Shown here piece after piece: positions 1 through 52,570 of a DNA stretch of 52,570 nucleotides. Within the stretch, counting starts at the first letter, position 1; every line of letters starts with the position of its first letter. A program made the position numbers and the translations under genes. The notes under the pieces are model-generated. The model was given only the letters and a program-made list of their open reading frames with translations, was not told the origin of the DNA and ran no database searches. Source of the stretch: an uncultured Planctomycetaceae bacterium (lineage in GTDB: Bacteria; Planctomycetota; Planctomycetia; Pirellulales; UBA1268); the NCBI GenBank assembly GCA_903951635.1, contig CAJBCV010000339.1:1-52570 (forward strand), in the 5' to 3' direction.

Positions 1-2
1 GG

Positions 3-1307
3 CTCTGGAACGTCTATTCGTTTTTCGTGATCTACGCCAACATCGACGGCTTCGATCCAGGCAAGCTCCTCGACGAGCCAGGGAGCCTCGATCACGCCGA
101 TCTGGCCAAGGCCCGCGGTTGGCGACCGGTGGCCGAGCGCTCCGAGCTCGACCGCTGGATGCTCGCGGAGCTCTCCGCCACGGCGGCCGGCGTCGTCGAA
201 AAGATGGACTCCTTCGACCACTTCGCCGCCGCCGGGATGATCTCGGCGCTCGTCGATGCCTCGAGCAACTGGTTCGTCCGCCGCAGCCGCGACCGCTTCT
301 GGGGGGCCGGCCGGGCCGACAGTCCGCAGGGTAATCCCGACAAGCTCGACGCCTACTGGACGCTCTACGAGACGCTCCTCGGCGTCGTCCGGCTCGCCGC
401 CCCGTTCGTCCCCTTCGTCACCGAGACGATCTGGCAGAACCTCGCCGTCGGCCCGTTCGGTGACATGGTGGCCGAGAGCGTCCACCTCGTCGACTATCCG
501 CAGGGCTTGCCCGGCCTCCTCGATGCCGATCTCGTTCGCCGGATGACGCTGGTGCGTGACGTGGCGTCGCTCGGTCGCGCGGCCCGGGCGAGTGCGAAGC
601 TGAAAGTGCGGCAGCCGCTTTCGAAGGTCGAGGTGATCCTTGCCGATGCTTCCCCCGACGACGCCGCGTGGCTTGCGGCGCATGGCGACCTCGTCTGTGA
701 CGAGCTCAACGTGAAGCAGTTCGAGATCTGCCGCGAGCCCGATCGCTATATCACGCGGAGCGTCCTCCCCGATCTGAAAAAGCTCGGGCCGAGGCTCGGC
801 AAGCTCCTTCCCCAGGCCCGCGACGCGCTCACCAAGGCCGATGCCCAGTCGCTCTTGGCGGGCTTCGCCCGCGATGGCCGCGTCGAGCTTTCCCTTCCCG
901 GCGGCACCGCCGCAATCGAGCGCGACGACGTCCTCATCCGGACGACGCCCCGCGAGGGCTGGGCCGCGGCGGAGGGGCCACGGGCCGTGGTCGTCATCGC
1001 CGCCGGACTGACGCCGGAGCTCATCGCCGAGGGGCTCGCCCGCGAGGTGGTCCACGCCGTGCAGACGGCGCGGAAAGCGCTCGACCTCGAGTTCACCGAT
1101 ACCGTCGACCTTGCCTTCGAGACCGAGTCGGCCGAGTTGCGAAGCGCCCTCGAGCTTCACCGCGAGTCGATCGCCGCCGAGACCCTCGCCGCGGCGATCG
1201 ACTTCGGGGCCGGCCAGGCGGGGGCGACCGCCGAGACGATCGACGTCGACGGCCATTCCCTCACGATCCGGCTCCGGCCACGCCGGCCAGCGGGGGAGAG
1301 CGAATGA
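3..1307 (+). CDS. ileS: Isoleucine--tRNA ligase, C-terminal part (5'-truncated by the window edge); IleRS2-like C-terminus
   Basis: Frame is open from position 3 (LWNVYSFFVIYANIDGF). Anticodon-domain motifs SNWFVRRSRDRFW, APFVPFVTETIWQNL, ESVHLVDYP, KLKVRQPL, DELNVK. C-terminal EGLAREVVHAVQTARK with no Cys4 zinc finger. Confidence 0.95.
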   Translation, partial: LWNVYSFFVIYANIDGFDPGKLLDEPGSLDHADLAKARGWRPVAERSELDRWMLAELSATAAGVVEKMDSFDHFAAAGMISALVDASSNWFVRRSRDRFWGAGRADSPQGNPDKLDAYWTLYETLLGVVRLAAPFVPFVTETIWQNLAVGPFGDMVAESVHLVDYPQGLPGLLDADLVRRMTLVRDVASLGRAARASAKLKVRQPLSKVEVILADASPDDAAWLAAHGDLVCDELNVKQFEICREPDRYITRSVLPDLKKLGPRLGKLLPQARDALTKADAQSLLAGFARDGRVELSLPGGTAAIERDDVLIRTTPREGWAAAEGPRAVVVIAAGLTPELIAEGLAREVVHAVQTARKALDLEFTDTVDLAFETESAELRSALELHRESIAAETLAAAIDFGAGQAGATAETIDVDGHSLTIRLRPRRPAGESE

Positions 1308-1885
1308 GCGCCCCCCGCCGCCTTGCCGTCCTCCTTTCGGGCTCCGGCCGGACCCTCGAAAACCTTCTCGATCGGATCGCCACCGGAAGACTCGCCGCCA
1401 CGGTGGCGGTCGTCGTTTCGAGCCGGCCCGATGTCCGCGGCGTCGAGATCGCCAGAAGCGCCGGGATCCCCGTCGAGGTATTGCCGCGGGACGGGCGATC
1501 CACCGCCGCCTGGAGCGAGGCGATCTTCGCGGTCTGCCGGGGGGCCTCCCCCGACCTCGTCGTCATGGCGGGCTTTCTTCACCTCCTCGCCATCCCGGCC
1601 GACTTCGCCGGGCGGGTGATCAACATCCACCCCTCGCTCCTCCCGGCCTTTGGCGGGAAGGGCTTTCATGGTGACCACGTCCACCGTGCGGTCCTCGAGC
1701 GCGGCTGCACGGTGAGCGGCTGCACGGTCCATCTCGTCGACGACCAGTACGACCACGGCCGGATCCTCCTCCAGGCGACTGTCCCCGTGCTCCCGGACGA
1801 CACGGTTTCGTCGCTCGCCGCCCGCGTGTTCGCCACCGAGTGCGACGCCCTTCCCACCGCAATTGCCCGATTCACGCCCCGCTGA
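1304..1885 (+). CDS. purN: Phosphoribosylglycinamide formyltransferase
   Basis: AVLLSGSGRTL, VMAGFL, INIHPSLLPAFGG, SGCTVHLVDDQYDHGRILLQ; ATGA overlap with ileS. Confidence 0.95.
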   Translation: MSAPRRLAVLLSGSGRTLENLLDRIATGRLAATVAVVVSSRPDVRGVEIARSAGIPVEVLPRDGRSTAAWSEAIFAVCRGASPDLVVMAGFLHLLAIPADFAGRVINIHPSLLPAFGGKGFHGDHVHRAVLERGCTVSGCTVHLVDDQYDHGRILLQATVPVLPDDTVSSLAARVFATECDALPTAIARFTPR

Positions 1886-1904
1886 CCCCCCCAAGGAGTC
1901 CCTC

Positions 1905-2426
1905 ATGGCCCGTTCCATTGGCAACTCGATCGCCGACAGCCTCCAGCTCTCGCTCAATTACGCCGACCGGTTGCTCAAAGAGATCCCGACCGATCGTTTC
2001 GCCCGCTTCGCCACGGTCGGCGGCACGACCGTCGAGTCGAATCACCCCGCCTTCACCCTCGGGCATTTGGCCCTCTATGGCCCGCGGATCACGAAGCAAC
2101 TCGGCGGCAGCCCCACCCTCCCGCCGGCGTCGTTTGAAAAGGTGTTTTCCAAGGACGCGACCTGCGTCGACGATTCCGCCGGCACGATCTATCCGTCGAT
2201 GAGCGAGGTCGTGAAGGCCTTCCGGACCGGCTGTGAGGAGGCGATTTCTGCCCTCCGCTCGGCGTCTGATGAGACGATGCAAAACGCGAACCCCGCCGAA
2301 GGGCGGATGCTCGAGCTCTTCCCCACGCTCGGCTCGATCCACGGCTTCTATGCCGGCGGCCACATGATGATGCATCTCGGGCAACTGAGCGCCTGGCGGC
2401 GGATGGAAGGGATGAAGCCCGCCTGA
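1905..2426 (+). CDS. DinB/YfiT-like four-helix protein
   Basis: ATG at 1905 after AAGGAG; NHPAFTLGHL and HMMMHLGQLSAWRR His motifs typical of DinB family. Confidence 0.8.
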   Translation: MARSIGNSIADSLQLSLNYADRLLKEIPTDRFARFATVGGTTVESNHPAFTLGHLALYGPRITKQLGGSPTLPPASFEKVFSKDATCVDDSAGTIYPSMSEVVKAFRTGCEEAISALRSASDETMQNANPAEGRMLELFPTLGSIHGFYAGGHMMMHLGQLSAWRRMEGMKPA

Positions 2427-2461
2427 CGGCTGTCACCGCTCGACGCCGGACCGCGGCCGCT

Positions 2462-3367
2462 TCACACGTCGCAGACCATCGCCGCGTGACGGAGGGCAAG
2501 GATCGGGTCATCCCAGGTGGGGAGGAACTCATGGGCGACGAAGTCGTGGTAGCCGATTGTCGAGAGCGCCCGCATCACGGCCGGATAGTCGATCTCCTGC
2601 GTGTCATCGAGTTCACCCCGGCCGGGATTGCCGGCGGTGTGAACATGGCCGATCGAGTCGGCGTGCTGACGGAGCCGGCGGATGATGTCGCCGTTCATCA
2701 CCGACACGTGGTAGACGTCGAAGAGCAGCTTCAAGTTGGGTGAGCCGACACGCTTGACGAGGTCGACGCAGAAGTCGACGTCGTCGCCGAAATAGCCGGG
2801 ATGCCCCTTCATCGGATGCGAGCTGTCGCGGGAGTTGAGATGCTCCAGGCAGAGCGTGATGCCGGCGGCCTCCGCCTGCGGCAAGACCTTTTTCCAGGCG
2901 GCGATGCAGTCGGCCGCGGCCTTCTCGTCATCCATCCCCTCGAAGCGCATCCCGGTGAACGTGATCACCTTCTTCGAGCCGACCTGCTTGGCGACCTCGA
3001 TCCCCTCGGCGAGCTTGGCGACGGACTGTTCGAAGAACTTCGGATTGCACGGCCCCTCGGCAAAGCCGTGGCTGCCGACGAGCGAGATCGCGAGGCCGAG
3101 CTTCTGGACCTCGGGATAGAACTTCCGGTCGATCCCCTCGATCCCCTCCAGGCCGATCGCCTTCGCATGCCGGGCAAGCTCGAGGGTGTCCATCGGATTG
3201 AAGCACCACCCCATGACGGTGTGGCGGATGCCATGGTTGCGGATCGTGTACGCCGGATCGGCGGCGGCCCGCGAGGTGTCCGCGGCACGGACCGGGCCGG
3301 CGACGGCTCCGGCAGCAACGACGGCCGACGCGCCGAGGAACCGGCGGCGGGAGACAGGCATGGTCAT
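2462..3367 (-). CDS. Tat-exported hydroxypyruvate isomerase / xylose-isomerase-like TIM barrel
   Basis: SRRRFLG twin-arginine signal; LCLEHLNSRD, LLFDVYH, GHVHTAGNPGRGELDDTQEIDY, HEFLP. Confidence 0.85.
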   Translation of the reverse strand: MTMPVSRRRFLGASAVVAAGAVAGPVRAADTSRAAADPAYTIRNHGIRHTVMGWCFNPMDTLELARHAKAIGLEGIEGIDRKFYPEVQKLGLAISLVGSHGFAEGPCNPKFFEQSVAKLAEGIEVAKQVGSKKVITFTGMRFEGMDDEKAAADCIAAWKKVLPQAEAAGITLCLEHLNSRDSSHPMKGHPGYFGDDVDFCVDLVKRVGSPNLKLLFDVYHVSVMNGDIIRRLRQHADSIGHVHTAGNPGRGELDDTQEIDYPAVMRALSTIGYHDFVAHEFLPTWDDPILALRHAAMVCDV

Positions 3368-3400
3368 CGACGTTCTCCGGAAAACAGAAACATCCCTCGG

Positions 3401-4387
3401 CTACCGACGGGCTCCGCCGATCTCCTCCAAGAGCCGCTCGACGCGACCCCGAAACTCCTCCGGCACACGGCGCCGGTCGGCATCGGTGTCGAGCCTCCCG
3501 GCGTGGATCTTCGCGCCGGCGGCGCCCCGGATTTCGACGGTGAACTTTCCAGCCGACTGGCGGATCTCGATCGTCGTCGTGCCGTCTGACTCGGTGTCGA
3601 TCCGCTCGTTTCCCTGCGGCGAGACCGACATCCTGGTTGTCCGCGAGCGGCCAGCTCCGGCGCCGAAGGGCTGCTTTTGCAGTTGCCGGGCAAGATCCTC
3701 CATCTGTTTCTGGAGATCGCCAGGCAGGTTTCCAGCGCCCGGAGCGAATCCCGGTGGAAAGCCAGGCGGCAGTCCGGGCGCCTCGGCAAGCGGCGCCCGC
3801 TCCTCGGCCGGATCGGCCTGCGGAAGCGTCACTTGGAGTTTCCGCTCCTTTCCGCCGCGGAGGATCGTCATCGACACGGGGCCAGGCTTGCGGAGCTTGA
3901 TGAGCGTGGCGAGCTGATCAGCGTTGCAGACGATCTGGTCATTGAAGCGGGTGAGAATGTCAAAGCGTTTCAGGCCGGCCGCGGCGGCGGGGCTTCCCGG
4001 CTCGATCGCATCGAGGAGCAGGCCGACCCCGTCGGGGAGATCGAGTTGCTCGCGGACGGCATCGGGAACCGGCGCGAAAGTCGTGCCGAGCCGGCGTGGA
4101 CTTGCAGCCGGGCGGGCACGGTCGACTGCCCGGTTGGCGGCGGCATCGCCGCGAGGCTCATCCCCGTCGTCAGCTTCGTCAAAGGGGCGACGTGGTGGAG
4201 TCTCCGCTCTCGGTGGCATCGGCTCCATCCTCGGTCGGCTTGGCTTTGCCTCGCGTCGACTCGGCGCTTCGTTCTCGTCGCCGTGGGCCCGCGGGGCACC
4301 CCCCGCCGTCACCATGACAGCCACAATCGCCACGAATGCCGCGAGCATCCTCCCCGTGAAACGTCCGTCACCAATCGTTGACTTCAT
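3401..4387 (-). CDS. Exported PDZ-domain protein
   Basis: Hydrophobic signal (MLAAFVAIVAVMVTAGG) then PDZ motif RLGTTFAPV...GLLLDAIEPGSPAAAAGLKRFDILTRFNDQ. Start uncertain (4387 or 4348). Confidence 0.75.
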   Translation of the reverse strand: MKSTIGDGRFTGRMLAAFVAIVAVMVTAGGAPRAHGDENEAPSRREAKPSRPRMEPMPPRAETPPRRPFDEADDGDEPRGDAAANRAVDRARPAASPRRLGTTFAPVPDAVREQLDLPDGVGLLLDAIEPGSPAAAAGLKRFDILTRFNDQIVCNADQLATLIKLRKPGPVSMTILRGGKERKLQVTLPQADPAEERAPLAEAPGLPPGFPPGFAPGAGNLPGDLQKQMEDLARQLQKQPFGAGAGRSRTTRMSVSPQGNERIDTESDGTTTIEIRQSAGKFTVEIRGAAGAKIHAGRLDTDADRRRVPEEFRGRVERLLEEIGGARR

Positions 4388-4632
4388 GTAATCCCCCCTC
4401 ATCCCGCAGGAGCAATCCCGGGCTAGGGAATCGAGAACCCGCCGGCCCAACTCCATGCTACCGCAGGCTTGGAAACGGGGCACGGGCGCCCCCGAAGCCA
4501 CGTTTGAGCCAGAGAACCGGATGTCACGAGCCCCCCCGAAGCCGCGACAGGATTTTCACCGGTCAATCGGCATCACGCCCGCCGGCAGCACAGTCTTCTG
4601 GACGGCTCGATGGTGGTCGGCGTCTAGCAGGC

Positions 4633-4740
4633 TGTGGATAAAGTGCCCGCCGCTGGATGCGGCGGCGAACACCCCCGAAAAACCTCGGCTTTTTTGGGGG
4701 TGTCTCAAGTGGAAAAAGGTCATGGATGACTTTTTCCACG
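4633..4740. promoter_or_regulatory. Cluster of DnaA-box-like 9-mers with two adjacent inverted repeats
   Basis: TGTGGATAA at 4633-4641 (perfect reverse complement of TTATCCACA); AGTGGAAAA at 4708-4716 and TTTTCCACG at 4732-4740 (1 mismatch each to TTWTNCACA); inverted repeats at 4669-4703 and 4709-4739. Confidence 0.4.
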
Positions 4741-4985
4741 GGCAGCTAGAGTGAGAAACTCGTCCCTTGGCCGGGAGCGAACTCCGACCGATTCTGCGAT
4801 GAACCGCGGCCGGTGTCTTGCCTCGGGGCCCTCCTCATTGCCGCAGCCGCCTCCGCTTGAACTCCCATCCTGGCCACTCACCTACCACGATGATGACGCA
4901 CCCCGACGCCGACGACCAGAAGATCCCCGTGCCGTTCGCTACGGGCTTGGGCAATCGGCTCTGGAACATCACCTGCTTGGCCACG

Positions 4986-5504
4986 TCACGGCGTGGGACC
5001 GACCGGCCTGAACCCCACCCCCCGCCAGAACGCCACCGCCTCCGGCCAGCGGTCGAGGGTGTCGATGGTGACGCGGCTCGCTCCGAGACGCTCGGCATGA
5101 CCAAGCGCGGCCGCAACGAGGGCCCGCCCCGCGCCTGAGCGGCGGCTCGCCGGACGCACGAGGAGCCAAGGGACCGAGAGCCGCGGGGATCCTTCTCCCG
5201 CGGGGGTCGATTCGAGCAACAGGATCACACCGGCGAGGCCCGTAGGCGGATCGGCGGGCGAAAAGCTCGATGGAGGGGATCCCTCGGTTCTTACCACCGC
5301 TCCCCAGCCATGGACCCGGCGCCCCGGCCGGCTGGTGAACTCGGCGAGAAAGCCTTCCGGGCGGAGCCCGCATGAAGCGGCCACCGCAGCGGCGAGGGAC
5401 CGCGATGCTTCCCCCCAGGCCAGGGGAATGATCTCGACGAGGGGGACGCCATCACCGGGGGCGTTTGCCGGATGGCACCCCCGCTCCACGACGTCGATCG
5501 CCAT
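4986..5504 (-). CDS. GNAT family N-acetyltransferase
   Basis: Motif A LLVRPASRRSGAGRALV and C-terminal AVAFWRGVGF. Start uncertain (5504 or 5519). Confidence 0.8.
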   Translation of the reverse strand: MAIDVVERGCHPANAPGDGVPLVEIIPLAWGEASRSLAAAVAASCGLRPEGFLAEFTSRPGRRVHGWGAVVRTEGSPPSSFSPADPPTGLAGVILLLESTPAGEGSPRLSVPWLLVRPASRRSGAGRALVAAALGHAERLGASRVTIDTLDRWPEAVAFWRGVGFRPVGPTP

Positions 5505-5655
5505 GCGCACCACACCCATGACCGAATCGTAAGCGATTTCCGTCACTGGCGGCGACAAGGCCTTCCTCAGCCTGCCACAAAAACGTGGCCTATTCTTTGA
5601 CGCACCCAGAACAAACCCCGCAGTCGGCAGATTCAAGCCGAATCGACGGGATCGC

Positions 5656-5751
5656 TTGACGGAAACAGGACTGAAAACCATCATCTGCGATGGCCGCGCG
5701 ATCGTTTTTGCCCACGAATCGAATTGACTCATGGTCGCTTTCAATCATAAT
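5656..5751 (+). promoter_or_regulatory. Two tandem sigma70-like promoters for the BMC operon
   Basis: TTGACG-17-CATCAT (5656-5684) and TTGACT-16-CATAAT (5724-5751), upstream of SD GGGGGAG and GTG at 5779. Confidence 0.6.
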
Positions 5752-5778
5752 GCGATCTCCCAGGGGGAGATTCCGGGC

Positions 5779-6618
5779 GTGCAGACCCGTCAGCGACGCA
5801 GCCGTTTGATCGATTTCGTCCGCGTGCGCGGCTTTGCCTCGCTCGACGATCTCGTGCGCGAGCTGGGCGTGTCGGAATCGACGATCCGCCGCGATCTCGA
5901 CGCCCTCGAGGAGCAGGGAACGGCAAGACGGACGCATGGCGGCGTGCTCTACGCTGGCGGCCACGCCCGACTCTCAGAGTTTGACGAGCGTCAGCCGGCC
6001 CACTGGGCTGCCAAGCGGGCGATCGCCGCGGCGGCCGCCGAGCGGATCGACGATGGCGAGACCGTCCTTTTGGACGGCGGCACCACCACCTACGAAGTCG
6101 CCCGTCTCCTCGTCGGCCGGTCGATCCAAGTGGTCACCAACAGCCTCCCGGTGGCCAATCTCTTCGCCTCGGAATCACGGGCCGACCTCGTTCTCCTCGG
6201 CGGCTACGTGTCGCCACGGACCGGCGTCTGTCTCGGGCCCTACGCCAACGAACTCCTCGGCCGGCTCCATGTGACGACGACGGTCTTGTCGGCGGCGGGG
6301 ATCACGGCCGAAGGGCTCTACAACGCCCATCTGCTCCTGGCGGAAACCGAGCAGGCGATGCTCCGGGCCGCCGGGCGGGTGTTTGTGGTTGCCGACAGCT
6401 CGAAGTTCGGCCGCAAGAGCCTGACGTTTGTCTCCGGGCTCGATTCGATCGATCTCCTCGTCTCCGACACCGGCCTCTCGGCCGAATGGCGGCAGCAGAT
6501 TAAGGCCGCCGGCGTCGACCTTGTCGTCGTCGATCCGGCGCCCTTGGAGCCCCTCGACGGCGACCACGATTCGCACCGCGACGACCGCACCAAGCCACCA
6601 CGGGAGCGCCACACATGA
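5779..6618 (+). CDS. DeoR/GlpR family transcriptional regulator of the BMC locus
   Basis: [48 protein letters not shown] start after GGGGGAG; the ATG at 5731 lies inside the predicted promoter. Confidence 0.93.
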
Positions 6619-7355
6619 TCACCTCCGCCTTTCCGGGGATTCCTGCCGGCCTCGACCGCTCGAGCGTCGAGCGGATCGTTCGCGAGATCGTTCTCCGCGG
6701 CCGCGGCGCCCCGCCGTCGCAGATCGCCGCCGAAGCAGCCAAGGCTCTCGTCACTGGCCAAGTGCAAGCACGGAGCGAGCCGAAGCTCGTCGTCAGCATC
6801 TCCGCCCGCCACTGCCATCTCACCGACGACCATGTCGAGCGGCTGTTCGGCAAGGGGCGGACGCTCACGCCCCATAAAAACCTCTACCAAGATGGCTTCT
6901 ATGCGGCGGAAGAGACGGTGATGATCGTCGGCCCGAAGCGCAAGATGCTCCCCACCGTTCGCGTCCTCGGGCCAACTCGAAAGGCCTCGCAGGTGGAGCT
7001 CGCCTTCACCGACGGGATCTCGCTCGGCATCGATCTCCCCGTGCGGGCCAGCGGCAAGATCACGGGCACGCCGGGATGCGTCCTCGTCGGGCCGGCCGGC
7101 GCCGTCGAGCTCGGCGAAGGGGTGATCCGGGCCGAGCGTCACGTCCACATGAACTACGGCGATGCCGAGTTTTTCGGCGTCAAGGATGGCGACCGGATGA
7201 GCCTGGCGATCGACGGCGGCTGCGGCGTGATCCTCCGCGATCTCCTCGTGCGGGCCGATGCGACGAGCAAGCTCGAAGTTCACATCGACACCGACGAAGG
7301 CAATGCCGCCGACCTCGACCACGCCAGCGGCGTGCGGCTCATCAAGCAGACCTGA
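6615..7355 (+). CDS. pduL: PduL-type phosphate acyltransferase with N-terminal encapsulation peptide
   Basis: [29 protein letters not shown]; N-terminal amphipathic helix [16 protein letters not shown]. Confidence 0.92.
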
Positions 7356-7558
7356 CACGGAGCCCACCAGTGGCCAAGAAGACCGCAAAGAAGGCAGCCC
7401 GGAAGGTGACGCAGCAGCGCCTCCCGATCACACCTGCCGCAACGACTCAACCGATCGTCCAGCCGGCGCGTGCCGGCGCGATCGACGGGGACGGCCCCGG
7501 GACGATGGAACGCGACTCCGGGCAGACTGCCCGGATCACGACAGGAGCAGTGCTCACG

Positions 7559-7867
7559 ATGGCGAAGAAAATCGAAGCCCTCGGCATGATCGAGACGAAG
7601 GGGTTCGTCACGCTCGTCGAGGCGGTGGACGCGATGATGAAGGCGGCAGACGTCACCTTCCTCGGATGGGACAAGATCGGTAGCGCGCTGGTGACGGCGT
7701 TCGTCTCCGGTGACGTGGCGGCGGTGAAGGCGGCAATTGATGCCGGTGCCGCGGCTGGTGGTCGGATCGGTGACGTGGTGAGCGTGCAGGTCATTGCCCG
7801 CCCGCACGAAGACATCGACATCGTCCTTCCGGCCTCGGCAGCCAGCGCCCGCGGCGGCGTCGAGTGA
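7559..7867 (+). CDS. BMC-H hexameric shell protein (possible longer form from GTG 7370)
   Basis: EALGMIETKG, DAMMKAADV, GDVAAVKAA, VIARPH (Pfam00936 signature); AGGAG upstream of ATG 7559. Confidence 0.93.
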   Translation: MAKKIEALGMIETKGFVTLVEAVDAMMKAADVTFLGWDKIGSALVTAFVSGDVAAVKAAIDAGAAAGGRIGDVVSVQVIARPHEDIDIVLPASAASARGGVE

Positions 7868-7914
7868 TTTTGAATCTCCCCCTACCTTCCCCCTTTTTCA
7901 CAGGACATTTCGCG

Positions 7915-8184
7915 ATGAACACTGCGATCGGTTTGATCGAGACCAAGGGACTCATCGGCCTCGTCGAGGCCACGGATGCGATGGCCAAGGCGGCCAACGT
8001 GAAGATCCTCAAGCGCGTCAGCATCGGCGGTGCCTACGTGGCGACCGTCGTGCAGGGTGACGTCGGCAGCGTCCGCGCCGCCGTCGAGGCCGGTGCGGCC
8101 GCCGCCCAGTCGGTCGGCGAGCTCGTGGCCAGCCACGTCATCCCGCGCCCCGCCGAGAGCCTGACGACCGCCTTCTTCTCCTGA
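7915..8184 (+). CDS. BMC-H hexameric shell protein
   Basis: AIGLIETKG, DAMAKAANV, GDVGSVRAAV, HVIPRP. Confidence 0.95.
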   Translation: MNTAIGLIETKGLIGLVEATDAMAKAANVKILKRVSIGGAYVATVVQGDVGSVRAAVEAGAAAAQSVGELVASHVIPRPAESLTTAFFS

Positions 8185-8208
8185 AGCAGCGGCGGCCACA
8201 TGTCGTGA

Positions 8209-8298
8209 GGCCGGACAGTCGCCGTCCAAACGGCCTGTCGGCCGGGTTTTTTATGGTTCGCTGTCGCGGGCGGGGGCCGCTGGCCCCCGCCCGGACAG
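8209..8298 (+). terminator. Intra-operon terminator-like hairpin with U-tract, followed by a second GC hairpin
   Basis: GGCCGGACAG..GCCGT-CCAA-ACGGC-CTGTCGGCC followed by T6 (8247-8252); then CGGGCGGGGGCC-GCT-GGCCCCCGCCCG (8267-8293). Confidence 0.6.
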
Positions 8299-8436
8299 GG
8301 AAGCGTTCCCTGCACGGGATTGCGGCCAGAACCATCGAATCGCGATGAAGCATCAAGAAGGATTGCAGGCCACGGATGGCCCGCCCCGAGACGGCCCCGG
8401 ACAGGGCCCCACCAACGGATTGCGAAGGAACGACCG

Positions 8437-9669
8437 ATGATCATCCTCGTTGCCAACCTCGGCTCCACGAGCTTCAAGTACCGGCTCTACGACCTCGCCG
8501 ATCGCCCCACGATCGGCGGCGAGAAGGAACTGGCGCGCGGTGGCGTGGAGCGGATCGGTGCCCCCGAGAGTCGGGTCTATGCCCGTACCGGCGGCAAGGA
8601 CATCGAGACGGTGATGCCGGTCCCCGATCACGCCGTCGCCCTCCGGGCGGCCCTCGAGCAACTCACCGGCGACGGCGGGCCGCTGACGAGCATCGACGAG
8701 GTGGCCGCGGTCGGATTCAAGGCGGTGCATGGCGGGCGGGTGAGCGGCGTCGTTCGCGTCACCCCCGACGTGCTGGCGGCCATGGAGGAGATGCGGGAGG
8801 TCGCCCCGGCCCACAATCCTCCGTACGTCAAGGCGATGCGGCTGTTGGGTGAGAAACTTCCGAGTGTGCCCCTCGTGGCCGCCTTCGAGACCGGCTTTCA
8901 TGCCACGATTCCCGATCGCAATGGCCTCTATGCGGTGCCGACAAATTGGGTGGAGAAGTTCCGGGTGCGCCGGTTCGGGTTCCACGGGGCGAGCCACCGG
9001 TATGTCGCCGGCCGGCTCATGGAGCTGCAGGCCAAGCGTCCTCTTCGCGCCGTCTCCTGCCATCTCGGCGGCTCGAGCAGCGTCTGCTGGATCCGCGACG
9101 GGCAGAGCGTCGGCACGTCGATGGGGATGAGCCCGCAGTCGGGGCTGCCGCAGAACAACCGTGCCGGTGACCTCGATCCCTTCGCCCTCCTCCACGTCGC
9201 CAAGGCGACCGGCCGGAGCTTCGAGGATCTCCTCGTTGAGCTCTCCGGGAAGGCCGGGCTCGCCGGAATGTCGGGCACCTCGGGCGACATGCGCGATCTC
9301 GAGGACGCGGCCGCCGCTGGCAATGCCCGGGCCCGAACGGCCATCGACGTCTATGTCGGCTCGATTCGCCACTGGCTCGGCGCCGGCATCGTCGAGCTTG
9401 GCGGCCTCGACGAGCTCGCCTTTGCCGGCGGCATCGGCGAGAACTCGCCGCTGGTCCGGGCGGAAGTCTGTGGCGGCCTGGAGGATCTCGGCATCAAGCT
9501 CGACGCCACCGCCAACGCCCATCCCGGCGACAAGAGCCAGCCCGGGGGCGGGGAGCGGACGATCTCCGCCCCCGACTCGCGCGTCACGATCCGGGTGATC
9601 CCCACCAACGAAGAGCTGGTCGTGGCTCGTCAGACCCGCGATCTCCTCGTCCAGAAGGAAGGTGCCTGA
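8437..9669 (+). CDS. ackA: Acetate/propionate family kinase
   Basis: ILVANLGSTSFKY, KAVHGG, APAHNP, FETGFH, RFGFHGASH, FAGGIGENS, IPTNEELVVAR. Confidence 0.93.
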   Translation: MIILVANLGSTSFKYRLYDLADRPTIGGEKELARGGVERIGAPESRVYARTGGKDIETVMPVPDHAVALRAALEQLTGDGGPLTSIDEVAAVGFKAVHGGRVSGVVRVTPDVLAAMEEMREVAPAHNPPYVKAMRLLGEKLPSVPLVAAFETGFHATIPDRNGLYAVPTNWVEKFRVRRFGFHGASHRYVAGRLMELQAKRPLRAVSCHLGGSSSVCWIRDGQSVGTSMGMSPQSGLPQNNRAGDLDPFALLHVAKATGRSFEDLLVELSGKAGLAGMSGTSGDMRDLEDAAAAGNARARTAIDVYVGSIRHWLGAGIVELGGLDELAFAGGIGENSPLVRAEVCGGLEDLGIKLDATANAHPGDKSQPGGGERTISAPDSRVTIRVIPTNEELVVARQTRDLLVQKEGA

Positions 9670-9989
9670 TGTTCGTCGCGCTCGTGACCGGCTCGGTCGT
9701 GGCCACGCAGAAGACCGAGTCGATGACCGGCCACAAACTCCTCGTCGTCGAACCCTACCGGCTCGATGACAAGGCCCGCGACCGGCTCGTCTCCACCGGC
9801 CGGACCTTCATCGCCGTCGACACGCTCGGCGCCGGCGAAGGCCAATTCGTCCTCGTCACTCAGGGCTCCAGTGCCCGCCTCACCCCCGAAACGAAGTCGC
9901 TCCCGATCGACGCGGTCGTCATCGGCTTGGTCGACAGCGTCCGCATCGGGGGCCAGAACGTCTTTTCCCGTAACGCCCAGGAAAGTTGA
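9669..9989 (+). CDS. eutN: BMC-P pentameric vertex protein (EutN/CcmL family)
   Basis: [37 protein letters not shown]. Confidence 0.92.
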
Positions 9990-9997
9990 GACCCACC

Positions 9998-11530
9998 ATG
10001 GCCCAGGCCACCGCCCCCTGCTCCACCGAGATCCAGAGCATCGTCCGCCAGGTGATCGCCGAACTGCGCGCCGCCGCGCCGGCGGCCAATGCCGTTCCCG
10101 CCTCCGGCCCAGCCCCGCTGGCGCCGGCGACCGTTCCCTGGACGCCCCCGACCCCGGCGGCGCCGGTGGCAGCGGAGTCGTTCGTCGGTCGCCACGGCAT
10201 CTTCGGAAGTGTCGACGAGGCGGTGCGGGCGGCTCACGAGGCGTTCCTCCAGCTCGAGCGGCTCGGGGTTGAGGGGCGGCGAAAGGCGATCGCCCACATC
10301 CGCCGGATCTCGATCGAGGACGCCGTCGAGCTCGGCACGATGGAGTTCAACGAGACGAAGATCGGCCGCCTCCCCCACAAGATCGAGAAGCTGAAGATCC
10401 TCGGCGAGCGTTCGCCGGGGGTCGAGTTTCTGCGGAGCGAGGTGTTCAGCGGCGACCATGGCCTGGCCGTCATCGAGTACGCCCCGTTCGGCGTCATCGG
10501 GGCGATCACCCCGGTCACCCACTCCCTCCCCACGATCACCGGCAACGCCGTGAGCATGATCGCCGGCGGCAACACCGTCGTCGTCAATCCCCATCCGAGC
10601 GGCAAGAAGGTGGCCGCCGAGGGGGTGCGTCGCTTCAACCAAGCGATCCACCGCGATCTCGGCATCGACAACCTCATCGCTCTGATCGCCGAGCCGACGC
10701 TCGAGAGTGCCGCCGAGCTCTTCAAGCACCGCGGTGTGAAACTGATCTGTGTGACCGGCGGCCCCGCCGTCGCAAAAGCCGCTCTCGAATCGAGCAAGCG
10801 GGCGATCGTCGCCGGCCCCGGCAATCCGCCGGTCGTCGTCGACGAGACGGCCGATCTCGACCGGGCCGCTCGGTCGATCATCGCCGGCGCCGCCTACGAC
10901 AACAACCTCCTCTGCATCGCCGAGAAGCAGGTGTTCGTCGTGTCGAGCGTGTTCGATCGGATGATGGAGGCGATGGGGCGGGCCGGCGCCGCTCGGCTCA
11001 ATCCCACGCAGGTCGATGCCCTCACTGCCCGGGCCATCGTCTGGACCGGCGAAGGGGCCCACCGCCACCAGGTCGCCTGCAAGGATTTCATCGGCCAAGA
11101 CGCCTCCGTTCTCGCCCGTGCGGCCGGCACGGGGGTGGCCAGCGAAGTCGAGCTCCTCTACGGCGAGACGGCGGTCGACAACCCGTTCGTGCCGGTCGAG
11201 CAGATGATGCCGTTCGTCCCCTTCATCCGCTGTAAGGACGCCGACGAGGCGATCCACCGGGCCCACCAGAGCGAGCATGGCTTCCGCCACACGGCGATCA
11301 TCCACTCCCACGACGTCCGCAACATGACGAAGATGGGCCGCCTCCTCGACACGACGCTGTTTGTCAAAAACGGCCCCAGCACCGCCGGCCTCGGCCTCGG
11401 CGGCGAGGGCTACATCTCGTTCTCGATTGCCACGCCGACCGGCGAAGGGGTGACGACACCGCTCACCTTTACCCGCCAGCGCCGCTGCACGCTCGTCGAC
11501 GATCTGCGGATCCTCGGCGCCGCCGACTGA
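9998..11530 (+). CDS. CoA-acylating aldehyde dehydrogenase (EutE/PduP-like) with N-terminal encapsulation peptide
   Basis: [36 protein letters not shown], catalytic [24 protein letters not shown]; N-terminal [14 protein letters not shown] plus Pro/Ala linker. Confidence 0.93.
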
Positions 11531-11532
11531 TC

Positions 11533-11563
11533 GCCTCACAGCCTCACAGCCTCACAGCCTCAC
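11533..11563 (+). repeat. Octamer tandem repeat (GCCTCACA) x ~3.9
   Basis: GCCTCACA GCCTCACA GCCTCACA GCCTCAC in the intergenic gap. Confidence 0.85.
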
Positions 11564-11581
11564 CACCACGACCACGCACCC

Positions 11582-11872
11582 ATGCAACTCGCCCAAGTCC
11601 TCGGTACGGTCACCGCCACCGTCAAGCACCGCTCGCTTGCCGGCTCGAAGCTGCTTGTCGTGCAGCCGCTCATGGCCGATCGGACGAAGGCCGACGGCGA
11701 TCCCCAACTCGCGATCGACACCGTGGCAGCGGGAGTCGGCGACCTTGTCATGATCACCAGCGACGGCCGCCTCCTCCGCGACATCCTCAAGAGCGACGCC
11801 ACGCCGGCCCGCTACAGCGTCGTCGCCCTCGTCGACGACGTCACCACCTTCTCGAGCCGCAAGCAGGCCTGA
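11582..11872 (+). CDS. BMC-P pentameric vertex protein (EutN/CcmL family)
   Basis: MQLAQVLGTVTATVKH, LAIDTVAAGVGDLV, SDGR, VVALVD. Confidence 0.9.
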   Translation: MQLAQVLGTVTATVKHRSLAGSKLLVVQPLMADRTKADGDPQLAIDTVAAGVGDLVMITSDGRLLRDILKSDATPARYSVVALVDDVTTFSSRKQA

Positions 11873-11876
11873 ACCG

Positions 11877-12695
11877 ATGAGCTCCCCAACCTTCACCCCC
11901 GACCAGATCGCGGGAATAGTCCGCGAAGTGCTGCGGCGCATCCGGGCCGATCTGCTGCCGCCGGCGGCTTCGCCGTCCGTGGCGCCGGTCGCCCAGGCTT
12001 CCAAGACCCCCGCCGCCGCCGCTGCGAACCCTGCGGGCACCCCCTTCCAACTCGCGGAAAAGCTCGTCACAGCGTCAAGCCTGGCCGCCATCCCGGCCGG
12101 CAGCCGGACGCTCCTGGTGCGGCACGACGCCCTTATCACCCCCTCCGGCCGCGACGCCGCCCGGGCCGCCGGATGCACGCTCGTGCGTGCCCCGAAGGGA
12201 GCCGCCGCGGCCTCGGGAGCCGCTGCCGCCGTCAGGCCGTTCTTCGTCGCCGCGGCCGAGTGCCCCGGAGACGTGGCGGGGCGGACTGCCGGCCTCGTTC
12301 GTGCCCTTCCCGGCGCGCAGCAACTCCCGGCTACGGGGCTCGCCGACGTGGTCTCGAGCCTCGCTCTCCATGTGTCGCGTGACGGTGGCCGGGGGATCCT
12401 TCTGGCCGGCCGCCCCCATGTCGCCACGGCCCTTGCCAACCGGTCGCCGGGGGTCCGGGCCGTGACGGCGCGCGACACCACGACCCTCTTGGCGGCCGCG
12501 CAGGAGTGCGCCGCGAATCTCCTCGTTCTCAGCCCGCGCGACTTCTCCCCATCGAGCCTCGAACGGATCGGCGTCACGCTCGCTGGGCGGGAGCCTGGCC
12601 CCCTTCCGGCTGAACTCTCCCCCCCTGCGGCGGCCGGATGCCCCTGCGGTGGCCCGAAGCCCGAAGCCTGCTCCTGCACGACCCACCAGCACTGA
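11877..12695 (+). CDS. BMC-associated protein: encapsulation peptide + ITP-motif domain + degenerate RpiB/LacAB-like domain
   Basis: PDQIAGIVREVLRRI; EKLVTASSL...ALITPSGRDAAR; GILLAG...ANRSPGVRA...AANLLVL; Cys/His tail. Confidence 0.7.
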   Translation: MSSPTFTPDQIAGIVREVLRRIRADLLPPAASPSVAPVAQASKTPAAAAANPAGTPFQLAEKLVTASSLAAIPAGSRTLLVRHDALITPSGRDAARAAGCTLVRAPKGAAAASGAAAAVRPFFVAAAECPGDVAGRTAGLVRALPGAQQLPATGLADVVSSLALHVSRDGGRGILLAGRPHVATALANRSPGVRAVTARDTTTLLAAAQECAANLLVLSPRDFSPSSLERIGVTLAGREPGPLPAELSPPAAAGCPCGGPKPEACSCTTHQH

Positions 12696-12716
12696 ACTCC
12701 ACGGAAGGACCTCCCC

Positions 12717-13019
12717 ATGCGACTCGGACGGACGATCGGCACGGTGACCCTCGTCGAACCGCACCCCACGGTACGCGGCGGGGTGTTCCGTGTCCTCGTG
12801 CCCCTCTCGGCGGCCGATCTCGCCGCCGGGGATTCCGGCCGACCGGCCGCCGAGCCCCTCGTCGCCTGGGACGACCTCGGCGCCGGTAACGACCAACTCG
12901 TCGCCTTCAGCGAGGGGGGCGAGGCGGCCCAGCCGTTCCGTCCCCACGACAAGCCGATCGACGCCTACGTGGCGGCGATTATCGACCGCCTCGACCTCCC
13001 CGGCTCCCGGACCACGTGA
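12717..13019 (+). CDS. BMC-P pentameric vertex protein (EutN/CcmL family)
   Basis: MRLGRTIGTVTL, WDDLGAG, SEGGEAAQPF, PIDAYVAAIID. Confidence 0.88.
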   Translation: MRLGRTIGTVTLVEPHPTVRGGVFRVLVPLSAADLAAGDSGRPAAEPLVAWDDLGAGNDQLVAFSEGGEAAQPFRPHDKPIDAYVAAIIDRLDLPGSRTT

Positions 13020-13202
13020 TCCCCCTGCCCCGGAAATCGTCGCGGCCCCGACAACCGGGGGCCTCGACCCCGGGCAAACGACACAGCCCGCACAACCCGA
13101 AAACAGCCCGCCAAGAAACAACTTTTCGCAACCGGCAGAGTCTCCTCGACCGGAAGCGTGGTGAATACTCCTAACGTTACCCCCCCACGGAGAACCCCTG
13201 AC

Positions 13203-14111
13203 ATGGCGACCACCCCGGCCGTGAAGACGACGACGAAGCCGCTTTCGAAGCTCAAGGAAGAGATCTGCGACATCGGCCGCCGGATCTACAACAAAGGCTT
13301 CGCCGCCGGCAATGACGGCAACATCTCGTTCCGCCTCGGCCCCAACGAGGTCCTCTGCACCCCGACGATGATCTCGAAGGGCTTCATGAAGCCCTCCGAC
13401 CTGTGCATCGTCGACATGGAAGGCAACCAGATCGCGGGCGAGCGGAAGCGCTCGAGTGAGATTCTCCTTCATCTCACGATCATGAAGGAGCGGCCCGACG
13501 TGAACAGCGTCGTCCACTGCCACCCGCCCCACGCCACCGCCTTCGCCGTGGCCCGTGAGCCGATCCCGCAGTGCGTTCTTCCCGAGGTCGAGGTGTTCCT
13601 CGGCGACATCCCGATCACGAAGTACGAGACCCCGGGCGGCCAGAAGTTCGCCGACACCGTCAAGCCGTATGTGAAGACGGCCAACGTCCTCATCCTTGCC
13701 AACCACGGCACGGTGAGCTTCGGCGAGACCGTCGAAAAGGCCTACTGGTGGACCGAGATCCTCGACGCCTACTGCCGGATCCTCATGCTCTCCCGCGACC
13801 TCGGCCGCGTCACGTATCTCACGAAGCAAGAGACGAAGGAACTCCTCGATCTCAAGGCGAAGTGGGGCTATAGCGACCCGCGTCTCGACAAGGGGATGGA
13901 GAACTGCGACATCTGCGCCAACGACGTCTTCCGCTCGAGCTGGGGCAACACCGGCGTGACCCGCAAGGCGTTCGACGCTCCCCCGCCGATGGGCGCCGAT
14001 CCGCAGCCGGCCGCGGCGGCTCCGGCCGTCCCCCCGGCGATCGATTACGACGTCCTCGTCAAGGCGGTCACCGAGCAGGTCTGTCGTGAACTGGGGATCG
14101 GAGCCGCCTGA
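13203..14111 (+). CDS. Class II aldolase (fuculose/rhamnulose-1-phosphate aldolase-like) with C-terminal encapsulation peptide
   Basis: GNDGNISFR, TPTMISKG, SSEILLH, HCHPPH, LANHG; C-terminal DYDVLVKAVTEQVCRELG. Confidence 0.92.
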   Translation: MATTPAVKTTTKPLSKLKEEICDIGRRIYNKGFAAGNDGNISFRLGPNEVLCTPTMISKGFMKPSDLCIVDMEGNQIAGERKRSSEILLHLTIMKERPDVNSVVHCHPPHATAFAVAREPIPQCVLPEVEVFLGDIPITKYETPGGQKFADTVKPYVKTANVLILANHGTVSFGETVEKAYWWTEILDAYCRILMLSRDLGRVTYLTKQETKELLDLKAKWGYSDPRLDKGMENCDICANDVFRSSWGNTGVTRKAFDAPPPMGADPQPAAAAPAVPPAIDYDVLVKAVTEQVCRELGIGAA

Positions 14112-14230
14112 ACGCCGAACGTCCAGGTCTCCCGGGCTGACGATTTGCGGGGCGAAGGGAGCGGGTCTCCCCGACCGGACTCGGAGAAGGTTCGTGGGGT
14201 TTGGCGGACGGTACGCGAAGGAGACAAGCC

Positions 14231-15184
14231 ATGAAAGTCGGGATCATCGGTGGTGGTGGGATCGTCGGCTCGTCGGCGGGGTTCGCGCTCCAGCTCGGCG
14301 GCATCGTTCACGAGATCGTGCTCGTCGATGCCAATGCCGATCTGTCCGACGGCCAGGCCCTCGACATGCTCCACGGCACCGCGGCGATCGCCGATCAGGT
14401 CATCCGGGCCGGCGGCTACGCCGACCTGGCCGATGCGGATGTGATCTGCATCACGGCAGGACTTCGCCGCAAGCCCGACGAGAGCCGACTGGCGCTCATC
14501 AATCGCAACGTCGAGCTGTTCCGCTCGATCCTCGCCACGATCAAGCAGGCGGGGCACAAGCCCGACTGCATCGTGCTGGTCGTCTCCAATCCGGTCGACA
14601 TTCTCACGTATCTGGCCGAGAAGGAGCTGAAGCTCCCCAAGGGCCGGGTCATCGGCCTCGGCACGCTCCTCGACACGCTCCGCTTCCGCAGCTTGCTCGC
14701 GATGAACCTCGGCGCCCCCGCGACGCAGGTACAGGCGATGATTCTCGGCGAGCATGGCGACAGCATGGTGCCGGTGTGGAGCAGCGCCTCGATCGCCGGA
14801 TTGCCGCTGGAGAAGTGGCCCGGCTACACGCCGAAGCTCGGGGCCGACGTCTTCCAGCGGGCGAAGACGAGCGGTGCCGAGATGATCAAGAAGAAGACCG
14901 GGGCGGGATTCGCCGTCGGCGTCTCGATCGCCGAAGTGATCCACGCAATCGCGCTCGACAGCAAGAAGGTGCTGCCGGTGTCGACGGTGTTCTCCGGGAG
15001 CGGCCCGGGCTCCGCCTACGGCCTCCGCGACGTGGCGATTTCGGTGCCGACGCAGGTCGGCCGGGCCGGGGCGGAAAAGATCCTCGAAATCGAGATCTGG
15101 CCGAAGGAACTCCAAGCGCTCCAGCGTTCAGCCGGCGTCCTCCGCGACACCCTCGCGTCGGTGTTCGGCGGCAAGACCGCCTGA
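14231..15184 (+). CDS. Lactate/malate dehydrogenase family protein
   Basis: VGIIGGGGIVG, ITAGLRRKPDESRLAL, VSNPVD, GTLLDTLR, LGEHGDS. Confidence 0.92.
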   Translation: MKVGIIGGGGIVGSSAGFALQLGGIVHEIVLVDANADLSDGQALDMLHGTAAIADQVIRAGGYADLADADVICITAGLRRKPDESRLALINRNVELFRSILATIKQAGHKPDCIVLVVSNPVDILTYLAEKELKLPKGRVIGLGTLLDTLRFRSLLAMNLGAPATQVQAMILGEHGDSMVPVWSSASIAGLPLEKWPGYTPKLGADVFQRAKTSGAEMIKKKTGAGFAVGVSIAEVIHAIALDSKKVLPVSTVFSGSGPGSAYGLRDVAISVPTQVGRAGAEKILEIEIWPKELQALQRSAGVLRDTLASVFGGKTA

Positions 15185-15295
15185 CGGCTCGGGCTGGACC
15201 GGCGGTCGACAAGCCCCGGTGCCCCGCCGCGGACTAGACTGTCCGCCGGTGCCATGGGCGTTCCGTGGACCAAGGGTCCCCGGAGAGTCGCCGTC

Positions 15296-18200
15296 ATGGC
15301 CCGTTTTCCCAGCGCGCTTCTCTCGACACTCGTCGCGGCGGTCTCCCTCCTCATCCCGCCGCCGACCTCGGCCGATGAGCCGGGGCCCGACACAGCGGCC
15401 AAGCCGATCGCCGGGTGGCAGCACGCCGGCCACGTCTGGCTCCTGACCGATTCCGAGGGGGCCGATCTTCCGGCCGACGCGCTCCTCCACGACGTGCCGG
15501 TCGTCGTCCGCCTCGACGACGAGTTTTTCGATTTCGCCGCAGCTCAGCCGCACGGAGAGGATCTCCGTCTCACGTCCGACGCTGGCACACTGCTCCCCCA
15601 CGAGATCGAGACCTGGGATCGGGAGTCGGGAAAGGCGGTCGTGTGGGTGCGCGTGCCCGAGATCCGCGGCCAGGCCCGGCAGCGGCTCACGCTCCACTGG
15701 GGGAATCCTGACGCCCCGAGCGTCTCCGACGGCACCGCCGTCTTCAACGCCGCCAATGGCCACGTCGCCGTCTTCCACATGGGGGATCCGGTTGGTGATG
15801 CGACCGGGGCGCTGGAGTCACGCGATACCGGCACGGAGGCCGTCGTGGGGATCGTCGGCCCGGCCCGGCACTTCCCCGGCGGCCATGGGGTGTTCTGCGG
15901 TGACATGATTCCCACGCTGCCGTCGGGATCCTCCGATCACACCACGCAGGCTTGGCTCCGCTCGGAGGTCTCCAATGGACGGGCCTTCGGCTGGGGGAAC
16001 GAGGCAGCGCAGGGGAAGGTGATCATGAACTTCCGCAGCCCGCCCCACGCCCGGATGGAGTGCTACTTTTCCGGGGCCGACGTCGCCGGCCAGACTCGCC
16101 TGGCCAAGGCGACCTGGGTGCATGTCGTTCACACCTACACCAAGGGCGAATCGCTCCTCTACGTCAACGGCGTCCTCGACGGCTCGACGCGGACCGACTC
16201 GGCCCCGTTGAAGATCGCAAGCCCGGCGCGGATGTGGATCGGTGGCTGGTACGACCAGTACGACTTTGCCGGTGATATCGACGAGGTCCGCGTCTCAAAC
16301 GTCGTTCGCCCAGTCGCTTGGGCGAAGCTCGACTATGAAAACCAAAAACCGCTCCAGTCGCTCGTCGGCCATCCCGTTCAACCGGGGGCCGACTTCGACG
16401 TCTCCCGATCGTCGCTCGAGCTCCGCGAAGGAGAGCGGGCCACCGTCACCGCCCGGGCAGGCGGAGCGATCAAGGTTTTCTGGGGGCTCGTGCGCGACGG
16501 AGAGGAGACGGTGGTGGCCACCGACACGCTCCACCATGAGCTCGACGCCGATCGGGTGACGGGGGACACGAGGATCACGCTCAGGTTCCGTGCCGTGTAT
16601 CCGGATGGCACGAAGACGATCGATATTCCGATCACCATCCGTGAGGCGATCCCCGATCCCGTCTTCACGCTCGAGGCCCCTGCCACGTGGGATGGCCGGG
16701 AGCCGATCCGTGTCGTTCCCCGGATCGCCAATCGCGCCGCACTCGAGGCCACAGGGGTCGCCGCACTCAACGTCCACTGGCAGTCGGAAGGGCCCGCGCT
16801 GGTCGAGCAAGAGAGTCCGGATGGCCTCCTCCTCGAGCGGAGCCAGAACAGCGGACGGCTCATTGTCGCGGCGCGGATTGACAACGGCGGCACGCCCGTC
16901 GTGGCAACGACGGAGATCCTCGTCACCGAGCCGGCTACTGAACCCTGGATCGAGGCCCCCGTGGACGCCGACGCCGACGAGCTGCCGGTCGATCGGCAGT
17001 TCTTTGCCCGCAATGACAAGAATGTCGGCACGCTCCACCTTCGCGGCCGGCTCGACACCCCGGCCGACAGCGTATTCCTCGAGCTTTTCGCCGACGACGC
17101 GCTCGTCGATTCCCGTTCGCTCGAGCCCGACCAAGCCGGCCGCTATGCCTTCGCGATCCCACTGACGCCGGGGCTCGTCCGCTACCGGGTCGAGTGTGGC
17201 GCGGTGCGCGACGGGAAAAAGACGATCCTCCATACCGCCGACGATCTCCTCTGCGGTGACGCCTACCTGATCGACGGCCAGTCCAACGCCGTGGCCAGCG
17301 ACTGGGGCGCCGACCAGGTCGACGACAGCCCGGATCCCTCGATCCGCAGTTGGATCCGGAGCTTTGGCGCGATGGAGGGGAGCCTCGAACCGGAGTGGGG
17401 CGACGCGGTAAGGAGAGAGGGGGGCAAGCACCAGATCGGATATTGGGGGATCGATCTCGCCCGGCATCTCGTTGACACCCACAAGATCCCGATCTGCATC
17501 CTCAACGGCGCCGTCGGCGGCACGCGGATCGATCAGCACCTCCCCGATCCTGCCGATCGCACCAACCCGGCGACGATCTACGGCCGGCTCCTCGCCCGGG
17601 TGCGGGCCGCCCGGCTCACCCACGGCCTCCGGGCCGTCCTCTGGCACCAAGGGGAGGCCGATCAGGGGGCCGACGGCCCCGATGGCGGCTACGGGAGCGA
17701 GACCTACCGGCAACACTTTCACGCGCTTGCCGCGCACTGGCAACGCGACATGCCGAACCTCGGCCACACCTTCCTCTTCCAGATCTGGCCCAATGCCTGC
17801 AGTCAGGGGGGCACGCCTGCCAGCGACCGGCTCCGCGACATCCAGCGCACCCTTCCCCGCGACTTCGCGCGGATGTCGGTGATGTCGACGCTCGGCATCC
17901 GCCCCGAGGGGGGATGCCACTATCCGGCGGCCGGATATGCCGAGATGGCTCGACTGATGGCGGCGCTCGTCGACCAGCGCTGTTACGGCACGGTGTTCGC
18001 CGAGCCAGTGACGGCGCCCGATCTGATCTCGGCCCGGTATGCCGACGACACGCGAGCGGAGATCCTCCTCGAGTTCGGCCAGCCGATCGATTGGAGCGAT
18101 GCGACCGCGTCGGAGTTCCGCCTCGATGGCGAGCCGGGCGGAATCCGCTCCGGCGAGGCTACCGGCTCGACGCTCAGGCTCTCCGTGGCCCCGGGCTGCG

Positions 18201-18337
18201 GCGCCGCAACGATCACCTATCTTGTCGACCGGCAGTGGCATCCCGACCGCGTCCTCCGTGGCACCAACGGGATCGCTGCCCTCACCTTCCACGCGGTCTC
18301 CATCGAGCCCCCTCCCGCCCAGGCCCCATCCCCATGA
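15296..18337 (+). CDS. Exported DUF2341 + LamG (concanavalin-like) + SASA/SGNH acetylesterase multidomain protein
   Basis: Signal peptide; DLRLT..LPHEIETWD..AVVWVRVP (DUF2341-like); WVHVVHTY..LYVNG..FAGDIDEVRVS (LamG); GQSNA, NGAVGGTRI, WHQGEAD (SASA). Confidence 0.8.
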   Translation: MARFPSALLSTLVAAVSLLIPPPTSADEPGPDTAAKPIAGWQHAGHVWLLTDSEGADLPADALLHDVPVVVRLDDEFFDFAAAQPHGEDLRLTSDAGTLLPHEIETWDRESGKAVVWVRVPEIRGQARQRLTLHWGNPDAPSVSDGTAVFNAANGHVAVFHMGDPVGDATGALESRDTGTEAVVGIVGPARHFPGGHGVFCGDMIPTLPSGSSDHTTQAWLRSEVSNGRAFGWGNEAAQGKVIMNFRSPPHARMECYFSGADVAGQTRLAKATWVHVVHTYTKGESLLYVNGVLDGSTRTDSAPLKIASPARMWIGGWYDQYDFAGDIDEVRVSNVVRPVAWAKLDYENQKPLQSLVGHPVQPGADFDVSRSSLELREGERATVTARAGGAIKVFWGLVRDGEETVVATDTLHHELDADRVTGDTRITLRFRAVYPDGTKTIDIPITIREAIPDPVFTLEAPATWDGREPIRVVPRIANRAALEATGVAALNVHWQSEGPALVEQESPDGLLLERSQNSGRLIVAARIDNGGTPVVATTEILVTEPATEPWIEAPVDADADELPVDRQFFARNDKNVGTLHLRGRLDTPADSVFLELFADDALVDSRSLEPDQAGRYAFAIPLTPGLVRYRVECGAVRDGKKTILHTADDLLCGDAYLIDGQSNAVASDWGADQVDDSPDPSIRSWIRSFGAMEGSLEPEWGDAVRREGGKHQIGYWGIDLARHLVDTHKIPICILNGAVGGTRIDQHLPDPADRTNPATIYGRLLARVRAARLTHGLRAVLWHQGEADQGADGPDGGYGSETYRQHFHALAAHWQRDMPNLGHTFLFQIWPNACSQGGTPASDRLRDIQRTLPRDFARMSVMSTLGIRPEGGCHYPAAGYAEMARLMAALVDQRCYGTVFAEPVTAPDLISARYADDTRAEILLEFGQPIDWSDATASEFRLDGEPGGIRSGEATGSTLRLSVAPGCGAATITYLVDRQWHPDRVLRGTNGIAALTFHAVSIEPPPAQAPSP

Positions 18338-19833
18338 ACCGTCTCCTTCCGGCCGTTCTGCTCCTTCTGGTCAACGCGATCGTGTTCGAGCCAGCGACGC
18401 TCTCGGCCGCCGATTCCGTTCTCCCCAACGTCGTCATCCTCTACGCCGATGACATGGGCTACGGCGATCTCGGGGCCAACAACCCCGATTCCAAAATCCC
18501 CACGCCGCAGCTCGATCGACTGGCGAGCGAGGGCACCCGGTTCACCGACGCCCACAGTTCGTCAGGCGTTTGTACGCCGAGCCGCTACGCCCTCCTCCAT
18601 GGCCGCTACCACTGGCGGAAGTTTCACGGCATCGTGCAGTCGTTCGATCAGCCGATCCTCGACGCCGAGCGGACGACGCTCGCCGAATTGCTCCGCGGCA
18701 GGGGCTACGCCACCGCAGCCTTTGGGAAGTGGCACCTCGGCTGGGACTGGGAGGCGATCCGCCGCGCCGGCGCCACGCCCCGCGTCGAGGGCAGAAACAA
18801 GATCTTCGCCTCGGCTGATTTCGACTGGCGGCGGAGAATCCCGGGGGGACCACTCGCCCACGGGTTCGATCGTTACCTCGGTGACGATGTTCCCAACTTT
18901 CCCCCCTATGCCTGGTTCGAGGACGATCGGATCCCCGTCCCGCCGACTCTTCAACTCGTCACGACCGGGGAGCCCCCCGAAGGGAACTGGGAATGCCGTC
19001 CGGGCCCGATGGTTCACGGCTGGGACTTCCACGCTGTCATGCCGACGCTCACCGATCGGGCCGTGGCGTGGATCGAGCAGCAGCGATCCGACCGCCCGTT
19101 CTTTCTCTACTTCCCCTTCACCTCCCCCCACGCGCCGATCCTCCCCACCGATGCCTTTGCCGGGCGTTCCGCCGCCGGCCCGTACGGCGACTTCATGGCC
19201 CAGACCGACGACACGGTCGGCCGCGTGCTCGACGCGCTCGAGCGTGGGGGCTTCGCCGATGACACGCTGGTGATTTTCACTTCCGACAATGGCCCGGAAC
19301 GCTACGCCTACGAGCGCACCCGGGCCTTCGGCCATCGCAGCATGGGCCCCCTTCGAGGGCTGAAGCGCGATCTCTGGGAGGGGGGCCATCGGGTGCCGAT
19401 GATCGTCCGCTGGCCCGGGCGCGTGGCCGCGGGAACAGTGGCCGACGGCCTCCTCAGTCAGGTCGATCTCTATGCCACGATCGCCGCAGCCGTCGGGGCC
19501 GAGATCCCGGTGGGCTCGGCCGAGGACAGCCTCGATCAGCTCGCCTGGTTCGAGGGGAAAGCACCGTCAGCCCGCCGCGAGATCGTCCACAACACCCACG
19601 CCGACGGCTACGCCCTCCGTCAGGACGACTGGATTCTCATCGACGCACCGTCGGGGGGCATCTCGGAGATTCCCGCCTGGTACCGCGATGCCGAAGGGAT
19701 CCCCACCCCGGACCACCCCGGCGAACTCTACGACCTCCGCACCGATCCCGGCGAGCGTGACAACCGCATCGCCAGCGAAACGGCGCGGGCCGCGGCGATG
19801 AAGCAGCGCCTCGACGGCCTCCTCGGGCGCTGA
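18334..19833 (+). CDS. Arylsulfatase (Cys-type, formylglycine-dependent S1 family)
   Basis: PNVVILYADDMGYGD, CTPSRYALLHG, GKWHLG, FTSDNG, WEGGHRVP, LYDLRTDPGE; ATGA overlap with the upstream gene; signal peptide. Confidence 0.95.
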   Translation: MNRLLPAVLLLLVNAIVFEPATLSAADSVLPNVVILYADDMGYGDLGANNPDSKIPTPQLDRLASEGTRFTDAHSSSGVCTPSRYALLHGRYHWRKFHGIVQSFDQPILDAERTTLAELLRGRGYATAAFGKWHLGWDWEAIRRAGATPRVEGRNKIFASADFDWRRRIPGGPLAHGFDRYLGDDVPNFPPYAWFEDDRIPVPPTLQLVTTGEPPEGNWECRPGPMVHGWDFHAVMPTLTDRAVAWIEQQRSDRPFFLYFPFTSPHAPILPTDAFAGRSAAGPYGDFMAQTDDTVGRVLDALERGGFADDTLVIFTSDNGPERYAYERTRAFGHRSMGPLRGLKRDLWEGGHRVPMIVRWPGRVAAGTVADGLLSQVDLYATIAAAVGAEIPVGSAEDSLDQLAWFEGKAPSARREIVHNTHADGYALRQDDWILIDAPSGGISEIPAWYRDAEGIPTPDHPGELYDLRTDPGERDNRIASETARAAAMKQRLDGLLGR

Positions 19834-19850
19834 TCTCGCTCCCGGCAGGC

Positions 19851-20846
19851 TCAGCGGACTTCCGCGCTGATCGTGAACGACGCCTCGAGGGATTCTCCGG
19901 CGGCAAGCGGGATCACGCCATTGTCGGCCTCACCGGCCGCGAGGCGATTGACGCCGTCGTTCGCGTTGGCCGCCGGCTCGACGGCGAGCACCGGGCGATC
20001 CTCCGGGCCGAAGCAGATCAGGTGCGTGACGTTTGGCGAGCAGGCGTAGGTCAGGGTCACGCCGCTCTCGGGCCACTGAATCGTCGCGTGCCCTCCGAAG
20101 CCGGCGAAGCAGGCATCGATCCGACGGCTGCCGAGTTCCCGGGGAGTGGAAAAGTCGAGGTCGGCGGGGACCGGCTCGGGGGCTCCGTCAGGAAGGCCAT
20201 CGGCGTCGGTGTCGGGATGGATTCGCGGCGCCGTGAAGCCGAGGACGATCGGCTCACCCTCGCGCGTGAGCCAGCGGCGGTAGTAGGGATGCCAGCCGAA
20301 GCCGGCCGGCATCGTCGTCTCGCCACGATTCTCCAGCCGCAGGGTCTGCTCGACCCGGTCGCCGGACAGCACGATCCCGACGGTGGCGTGAATCGGCCAG
20401 GGCCAGTTGAAATCGGGACAATCGCCGGAATCGAAAGCGAGAACGAGGCTCGACGGAGATTGCTCGACGATCGTCCACGGCCGGGCGCGGACGTCGCCGT
20501 GGATGGCATGGTTCTTGGCGCTTCCGAGTTGGTACTCGCGTCCCTCGAACACGAAATGCCCGTCGCGGATCCGGTTGGAATAGGGAAGCATCAGCCAGCT
20601 CGCCCCCCGTGCCCCGGGATCGGGCATCAGGTCGAGCCACACATCCCCGCGCATCACGCGCATCGCGAGCAGGCTCCCGCCGCGAGCCGGGCTGACGACG
20701 ACGGCCAACCGCTCTGAGCGGAGTTCGATCGGCTCAACCCCCTCGGCCGCTCCCCGCGGGGCCATGCCGAGCATCGCGACCATCGCAACGACCATCGCCT
20801 CGATGATCCCGCGCCGCGAGAAGCTCCGGGTGGGGAGAAACCTCAC
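19851..20846 (-). CDS. Aldose 1-epimerase family protein, possible Tat signal
   Basis: MLPYSNRIRDG, HAIHG, GFGWHPYY, LAVEP. GTG 20846 overlaps the upstream stop and gives SRRGII plus a hydrophobic stretch; alternative start 20795. Confidence 0.85.
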   Translation of the reverse strand: MRFLPTRSFSRRGIIEAMVVAMVAMLGMAPRGAAEGVEPIELRSERLAVVVSPARGGSLLAMRVMRGDVWLDLMPDPGARGASWLMLPYSNRIRDGHFVFEGREYQLGSAKNHAIHGDVRARPWTIVEQSPSSLVLAFDSGDCPDFNWPWPIHATVGIVLSGDRVEQTLRLENRGETTMPAGFGWHPYYRRWLTREGEPIVLGFTAPRIHPDTDADGLPDGAPEPVPADLDFSTPRELGSRRIDACFAGFGGHATIQWPESGVTLTYACSPNVTHLICFGPEDRPVLAVEPAANANDGVNRLAAGEADNGVIPLAAGESLEASFTISAEVR

Positions 20847-21232
20847 TCGAGCTTTTCCTTGTCCATGTCGAGCTGCAGGTCGGGGATCCCCTTGTCGGTG
20901 ACGATGACGCGCCACGGCGACTTCTGCCCGATGAGCGTCTCGTTCACAAGCCCGCCGCCTGGGGCATCAAGCGGGATGTTGATCTGCACCGAGTAGTTCC
21001 CCGGAAGAACGCCCTTCTTCCCCTTGAAGGAATACATCTCGAACTTGCCGTCGGCATCGGTCGAGCCGATGAAGCACTGGGCCGCGATGTCGTCGGCGAC
21101 GAGATTGACCCCCACCCCCTCGCACGGCTTGCCGCCGCGAGTAAGGCGACCGGCAACAGTGACTTCTCCCTTGTTGCTCGAACAACCGACCGCCATCAGA
21201 CAGACAAGGGCGAGCAGGAAACCACGAACCAT
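20843..21232 (-). CDS. Small lipoprotein (carboxypeptidase-regulatory-like beta sandwich), usual partner of DUF1559 genes
   Basis: Lipobox AVGC; GSTDADGKFEM, GVLPGNYSVQI. Confidence 0.75.
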   Translation of the reverse strand: MVRGFLLALVCLMAVGCSSNKGEVTVAGRLTRGGKPCEGVGVNLVADDIAAQCFIGSTDADGKFEMYSFKGKKGVLPGNYSVQINIPLDAPGGGLVNETLIGQKSPWRVIVTDKGIPDLQLDMDKEKLE

Positions 21233-21300
21233 GGCAGGGGATCCTCGGACGGGAATGGGGGGATAGTGGAATGAGGACGAGAGCGGACCGGGAAAGCCGG

Positions 21301-21345
21301 AAGAAAAAAGAACCCCGGCCCAGGCAGGATCGCCGGGGCCGGGGT
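21301..21345 (-). terminator. Intrinsic terminator downstream of the DUF1559 gene
   Basis: ACCCCGGCCC...GGGCCGGGGT stem followed on the minus strand by TCTTTTTTCTT. Confidence 0.65.
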
Positions 21346-21358
21346 CTCATGAACAAAC

Positions 21359-22504
21359 TCAGCGGCTGAGAACGTTGTCGGGGACGACCTTGCCGTCGGC
21401 GATGTCGACCAGCGCCGTGATCACCGTCCCGACCTGGACGCTCGTCACCGAACCGTCGGCCATGCCGATCGTCGCGCCGCCCGGGTGGGGGGTGCCCCAG
21501 TGGCCACGGAAGTTGGCCCAGCCGATGCCGTCGCAACGCTGATCCTGGAAGACGTTCTGCGTGGCACAGACGCCACCGGAGCTCAAGGCCCGGGTCGTCT
21601 CGACGCCACCGGCGAACGCGCCGTCGCGGTACGAGAGGCACCCGGAGTTGTACATCCGCGTGTCCATCGAGATCTCGCCGACAAGGAGGGTGTAGCTCGT
21701 GCCGTCGACGATGTCGGTCACACGGACCGGTCGGCTGACGTCATAGGTGCCATACCGCTGGTAGCCACGGTTCCGTGGCCAGTTCATGTCGATATCCCCC
21801 GCCCTGGCAATCTTGGAAAGAATCCCCGACTGGGTCTGCGTGCCGGAGATGCCGTGATCGGGGGTCACGGCCTGGTTCGTCGCGTAGTCGGTGATCATGA
21901 CTTTCGTCTGGCCACCGGTAAGGAGGTATTTGGCAGCGAAGCCGAGGGCGGTCGGAAGCGTGCCGTTGGAGTTGGGGATGTTGGTGAAGATCCGGTCGTT
22001 GCCGTTGCCGTCACCGATCGTCTCGGCACCGCTGCTGGCGCGCGACGGGCACGAGAAGATCGGCATCGTCGAAGAGTACGCCATGTTCTGGAACTCGTTG
22101 GTGAGCTCCATGAACGGGGCGGCCGCGTAGAACGGGCTGCCGGTTTGCGTCTCGACGCCACCGACCGGGGTGCCGAATGACCAGGCTCGGTAACGACCGG
22201 AAGCCTGCTCGAAGGCCCCGCCGCTGGTCGGGGGACAGAGCGTCCCGCCGGCGAGGACGCCGGTCTGATCACGGGTCGAGACCGAAGAGCCGCCGAGGGG
22301 GAAGCACTTGTTGCTCGATTCGAAGTTCATCATCCCGAGGACGAGGTTCTTCACGTTGTTGGTGCAGCTCATCTTGCGGGCCGCTTCGCGGGCCGACTGC
22401 ACGGCCGGGAGCAGAAGGCCGACGAGCGTGCCGATGATGGCGATGACGACGAGAAGCTCGACGAGCGTGAAGCCGCCGCGTCGGACGTGGGAGTTAATCG
22501 ACAT
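21359..22504 (-). CDS. DUF1559 prepilin-type N-terminal cleavage/methylation protein with H-X9-DG motif
   Basis: [63 protein letters not shown]. Confidence 0.93.
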
Positions 22505-22778
22505 GGACTTGGATCTCCGAAAAGTGCGGGGAATCGACGATGGATGGAAATGAAGGAATCCGAATCGGACGGGCGTCGCCTCGTGTCGAGGGAGACAACC
22601 AGCGGAGAGCCCGAAAGCGACACCGCCATCCTGGCGAGTCGTATCGGAGCCCCCCCCGCCCCGGCACCGCAAAAGCCGGGAACAACCCTCAAATCTAACC
22701 CAATAGGGTGACTTTCTCAAAGAGTGGTTCAAAAACAGGACCGTGCTGCCACCCGACCGACCGCCTCGGGGCGGCGTC

Positions 22779-25742
22779 TCACAGCCCTCCTAGGTAGGCG
22801 AGCAGATCGGCGGCCTCCGCGGCCGAAAGGTCCCGGAGGAGTTGCTCAGGCATAAGCGATTGCGGCTGCTGGACGAACTGCTCCACTTCTCCCCGCGGAA
22901 TCCGGGTGTCGCGCCCCTGCGCGTCGCGGATCACGATGTCGGTCTCGGATCGCTCCACGAGGAGCCCGGTGTGGACGAGGCCGTCTTTGGTCTCCGCGTA
23001 CCAGGTGGCGAACTTCGGATCGACCTTCCGCGACGGCTCGAGGAGGCTCTCGAGGATCTCGGCCCTGGTGAGACGCTTGCCGATCCCGGCCAAATCAGGG
23101 CCGATCGCCGGTCGGTCGGTCGCTTGGTCGCTGGCCGGGTGGTGACAGCTCCGGCAACCCAGGGACGCCGACTCCCACAGCCGTCGTCCCCGGTCGGCAT
23201 CCCCCTCCAGCGCGAGCAGGTCGACGGCCCGGATGCTCGTTCCCAGCCGCTCCCGGCGATGCTCCTCGGGGATGAACCGCTCGAAGAGATCGCGGAATTG
23301 CGGGTCGCCGTGGGAGGTTCCCCAGGCCACCATCCGCGCCATGACCTCGGGGGGAAAAGTGCCTCCATCGATCGCCCGGAGAACCCCGAGCGCTTTCGAC
23401 GGCGACGCGGTGGCCGGCGGCTGATCCGCTGCAAGCGTCCCCTGGGTAGCCGCGGCGGCATCGGTGGGGAGGGCGGCGATCCAGTCGCCGATGAGCTTCA
23501 GGCCGCGGGCATCGACGACCGTCGAACCGAAGTGGGGCATCCGCCCTCGTCCGAGCGTCGCCATCCGGTAATAGAGCACCGACCGCGTAGGATCGCCGGC
23601 CGTCACCACCGCCGCGTCATCGAGCGCGAAAGTGCCATGGCTTGGCCGCAGGCCGAGAAGCTTCGTGCGGTCGAGGGCGACATCGGCCCGGACGTCGAAA
23701 TCCGAGGCGCCGCCGCCGCCGCGGAGGTGACACTGGGCGCAGTTCATCTGCAGGTAGCTGCGGGCCCGACGGTCGAGATCGGCCGTCGTGTCATACGGAT
23801 CGACCGGCGGCGTCACGCTCTCGTCGAGTGGCTTGGCGAGGAGGCCGAGCCCGTTGAAACAGCGCAGTTGGTTGTCGTCGGGCGAGCCCAGACCGGTCAG
23901 GACCGCGCGGGGATCGACAGGACGATTCAGCTGCGCCGGCGTGAAGCCGTAGAGTGAGCCACCGCGGGTCGTGTGGCACATCAGGCACTCGGTGCGGCTG
24001 GCCACCCGGTAGCTCTGCCGATGGAAGACGCCCGGATCCCCGACGTCGGCGATCTCCAATCGGACCGCGGCCCCCTCCGGGCCGACGAGTTCGGCATCGG
24101 TCTGGTCGTCATTCCAAAGGTAGCTGTAAGCACACCAATCGGCGCCGTTGAAGTGGAGGAGTTGGGTTTCGATCCGCCGCATGACGCCGGGGGAGGTCTC
24201 GATGGCGATCGTCTTGGCGAGGACGCCGTCGGTGGGAAACTTGAACTTCCCGCGGATGAAGCCCTGCTGCGGATTCTGCGCTTCGTAAAGCGAGAGCTGC
24301 GCCTTCCCTGGCAAGGCGAGCCAGCGTTCGGCGGTCGTACCGTCGGCCCAAGCCTCGGCGCTGACGTCATACGGAACGACACCGGGGGCCGGGGCCTGCG
24401 CGGCGGTGTCGGCAAACAAGCCCGTCTCGCTCAAACGCGTCGGAAAAAGGACGTTGGCCTCCACCGGCGGGCGACGAACGAGGCGGTGGAGCGAGCCGGA
24501 GTCGTAGTCGACCATGAGCACCTCACCGTCGGCTCCGAGGCCGAAGGTGGAGAGGGCAAGCGGCGTGTCGGCGAGTTCCTGTTGCCAACTGATCCGCGTC
24601 CCGTCGTGCCGCAGCCCCCACACCTTTCCGGTGACGTAGTCGCCGTAGACGTAGGCCCCGGCCAACTCGGGGAGCCGAGGGGTGGTCGAGACATAGCCCC
24701 CGGTGATCGAGCGGCTCTCGGTGTGGGGATGGGAGATCACCGGCGGCGTGATCGGGTCGGGCCCCCGGCGCCGATCCCCGACGACCGGCTGCGGCCCTTC
24801 CATGATGCTCCAGCCGTAGTTGCCACCGCGCTCGACGAGGTAGATCATCTCCCACAATTCCCACCCCACGTCGGCGGCCCACAGCCTCCCCGAATCGTCG
24901 AAGCACATCCTCCATGGATTCCGCAGCCCATAGGCCCACACCTCGCCACGCGCTCCAGGCACATCGACAAACGGGTTGTCGACGGGGATCGAGTAGGGGC
25001 GGGCCGGCTGGCCCTCCGCAGTCGGCTCGGGACGACGATCGACGTCGATCCGCAGCACCGACGCGAGGAGATCGTCGATCGACTGCCCCGTTCCCAGGGC
25101 ATCGGGAGGCGTGGCGTCTTGGGAGTCGCCGGTGGCGATGTAAAGCATGCCGTCGGGGCCGAACTGCAGGCTGGAGCCGTTGTGTCCCCCGGACACCCAA
25201 TCAAGGATCCGCTCTTCGCTGGCCAGATCGATCGTCGGCGGATCGGTGGTCGAGACGGTGAACCTGGAGACGCGCGTGCCGTCGGCGAGCTTCGGCTGAA
25301 GCGCATAGACGATGAAGCACTGCCGGTTCTCGGCGAAGCGGGGGTGGAAGGCGAGGCCGAAGACATGATCGAGCCCCTCGAGCACCCCGAGATCGCAGAC
25401 GAGATCGGCGGTGGCCACGTCCTCGTAGCCGTCGCCGTGGGAAGCCGGACGCATCGGAAACGAGAACACCTTCCCCTTCTCCTCGGTGATCATCATCCGA
25501 TCGCTGCCAGGGACGCGCACGAGTTCTGTCGGCTTGTCGAAGCGAAGCGCGGGAAGCACCGGCTCGTGGCCATAGGGAGGTGGGGGCACGGGGGCCCCGG
25601 TGATCCGAGAGCCGGTCCATTCGACGCGCGCGGGTGCGTCGTCGGCGGCGCAGATCGACGCCGCGAGCCAAAGCCCCATGAGCAGCGAAAGCAAAAGCCG
25701 AAGCGAGCCGACGAGGCAAAGGGGCGGAAGGACGCGGCGCAT
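22779..25742 (-). CDS. PQQ-dependent (GSDH-type) beta-propeller dehydrogenase fused to c-type cytochrome domains
   Basis: [44 protein letters not shown]; heme motifs CLMCH, CAQCH, CRSCH. Confidence 0.88.
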
Positions 25743-25881
25743 GGGGTTCTCGGTGTAGGCCTGCCGGAAATGAGGGGGCTCGTCGGCCGGGCGTCGATGC
25801 CCCCTCGGGCAACCTAATCATGGGCCGGAGGAGGCTTCGTGGCCAGTCCGCTTCCCGCGGAGGAGCTTCAGGCCGGCCAAT

Positions 25882-27798
25882 TCACGGCTCGGTCGCCTGG
25901 AGCGCGACCATCTCCGCATACCGGCCGCCACGGGCGAGAAGTGCGTCGTGGGTACCGATTTCGGTGATCCGGCCGTTCTCGAGGACGACGATCCGGTCAG
26001 CGTGGCGGATCGTGCTCAGCCGGTGGGCGATGATGAAGCTCGTCCGGCCACGGAGCAGCTCGGAGAGGCTCGCCTGGATCGCCCGCTCGCTCTCGCTGTC
26101 GAGGTTGCTCGTCGCTTCGTCGAGGATCAGGATCCGGGCGTCGGCGAGGATCGCGCGGGCGATCGCCAGCCGCTGCCGTTGCCCGCCGCTGATCCGCACG
26201 CCGCGCTCGCCGATGAACGTCCCGTAGCCTTCCGGCATCGCCTCGATGAATCCGGCCGCATGGGCGGCGCGGGCCGCCGCGGCGATCGCCTCGGGGCCAG
26301 CGTCCCGACGGGAGTAGGCGATGTTCTCAGCCACCGTGCCGTCAAACAGGAAGACATCCTGCTCGACGACCCCGAGCAGGCAGCGGTACGACTCGACGTC
26401 GATGCTCCGCAGATCACGGCCATCGAGGCGGATGACGCCAGCCGTCGCATCGTAAAACCTGGCGACGAGGTTGCAGAGCGTCGTCTTTCCCGAGCCGCTT
26501 CGCCCCACCAGCGCGATCGTCTCCCCCGGAGCGACATCGAGCGTGATCTCGTGGAGGACATCCTCATCGCCGCCGGGGTAGCGGAAAGAGACTCCGTCGA
26601 GCGTCATCCTTCCCGCCACCTCCGAGCGGGAGAGCATCACGCCGGGGAGAGCGGTCGCCATGTCGAGCGGCTCGGCGAGGAGGTCGAGGACACGGTCGAA
26701 GCCGGCGAGATTCCCCTGGAGTTGCCCGAGCGTTCCGGCGATCATCGCCACCGGCTCGAGGAGCATCGCCATGAACACCAGGAACATGACGAGATCGCCG
26801 GGGGTCAACCGGCCGGCGAGCACTTCCATGCCGCCATAGAGGAGGAGCACCGACGACGCACCGGGGAGGACGAGATCCCAAAACACTTCGAGCACCCGCC
26901 CCCACCACCAGGAGAGGTATTCCAACCGGAGCGTGAGGTGGTTGGCGCGGGTGTAGCGGGCGGCCTCACGGCGCTGGCGGCCGAAGGCGCGGACGACGCG
27001 CATTCCGCCGAAGACCTCGCCGGTGCGGGCATCCACGTCGGCCCGTTGGGCGCGGATATCGCGGTGAATGGGACGGAGGATCCGGGTCCAGAGCATGCTC
27101 GAGAGGGCGACCACGGGAATGAGGAGGAGGCTGCAGAGGAGCATTCGCCAGTCGATCCAGGCGAGGATGACAAGCCCGCCGACGAACTGCACCAGCGCCC
27201 GCCACGGGTTGAAGAGCATCGTCATCACGAGCTCGCCGACGCCTCCGGCATCGTCGCGCAACAGCGTGCCGGCCCCGCCGGCCCGGAGCTGGTAGATGCG
27301 GTGGAGCGGGAGCCGGGAGGCGTGGGAGAAGACAAGGCGGCGCATCCGCTCTTGGACGCGCTTCGACGATCGCGTCACAAGCCACCGCCCTCCGAGCGAC
27401 AGCAGGCTCCCTGCGAGGATCGTGAGCATCACCGCGGCGACGAGGAGCCACAGACGCTGGCCGGGGTCGTCGGGCACCGCCACCCAAGAGGGGAGCCAGG
27501 CAGGCAACGTCTGGCCGAGAAGAACGTGGTCGATGGCAAGCTTCGTGGATGCCGCCGGAGCGAGTTTGAGGAGGGTCGACGTCGTGCCGAGCACCACCCC
27601 GCCAACCACCATCATCCAGTCGCGACCGAGGATCCGGGCCAACTCGAGGAACAGCTGCGGGAGCGACCGCTGCCGCTGACTCTTGGCCCGGCTGGCCTGC
27701 TCCACCGGATCGCGGCGGCGACGGCGATAGGCCTCGTACTGCAGGCGGCTCCCCTCGCCCCGACCAACGGCGGGCGCCTTGTTCGTTCTGCGGTTCAA
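25882..27798 (-). CDS. ABC exporter, fused permease/ATP-binding (MsbA-like)
   Basis: TM segments; GRSGSGKT, ISGGQRQR, ILILDEATSNLD, IAHRLSTI. Start approximate. Confidence 0.93.
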   Translation of the reverse strand: MNRRTNKAPAVGRGEGSRLQYEAYRRRRRDPVEQASRAKSQRQRSLPQLFLELARILGRDWMMVVGGVVLGTTSTLLKLAPAASTKLAIDHVLLGQTLPAWLPSWVAVPDDPGQRLWLLVAAVMLTILAGSLLSLGGRWLVTRSSKRVQERMRRLVFSHASRLPLHRIYQLRAGGAGTLLRDDAGGVGELVMTMLFNPWRALVQFVGGLVILAWIDWRMLLCSLLLIPVVALSSMLWTRILRPIHRDIRAQRADVDARTGEVFGGMRVVRAFGRQRREAARYTRANHLTLRLEYLSWWWGRVLEVFWDLVLPGASSVLLLYGGMEVLAGRLTPGDLVMFLVFMAMLLEPVAMIAGTLGQLQGNLAGFDRVLDLLAEPLDMATALPGVMLSRSEVAGRMTLDGVSFRYPGGDEDVLHEITLDVAPGETIALVGRSGSGKTTLCNLVARFYDATAGVIRLDGRDLRSIDVESYRCLLGVVEQDVFLFDGTVAENIAYSRRDAGPEAIAAAARAAHAAGFIEAMPEGYGTFIGERGVRISGGQRQRLAIARAILADARILILDEATSNLDSESERAIQASLSELLRGRTSFIIAHRLSTIRHADRIVVLENGRITEIGTHDALLARGGRYAEMVALQATEP

Positions 27799-28034
27799 CG
27801 TTCCGATGCTCCCTGCCAGGGGCCGGTCCAGCCCCGATTACGATCGTCCTGATACCAGCAGACGCCATCGAGCAAGACCTGAATATCGATCGGGTCAACT
27901 CACCGGCCAAGCCCCACCCGTGGGCGTGCCGGGGAACAAGGCCAACGCCGGTGGCGTCCGCCCCCTTCCCCGCCTCGAATCGCCGCATCCTACAATTGAA
28001 CGGGGAGCGAAAACTCGAGGGAGGGAACCAGATC

Positions 28035-28586
28035 ATGATGCCATTTCACGATGCTTGGCCCTGGGCGCTTGGCTCTGCCATCGTGGCGGGAGTCTCCCTC
28101 CTCCTTTGGTCGCAGGCCGGGCAGCGGGGGTTTCTCGTGGCGATGGCCGCGGCGCTCGTCGTCGGCGTCGGTTGCTTGCTTGCCGACTGGCTTGTGGTCA
28201 CCGATCGGGAGCAGATTGAACGGCTGTTCCCGAGATTGGCACGCGCTGCCGAAACGGGCGACACCGAAACGATCCTCGCCGCCCTCGATCCGTCGCTTGA
28301 GCCACTCCGCGGCGAAGCCGAACGGGCCCTGCGGGAGTTTCGCCCCGAGGAGGTGCGGATCACACGCCTCGACGTCACGCTCGAGGGGCCGGCCGAGGCC
28401 CGCCTGGCCCGGGCCGAGATGCTCATCCATACCAGGGGCGACGCCCGCGGCGTCGGCGGCGTCTCCGGACCGCTCTCGGCGCTGATCGATCTGACGGTCG
28501 ATCTCCGCAACGCGGGGGGCCAATTCCTGATCACCGACTTCGAGGCCGACGCGGCCCGTCCGACCGATCGGCGGCGGCCCGACTGA
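28035..28586 (+). CDS. Hypothetical membrane protein (2 TM + possible NTF2-like domain)
   Basis: Two hydrophobic helices then VVTDREQIERL...; GC3-rich frame. Confidence 0.6.
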   Translation: MMPFHDAWPWALGSAIVAGVSLLLWSQAGQRGFLVAMAAALVVGVGCLLADWLVVTDREQIERLFPRLARAAETGDTETILAALDPSLEPLRGEAERALREFRPEEVRITRLDVTLEGPAEARLARAEMLIHTRGDARGVGGVSGPLSALIDLTVDLRNAGGQFLITDFEADAARPTDRRRPD

Positions 28587-28620
28587 CGCAGGCGTCGATC
28601 AACAGGCCATGCGGCTTTTC

Positions 28621-31365
28621 TCAGGGCTTCGTCGGCTTCTTGGGGAGATTTCTCGGCTCGGCCGCCGGCTGCAACTGCCACTGGGCATAGGGGGGGAGCT
28701 TCGGCGTCTCCTCGAGCACGCCACCAAGGAGGAGCCGATCGATCGAGTCGAGGTCGATCCGACTCGGCCCGAGGATCTCGTGCATGCCGACGAGGACGTT
28801 CCCCTCGATGCCGGTCGCCGCCATCCGCAGCCGCCCGGTGCCGCCGATCACCGATTCGACCGGCAACCCCGACACCGGTTCGGTCGCCGACGGCTGCCAG
28901 TCGTCGGCGAGGAGTTCCGGATGGAGCCAGATCACCCTCGCCACCTCCCGGCGCGGGATCGAGAGCGGCTTGCCACGCGGATCGGCATCGACGGCGATCC
29001 GCAGTTGCTCGCCGTCCATCCCCTCGAGGCGGCCGCGGAGATAGTCCCCTTGGAGCGAGCGGACCAGATGCGTGGGAGGACGATGACGCTGCGAGCGAGG
29101 GAGCGTCGTCAGACTGCGGAACTTCTCCGGTGAGATGAGAGCGCCGGCTTTCGGGACGAGCTCCACGGCCTTTACGGCCCGCGCGGGGATCGTGATCGCC
29201 TCGGCCCCCTCGCGAAGCAGTCGCACGCCTCCCTCGTCGATCGATTCGACATCACCAACGACAGCCTCGCCCGTCTCGAGAACCACGACCGACGTGAGGC
29301 GATCGGCATCCTTCGCGCCTGCGTCCCTGCGCTTCGCGCGGGCAAGCAACCGCTCCTGGGCCTTGAGGACCTCGCTGAGTCGCTGCGCATCCCGCCCCCA
29401 GATCGGATGCAAGCCACGTTTGAGGCTGAGACTGCGGCGGGTCCAGAATGTCCCCTCCGAGACCTGGAGTTGCACCTCGGTGCCGGCCCGCCCCTGAACG
29501 AGAAACGTGACATCCTCGATCGGCAATCTCTTGGTCGCGATGAACACGCCATCTCCCCGGGGGGCGACGGCGAGAACCCGCAGCGGGGCTACCACCCCAA
29601 CTCGGTGGAGCGGCCCACCTGGAACCACTTCCGCGATCGTTGCCTCGCCGTCGACCTCGGCGAGGGTCACACCGATCCACCCGTTGAGGTCGCTCCCGTC
29701 GTCATCGGGCTTCGACTCCGCATACCGAATCCTTCCCCGGGGAGAGCCACCGTCGGGCCCTGTCGAGAACGCCGCCGCCTTGAGGCTGCCCAGAGGCAAC
29801 CAGCCGACGGTCCCACCGTCTGCCGCGGCCCCCTCAGGGGGAAGCGGAACGAGACAGCCGTCATGCGATTCATCCTCGAGTTCGAGCCGGCCGACCCGGC
29901 CAGGAGGGAGAGGCCCCTCGGCGACCAACGTCACCGCCCCGATCCCCTCGAGGAAATCGATCGGCAGGTTCACCGGCTCGTCGATCGCCGAATGAGCGAT
30001 CGTCACGCTCCCCCCTGCGACACCGACGAGGTCTCCGCTGAGGCTCGACCCCTGGCGATCGCTGACCCGCACCCGGTGGGGCGACGGGGCTTTCGCGCCG
30101 ACCGGCGCCACGGGGGCGCGGAAGCGGATCGCCGCCACCGCCCCGAGGGGGATGTTTTGCGTTGACTTGCCCCCCTCTCCTTCGGGCATCACCACGAGGG
30201 ACTGTCCGTCGTCGGACAGTCCAGTCACGATTCCGGCGATCACCCGGCCATCGTGGAGCTCCACCGCAGCCGGCTGATCTTCCGCGGCCACCGTCTCGGC
30301 TCCGTTCCAGGGTGAGATTCGCAGTCTCTCGAGCACCACCTCGCCCGACTGGACATCGATCTGGATCCCCTCCCCCACGGTTGTGAAATCGGAGGGGCCC
30401 CCCGCCGGATCGACCGCGAATGGCTCGATCGTCAGATCGGCAAGCGGAGCGATCTCCCCCGGCCGCATGACGACAATCCGGCCCGCCTGCCGATCGACGA
30501 AGACCGAGAGGGCGAGCCCCTTCTCGGGAATCGCCCCGCACGCTTCGAGATCGGCGGTGCCTGTCCCATCCGGACGGGCCTCGTCGCGGATGACGATCAA
30601 ACCCTCCGCGGTGAGCTCGACCCGGTAGGCCGCGTCGACGGCGCCGCCAACGTCGCTGAAGAGGCTCGATTTGAAGCGGAATTCGCCGAAGCCAAGCCGC
30701 ACGCGCGGCGGCTCGTCCCAGGCCAGCGCGAAGTCGTACCGCATCCGCTCCCCTTCGACGCAGTCGACGCGGAGCCTCGCACCGGAGGTCGTGCTGGCAA
30801 GCCCACCGGCGCGCTTCCGCCAGTGGCTCGCAGCCGAAGTCTCGCATTGGTCGGGATCGCCGTTCCAGACATAGGTCGACGGCGCCACGCCGGTGGAGAT
30901 TCGCCGCACCGACTCCCGCTCGAGCCCGATCCGAACAGGCGCCTCGGCCGGTCCGATCGACAGCACGACCGTTGAAGCGTCGATCGATTCGAGGCGACCG
31001 ACGACGAGATCGCCATCGGACAATTCGACCTTCCAGTGGCCCGCCCCGACCGTCAAGGCCGCCCCTTGCGGCCGATTGAACGAGATCCGCCCGACGCGCT
31101 CGACGGGAAACTCGAAGGGACCGGAGAAGGCGGGAGACTGCCAGTGGATCGTCGGACTGGCCCCGTCAGCGGCAGGCGGCGCCTCGATGAGCCGACCGGC
31201 AATCGTGCCCCCCGGGAGCGAGAGCACCGCGGTCGGACCATCGACGTCGACGGCCATCGCCGAACCGGCTCCGCCCGCCAGCGGTGCGAAGGCCGCGAGC
31301 GATACCCAGACGAAGACCGCCGACAGGCGAAGACGGCATCCGCGACAACCGACGAAACGGTGCAT
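28621..31365 (-). CDS. Large exported protein with repeated beta modules and a central PDZ-like domain
   Basis: Signal peptide; repeats such as VELSDGDLVVGRLESID, VELHDGRVIAGIVTG, VVLETGEAVVGDVESID; GWIGVTL..IAEVVPGGP. Confidence 0.65.
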   Translation of the reverse strand: MHRFVGCRGCRLRLSAVFVWVSLAAFAPLAGGAGSAMAVDVDGPTAVLSLPGGTIAGRLIEAPPAADGASPTIHWQSPAFSGPFEFPVERVGRISFNRPQGAALTVGAGHWKVELSDGDLVVGRLESIDASTVVLSIGPAEAPVRIGLERESVRRISTGVAPSTYVWNGDPDQCETSAASHWRKRAGGLASTTSGARLRVDCVEGERMRYDFALAWDEPPRVRLGFGEFRFKSSLFSDVGGAVDAAYRVELTAEGLIVIRDEARPDGTGTADLEACGAIPEKGLALSVFVDRQAGRIVVMRPGEIAPLADLTIEPFAVDPAGGPSDFTTVGEGIQIDVQSGEVVLERLRISPWNGAETVAAEDQPAAVELHDGRVIAGIVTGLSDDGQSLVVMPEGEGGKSTQNIPLGAVAAIRFRAPVAPVGAKAPSPHRVRVSDRQGSSLSGDLVGVAGGSVTIAHSAIDEPVNLPIDFLEGIGAVTLVAEGPLPPGRVGRLELEDESHDGCLVPLPPEGAAADGGTVGWLPLGSLKAAAFSTGPDGGSPRGRIRYAESKPDDDGSDLNGWIGVTLAEVDGEATIAEVVPGGPLHRVGVVAPLRVLAVAPRGDGVFIATKRLPIEDVTFLVQGRAGTEVQLQVSEGTFWTRRSLSLKRGLHPIWGRDAQRLSEVLKAQERLLARAKRRDAGAKDADRLTSVVVLETGEAVVGDVESIDEGGVRLLREGAEAITIPARAVKAVELVPKAGALISPEKFRSLTTLPRSQRHRPPTHLVRSLQGDYLRGRLEGMDGEQLRIAVDADPRGKPLSIPRREVARVIWLHPELLADDWQPSATEPVSGLPVESVIGGTGRLRMAATGIEGNVLVGMHEILGPSRIDLDSIDRLLLGGVLEETPKLPPYAQWQLQPAAEPRNLPKKPTKP

Positions 31366-31396
31366 GGAACGATTCCTGGCGAGAGCGGTCGGCCGA

Positions 31397-32500
31397 TCAA
31401 CGCTCGTAGATGGGGAGAAAGCGGAAGTTGACGGCCAGCGCGAGCAGCGAGAGCGACGTGCCGGCAAACTCACCACCATCCCCGCCGTTCCCCGCCCCCA
31501 CGATCCCCCCGTCAGGGCGACGCTGGGCCTTGATCTCGCGGATGAGTTGGCTGTTCCACTCCTTCCAGGCGTCGACGTCAGCCTGGAAGAGCGCCTGGGC
31601 GCGGTAATACCGGGTGTAGTTGGGATACCCCCCTTCATTCCCGCCGCCCAGACTGGACTGCTTGATCACTTCAGCCGCCTTGGAAAACTGCGGCATGTCT
31701 TTGCGGCGGGCGATCGCCATCACGAGCGTGCCGATCGAGGTCGTCGCGTCGCTTCCGCCACCGGGGCTCGCGTACCCGATTCGGCCATCGGAACCCGTCA
31801 TTGAGGCGAAGTAGTCCATGGCCCGATCGATCGTTTCGTCGGGGACCTCGATGCCGGCGTTCCTCGCCCCGAGCAGCCCCATGAGGATCGCGCCACTGAC
31901 GGAGGTGTCGTGGTCGGTGGCGTCGGGGGAATACCGCCACGCACCGACGGGATTCTTCTTGGCCGAGGTGACGGCAAGCCTGACGGCGAGTTCGAGCGAT
32001 TTCCCCGTCGACATCCCCGTGCCATCGCCCCCCTCCTCCGACCAGAGCCGGCGATCGTCGACGGTCCCGTAGGCCTCGGCCATCGCGAGCATCGCGAAGC
32101 CGTGGTGGTACATGCTCGCGTGCCCCATACCGGCATTCCCACCATAAAAGCCGGTACTCGGGTCCTGCGAACGGATGATGCTACGAAGGGCCCGGCGGAT
32201 GTTTGTGGCATAGGCGCCGTGGTTCGGATCCTCCCCAGAGGCCAGGAGGACCATCATCGCCATCCCGGTGACCCCGGGCCCTTCCTGGCTGTCCTTCCAG
32301 GTACCGGTAGGATCCTGGGTGCGGGCGAGATACCGGCAGCCGGCGTCGTAGATCTCCCGGACGTCGCGCGGCACCGGATCGCCACTACGGATCGACGGCG
32401 CCTGCGCCGCGGCTGCGACCGGCCAGGCCACGACCGTCCCGATCGCCACTCGGAGCGTGATGCTCCACACCCTGTTCAACATCCCCACGGATCGATTCAT
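31397..32500 (-). CDS. Exported prenyltransferase/squalene-oxidase repeat (alpha/alpha barrel) protein
   Basis: YLARTQDPTGTW, IRSQDPSTGF, SMYHHGFAMLAMAEAYG, GAWRY, DTSVSG, QRRPDGG repeats. Confidence 0.82.
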   Translation of the reverse strand: MNRSVGMLNRVWSITLRVAIGTVVAWPVAAAAQAPSIRSGDPVPRDVREIYDAGCRYLARTQDPTGTWKDSQEGPGVTGMAMMVLLASGEDPNHGAYATNIRRALRSIIRSQDPSTGFYGGNAGMGHASMYHHGFAMLAMAEAYGTVDDRRLWSEEGGDGTGMSTGKSLELAVRLAVTSAKKNPVGAWRYSPDATDHDTSVSGAILMGLLGARNAGIEVPDETIDRAMDYFASMTGSDGRIGYASPGGGSDATTSIGTLVMAIARRKDMPQFSKAAEVIKQSSLGGGNEGGYPNYTRYYRAQALFQADVDAWKEWNSQLIREIKAQRRPDGGIVGAGNGGDGGEFAGTSLSLLALAVNFRFLPIYER

Positions 32501-32504
32501 CCCC

Positions 32505-33392
32505 TCACTCCTCGATCAGTTTCATGGTGTTGATCTGGGGCTCCCACTGCTCCCCCTGCCTGACGATCGTGCTGACTTTCTCCCACTGGCGGGCGTCGAA
32601 GATCGCCTCGAGCCGGTCCTGATCGAGACGCGACATCGCATACCAGCAGAGAAACGGATTGTGGTCGCCGAACGATTCCCGGGCCTTCGCCATGTCGATC
32701 CGAGGTGGATCCTCCATGAGCAACGCCACGATCGCCTCGTGCTGCCGGTCGGTCATTCCGACAGAGCACTCGAGGTGCGAAAGCCCTCCGTCCAAGAACC
32801 GCCGCCATTGGGAGGCCGTTCGCAAGTCTGCTTCTGCCTTCCACGCGTCTCGCTGGCGGTCGTCGAGGACACGGCCGACGACCCTGCCGGGAAGATGCCG
32901 CGACCGGCCGGACCGGGAGGTGGCCCACTGGAGTTCGTTGAGTTCCCGATGGAATCGCTGCCATGTCTGTTGTCCCTCCCGCGTCTGGAAGTTGACGGTG
33001 CGGCCCGCATACCGACGCTGAAAAGCCTCGAAGAGTTGCATCGACTCGGCGGCTTCGAGGCGCGCGGCGAGGTTGAGCTTGTCGCGCTGGGCATCACTCA
33101 ACCCACAGGCTTCGTCGAGGCTGTCGATCTCCAATTCCAAGTGCGTCATCGCCCTCGTGCGCACCATCTCGACCCCGCCACCGTTCCCGTCCCCGAGCAT
33201 CTGCTGGATCTGCTGATCAAGCGCGATGGTCTGGAACTGGTTTTGTTGCTGCTGGGAGTCGTTCTCTACGCCGATCGTGTCGTCGCTCCCCAGGAGCGGT
33301 CGATCGGCAAGGAGGGCTCCCAGGAGCGCCACGACAACCAGCGCCGTGCGCCACGCTCCAGCCGGCGATATCACCGTCATCGAGGGCCTCAT
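32505..33392 (-). CDS. Hypothetical exported helical protein
   Basis: ATGA overlap with the upstream gene; hydrophobic N-terminus; CGLSDAQRDKL / GMTDRQHEAI motifs. Confidence 0.6.
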   Translation of the reverse strand: MRPSMTVISPAGAWRTALVVVALLGALLADRPLLGSDDTIGVENDSQQQQNQFQTIALDQQIQQMLGDGNGGGVEMVRTRAMTHLELEIDSLDEACGLSDAQRDKLNLAARLEAAESMQLFEAFQRRYAGRTVNFQTREGQQTWQRFHRELNELQWATSRSGRSRHLPGRVVGRVLDDRQRDAWKAEADLRTASQWRRFLDGGLSHLECSVGMTDRQHEAIVALLMEDPPRIDMAKARESFGDHNPFLCWYAMSRLDQDRLEAIFDARQWEKVSTIVRQGEQWEPQINTMKLIEE

Positions 33393-34429
33393 TCGAACCA
33401 CCATGGATCCCGCTCCGTTTGTTGGGAGAGGTTCGCGCGCCTGAAAAACTGTGATTGCAACATCCCCTGCCGATTCGACCGCATGATCTCCCGGCTCTGC
33501 TTTCCGTCGCCCAGCTTCGATTGCTGTGCCGGCGTGAGGTGGGGCAGGACTCGCTTGTACGGCAACCCGGGATAGATCTTGCGGCCATTGATCTCCATCT
33601 GGTGATCGAGGGCCATCGCCACGCCTTCGTCCCACTTCTCCGCGATCGCCGCCTCGATCGACTCCCGCTGCTTGGCGGAAAGGGACAGATCGTCATCGAG
33701 GATCCCGACGAGGCGGCGCACGGTGGCCGCCCGACGACGCTGCTCCCGCTTCGAAAGCTCGTCGAGAAAATCCTTTCCCGACGCTTCCCCGATCTGCTCG
33801 ATGAGGCTCGCGGCCACGGCGTCGCTGACGAGGTGACAGGGATCGACCGGCTTCTTTTTGGCTTCAGCTTTCTTTGCCCCTTCGGCACTCCTCCCGGGCT
33901 CCTCGGGCATCGGGAAACCGAAGGCCCTCCCGACGGCGTTGAGGAAACCGTCGTCCCCACCCTGCGGCGCGGGCACCGGCTGGGGGGTGCTCATCGCCTC
34001 ACTGAAGGCAATCGCCCCCTCCTTCACTCCCTTTTCCCCCGCCGCGACGATCGCCCGCCGTGCCTCGACGGGCAGATCGCCATGGAGCGTGCGGACGAGT
34101 TCGAGCTCGTCCTGAAGCACCCGCATCAGCATCGGCTCGTACTGCGCGGCCATCTGCTCGATCTGCTGCCGGGCCATCGCTTCCGGTGTCAGGGGCACTT
34201 CCTCGGCTGCCGGCACGGCCGGGGGTGGATCCTCGGGCGCGTCTGGCGCCGCCGTCTCGACCGGTGCAGCCTCGGCCTCGACGATGTCGACCTCGATCGC
34301 CACTTGCCCGTCGGCTCTGCCGCTCCCGACAGCGATCGCTGCGACCAAGCCCAGGAAGCGGAGCCAGACGCCCGCCGCTGCCGCCGCGTCACCCCGGCCA
34401 TCACCGACAGCTCGTGAATGACTTCTCAT
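33389..34429 (-). CDS. Hypothetical exported helical protein
   Basis: ATGA overlaps at both ends; signal-like segment; LSLSAKQRESI, HLTPAQQSKL motifs. Confidence 0.6.
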   Translation of the reverse strand: MRSHSRAVGDGRGDAAAAAGVWLRFLGLVAAIAVGSGRADGQVAIEVDIVEAEAAPVETAAPDAPEDPPPAVPAAEEVPLTPEAMARQQIEQMAAQYEPMLMRVLQDELELVRTLHGDLPVEARRAIVAAGEKGVKEGAIAFSEAMSTPQPVPAPQGGDDGFLNAVGRAFGFPMPEEPGRSAEGAKKAEAKKKPVDPCHLVSDAVAASLIEQIGEASGKDFLDELSKREQRRRAATVRRLVGILDDDLSLSAKQRESIEAAIAEKWDEGVAMALDHQMEINGRKIYPGLPYKRVLPHLTPAQQSKLGDGKQSREIMRSNRQGMLQSQFFRRANLSQQTERDPWWFE

Positions 34430-37400
34430 GGCGTCGATCCCGGCGATTGCCGGCTCCGTTCGAAGGCATTGAAATAGGCGTCGAGCCCATCGCGAAACTC
34501 CTCTGGCAACACCCGGCCGCTCTTTCCCACCGCCTGCTCCTCCTCCGGGGCTTCCAGTCGAGCGCGGGCATTGACGCCAGCCCCGAGTCGGGCAAGCGCC
34601 GAGTCGCTCGTCGAGCCGCTCCCACCCCCCCCGGGGGTATTCCCGCCGCCGCCACCACCGCCTCCACCGCCGCCGAACTGCGACTGGAGGAGAAGCTCGA
34701 TCGCCTCGGTCTCGGCGGCGATCGCCCGGCGGCCGGTGTCGGGGCTCGCGAGGATTCCCGCCGCCTCGTCCATCACCCCTTCGACCGCCTGAAAGAGGCG
34801 GATCTCCCGGGCAAACCGCGGCGGCTTGTCGGCCGCCGGCAGCAGTTCCCGCTCCATCCGCTCGATCGCTTCGTCAAACCGCACCGGGCCATCGGGCATG
34901 TCAGCGAGCTTGTCGATCATCGCACCGACGCGGCGGGCGAGCGCTGCTTGCGTCTCTGCGAGGCCGCCGGCGCGGGTCTTGAACGCGTCGGCGTCGAGGG
35001 CGGCGCGGCGCTGCTCGGCGACACGGGTCTCCTCGCGGAGATTCGTCTCCGCCTCGAGAATCTGCATCGCCTCGAGGACAATCTCCGGCGGCAGGTTCTC
35101 CGCCGGTGGGCTCTGCCCCTGGCTCCCCTGGGAATCCTTCGGTGGGGGAACGAGTTCGTCAGCCCAGCGGTCGAAGGTGTCCGACCAGAACTCCGATCGA
35201 GCAATCGACAGGCCGGTCTCCTTCGGAATCTCGGAGGAGAGTTGCCGCAGGCTGCCGAGGACGTCGAGTTCCTTCATCTCTTCGATGACCGTGCGGATCG
35301 CCGGCTGCGGACGACGCTCGGCATAGGCATCGAGGTCGTCCATGAGCACCGACATCCGCTCCCCCACCTGATCGTTGCCCCGAGTCGCCATCTCGACCTT
35401 CTTCACCACCGTCTCGTCCTTCGTCAGACCGCGGCGACGGCCGAAGGCGCCGGAGACGACGGCCGACAGCCCCTGGCCGACCTTCAACTCGTTCCGCGAG
35501 GCCGCCTTGAGCCGCTTCACGAACGTCGTCCCCTCGAGCCGGGCCATGACGTCGGCGAGTTGCCGGGCGATGGCGGCGAAGTCAGCGATGAGCTGCCGCT
35601 GCTTCTCGACCGCTGCCGCCAGCAGCGGCTGTTGGGGAGCCTTCCCCCTCTGCCCCTTCCCGCCAGGGAAAGAGCCGACGGTCGTTGTCGGCAGACCGAG
35701 CGTGCCCTCCCCTCCGCCGCCAGCAGGGGAATCGTTGGGCGCCTCCTCGCGCTCCCGAGGCGCCGAGCCCTCGCCATCGACGACCTGTGGCGCCGGGGGA
35801 AGCGCCGACGGATCCTGCGCCTTCCCCGGCGCCGGCTTTCCTTCTTGGCCACGATCCTCACCGACTCGCTGCGGTGGAACCTGATCCTGGGGGCTTGCCT
35901 CTCCCTGCGCTTCGCCAGGCTTGCCCGGCGTCCCCGGCTGGGAGGGGCGATCGCTTTCCTGGCCGGCGGCGCTCCCCTGACCGGCCGCATTCCCCTTCGG
36001 GGCATCCGCCGCGGCCTGAAGCAATTCGCCGACGCCCGGCATCCGCGCGGCAGCCATCTCCTCCATCGCCTTCACATGCCCGGCAAGCTCCTCGAGCGTG
36101 CCGGCCTCGAACTCGGGGTTGCGCATCGCTTCACGAACCAGCGCCCCCCCCGCCTCGGCCAAGCGCCCCAGGCGGCGGCCGTTGTTCCGCTCCGCGGCGG
36201 CCTGCTCGCGGATCGCCTTGCGGCTCTCCGGGGCGTCGAGCTCCTCGGCCGACATCGCTTCGAGCTGTTCGTTGCGGGCGAGCAGTTCCAGTTCCCGGTC
36301 GCGGATCTCGGCTGCCTGCTGCCGCCAGCGGCCGATCTGTTCGTTGATCCAGAGGGCATGGTCGGCCGAGTTCATGACGACGAACGTCGACGGTGCCGAA
36401 CGGATCCGCTCCCGCCCGGGGAAATAATCCTCCACGAAGGCGCGCACCTGGATTGTCTGCGGCGCGATGCCGAGGTTCGCCGGCGCGAACGTTCCCACGG
36501 CCTCGAGGGCGTCGGCCTCGGGTGCCCCGCTCGCGAGGATCTGTTCGCCGCGGGAGCCTCCCTCGTCGCTTCCCACCCACTCGAGCCCCACCTGCTTGAC
36601 GCCGAAATCGTCGCGCGACTGGAGCGTGAAACGAACCGTCTCCGAGTCGAGGAGCACCCCCTTGCCGCCGAGGCCGTCGACCGTGATCGTCGGCGGCTCG
36701 TCGTCACGGGCCACGAGGCTCACCGTGAGCGGCTTGCCCCCGGAGAGGCCGAGCCGATCCTCCCAGGCAAAGGCGAGATCGACCGGCTCCTCGACGAGCC
36801 TCTCCGGGGCAACGATCGTCGCCGACTCCGGGCGAACGTCGCTGCCGTCGATCGAAGCGCTGGCCAATTCCCGGTTGGCCGTTGCCGTCACCGCCACGCG
36901 GCTCCCCTTGACCACCGACAAGCCGCCGCCGCGCAGCCCCTGCGTGATCGGCGCCTCGATGCCGAGATAGTCGGGAAGATGGACGATCGCCGATAGCGCG
37001 GTGATTTCCGGCCGGAAGGTGGGCTGAAGCGTCACCTTCTGGCGGGCATCCCCCACCGCCAGTCGCAAGCTCGCCGGACTCACCTGGGGGGCAAGAGCGA
37101 GCGCGTAGGCCTCCCCGTCACGCTCGGCCGAAACGACCCCGCCGCCACCGATCCGGGCCTTGGCCCGCGCCGGTCGCCACGCCGTGGCCCCATCGAGGCG
37201 GACGACGAGCTCGGCCGGCTCGCCATGGGGAATGACGACGGTTTCCGGAAGCCGGTCGATCCGCGCGAAGGTGTAGCGCTCCACGAGCCGCCACGGGGCG
37301 AGAAACCGCTGCCAGGCGTTGGCCGCGGCGGCAGGCACGACGAGCCCGAGCACGCCAGCGCACACCAGCGGCACGGAAACCAGCGCCAGCCAGAGCCGGT

Positions 37401-37896
37401 GCCTCGGCCGCGGAAGGGCTGCCCGCAGGTCGTGGCGGCCCGCCACCTCGGCCACCTGGCCGATCGCCGCCTCGCACAGCACCCGCGAGCGCGCCTGCTC
37501 GCCGGTATTACCGACGAGCTCGACGACCCCGAGGAGTTGATCGCCGAGCGACGGGAAACGGCGGGCGATGAGCCGCGCCAGCTGGTCGAGCCCGCGCGTT
37601 CCCCAGATCCAGCGATAAAACGCCACCGGGAAAATGCCGCAGGCGGCGATCGCACCGGCATACAGTCCAAAGCGAGCAAGGACCGACGTGTCGGTAAGCC
37701 GATCGAAGAGGAAAAGCGCGAGCCAGGCGACGAGGACACCGAAGAGGGCGATGCAGTTCGCCTCGATCCCCTTCACTCTCCGCACGGTGGCACGGAAATC
37801 GTCGAGTTGCCGCCGCAGCGCCACTGGGAGCGCAAGGGGGGCCGCGGCTCTTGGAGCGGTCGGCTGCGGATCGGTCTTTTGACGCTCAGCACTCAC
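34426..37896 (-). CDS. Large membrane-anchored Ig-like + coiled-coil protein (DUF4175-like architecture)
   Basis: Three N-terminal TM helices, DQLLGVVEL, DEPPTI..SRDDFGV, long helical C-terminus, Gly tract, terminal LPEEFRDGLDAYF. Confidence 0.7.
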   Translation of the reverse strand: MSAERQKTDPQPTAPRAAAPLALPVALRRQLDDFRATVRRVKGIEANCIALFGVLVAWLALFLFDRLTDTSVLARFGLYAGAIAACGIFPVAFYRWIWGTRGLDQLARLIARRFPSLGDQLLGVVELVGNTGEQARSRVLCEAAIGQVAEVAGRHDLRAALPRPRHRLWLALVSVPLVCAGVLGLVVPAAAANAWQRFLAPWRLVERYTFARIDRLPETVVIPHGEPAELVVRLDGATAWRPARAKARIGGGGVVSAERDGEAYALALAPQVSPASLRLAVGDARQKVTLQPTFRPEITALSAIVHLPDYLGIEAPITQGLRGGGLSVVKGSRVAVTATANRELASASIDGSDVRPESATIVAPERLVEEPVDLAFAWEDRLGLSGGKPLTVSLVARDDEPPTITVDGLGGKGVLLDSETVRFTLQSRDDFGVKQVGLEWVGSDEGGSRGEQILASGAPEADALEAVGTFAPANLGIAPQTIQVRAFVEDYFPGRERIRSAPSTFVVMNSADHALWINEQIGRWRQQAAEIRDRELELLARNEQLEAMSAEELDAPESRKAIREQAAAERNNGRRLGRLAEAGGALVREAMRNPEFEAGTLEELAGHVKAMEEMAAARMPGVGELLQAAADAPKGNAAGQGSAAGQESDRPSQPGTPGKPGEAQGEASPQDQVPPQRVGEDRGQEGKPAPGKAQDPSALPPAPQVVDGEGSAPREREEAPNDSPAGGGGEGTLGLPTTTVGSFPGGKGQRGKAPQQPLLAAAVEKQRQLIADFAAIARQLADVMARLEGTTFVKRLKAASRNELKVGQGLSAVVSGAFGRRRGLTKDETVVKKVEMATRGNDQVGERMSVLMDDLDAYAERRPQPAIRTVIEEMKELDVLGSLRQLSSEIPKETGLSIARSEFWSDTFDRWADELVPPPKDSQGSQGQSPPAENLPPEIVLEAMQILEAETNLREETRVAEQRRAALDADAFKTRAGGLAETQAALARRVGAMIDKLADMPDGPVRFDEAIERMERELLPAADKPPRFAREIRLFQAVEGVMDEAAGILASPDTGRRAIAAETEAIELLLQSQFGGGGGGGGGGGNTPGGGGSGSTSDSALARLGAGVNARARLEAPEEEQAVGKSGRVLPEEFRDGLDAYFNAFERSRQSPGSTP

Positions 37897-37990
37897 GCGC
37901 TGTCCCCCGCTCGAGAGTCCACGTTCTTCATCGTACCGTTCTCCCCCGGCACCAGCCCTGTCGAGGGCCGTTGATCGCCCGATCTGCCCG

Positions 37991-40246
37991 CTACACGAGC
38001 CCTTGCCACTTTCGTCCCACCCAAAAGAGCCCGAGCAGCCCGACGAGCGTGGCGAGGGTGAGCGGATGGGCCCAGAGCCGCTCCCGGCGGAGATCGGGGG
38101 GATTCTCGGGAAGCTTGCCGAGCGTCAGGAGGAGTTCGGCCAGATCGGCGGGGGTGGTCACCGAGCCCTCGGTGAGCCGGGCGAGCTCCTCGAGCACCTC
38201 CGGCCGGGCCCGCGCACCGATCTCCTCGCCCGCGGCCCCCTGGACAAATACCGCCGCCTCGAGCCGGTCGCCGGTCTCAGCGCACGCCAAGACCACGCCA
38301 TGGCTCCCCGGCTCGCGCGGCGTCCAGCTCCCCGAGAACACGCCCCACGCACCCTGCTCCCCCGGCGCCGCCAAGCGGATCGTCTCGGTGGCCCCGGAGG
38401 GGGCCGTGACCGTCACCGTGACGGTTCCCGATTGGAGTGGCTCGCCGACCGCGTCGCCGACATTGGCATCGATCGCCACGACCTGCCCGGTCTGGGGCTG
38501 CTCGGGCGTGTAGAGGAGCCGCATCCGCTCCCCCTTGGCCATCGAGCGCCGGTAGGCCATCCAGCGCACCACCTGCCCCCAAAAGCGGTAGTGGTATTTG
38601 TCCTCGACCCCTTTCCGCCACCGCCACGCGCCATCCGTCGCCATGAACAGCACCTTTCCCGCCCCGAACGATCGAGTGACGAGGAGCGGGATCCGCCCCG
38701 ACGCGTTGGCGACGTCGTCGTGGACGGCGAGGACCTCGCTGCCGGCCTTGGCCCTGGCGACGGGCCCATACCACTGAAAGCCGGGGAGCGACTCCCACAC
38801 CGTCGCGTTCTCCTCGGCGCTGTCGGCGAGGCGCGTGAGCAGGCTCGAGCGTCCTTTGTCGGTGAGCGCGAATCGCCCCGGCGTCGTCGTGCCGGTCCCT
38901 TCCGGGCGGTCCTGGTCGAGAACGACCGGAAGGAGATCACCGAGCGCTGTCTCCTCGAGCGACATCTCGTGCCCCAGCCAGCCGGGCATGAAGACGAGCC
39001 CCGCGGCCTGGTATTCGACAAGCTCCTTGAGCAGCCGGCAATCGTCGTCGGTGAGCTGCCCGGCGTCGATCCCGACGTCGCCGAGAAACACGACGTCGAA
39101 CGTCGACAGCTCCTCGATCGATCCGGGAAACTTCTTGATCGCGTCCTTCGAGCCGCCACCGACCTGCGAGAGCCCGGGCTGGAAGAGGAGGCAGGCCAGC
39201 TCGACGCCGGGGTCGCGGGAGAGGGCGTTGCGAAGGTAGCGGTATTCCCACCGCGGCACGCTCTCGACGATGAGGACACGGAGCTTCTCCTCGCGGATCG
39301 CCACCGGCACCGAGCGCGCGTTGTTGTCGGGAAGGAGTTCGCCGGCCTGCGGCGGGACACGGACGGTGAGCGTGTAATCGCCGACGGTGGCCGGGGTCCA
39401 GAGGATGGCGTCGGTCGTCTGCGCCATCGACGCGAGGCGCACTTCCTTCGTGAATCGTTGGCCGTCGGAGGCCTCGACCTCGACGCTCACCATCTGCTCC
39501 CGCGGCAGCGAGCTGCGGATCGTGAACGGCACCCGGAACGGCTTGGCGACGACGCCAGTGACGGCGCTGTCGACGCCCGACACCGCGACGTCGGGAAGCG
39601 GGATGAGGCTTCCGGCCGGGACGGCGAACACCGGCACCCCGGCGAGGCGCAGGCCCGCCGCCGCCTGAACCGGCGGCTTCCCCTCGTTCCAGTCGCCGTC
39701 GGAGGCGATCACCACCCCGCGCAGATTCGGATGACGCTGCACCGCCGACTCGAGCGGATCGAAGAGATTCGTCCCGGAAGACGGCGCATTTCCACCGGCG
39801 GCGCGGATGCTCGAGAAGGGCTCGATGGCGATGGCATACCGCTTTGCGAGTGGACCCCAGAAGCTCGGCTCGGAGAGCGCCGCCACCGCCTCGCGCCGCG
39901 ACAGCGCTGCGGGCCCCTCCCCGCCGTCGCCGGAGACACCCCGGCGGACGTCGACGGTCTCCATGCTCCGCGAATCGTCGACGAGGACCGCGATCGTCGG
40001 CTTGTCGACGGGGCGTCGCTCGGTCACCCACTCCGGCTGATTGAGGAGGATCGCGACGAGCAGCGCGACAAGCAGGCGTAGCCCCTCGAGGAGCCCGAAG
40101 CCCGGCTTGAATCCACTCCGCCACCAGCCGAGCACGCCGACTGTCGCCACGAGGAGCACCAGCACGATCGACACCCCGAGCACCCAGGGGCTCGATTGGA
40201 AGCGGAGGCCGTGCGCGAGCGTGATCACTTCGGCGGGCGTCGTCAC
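37991..40246 (-). CDS. Membrane protein with vWA domain and glutamine-amidotransferase-like domain
   Basis: VDDSRSM (MIDAS DxSxS), ASDG, PRWEYRYLRNALSRD, FDVVFLGDV, AWRWR..YRFWGQVVRWM; GTGA overlap with the upstream gene. Confidence 0.8.
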   Translation of the reverse strand: MTTPAEVITLAHGLRFQSSPWVLGVSIVLVLLVATVGVLGWWRSGFKPGFGLLEGLRLLVALLVAILLNQPEWVTERRPVDKPTIAVLVDDSRSMETVDVRRGVSGDGGEGPAALSRREAVAALSEPSFWGPLAKRYAIAIEPFSSIRAAGGNAPSSGTNLFDPLESAVQRHPNLRGVVIASDGDWNEGKPPVQAAAGLRLAGVPVFAVPAGSLIPLPDVAVSGVDSAVTGVVAKPFRVPFTIRSSLPREQMVSVEVEASDGQRFTKEVRLASMAQTTDAILWTPATVGDYTLTVRVPPQAGELLPDNNARSVPVAIREEKLRVLIVESVPRWEYRYLRNALSRDPGVELACLLFQPGLSQVGGGSKDAIKKFPGSIEELSTFDVVFLGDVGIDAGQLTDDDCRLLKELVEYQAAGLVFMPGWLGHEMSLEETALGDLLPVVLDQDRPEGTGTTTPGRFALTDKGRSSLLTRLADSAEENATVWESLPGFQWYGPVARAKAGSEVLAVHDDVANASGRIPLLVTRSFGAGKVLFMATDGAWRWRKGVEDKYHYRFWGQVVRWMAYRRSMAKGERMRLLYTPEQPQTGQVVAIDANVGDAVGEPLQSGTVTVTVTAPSGATETIRLAAPGEQGAWGVFSGSWTPREPGSHGVVLACAETGDRLEAAVFVQGAAGEEIGARARPEVLEELARLTEGSVTTPADLAELLLTLGKLPENPPDLRRERLWAHPLTLATLVGLLGLFWVGRKWQGLV

Positions 40247-42291
40247 GGAATCGCCTCCCGGGCCGCGCGGGCCCCCACGACCATGGGCCGATGGGGGAGC
40301 GAGAGCAGCCCCTCGGCCGCAAGCGCGAGCAACAGCGCCATCAGGCAGGGGCGCCACACCTCCTCGACGAGACTGCCGAGCCCGCCGGCCTGCTGCTCGA
40401 AGCGGCTCCACGAGAGCCCCTGGAAGAGCGCATCGACCTGATCGCCGGCGAGGACAGGGCTACAGTCCTCGCGCGGCGGCCGGTTGATCGCCACGAGGCG
40501 GCCGCGCGAGGCGAGGACGCCGGCGTGGAATCCCGACTCGGTCGACGGGCTCGGGGGGCCGGCGATTTGCCGCCAACCCTCGTTCAGAGGAGTTTCCCTG
40601 GCTCCAGGGCCAGCGAACTCTCCAGCGTCGGCCATCCGCGCCGGCCCGACGGCGGCGAGCCCGTCGTCGATCGCCCGTTGGAGAAGGCAGTAGAGAACGA
40701 TGCCGTTGGTGGCGAGATCGGAGTCGCGCGGAGACGGCGTGGTGGCGAGGAAGGCGACGGCGCCCCGATCGCGGGGGGCGCGGCGGAGGAGCGGGAGGTC
40801 TTCCGGCAGCGTCGCCAGATCGGTTCCGGGCCCCGTGACCGCGCACACCCGGCGAATCTCGAGCTCTCCGACCGGGAGTGCCGCTCCGGTGAGCGTGCCG
40901 GCAAGCCAGCCCTCGTCGCTGCGCCACGATGCCGGCCGCAACGGCGGGCTGTGCTCGCTCCAAGCCCCCCAGCCGACTCCGGCAAACGACGCCGCGTTCG
41001 GCGACTCCGGCGGGAGAAACACCACGTCACCCCCCCGATCGACAAACCGCTCGACGATCGCCAGAGTTTCTCCTTCGGGGATCGGCGCCTGCCAGAGGAG
41101 CAGGGCTGCTTCATCCAGCGCCATCCCGGCCGCCTCCGCCGGCGCGACGACATCGACCGCGGCGGTGAGGAGCTTGTCGGGGGGAATCCCGACGACCAGT
41201 TCAAGCGCGTCGCGTGCCCGGGGATCCTCGGCAACGATCACGGTCCGCCGCGTCGGCGCCTTCCCGAACGTGAAATAGGCTTCGTTGTCGGCCGGGTTGA
41301 CGTCGGCAGGGATCGTCACCCGCCCCCAGCCGCTCGCCCGGGCCAGATCGCTCGGCTCCCCGTCGCCGGAAGCGAGCGCTGCCGGATCGACCGGGATCGC
41401 ATGCCTCGAGAGGACCGCCTCGGTGCCGGCAAGCTCGATCTCGATCGTCGACCGAGCTCCGCCGAGCTCGACGGTCACCGGAACGCGCACCGGGCCCTGA
41501 TCGCGCTGCCGGCGCAGGGCCAGGTCGAGGAGGAGCTCCCATCCCTTGCCGCGGGGCTCGAGCGTCGCCTTCGTGACGCGGACGGCGAGGTTGTCCTCCC
41601 CGGGGTCGGTGGCCGCGAGGAGATTCACGCGCACCCCCTGGGGAATCGCCGCAATCTCCGCGCGGATCGCCGGCCAAGCGCCGTCCGCCGGCTTCCAATC
41701 GTTGACGCGCTCGTCGGAGCAGATCCAGATCGAGCCGGCCGCTGCGGTGTCGGCCCGAAGCTGGGCGCAGGCCGCCTGGAGCATCTTCGGCAGATCGGCC
41801 GGGGCGGCGGTGGGCTCCGTCTCGGGGAGCGCCGCAAGGGCCCGGGGACTGGCCAACTCCAAGGGGGATCCGGTCACGCTGTCGATGAGAATCACCCGCT
41901 TCGTGCCGAGGGTCTCCAGCGCCGAGACGACCTGCCGCCGGGCCGTGGCGAGCTTCGATTCACCACCGGCGACGGCGGCTTGGGTCATACTCGGCGAGCG
42001 GTCGAGGAGGACGATCGCTGCGGCCTCATCGCCGCCGAGGCTCGCCAGCCATCCGCGCGACAGCGGCCGGCTCACCGCGAACACCGCCGCCGCCACGGCG
42101 AGCATGCGGAGGGCGAGGATCAGCCATTGCCGCAGCCGACTGTAGCCGCGAGAGAGGGCCTTGGCGGCAAGGAGGAAGCGCATCGCCGCCCACTCCACCG
42201 ACTGGAAGCGCCACTGATTGACGAGGTGGATGATCACCGGCAGCGCCACGATCGGCAGCGCCAGGAGGAGCCACGGCTGAAGGAACGTCAT
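40243..42291 (-). CDS. BatA (N-terminal double-TM) + vWA domain protein
   Basis: MTFLQPWLLLALPIVALPVIIHLVN..VEWAAMRFL; LLDRSPSM; C-terminal TM. Confidence 0.85.
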   Translation of the reverse strand: MTFLQPWLLLALPIVALPVIIHLVNQWRFQSVEWAAMRFLLAAKALSRGYSRLRQWLILALRMLAVAAAVFAVSRPLSRGWLASLGGDEAAAIVLLDRSPSMTQAAVAGGESKLATARRQVVSALETLGTKRVILIDSVTGSPLELASPRALAALPETEPTAAPADLPKMLQAACAQLRADTAAAGSIWICSDERVNDWKPADGAWPAIRAEIAAIPQGVRVNLLAATDPGEDNLAVRVTKATLEPRGKGWELLLDLALRRQRDQGPVRVPVTVELGGARSTIEIELAGTEAVLSRHAIPVDPAALASGDGEPSDLARASGWGRVTIPADVNPADNEAYFTFGKAPTRRTVIVAEDPRARDALELVVGIPPDKLLTAAVDVVAPAEAAGMALDEAALLLWQAPIPEGETLAIVERFVDRGGDVVFLPPESPNAASFAGVGWGAWSEHSPPLRPASWRSDEGWLAGTLTGAALPVGELEIRRVCAVTGPGTDLATLPEDLPLLRRAPRDRGAVAFLATTPSPRDSDLATNGIVLYCLLQRAIDDGLAAVGPARMADAGEFAGPGARETPLNEGWRQIAGPPSPSTESGFHAGVLASRGRLVAINRPPREDCSPVLAGDQVDALFQGLSWSRFEQQAGGLGSLVEEVWRPCLMALLLALAAEGLLSLPHRPMVVGARAAREAIP

Positions 42292-43199
42292 CGCCGCCCC
42301 CTGCCCGTGGCCCGGCCGACGAGGAACCGGGCGAGGAGCTTCTCGCAATCATCGTCGAGGCTCACCTGATGGTGGTCGATCCCCTGCTCGAGGACGATGC
42401 CGCGGATCGCGTCGAGCCAAGCCTCGAGCGCCTGCCGATACCGCGCTTGGATGTCGAGCGGATCGGCAAACAGCGCGCTGCCCCCTTCCATGTCGAGAAA
42501 CCGGGTCGGCCGGCGGAAGTCGAAGCGGATCTCCTGCGGATCGAGGAGATGGAAGAGGGCGACGTCGTGGCGGCGAAAGCGGAGGTGCCCGAGCGCCCCG
42601 GCAAGGGCCTCGGGCTCCATGAACAAGTCGGAGAGGATCACGATCAGGGCCCGCTGGCGAACGGTCTCGGCGATCTCGTGGAGCACCTGGGGAAGGTGCG
42701 AGGCCCCCTGCGGCCGGACCTCCTCGAGGGCATCGAGGACGAGACGAAGATGGGCGGGATTGCGACGCGGGGGGAGATGACGCACGACCGATTCGGCCAC
42801 GCACGAGATGCCGACCGCGTCCCCCTGTCGGCAGGCGAGGAAGGCGAGCGTGCCGGCGATCCGCCGGGCAAACTCGATCCGCGTGGTTCCGGTCGAGCCA
42901 TAATTCATCGAGCCGCTGGAGTCGACCACGAGGCACAGTCGCAGATTCGTGTCGGCCTCGTATTCCTTGACGTAATTCCGGTCGGTGCGTCCCCACACGC
43001 GCCAGTCGAGGCGGCGGAGGTCGTCGCCGGGGACATACTTCCGATACTCGGCAAACTCGACGCTCGCCCCGCGGTGGGGGCTCGTGTGCCGCCCCGAGAC
43101 CCCGCCGACCATCGGTCGCCGCGCAAGGAGCGGCACCGCGGCGAGCCGGGAGAGCATGCCGCTGTCGAGGAACGTCCGCGTGGCCCGGTCGTGGAGCAT
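42288..43199 (-). CDS. DUF58 domain protein
   Basis: GASVEFAEYRKYVPGDDLRRLDW, KEYEADT, VDSSGSM. Confidence 0.92.
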   Translation of the reverse strand: MLHDRATRTFLDSGMLSRLAAVPLLARRPMVGGVSGRHTSPHRGASVEFAEYRKYVPGDDLRRLDWRVWGRTDRNYVKEYEADTNLRLCLVVDSSGSMNYGSTGTTRIEFARRIAGTLAFLACRQGDAVGISCVAESVVRHLPPRRNPAHLRLVLDALEEVRPQGASHLPQVLHEIAETVRQRALIVILSDLFMEPEALAGALGHLRFRRHDVALFHLLDPQEIRFDFRRPTRFLDMEGGSALFADPLDIQARYRQALEAWLDAIRGIVLEQGIDHHQVSLDDDCEKLLARFLVGRATGRGRR

Positions 43200-43202
43200 C
43201 GG

Positions 43203-44237
43203 TCAGCCGCTGGTGGTGGCGAGCGCATCGGTCACGAGTCGCTCGCAGATCCTTCGGGCATCAATTCCTTCCGCCTGGGCGGCGAAGGTGGTGAGGACGC
43301 GGTGCGCGAGGACCGGCGCCGCGACGGCGGCGATATCTTCCAGCCGCACCATATATCCGCCGGTGAGCGCCGCGCGGGCCTTCGCTCCGAGGATCAGATA
43401 CTGCACCGCGCGGGGGCCGGCTCCCCAGGCGACGAGGGGCTTGAGCCAGTCGGGCGCCGAGCCCCCCTGCGGACGCGTCCGCCGCACGAGCTTCGTGGCG
43501 AAGTGATAAATGTGATCGGGGACGGGCACCCGGCGGACGAGGTGCTGAAACTCGATGATCTCCGCCGCGGAGAGGACATGATCGAGCGGCGGAAGCGTGT
43601 CGCCGGTCGTCGTCCGGGCGATCATCACCTCCTCCTCCTCGCTCGGGTAATCGACCTCGATGAGGAACATGAAGCGATCGAGTTGGGCCTCGGGAAGCGG
43701 ATAGGTTCCCTCCTGCTCGACCGGGTTTTGCGTGGCGAGGACGAAGAACGGTGGCTCGAGGCGCGACGTCTTGCCGACGACCGTCACCTTCTGCTCCTGC
43801 ATCGCCTCGAGCATCGCCGCCTGCGTCTTCGGCGGCGCCCGGTTGATCTCATCGGCGAGGACGATGTTGGCAAACACCGGCCCGGGCACGAAACTGAACT
43901 CGCGCCGCCCGCCGGCCGACTCCTGGAGGATGTCGGTGCCGGTGATATCCATCGGCATCAGGTCGGGGGTGAACTGGATCCGACTGAACTTCAGCGACAC
44001 CGCCTCGGCGAGCCGGCTGACGAGGAGCGTCTTGGCGAGGCCGGGAACGCCGACGAGGAGGGCATGGCCGCGGGCGAAGAGACAGATCGCGAGCCGCTCG
44101 ATCGTGTCTGCCTGGCCGATGATCACCCGCCCAAGCTCGTCCTGGAGACGACGGTAGGCGGTGCGGAGCCGATCGAGCTTCGCCACGTCGTCGTCGCCGA
44201 GGCGGGTTTCGGGGCCGGGGGCAGACGCTGAAGCCAT
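43203..44237 (-). CDS. moxR: MoxR family AAA+ ATPase
   Basis: GVPGLAKT, RIQFTPDLMP, ADEINRAPPKTQAA, ATQNPVEQEGTYPLPEAQLDRF. Confidence 0.95.
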   Translation of the reverse strand: MASASAPGPETRLGDDDVAKLDRLRTAYRRLQDELGRVIIGQADTIERLAICLFARGHALLVGVPGLAKTLLVSRLAEAVSLKFSRIQFTPDLMPMDITGTDILQESAGGRREFSFVPGPVFANIVLADEINRAPPKTQAAMLEAMQEQKVTVVGKTSRLEPPFFVLATQNPVEQEGTYPLPEAQLDRFMFLIEVDYPSEEEEVMIARTTTGDTLPPLDHVLSAAEIIEFQHLVRRVPVPDHIYHFATKLVRRTRPQGGSAPDWLKPLVAWGAGPRAVQYLILGAKARAALTGGYMVRLEDIAAVAAPVLAHRVLTTFAAQAEGIDARRICERLVTDALATTSG

Positions 44238-44395
44238 GGGATTCTCCAACCAAACGACACCAAAACGGGCGCATCCACGCAGGCAGACCGGGGCCAAGCG
44301 ACCGCCCCACGCCAGGCAGACTAACCGAAAGCCATCGCCACCTCCATCGAGGGGGCGGAGCGAGTCGGGGAAGCGTTGCGGTCCCCTGCCTCTGC

Positions 44396-44746
44396 TCAGG
44401 CGGGAGCGAGCGAATCGATCTTTGCCGCCAGGCGGAAATCGTTGATCGAGAGACCGCCAATGGCGTGGGTGGTCAGTTCCACCCGGAGCCGACGGTAGCC
44501 CTCGAGATGGAGATCGGGGTGGTGACGCTCGCGTTCGGCGAGCGCCCCGATGGAATTGGCGAGTTTGATCGCCGTCCGGAAGTCGGCGAGGGTCCACTCG
44601 CGGCGGATGTGAGCGCCGTCGGGCAAAAGGCTCCAGGCCGGCAGTTCGGCCAGGCAGGCCGCCACCTCGTCGGCGTCGAGAGCCGGCACCCCCCCTTCGC
44701 AGGGCACGCAGCGTTCGGCCAGAAGATCATCGCGTGATACGCCCAT
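44396..44746 (-). CDS. phhB: Pterin-4-alpha-carbinolamine dehydratase
   Basis: CVPCEGG, AERERHHPDLH, TTHAIGGLSINDFRLAAKID. Confidence 0.9.
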   Translation of the reverse strand: MGVSRDDLLAERCVPCEGGVPALDADEVAACLAELPAWSLLPDGAHIRREWTLADFRTAIKLANSIGALAERERHHPDLHLEGYRRLRVELTTHAIGGLSINDFRLAAKIDSLAPA

Positions 44747-44900
44747 CGATCGGCTCCTTCACTCCACACCAGGCACCGCTCCCACGATACCCGGCCGGCG
44801 GTGAAGCGTGCAGCTCTTGCCCTCGTGACGGGGGCCGCGGAAGCGGCGGGGCTCTGGATTCCCCACGCTCCCGCGGCCACGCCGTCCACGAAGGAGCGGT

Positions 44901-45104
44901 TCAACTGCCGCGGGAGAGCGGTGCAGCATCGGACGAGCGGATTCCGGCTGCCTTTCGCTGCCGCTGTCGGATCAGCGCCCGGGAGACGTTTTGGCCGATG
45001 CGGTGCGCGGCCCGGTCGACGGCCACGGTCCAGTCGGAGTCGACGACCATCGCGACGACGAGGCCGACGCCGTCGTGACCGATTCGTTCCAGGCCCACAG
45101 GCAC
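44901..45104 (-). CDS. Possible small hypothetical protein (~67 aa)
   Basis: GC3-rich frame (HDGVGLVVAMVVDSDWTVAVDRAAHRIG) in an otherwise empty gap; start uncertain. Confidence 0.3.
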   Translation of the reverse strand: MPVGLERIGHDGVGLVVAMVVDSDWTVAVDRAAHRIGQNVSRALIRQRQRKAAGIRSSDAAPLSRGS

Positions 45105-45227
45105 TTCATTGCAATGCAGTAAGGATCGCCGGTCGAGGGCTGTTATTGAGTCACAATGCCGACGGTTTCGAAAGGAACTGAGGGTCTCTCTCCGCGTTCC
45201 GATCGAACCAAAACACAGCCACAAGCC

Positions 45228-45665
45228 ATGACGCTTCGCGAACTCTTCGATTCGGTCACGTCGTCCGCGGCCGGTGGGTTCCTACCGATCGTGCTGCCAT
45301 CAACGCCGCCCGACAGCAGGACGTTCAAGATCCGGATCGACAATCCGCGGGGTGTGCCGGCGCACTACGGCGTGGCCCGTCTGCGACGAACGGGCCGGCC
45401 GGTAGCGGAGATCGATGTCGCGGAACGACGGGTTGGCGTGCCGACGCGGCGGACGATTCAACTCCCGCTCGACGAAACCTCGGTCACCGCCGATCACCTG
45501 ATCACGATCCGTGCCGGCGGGCGGACGTCGAAACTCGTCCTTTACCGGGAACTCCTCGCCGAGTGGCTCAAGGGCACGACGCCCGAGGTGAGCGTCTCGA
45601 TCGCCGCCACGGGAGCCGTTCGCTTCAGCGTCAGCCACCCCGTCCGCCAGCCTGGAGCGGCGTGA
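45228..45665 (+). CDS. Hypothetical protein
   Basis: GC3-rich frame with protein-like composition (MTLRELFDSV...). Confidence 0.55.
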   Translation: MTLRELFDSVTSSAAGGFLPIVLPSTPPDSRTFKIRIDNPRGVPAHYGVARLRRTGRPVAEIDVAERRVGVPTRRTIQLPLDETSVTADHLITIRAGGRTSKLVLYRELLAEWLKGTTPEVSVSIAATGAVRFSVSHPVRQPGAA

Positions 45666-45740
45666 CGCTCTTTGACGCAGCCGCAGTTTGCAGCGGCACG
45701 AAGGGTTGGGGGCGCGACCTGGGACTGCGGCGAAGATCGG

Positions 45741-46607
45741 TCACGTGGATCGCATCGCCGTCTTGCCGAGAAAACGCCCCAGGGCCGCTCCGCCCAAGGC
45801 CAGTCCAGGGATCAGGAGCATGTGGTTCTCGTCCAGCAGGAACAACGACAAAAGACCGGCGCAGCCGCCGAGAACGAAGCCCAGAACGCCTCCCAAGACG
45901 CTGCCGAGCAGTTCGGCTGGGCGGAAGGTGTTTTCCACGGTCAACCCGGGCAGAGGGGCTTCGCTCACCGCATTGGCGAGCACATCCAGCAGGTCGTTGG
46001 CGACGGTCAACAGGCTCTCGCGTTCCCTGCCTTCCAAAATGGTGTCACTCACACCGGGCCTGAGGGTCCGGGTCTGCGGGGCACGCATCGTCAGCCCCCC
46101 CTTCCCCACCTCGATCGATCCCGTGACGGCGGTGGCCAGAAAACGGAGAACGCTGGGCTTGCAGATCGAAGCCATCTCGGCAGGGCTGGGAACGGGCTCA
46201 TCGGTGGAGTGTGGAGATGCCGCTAGGGCGCGGCGGACGCCTCCACCGAAGAGAAGGTAGTTGTTACTGAAGGCCTCGAGCATCCGCTGGTCATCGAGCG
46301 GGGCGGTGGCTGCCAGCTTCAACTCGAGCCCCTTGATACCCACGATGCTCAAGGCTCCAGCCTCGCGCCGGGCCACGAGGTCGAACGAGGGGAGGTTCAA
46401 TCCCGCGGTGGGGATCACGACGATCGTCTGCCAAACGGAATACACCGCACCGTCACTGGGCTTTTCCACCCGAACATCGACGATTTCGAACAGTCTGTTT
46501 CGATCGATTCCGAGAACGTGATCGCGGGAACTGCCTGCCTGCCCGGCCCGGTACTCGTATCCGTTCTCCTCGGCCCAATCGAGATTTTTGTTTCGAGGAC
46601 TGTTCAT
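45741..46607 (-). CDS. Hypothetical protein with two C-terminal TM helices
   Basis: MNSPRNKNLDWAEENG..., WQTIVVI..LNLPSFDL; hydrophobic C-terminus. Confidence 0.6.
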   Translation of the reverse strand: MNSPRNKNLDWAEENGYEYRAGQAGSSRDHVLGIDRNRLFEIVDVRVEKPSDGAVYSVWQTIVVIPTAGLNLPSFDLVARREAGALSIVGIKGLELKLAATAPLDDQRMLEAFSNNYLLFGGGVRRALAASPHSTDEPVPSPAEMASICKPSVLRFLATAVTGSIEVGKGGLTMRAPQTRTLRPGVSDTILEGRERESLLTVANDLLDVLANAVSEAPLPGLTVENTFRPAELLGSVLGGVLGFVLGGCAGLLSLFLLDENHMLLIPGLALGGAALGRFLGKTAMRST

Positions 46608-46814
46608 CGGTCTGTTCTCGAGTGAATCGGCAAGCACCGGCCTGAAGCGGCCCACGCCTTCCCGACTGCGGGGAAGGCTACATAATGCTCCCGAGCAGGC
46701 CGTGGAGAAAGTGCCCGTCGCCGGATGCGGCAGCCGACACTCCCGAAAGACCTCATCCCCCCCCACCTGCGCCAGAGTACGGCCTGCCTCGGAGAAATCA
46801 CGGATGAACCAGAA

Positions 46815-47699
46815 ATGGTGACAGGTGACCGTCTGTTGCTCGATGGCGCAACCGGCACGGAATTGAACCGGCGCGGGGTGGATACCGGCTTGCCGCTGTG
46901 GTCGGCGAACGCGCTCACCACGGAGATGGGGTTGAACGTCTTGCGTCAGATTCATCTCGAATACTTGACCGCCGGTGCAGACATCATCACTGCCAACACC
47001 TTTCGCACGCATCGCCGCGTGCTGGGCGGCAAAGGGCGCACCGCACGGGAACTGACCGTACGCGCGGTGGCGACCGCTCGAGAAGCTGTCTCGGAATACG
47101 GGCGACCTGCACAGGTTGCCGGCTCGGTATCCCCACTCGAGGACTGCTATCGCCCCGACCTCGTGCCAACCGACGACGAGTGCCACAGCGAGCACTCGGA
47201 GCGCATCGATCATCTCGTCGAAGCGGGCGTGAACGTGCTGTTGCTCGAGACGATGAACTCAGTTCGGGAAGCCGTCATCGCGGCCACGTTGGCGACGATC
47301 ACCGGTCGGCCCACGTGGGTCAGTTTCGCCTGCGACCGTGAAGGTCGAATCCTGTCTGGCGAGACGCTGGCGGCTGCCGCCGCGATGTTGTTACCGCTGG
47401 GGATAACGGGCTTGGGCGTGAATTGCGGACCGACCGACACGCTCTCGAAACCACTGCGCGAGTTGCGATCGGCCTGCGGCCCTGACTTCCCTCTGATTGC
47501 CTACGGAAACGTCGGCTATGCCGACGAGGCTCAAGGCTGGATCAACACCGACGCCATTGCCCCGGATGGCTACTTGCGACACGCTCAAACGTGGCCGGCG
47601 CACATTGTGGGCGGCTGTTGTGGCACCACACCGGAGCACATTCGCACCCTCCGGGCTGCGGAGAGCGTCCGTCGTTCCGGCCTGCCTTGGAGATCCTGA
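46815..47699 (+). CDS. Homocysteine S-methyltransferase family protein
   Basis: LLDGATGTEL, AGADIITANTF, GLGVNC, IVGGCCGTTPEHI (Zn ligands). Confidence 0.92.
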   Translation: MVTGDRLLLDGATGTELNRRGVDTGLPLWSANALTTEMGLNVLRQIHLEYLTAGADIITANTFRTHRRVLGGKGRTARELTVRAVATAREAVSEYGRPAQVAGSVSPLEDCYRPDLVPTDDECHSEHSERIDHLVEAGVNVLLLETMNSVREAVIAATLATITGRPTWVSFACDREGRILSGETLAAAAAMLLPLGITGLGVNCGPTDTLSKPLRELRSACGPDFPLIAYGNVGYADEAQGWINTDAIAPDGYLRHAQTWPAHIVGGCCGTTPEHIRTLRAAESVRRSGLPWRS

Positions 47700-47919
47700 G
47701 CCAGTCGACATGAAGGTCTCTGCCGAATCGACCTCAGCGTCGCGAAGCGCCACGCTGCACCCGAGAATCGAACGAACACAATGATGCGGCACGGCGGCGA
47801 TCGGCTGGATCAGCTTATCCAAGGCAGGCCAAAAGCATCACAGCCTGCCGGCGCCTCGCCCCGGCCCCCGCATGTCGCTTGGCACAGGACACGCAAGCCG
47901 GTCACGCACACTCCTGTAG

Positions 47920-48438
47920 CTACTCGGAAAGAACCTTCACGCCGCTCAGAGAGCTCGATATCCGGTCACGTTCTTGGGCTGTGAGCCCCGTCCATTTCGA
48001 CAACGTCACCGTCTTCAATCGTGGCAATCCTAGAAGGGCGTCGAAAACGCTCGCATCGTGAACGAATTGATTTAAGGAGAGGTGTTCCATCCGAGAGAAA
48101 TCTCTCAGGCCCGACAAACCATAGATCTCCTCACAATCCAACTCCACGCTCTTCACGGACGCAAAGAGGTCAATTCCAACGGTGTTCACGAGAAGTGTCG
48201 GCAGTGGACAGCATCCGGAGGCTACGTACCAGCCTCCTTCGACGCGGTAGTCCGGCGTCAACCCAACTCGGCCCTGTTGCGACTCCACCCAGCGCCGACC
48301 CCGAAGTTGCGATTGGGCTGGAACCACAACGAGAGCAAGAAAGAGAGCGACATAGCCAACCGCGATCAGCAGCACTCCGAGTGAGAGTTGTCGCCACCAT
48401 GCTTTTACAGACTGACCGAGAACGGAGCGACTCATCAT
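47920..48438 (-). CDS. Hypothetical membrane-anchored protein with LRR-like C-terminus (distal cassette)
   Basis: RQLSLGVLLIAV TM; LSGLRDFSRMEHLSL, LLGLPRLKTVTL. Confidence 0.55.
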   Translation of the reverse strand: MMSRSVLGQSVKAWWRQLSLGVLLIAVGYVALFLALVVVPAQSQLRGRRWVESQQGRVGLTPDYRVEGGWYVASGCCPLPTLLVNTVGIDLFASVKSVELDCEEIYGLSGLRDFSRMEHLSLNQFVHDASVFDALLGLPRLKTVTLSKWTGLTAQERDRISSSLSGVKVLSE

Positions 48439-48544
48439 CCGGCGTACCTCAACTGGGTTGCCTGAGAACACCAACGCCCACGCCCCACCGAACGCTGTGA
48501 CCGACACTGATTTCCGAAAGCGTGGGGCACGCCCACGACCATCC

Positions 48545-48629
48545 AACGAACGTCCCCGATCCATGGCTCGCGGCCAGAGGATCCTCCCACTGACATTCAT
48601 CGCGAGTCGATAGCATCGGTAGGTTTGTT
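48545..48629 (-). other. Degenerate attC site (7th)
   Basis: Minus strand AACAAAC-CTACC-GATGCTATCGACTCGCGA...CCGCGAGCCATGGATCGGGGAC-GTTCGTT, alignable to the site at 49529-49616. Confidence 0.5.
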
Positions 48630-48878
48630 TTTGCGGGGCGGAGTCTCCTGAAGCCCCGCCAGTCGCCAAGCCCACCAGGCAATGACTGCTGCAAGCCACA
48701 CTGATCCGAAGGCGAAGGCTTGTGACGCCACCCGAATGAACGGAAAACTATTGACGGGTCGCTCACCTCTCCACAACGGCCACGCCTCTACTTGGAGAAA
48801 CTCAAGCACCGTGCTTCCCGCAGCCCACATCGGCAGAAGCCATCCTATTGAGAATGCAGCAATCACAACCCGTCGCAT
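48597..48878 (-). CDS. Small hypothetical membrane protein (cassette)
   Basis: MRRVVIAAFSIGWLLPMW after GAGGG; two hydrophobic segments; ends inside the attC-like site. Confidence 0.55.
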   Translation of the reverse strand: MRRVVIAAFSIGWLLPMWAAGSTVLEFLQVEAWPLWRGERPVNSFPFIRVASQAFAFGSVWLAAVIAWWAWRLAGLQETPPRKNKPTDAIDSR

Positions 48879-48898
48879 AATCCCTCGTTGATCAAAGT

Positions 48899-48987
48899 GG
48901 AGAGCGGCTTCACTCAACTGGTTGCCGCCAGTGGGCCTTGATTTCAGGAAACGCCCCTTCGGCAATTCGGGTGCTTCTGAGTTCTGC
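48899..48987 (-). other. Degenerate attC site (6th)
   Basis: Minus strand GCAGAAC...TTGCCG...CGGCAA..TGAGTGAAGCC-GCTCTCC; TGAG(C/T)GAAGCC is shared with the proximal attC sites; GTT is mutated. Confidence 0.45.
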
Positions 48988-48993
48988 CACGCG

Positions 48994-49392
48994 TCAGGCG
49001 TTCGGATTCCGCCTGGGTGTGAAGATTTTCTTCTGCTTGACACCACCAGACTTGTCGTACGTCGTCCACTCGCCGATTTTCTTGCCGTTTTGGTATTCGC
49101 CTTCGTCCCAGAGCTGCCCATTTTCGTAGTGTCTAATCCATAACCCCACCTGGACTCGATCTGCGAATGATCCGGTTTGGAGCGGTTGGCCATTCTCACG
49201 CCACCATTCCCAAGATCCGTCGAGCTCACCATCAGCGTAGGTGCCAACCGCTTTCGTTTGTCCATTGCGGTAATAGAACTTCCACTTGCCGTGACGCTTG
49301 CCAGCCTTCATTCTCCCTTCCCCGGACACCGTGCCGTCAGCAAAAAGCTCCTTGGTTGGGCCATCAGCAGTCTGCAATGAAGCCTTCTTCAT
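48994..49392 (-). CDS. MORN-variant repeat protein (YwqK-antitoxin-like; cassette)
   Basis: Repeats GKRHGKWKFYYRNG, GELDGSWEWWRENG, GLWIRHYENG, GKKIGEWTTYDKSG; SD GGAGGAG. Confidence 0.85.
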   Translation of the reverse strand: MKKASLQTADGPTKELFADGTVSGEGRMKAGKRHGKWKFYYRNGQTKAVGTYADGELDGSWEWWRENGQPLQTGSFADRVQVGLWIRHYENGQLWDEGEYQNGKKIGEWTTYDKSGGVKQKKIFTPRRNPNA

Positions 49393-49528
49393 TTCTCCTC
49401 CATTCGGTCATTCGGCTGTGATGTCTCGTTGAACAGGCCGGTGAAGGCCCTCTCGCGAATGGCCCACACCTCGGAATCCAGCGCCAGGAAGGTCCGATCG
49501 TCAATCGAGTGCATGACTGAGGGATCCT

Positions 49529-49616
49529 ACCCGACGCTCGCGATCAGCGACTCGCGACAAGACGCGGACCGCGCCGCCGGATTCTGTCGCAAGTCCGCTG
49601 CATTGCTGAGTTCGCC
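49529..49616 (-). other. attC site (5th), R' box mutated
   Basis: GGCGAAC-TCAGC-AATGCAGCGGACTTGCGACAGA...TCTTGTCGCGAGTCGCTGATCGCGAGC-GTCGGGT; 88 bp. Confidence 0.7.
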
Positions 49617-49625
49617 AATTCCGCG

Positions 49626-50021
49626 TTAAGGCCCCGGAACAATCGAATGATAGAGAAGGGCTACGGCATTCATGCAGACGGTTGCCAACAGATATCCGAG
49701 CACGCCGTGCAAGGCCAGATACCCGACCCCTCGCCAGCCGCGACTCCAAATCACATACACGGGCACCAGCAGCCCTGCGGCCAAGAAAAACCATTGCTGT
49801 GACAAGAGGGGAACAGCGCGGCCACGGAGGCGAGCGTCGACGACCACCCACCAACTGGCCACCGCGTAGAGGGAGAGTGGCACCATGATGTCGAGACGCG
49901 ACGGAACCGTGGGCCACGCGCTGCGAATGCCCCACATCGCGAAGAGCGAGTAGTATGCGAGCAGAAACCAGCGGGTGTGGCGGAAACCCGTATCTGCTCG
50001 CGTCCATTGCGGGCGTTCCAA
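49626..50021 (-). CDS. Hypothetical 4-TM membrane protein (cassette; possibly frameshifted from ATG 50040)
   Basis: Hydrophobic ORF (WFLLAYYSLF.., VPVYVIWSRGWRG) bounded by attC sites; the only in-frame upstream start is TTG. Confidence 0.6.
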   Translation of the reverse strand: MERPQWTRADTGFRHTRWFLLAYYSLFAMWGIRSAWPTVPSRLDIMVPLSLYAVASWWVVVDARLRGRAVPLLSQQWFFLAAGLLVPVYVIWSRGWRGVGYLALHGVLGYLLATVCMNAVALLYHSIVPGP

Positions 50022-50052
50022 CCACTGCTTCGATGCTCATGTCGACTGACCC

Positions 50053-50149
50053 GTCGAACGGTCGCGCTCAGCAGCCTCGGGGGCCGCTGGAGCACTGACC
50101 CTCAAAAAGCCTACCCGCTCCCGTCGTCTGCTGCAGCATCTGGTTTTGC
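50053..50149 (-). other. attC site (4th)
   Basis: GCAAAAC-CAGAT-GCTGCAGCAGAC...GGCTGCTGAGCGCGACC-GTTCGAC; 97 bp; same family as 51601-51696. Confidence 0.75.
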
Positions 50150-50491
50150 GTGCTGCGGCCTCTCGTACCCCAACTCGTCATAAAGATAGCGGTCGAAGTA
50201 GGCGCGTTGCGCCTCGGCGCTCTCAGGGAGCGAGAGCCACTCCTGGGCAGCGCGGATCATCGCTGACTCTGCCTGATCGGCTTCCGCAGGCTTCTGCTCA
50301 ACCCAATCCGTCAGCGCGCCCCAGATGAGCCACAGGGGCCACATGATGGTTTCGGAGTCCGTTGCGTGCCGCATTGCGGTGCCCCACACACGCCATGCCG
50401 CCCGATAGGCAGAGCCGCGACGCGACACAATCAAGCGCATGCACGCCTCAATGTCTCGCATCGCCACGGCGAGTGCCGCTTCATCCGTCAT
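50111..50491 (-). CDS. Hypothetical protein (cassette)
   Basis: GGAG + ATG 50491; WPLWLIWGALTDWVE; C-terminus AKPDAAADDG reads into the attC. Confidence 0.7.
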   Translation of the reverse strand: MTDEAALAVAMRDIEACMRLIVSRRGSAYRAAWRVWGTAMRHATDSETIMWPLWLIWGALTDWVEQKPAEADQAESAMIRAAQEWLSLPESAEAQRAYFDRYLYDELGYERPQHAKPDAAADDGSG

Positions 50492-50511
50492 CGGTGCTCC
50501 GATATCCTGCC

Positions 50512-50601
50512 GCCGAACAACCGCGATCAGCAGATCCCAGGCAGAAGAACCATCCACGCCGCAGGAGTCTATCGCGATTCCGCTGCATGGTTTTAGTAGC
50601 C
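50512..50601 (-). other. attC site (3rd), partly degenerate
   Basis: GGCTACT-AAAAC-CATGCAGCGGA...TCTGCTGATCGCGGTT-GTTCGGC; 90 bp. Confidence 0.65.
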
Positions 50602-51108
50602 GCCGCCGTCTCGCCGGTACAGCGACTCGATCATGCGCCGCAGGGCCGAGTCCTGAACTCCACTCAGGTCCGGCTGTGGGGCAGATGGTTGATCCGGACG
50701 CGGCTCCCTCAACCCTGGCGCCTTGGCATTGGCGACCTGCCGCCACGACTCGCACAACTTATCCCAGGCCAAGCGCGACTGCGGACCGAGCCACTCGTAG
50801 AAAACCCAGGGGCCAAATGACCGGTGCGACCCGATGTTCTGGATGTCTTCGATGATGCCGATGACCGCTAGTTCATTTGCCTCCTCGTCCCCATCGCTCA
50901 CGCACCGTTCCAGGAGCGCAAACGCACTGGGAAACTCCGAAAGGTCCCCGCGTTCGAAGCTGTCCACGATGTGGTGCGCTACCACGCCAGCATCGTTGTA
51001 GTGGCCTCGTTCTGGCTCGCCGCTCCAGGACTCCAGGTACTGCTGCCAAGCCGGGCCGATCGTGGGGCAGACAGTGAGGAACGCCGGAACGACATCCGCA
51101 ACTTTCAT
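50593..51108 (-). CDS. Acidic helical protein resembling toxin-immunity proteins (cassette)
   Basis: FPSAFALLERCVSDGDEEANELAVIGIIEDIQN...WLGPQSRLAW; family resemblance is from memory only. Confidence 0.7.
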   Translation of the reverse strand: MKVADVVPAFLTVCPTIGPAWQQYLESWSGEPERGHYNDAGVVAHHIVDSFERGDLSEFPSAFALLERCVSDGDEEANELAVIGIIEDIQNIGSHRSFGPWVFYEWLGPQSRLAWDKLCESWRQVANAKAPGLREPRPDQPSAPQPDLSGVQDSALRRMIESLYRRDGGGY

Positions 51109-51126
51109 CCGAGGGGCCTCTCTGTC

Positions 51127-51161
51127 GGCTAACGGCTTCGCTCAGCAGCGCCTGGTTCGGC
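51127..51161 (-). other. Internally deleted 35-bp attC (2nd)
   Basis: GCCGAAC-CAGGC-GCTGC-TGAGCGAAGCC-GTTAGCC: both outer ends of the 96-bp family joined at GCTGC. Confidence 0.75.
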
Positions 51162-51587
51162 GTTCAGCGGGTGCCAGATGGCCAACTGTCCGCCGCCCTG
51201 CGCAACCACAAGGCTGCCGCCGGGGCCACCCAACTGCCAGCTCTCGTACCCGGACGACAGCGGCACCAGTTCGAGCCGCGTCCCTGACGCGAAACGAATG
51301 ACCAAATCGCGGGTCTCGTCGCGGACCTCGGCCGCCGCAACCACCGCGCCGCCAATCAGCCGGCGGCACTCGGCCTCGGCATCGACCGGCGCAGGCAGTC
51401 CGTACTGGTGGCCGTGGTCCTCGCTACTCAGGGCGATGCCGCCGTCGCGGATCACCCGCCACGGGCAATCGGCCCGCACCCCGGCGTCTGGGCCAAACCC
51501 GAACTGCCAGGAGCCTTGCTCGGTCCAATTCACCTCGGCGAGCGTCCGTCCGACGAGCCAACCAAGATCGTAGCGATTATCCACCAT
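51129..51587 (-). CDS. DUF6188-like beta-rich protein (cassette)
   Basis: DCPWRVI..SSEDHGHQYGLPAPVD, DLVIRFASGTRLE..SGYESWQL; C-terminus AEPGAA reads into the attC. Confidence 0.7.
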   Translation of the reverse strand: MVDNRYDLGWLVGRTLAEVNWTEQGSWQFGFGPDAGVRADCPWRVIRDGGIALSSEDHGHQYGLPAPVDAEAECRRLIGGAVVAAAEVRDETRDLVIRFASGTRLELVPLSSGYESWQLGGPGGSLVVAQGGGQLAIWHPLNAEPGAAERSR

Positions 51588-51600
51588 GACGCCCTCTGTC

Positions 51601-51696
51601 ACCGAACGGCTTCGCTCAGCAGCGGCGGGGCCGCTGAAGCCTTGACCTTCCGACAGACTACTCGTCCCCGCCGTCTGCTGCAGCGTTTGGTTCGGC
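51601..51696 (-). other. attC site (1st, intact)
   Basis: GCCGAAC-CAAAC-GCTGCAGCAGACGGCGGGG...CCCCGCCGCTGCTGAGCGAAGCC-GTTCGGT; 96-bp imperfect hairpin with extra-helical bases. Confidence 0.88.
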
Positions 51697-52014
51697 GTAC
51701 GACCTCAACTCCAACAGCAGCTCCCGATCCGGCTCCGGCCCGTAGCATTCGGCGGTGAAGCTGATGCCGGCCGCCCGCAGAGGGGCCACCAACTCCTCGG
51801 CGCGGGCCGGCAGGTCAGCGACCGGGCCGTGCATCAGGATCGGTGAGGCGGCGTCGATGACCAACTCTGCCCAGTCGCTGATGACCTCGTAATCCACTCG
51901 CGAGCACTTGCGGACCCGCCAGCCCAGCGTTCCGTACAGCCCGGCCACCTCCGCCGGGGTTAGGGGGGTGTCGAGGGCGCTAAAGAAGTGGGAGCCGTCA
52001 GGCACCTCTGCCAT
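51658..52014 (-). CDS. Hypothetical protein (first cassette)
   Basis: GGAGG upstream of ATG; 118 aa, acidic; C-terminus AEPNAAADGG reads into the attC. Confidence 0.7.
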   Translation of the reverse strand: MAEVPDGSHFFSALDTPLTPAEVAGLYGTLGWRVRKCSRVDYEVISDWAELVIDAASPILMHGPVADLPARAEELVAPLRAAGISFTAECYGPEPDRELLLELRSYAEPNAAADGGDE

Positions 52015-52030
52015 CCCCTGCGCCTCCGTA

Positions 52031-52049
52031 GCCGAACTTGTATTTATAC
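52031..52049 (-). other. attI-like site
   Basis: Minus strand GTATAAA-TACAA-GTTCGGC, comparable to the attI1 core CCCTAAA-ACAAA-GTTRRRY. GTTCGGC is the exact complement of the first attC's GCCGAAC. Confidence 0.65.
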
Positions 52050-52325
52050 GGTCCGTATATCCACCCGCGTCTGCGTGTTAACGCACCTGCACCGCTATTG
52101 CCCCTTGGACGCAGTGGGCTTCTCGGCAATGGCTTACGTTGATTCCAGCCCCCAGCCGATGGCGCGTTAACAGGCTCCACCTGCAGTATATCCACCCTCG
52201 CCCCGCACGCCGCAAGTGGGGGGGGCCGCCGTCAACCTCCCGTCGCCGATCGGCAAAGACGGCCCCTGTCGCCGCCCGGGCTCGCGTGGCCACGGTGGAA
52301 CGCTGTGCACCCGCGGCTGCGCGTG

Positions 52326-52570
52326 TCAGGCGTCGTCGGTCGCTTGAGCGTCGTCGTCTCCGTCGCCTGTCGCTTGAGCGCCGTCGTCGCTGTCGAGCCC
52401 GCGGAGGATTTCAATCGCTTCCTCGAGCGTCGGGGCCTCGCCGCTGCGGACATGGCCGCGGCGGTCGGCTGACTCCAGAAGCCGCAGGCTGTCGTAGTCG
52501 GGATGCTCCTCGAGCCGATGGCGGGCCCGGTGCCCGAGCGTGCCGGCGTGGAGGGCCGTCGCCACCGGCA
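52326..52570 (-). CDS. C-terminal part of a gene entering from outside the window (possibly HD-domain protein)
   Basis: GC3-rich frame TLGHRARHRLEEHPDYDSLRLLESADRRG..TLEEAIEILR; the family call is tentative. Confidence 0.55.
   Translation of the reverse strand, partial: PVATALHAGTLGHRARHRLEEHPDYDSLRLLESADRRGHVRSGEAPTLEEAIEILRGLDSDDGAQATGDGDDDAQATDDA

Follow-up and report, generated by a model that had tools for sequence, protein, structure and literature searches.

Near one end of the window, by which we mean the whole stretch of 52,570 nucleotides (nts) that was analyzed, an integron gene-cassette array occupies 47.8–52.04 kb on the minus strand. Eight co-oriented minus-strand ORFs, the number given in the original prediction, have lengths of 93–172 aa and, accompanied by one of 41 aa, span 47920–52014. 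GC3 exceeds GC2 in seven of the eight long ORFs (c1–c6b and c8) and in the 41-aa ORF; the exception, c7, has 0.56 versus 0.55, which is not counted as GC3 > GC2. Cassette 1 (51607..52036; all cassettes lie on the minus strand) contains a 118-aa ORF without a Pfam family (51658–52014), carries attC1, and is covered exactly by a 435-nt contig from run X3 (51603–52037). Cassette 2 (51133..51606) encodes a DUF6188 protein (51129–51602) and has a shortened attC; one contig from run X8 connects it with an attI core, the attI side of this joint over cassette 1 amounting to 27 letters. The DUF7674 ORF (50593–51108) of Cassette 3 (50518..51132) is associated with an attC belonging to another, second type of sequence, a direct repeat of that of Cassette 5 (family D6). 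Cassette 4 (50059..50517; ORF 50111–50491, no family) carries attC4. Cassette 5 (49535..50058), with an ORF of no family above cut-off (49626–50021) and an attC whose R′ reads GTCGGGT, is ~75% similar to a stretch of an array locus in another species (L020). Cassette 6 (48991..49534), with an undefined 3′ boundary, combines the 41-aa ORF (49389–49514) with one bearing MORN_2 repeats (48994–49392), and Cassette 7 (48551..48990; ORF 48597–48878, no family) carries attC7. On a reading of the sequence, Cassette 8 (47778..48550; ORF 47920–48438, no family) may have a terminal GTTCGTT at 47771–47777; its region yielded no attC match in the scan of the whole window with model R1 described below, and a contig from run X8 has 13 letters in place of 47832–48594.

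The attC sites were located with a custom covariance model (R1), distinct from that of IntegronFinder and built from nine attC sites of the same genome, including two in the window. Scanning both strands of the complete 52,570 bases with its filters disabled, it returned four matches at E < 0.01, each of them on the minus strand and in a gap between ORFs. Two are the seed sites attC1 (51598–51699, 105.9 bits) and attC4 (50050–50152, 96.7 bits); the other two, attC7 (48542–48632, 31 bits, E 3.5e-5) and the attC of Cassette 2 (51124–51164, 24.9 bits, E 1e-3), which corresponds to a previously noted 35-bp repeat, were not part of the seed. The sites of Cassette 5 (49526–49619, 14.3 bits, E 0.34) and Cassette 3 (50509–50604, 13.1 bits, E 0.63) are in the expected place and on the expected strand, but score at noise level; the strongest R1 match in the remaining window has 14.9 bits (E 0.23). 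Four of the seven attC-type repeats originally claimed thus stand at E < 0.01 by this model, two reach only noise level, and the seventh, between ORF6 and ORF7 (~48880–48990), has no R1 match and can be at most the remnant of a site that has decayed. The heptamer pairs that had been quoted for the cassette ends are all in the sequence as written. The nine sites share a consensus fold, R″–spacer–L″...L′–spacer–R′ with bulges, in which 3 of 21 pairs show compensatory changes, and the sites have the architecture of an attC: an imperfect palindrome R″(..AAC)–L″...L′–R′(GTT..) with bulges and a variable loop. The repeats do not behave as dispersed REP/MITE elements, an alternative raised with the original prediction: the 25 matches at E ≤ 1 in the genome are clustered on only 10 of its 573 contigs, and across 35 loci all 29 unique attC matches lie downstream of an attI copy in the same orientation. 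Conversely, an attC match is found behind 22 of the 32 attI copies that have any downstream sequence.

Cassette 1 is preceded on the same strand by an attI-like element (52031..52316), aligned in five copies and given here to the full extent shared with a paralogue in the same genome (C146:2323-2597; 83% identity over 278 nts by blastn); contigs C466, C35, and C537 also match. Its last 58 nts, the core (52031..52088), contain the crossover between G52037 and T52036. The core had been called attI1-like from its letters, and it is a homologue of the genome's own intI-adjacent attI (C537:612-669), 91% identical over these 58 nts and with further upstream blocks in common. In the attI1 site of class 1 integrons, the crossover lies in GTTRRRY, and other integrase-binding motifs, in direct repeat, stand in front of it. 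The window's core likewise holds three directly oriented GTTA/GTTC motifs, candidate IntI-binding sites, a likeness to the description of attI1 rather than to its sequence. Farther from the crossover are an imperfect inverted repeat of 97 nts (52076..52172; TGTTAAC ... GTTAACA), which folds into a hairpin in three copies, and a GATATACTGC box containing TATACT (52183..52192), a candidate −10 element that may express the first cassettes and that is almost invariant among 31 aligned copies. Beyond the element lies the 3′ end of a co-directional gene (52326..52570), conserved, of no known family and cut by the contig end; its full-length orthologue (L012:333-1385) has no Pfam match. The gap to this unrelated gene is indeed short, its stop (52326–52328) being 289 nts from the crossover G at 52037.

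An integrase gene is present elsewhere in the genome. A single TIGR02249 match above cut-off (453 bits vs. 265) lies on contig C537, so that the suggested search for an IntI-type recombinase yielded one intact intI, in an assembly that is a metagenome bin of 573 contigs, 91.7% complete, from which a second intI could have remained unassembled. Residues 49–359 of this IntI align to chain 2a3v_A (E 4e-81), including a stretch matching the IntI-specific insertion of that chain. The protein contains RLME..R, HTLRHSFATHLL, and IYTHV, which we take to be the recombinase catalytic motifs. As elsewhere in the lineage, intI lies upstream of its attI and is transcribed toward the attI and the cassettes. 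Because intI is co-directional here, the earlier argument from a lack of space for a divergent intI has no bearing, but its conclusion stands: the neighbor of the window's attI-like element is an unrelated gene rather than intI, and orthologous loci on longer contigs likewise lack intI. Alongside this one intI, a search for further copies of the region found six attI copies in the genome, on the window's contig (C339) and on C146, C466, C35, C537, and C284. The copy on C537 is the primary attI; at least five further copies occupy unrelated chromosomal places. The genes upstream all differ (one of no known family, an ECF sigma factor and kinase, a methyltransferase, HupE/UreJ, and intI), and a cassette array is visible behind the copies on C339, C466, C284, and C537, with contigs C146 and C35 ending at the attI core.

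The same arrangement recurs across the genus. Of 16 further genomes from the genus, 12 carry the attI element, with up to seven matches per genome; none of eight other genera of the family has it, and each of the 17 genomes has either no intI or one; each well-sampled genome of this freshwater planctomycete genus holds several integrase-less attI docking sites. In 37 aligned genomic copies, conservation runs up to the GTT and divergence begins directly after it. The junction between gene and attI seen in the window is 89–94% identical in loci of five other species, while the cassettes are not in common, only attC-sized pieces matching; variable cassette content, which a comparison of related strains had been expected to reveal, is thus borne out. 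In a tree of 31 copies, the three that come from the window's locus group together as a subclade (100/100).

Identical cassettes occur at both primary and secondary attI sites, with homology beginning at the G of GTT. One cassette of 473 nts, with 100% identity, occupies the first position at two different platforms in two species (L013 and L016); in another genome (G016), the first cassette at the primary attI is the second cassette of a secondary array; and three more pairs of cassettes are shared between platforms. Public metagenome contigs extend this picture. Among 65 that carry the core, 60 display 48 distinct first cassettes. Of the 35 having at least 700 nts upstream of the core, 13 have intI and 22 do not. 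Where an intI match is present (20 contigs), it is always co-directional and ends 286–303 nts before the GTT in 19 and 452 nts before it in one. Three cassettes seen at an intI-adjacent copy are also present where the core has the variant ...ATACGAGTT, only one of the three partner contigs (L131) extending far enough upstream to show that intI is absent; none of the 19 copies of this variant with at least 700 nts upstream is intI-adjacent.

The original prediction had left two readings, an integron that lost intI but kept attI, or a secondary attI platform loaded in trans. The second is favored: the locus probably belongs to a chromosomal integron as a secondary, integrase-less attI platform, which one IntI loads in trans. 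The sequences suggest that this enzyme is the genome's single IntI. Produced at the primary locus on C537, it would act in trans on the attI copies, each ending in the crossover G|TT, and would bring about recombination between any of them and the attC of a cassette in free circular form, so that new cassettes would enter at position 1 of each array; cassettes could be lost through recombination between attC sites. The presence of cassettes on several platforms, with homology starting from the G of GTT, would then represent the footprints of attI × attC recombination.

The first reading, in which an intI-less attI is the leftover of a complete integron after deletion of intI, its array frozen or only losing cassettes, fits the data poorly and is unlikely, describing at most a distant origin. 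Loss of intI is among the origins proposed for integrase-less arrays (PMC4889954), and partial intI genes do adjoin some primary attI copies in the genus. Indeed, in several relatives and metagenome contigs only a 3′ part of intI is found at the primary attI, so that activity may have been lost in some lineages. However, no IntI-like remnant at E ≤ 1 was found in the 52.5-kb window, nor in the flanks retrieved for the intI-less copies, and homology between the window and its paralogue begins ~10 nts past the stop of the upstream gene. The 16 secondary copies of the long type, moreover, form a clade of their own (100/100) that excludes the intI-adjacent copies. Copies lacking intI have a wide variety of first cassettes, some of which are shared at 100% identity between species and between platforms, and this suggests recent insertion.

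Somewhat more doubtful is the proposal that the conserved stretch of 200–280 nts functions chiefly as a promoter or leader (RNA) module traveling with the arrays, with only its last few dozen bases serving as a recombination site. The TATACT box and several blocks distant from the crossover are retained in 31 of 31 copies. The 97-nt inverted repeat appears to be maintained, with 76.8% of cells paired across the 31 copies compared with 28–49% when the partners are slid, and some changes on both sides. Nevertheless, its covariation is modest, being equaled by 16 of 500 shuffles; RNAalifold found almost no consensus fold for the element (−3.3 kcal/mol), Rfam gave no match, and a consensus promoter scan of the element called nothing, the TATACT box included. 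A module of this kind would in any case be compatible with a platform loaded in trans rather than opposed to it.

An assembly or binning artefact, in which the array stems from another organism or strain with an adjacent intI and its junction to the upstream gene is chimeric, is improbable. The window is a contig of a metagenome bin that stops inside the upstream gene at 52570, 540 nts upstream of the crossover, and the bin has two more contigs whose ends fall at or within the attI core. Yet the junction was assembled independently in the bins of five other species, in one of them on a 63.9-kb contig with its intI on a different contig; contigs from runs X2 and X3 span it (52169–52441 and 52093–52396), and metagenome contigs that continue for as much as 10.7 kb on the upstream side of the core show no intI. 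Least credible is insertion at scattered nonclassical secondary sites of the attG type, since, although insertion outside att sites is documented (bioRxiv 10.1101/2022.09.11.507474; cited in 10.1101/2025.06.18.660453), those described here are related to the primary attI as paralogues along 58 to ~190 nts and are conserved across species at syntenic places.

A platform loaded in trans resembles several described systems in part. A cluster of attC sites lacking an integron integrase is termed a CALIN (Cury et al., 2016; PMC4889954). The window qualifies in having at least two clustered, co-oriented attC sites (four matches and two weak ones within 48542–51699, by the custom model R1), small ORFs, no nearby intI, and an IntI encoded elsewhere in the genome; it departs from CALIN elements as described there in being headed by a conserved paralogue of the primary attI. 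According to that survey, CALIN elements outnumber complete integrons, half of them occur in genomes encoding IntI elsewhere, and their origin and activity are unsettled. Sites of attI outside classes 1–3 lay beyond its search, and the origins that it lists comprise intI loss, rearrangement, IS activity, and secondary-site insertion, a list in which spare attI sites do not figure. The Treponema denticola type (PMC3607928) is similar in that intI is co-directional and upstream of attI and cassettes, the latter being mostly genes of unknown function and toxin–antitoxin pairs; that account describes one attI per integron, unlike the six copies per one intI in the genome of the window. As at attG sites (bioRxiv 10.1101/2022.09.11.507474), cassettes lie outside a canonical integron, but attG sites are described as loosely defined genomic sites, unlike the conserved attI paralogues at fixed loci seen here, each accumulating an array. 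The attI-headed, integrase-less array is a new form of integron/CALIN architecture.

Whether the pattern amounts to a "distributed integron," in which the genus keeps one integrase and many vertically inherited attI sites at fixed chromosomal loci, such as those behind the window's upstream gene and behind a tRNA-Gly/tRNA-Arg cluster, is in our view evenly balanced. Each docking site may have its own promoter-like box. If true, several "first positions" would capture and express new cassettes in parallel, sidestepping the one-promoter polarity of classical integrons. Were the pattern general, unrecognized secondary attI platforms, rather than debris, could account for many CALIN elements of other phyla. 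Annotation tools limited to attI of classes 1–3 will file these loci under orphan arrays. A natural lineage with one intI and several conserved attI paralogues, carrying different cassettes on each and some in common with the primary array, offers a concrete and testable origin for integrase-less arrays and, for a single integrase, a delimited collection of naturally occurring attI variants, and it gives reason to seek attI-like heads before CALIN elements elsewhere. A point against loading by one IntI is the copy on C284, whose attI type goes with a different intI clade (G007 and G013); the one intI of the window's genome belongs with the other type.

The array under study, on the minus strand of the window, is headed by an attI-like element at 52031–52316, one of six copies in a genome with one intI. 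Its last 58 nt, the core (52031–52088), end at a GTT crossover located between G52037 and T52036. That an attI-like site precedes cassette 1, as the original prediction proposed, is borne out by homology with the stretch that follows intI on contig C537 of the same bin: alignment of window positions 52400–51990 with that stretch yields a 58-nt block of 91% identity ending ...ATACAAGTTCGGC, accompanied by the common upstream blocks GATATACTGC, GCCTGTTAA, and CGTAAGCCAT, and the two sequences part immediately past GTTCGGC. BLAST against the genome itself places the element on the window contig (C339), C146 (83% over 278 nt), C466, C35, and C537, and a sixth, more divergent copy, with a cassette and an attC behind it, lies on C284. 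The upstream genes differ throughout, comprising a conserved gene of unknown family in the window and elsewhere a divergent ECF sigma factor with a kinase, a methyltransferase, HupE/UreJ, and intI. C146 stops inside the core and C35 starts at the crossover; many contigs likewise begin or end at or within ~30 nt of an attI crossover (L125, L130, L140, L105, L107, and L129), and these assembly breaks reflect either a population-variable first cassette or the repeated core.

The window is one entire contig of a 573-contig, 91.7%-complete bin, whose sole integron integrase above the TIGR02249 cut-off resides on C537 (453 bits vs. a cut-off of 265). The alignment of this IntI with 2a3v_A, a Vibrio integron integrase of solved structure, runs from end to end (E = 4e-81), covers the IntI-specific inserted domain, and shows three motifs that we take to be the catalytic ones of the recombinase. 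The predicted lack of an integrase beside the array holds, there being no IntI-like match at E ≤ 1 in the window and no such remnant, at that threshold, flanking any copy that lacks intI. On C537, intI is oriented towards its own cassettes and ends ~290 nt before GTTCGGC, after which come an ORF and an attC. This co-directional layout is known from Treponema, where the published account likewise describes an intI transcribed towards the cassettes; the difference is that the Treponema study describes one attI per integron, whereas here six attI copies accompany one intI (PMC3607928). Across 17 genomes of the genus, intI is present zero or one time per genome, with a match at E ≤ 1e-30 in 12 and a score over the cut-off in seven. 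Several primary attI copies, that is, those beside intI, adjoin only a C-terminal portion of the gene (from about residue 169 or later), even with more upstream DNA present in some; these are L038 (G005:C28), L040 (G016:C127), and L037 (G015:C212) together with the metagenome contigs L125, L162, L140, and L142, and may represent a recurrent truncated allele. The attI copy at C284:34870–35034 is of the type that accompanies a second intI clade, found in genomes G007 and G013 (IntI 71% identical). The only intI detected in its own genome is of the first clade, and this attI type has no matching intI type there.

All genomes used here are metagenome bins. Within the genus, the element occurs in 12 of the 16 others, with up to seven matches per genome, and is absent from all eight other genera of the family that were searched. 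Among 37 copies, conservation extends up to ...ATAC(A/G)AGTT and then ends, the heptamers at the break being GTTCGGC, GTTCTGG, GTTATCC, GTTAGGC, GTTCCGT, and others. Conservation that ends at GTT with a varied continuation is the signature of crossover at G|TT. A tree of 31 copies groups 16 "long-type" secondary copies, which lack an adjacent intI, into one clade (100/100) apart from the intI-adjacent copies. The three copies from the window's own locus branch together inside that clade (100/100), and some intI-less copies fall into a third group along with the attI beside the 71%-identical intI clade. In three species, a tRNA-Gly(tcc)/tRNA-Arg(cct) cluster (L016 1211–1372, L027 736–898, and L020 1732–2108) precedes an intI-less attI copy by 110–130 nt, marking a second syntenic platform locus and indicating that the platforms occupy fixed, inherited loci. 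Outside the genus, multi-copy attI was not seen by BLAST in the lineages of G065 and G059, a weak negative since attI is undefined there: in G065, the 500-nt stretch after intI had no match in its genome other than itself, and the corresponding region of G059 gave weak matches only, in three genomes of genus g4.

The element has a modular anatomy. Its left part (52316–52230) is common to close paralogues only, and is followed by the nearly invariant GATATACTGC box at 52183–52192, by a 97-nt inverted repeat (52076–52172) bounded by GTTAAC motifs, and by the 58-nt core, where three GTTA/GTTC motifs lie in direct orientation and the last of them is the crossover. Its likeness to attI1, which has multiple integrase-binding repeats ahead of its crossover, lies in these repeated motifs, to which IntI would bind here as well. 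In the inverted repeat, 76.8% of cells are paired vs. 28–49% in slid controls, with modest covariation; this pairing test, done manually on aligned sequences, is suggestive only. Comparison of the window's repeat with 30 other copies shows the inverted GTTAAC boxes replaced on both sides, as GTTATC/GATAAC, in the G007/G013 attI type; such a joint change would fit a hairpin or, alternatively, two half-sites for a single binding protein. A folded RNA is not claimed, RNAalifold on the 31 attI copies giving −3.3 kcal/mol and eight pairs. Rfam returned no match at E ≤ 1 in window 45000–52570, so neither an attC nor a leader family comes from that source there.

Downstream of the element, short co-oriented minus-strand ORFs are present as predicted, eight of 93–172 aa and one of 41 aa, spanning 52014–47920, and the heptamers originally quoted all occur in the sequence exactly. 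GC3 exceeds GC2 in seven of the eight long ORFs (c1–c6b and c8, counted from attI) and in the 41-aa ORF, which fits the expectation for coding sequence in this genome; the exception is c7 (0.56 against 0.55). G+C content ranges from 0.55 to 0.69 by cassette, compared to 0.68 in the remaining window. Pfam assigns just three array ORFs (DUF6188, DUF7674, and MORN_2 repeats), and such a paucity of nameable ORFs is usual for chromosomal integron cassettes.

BLAST of the array against its own genome revealed related 80–100-nt pieces on C530, C561, and C24. An alignment of nine sites, including two window sites, was used to build R1, a custom attC covariance model of own-genome sites, which replaced a crude regex-plus-fold finder that produced many false positives in G+C-rich DNA. 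The nine-site consensus fold (21 pairs, three with compensatory changes) follows the attC plan: a 6-bp R″/R′ stem (GCCGAAC...GTTCGGC), unpaired spacers, a bulged L″/L′ stem, and a variable loop. Seven attC-type repeats had been claimed. With filters off across the whole window, R1 recovered four of them at E < 0.01, all on the minus strand between ORFs: the model seeds 51598–51699 and 50050–50152, and the non-seed sites 48542–48632 (31 bits) and 51124–51164 (24.9 bits), the latter belonging to cassette 2. Two others, of a second sequence type and exactly at ORF boundaries, are weak candidates (49526–49619 at 14.3 bits and 50509–50604 at 13.1 bits, the best score in the other 47.8 kb of the window being 14.9 bits), and the site claimed between ORF6 and ORF7 gave no match in that search. 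Genome-wide, the 25 R1 matches at E ≤ 1 cluster on 10 of the 573 contigs, which excludes dispersed REP/MITE repeats. Over 35 loci, all 29 unique attC matches lie downstream of an attI copy in the same orientation; a match is found behind 22 of the 32 copies having any downstream sequence, and five of the 10 match-less copies have <410 nt there. The cassette 2 attC is only ~35–41 nt long and resembles a standard attC minus its middle, between two short direct repeats; the ORF2 stop codon (51129–51131) falls within its R′ box, in bases of the following cassette.

Cassette content varies among relatives. The window's upstream flank is retained at 89–94% identity in loci of five other species, where its cassettes match only attC-sized pieces; an antitoxin/ParE-like pair comes first in the orthologous array of G001, together with a pentapeptide-repeat gene. 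Comparison of all sequence downstream of attI copies uncovered cassettes shared between platforms. A 473-nt cassette, 100% identical, occupies first position at two platforms, the window-type locus of G005 and the tRNA locus of G002, behind attI heads that differ at two of the last 40 positions before GTT and are 88% and 75% identical, respectively, to the window's head. Primary and secondary copies also share cassettes. G016 carries identical cassettes in first position at its primary attI and in second position in a secondary array, with homology in each case commencing from the G of GTT. One cassette of the primary array in G002 recurs in third place at the G007 window-type locus (96.5%), and the leading cassette at the primary attI of G011 resembles its counterpart at an intI-less copy in G009 (89%). 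A further pair consists of the first cassette of locus L051 and the second of L049 (99.3%).

Public metagenomes extend this pattern. The exact 31-nt window core was found in no metagenome contig, and a degenerate core pattern retrieved 65. Among the 35 contigs with at least 700 nt upstream, intI is present in 13 and absent from 22, some of the latter with 7–10 kb upstream. In intI-matching contigs, intI ends 286–303 nt ahead of GTT in 19 of 20 and 452 nt ahead in one, co-directional in all 20. The 60 contigs that extend at least 25 nt downstream have 48 distinct first cassettes among them. Three cassettes are common to an intI-adjacent copy and a copy with the core variant ...ATACGAGTT, which is never intI-adjacent among the 19 such copies that have 700 nt or more of upstream sequence; L131 alone of the three partner contigs extends far enough upstream to show the missing intI. 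A 19-mer scan of genome contigs (596 Gb) gave 26 stretches, some in bins labelled as other phyla, with a handful expected by chance. Window 47000–52570 was also compared with Logan contigs of four lake/freshwater sequencing runs. A 435-nt contig of run X3 spans exactly 51603–52037, which is cassette 1 from crossover to crossover, and an X8 contig joins 51608 to 52033, so that cassette 2 adjoins an attI core, with 27 letters on that side and the joint given as coordinates. The junction between the attI element and its upstream gene is spanned by contigs of X2 and X3; uncovered bins inside the array in X7 and X2 are no evidence of absence. The letters at a loose X3 end at 52033 are those of the cassette that comes first in L124, an intI-adjacent metagenome contig; this end probably belongs to another platform rather than reflecting variation at the window locus.

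In the mechanism we propose, the C537 IntI, acting in trans, would bind the GTTA/GTTC motifs on every attI copy and insert circular cassettes at the G|TT of each. The TATACT contained in the GATATACTGC box might drive the first cassettes, an assignment to which the promoter scan of 47700–52570 lends no support: it gave zero promoter-like sites, and the terminator scan one terminator-like site, both counts below those of shuffles. Under the IntegronFinder definition, the window locus counts as a CALIN whose genome encodes IntI at another location. PMC4889954 considers intI loss, rearrangement, IS activity, and secondary-site insertion as origins of such elements and describes attI as unknown for most integrons. 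Full-text literature searches yielded no description of multi-copy or orphan attI; supplementary per-genome CALIN tables could already list these loci.

Several further features concern the far end of the array and its cargo. In an X8 contig, 13 other letters stand in place of the 763 bases 47832–48594 (ORF8 and part of the preceding attC), an indel polymorphism whose ends are not clean G|TT crossovers. The adjoining stretch 45190–47743, with a plus-strand ORF at 46725–47699, is 87% identical in G006, absent at the syntenic place in G007, and matched in part only in G012; judged from these alignments, a variable region may extend beyond 47920. Toxin–antitoxin-like pairs (Unstab_antitox with a ParE-like partner) are the first cassettes at two intI-less attI copies, and an Imm50 immunity-protein cassette lies within the C466 array, the positions of these cassettes being L012 1595–2235, C284 about 35141–35657, and L008 8557–9078.
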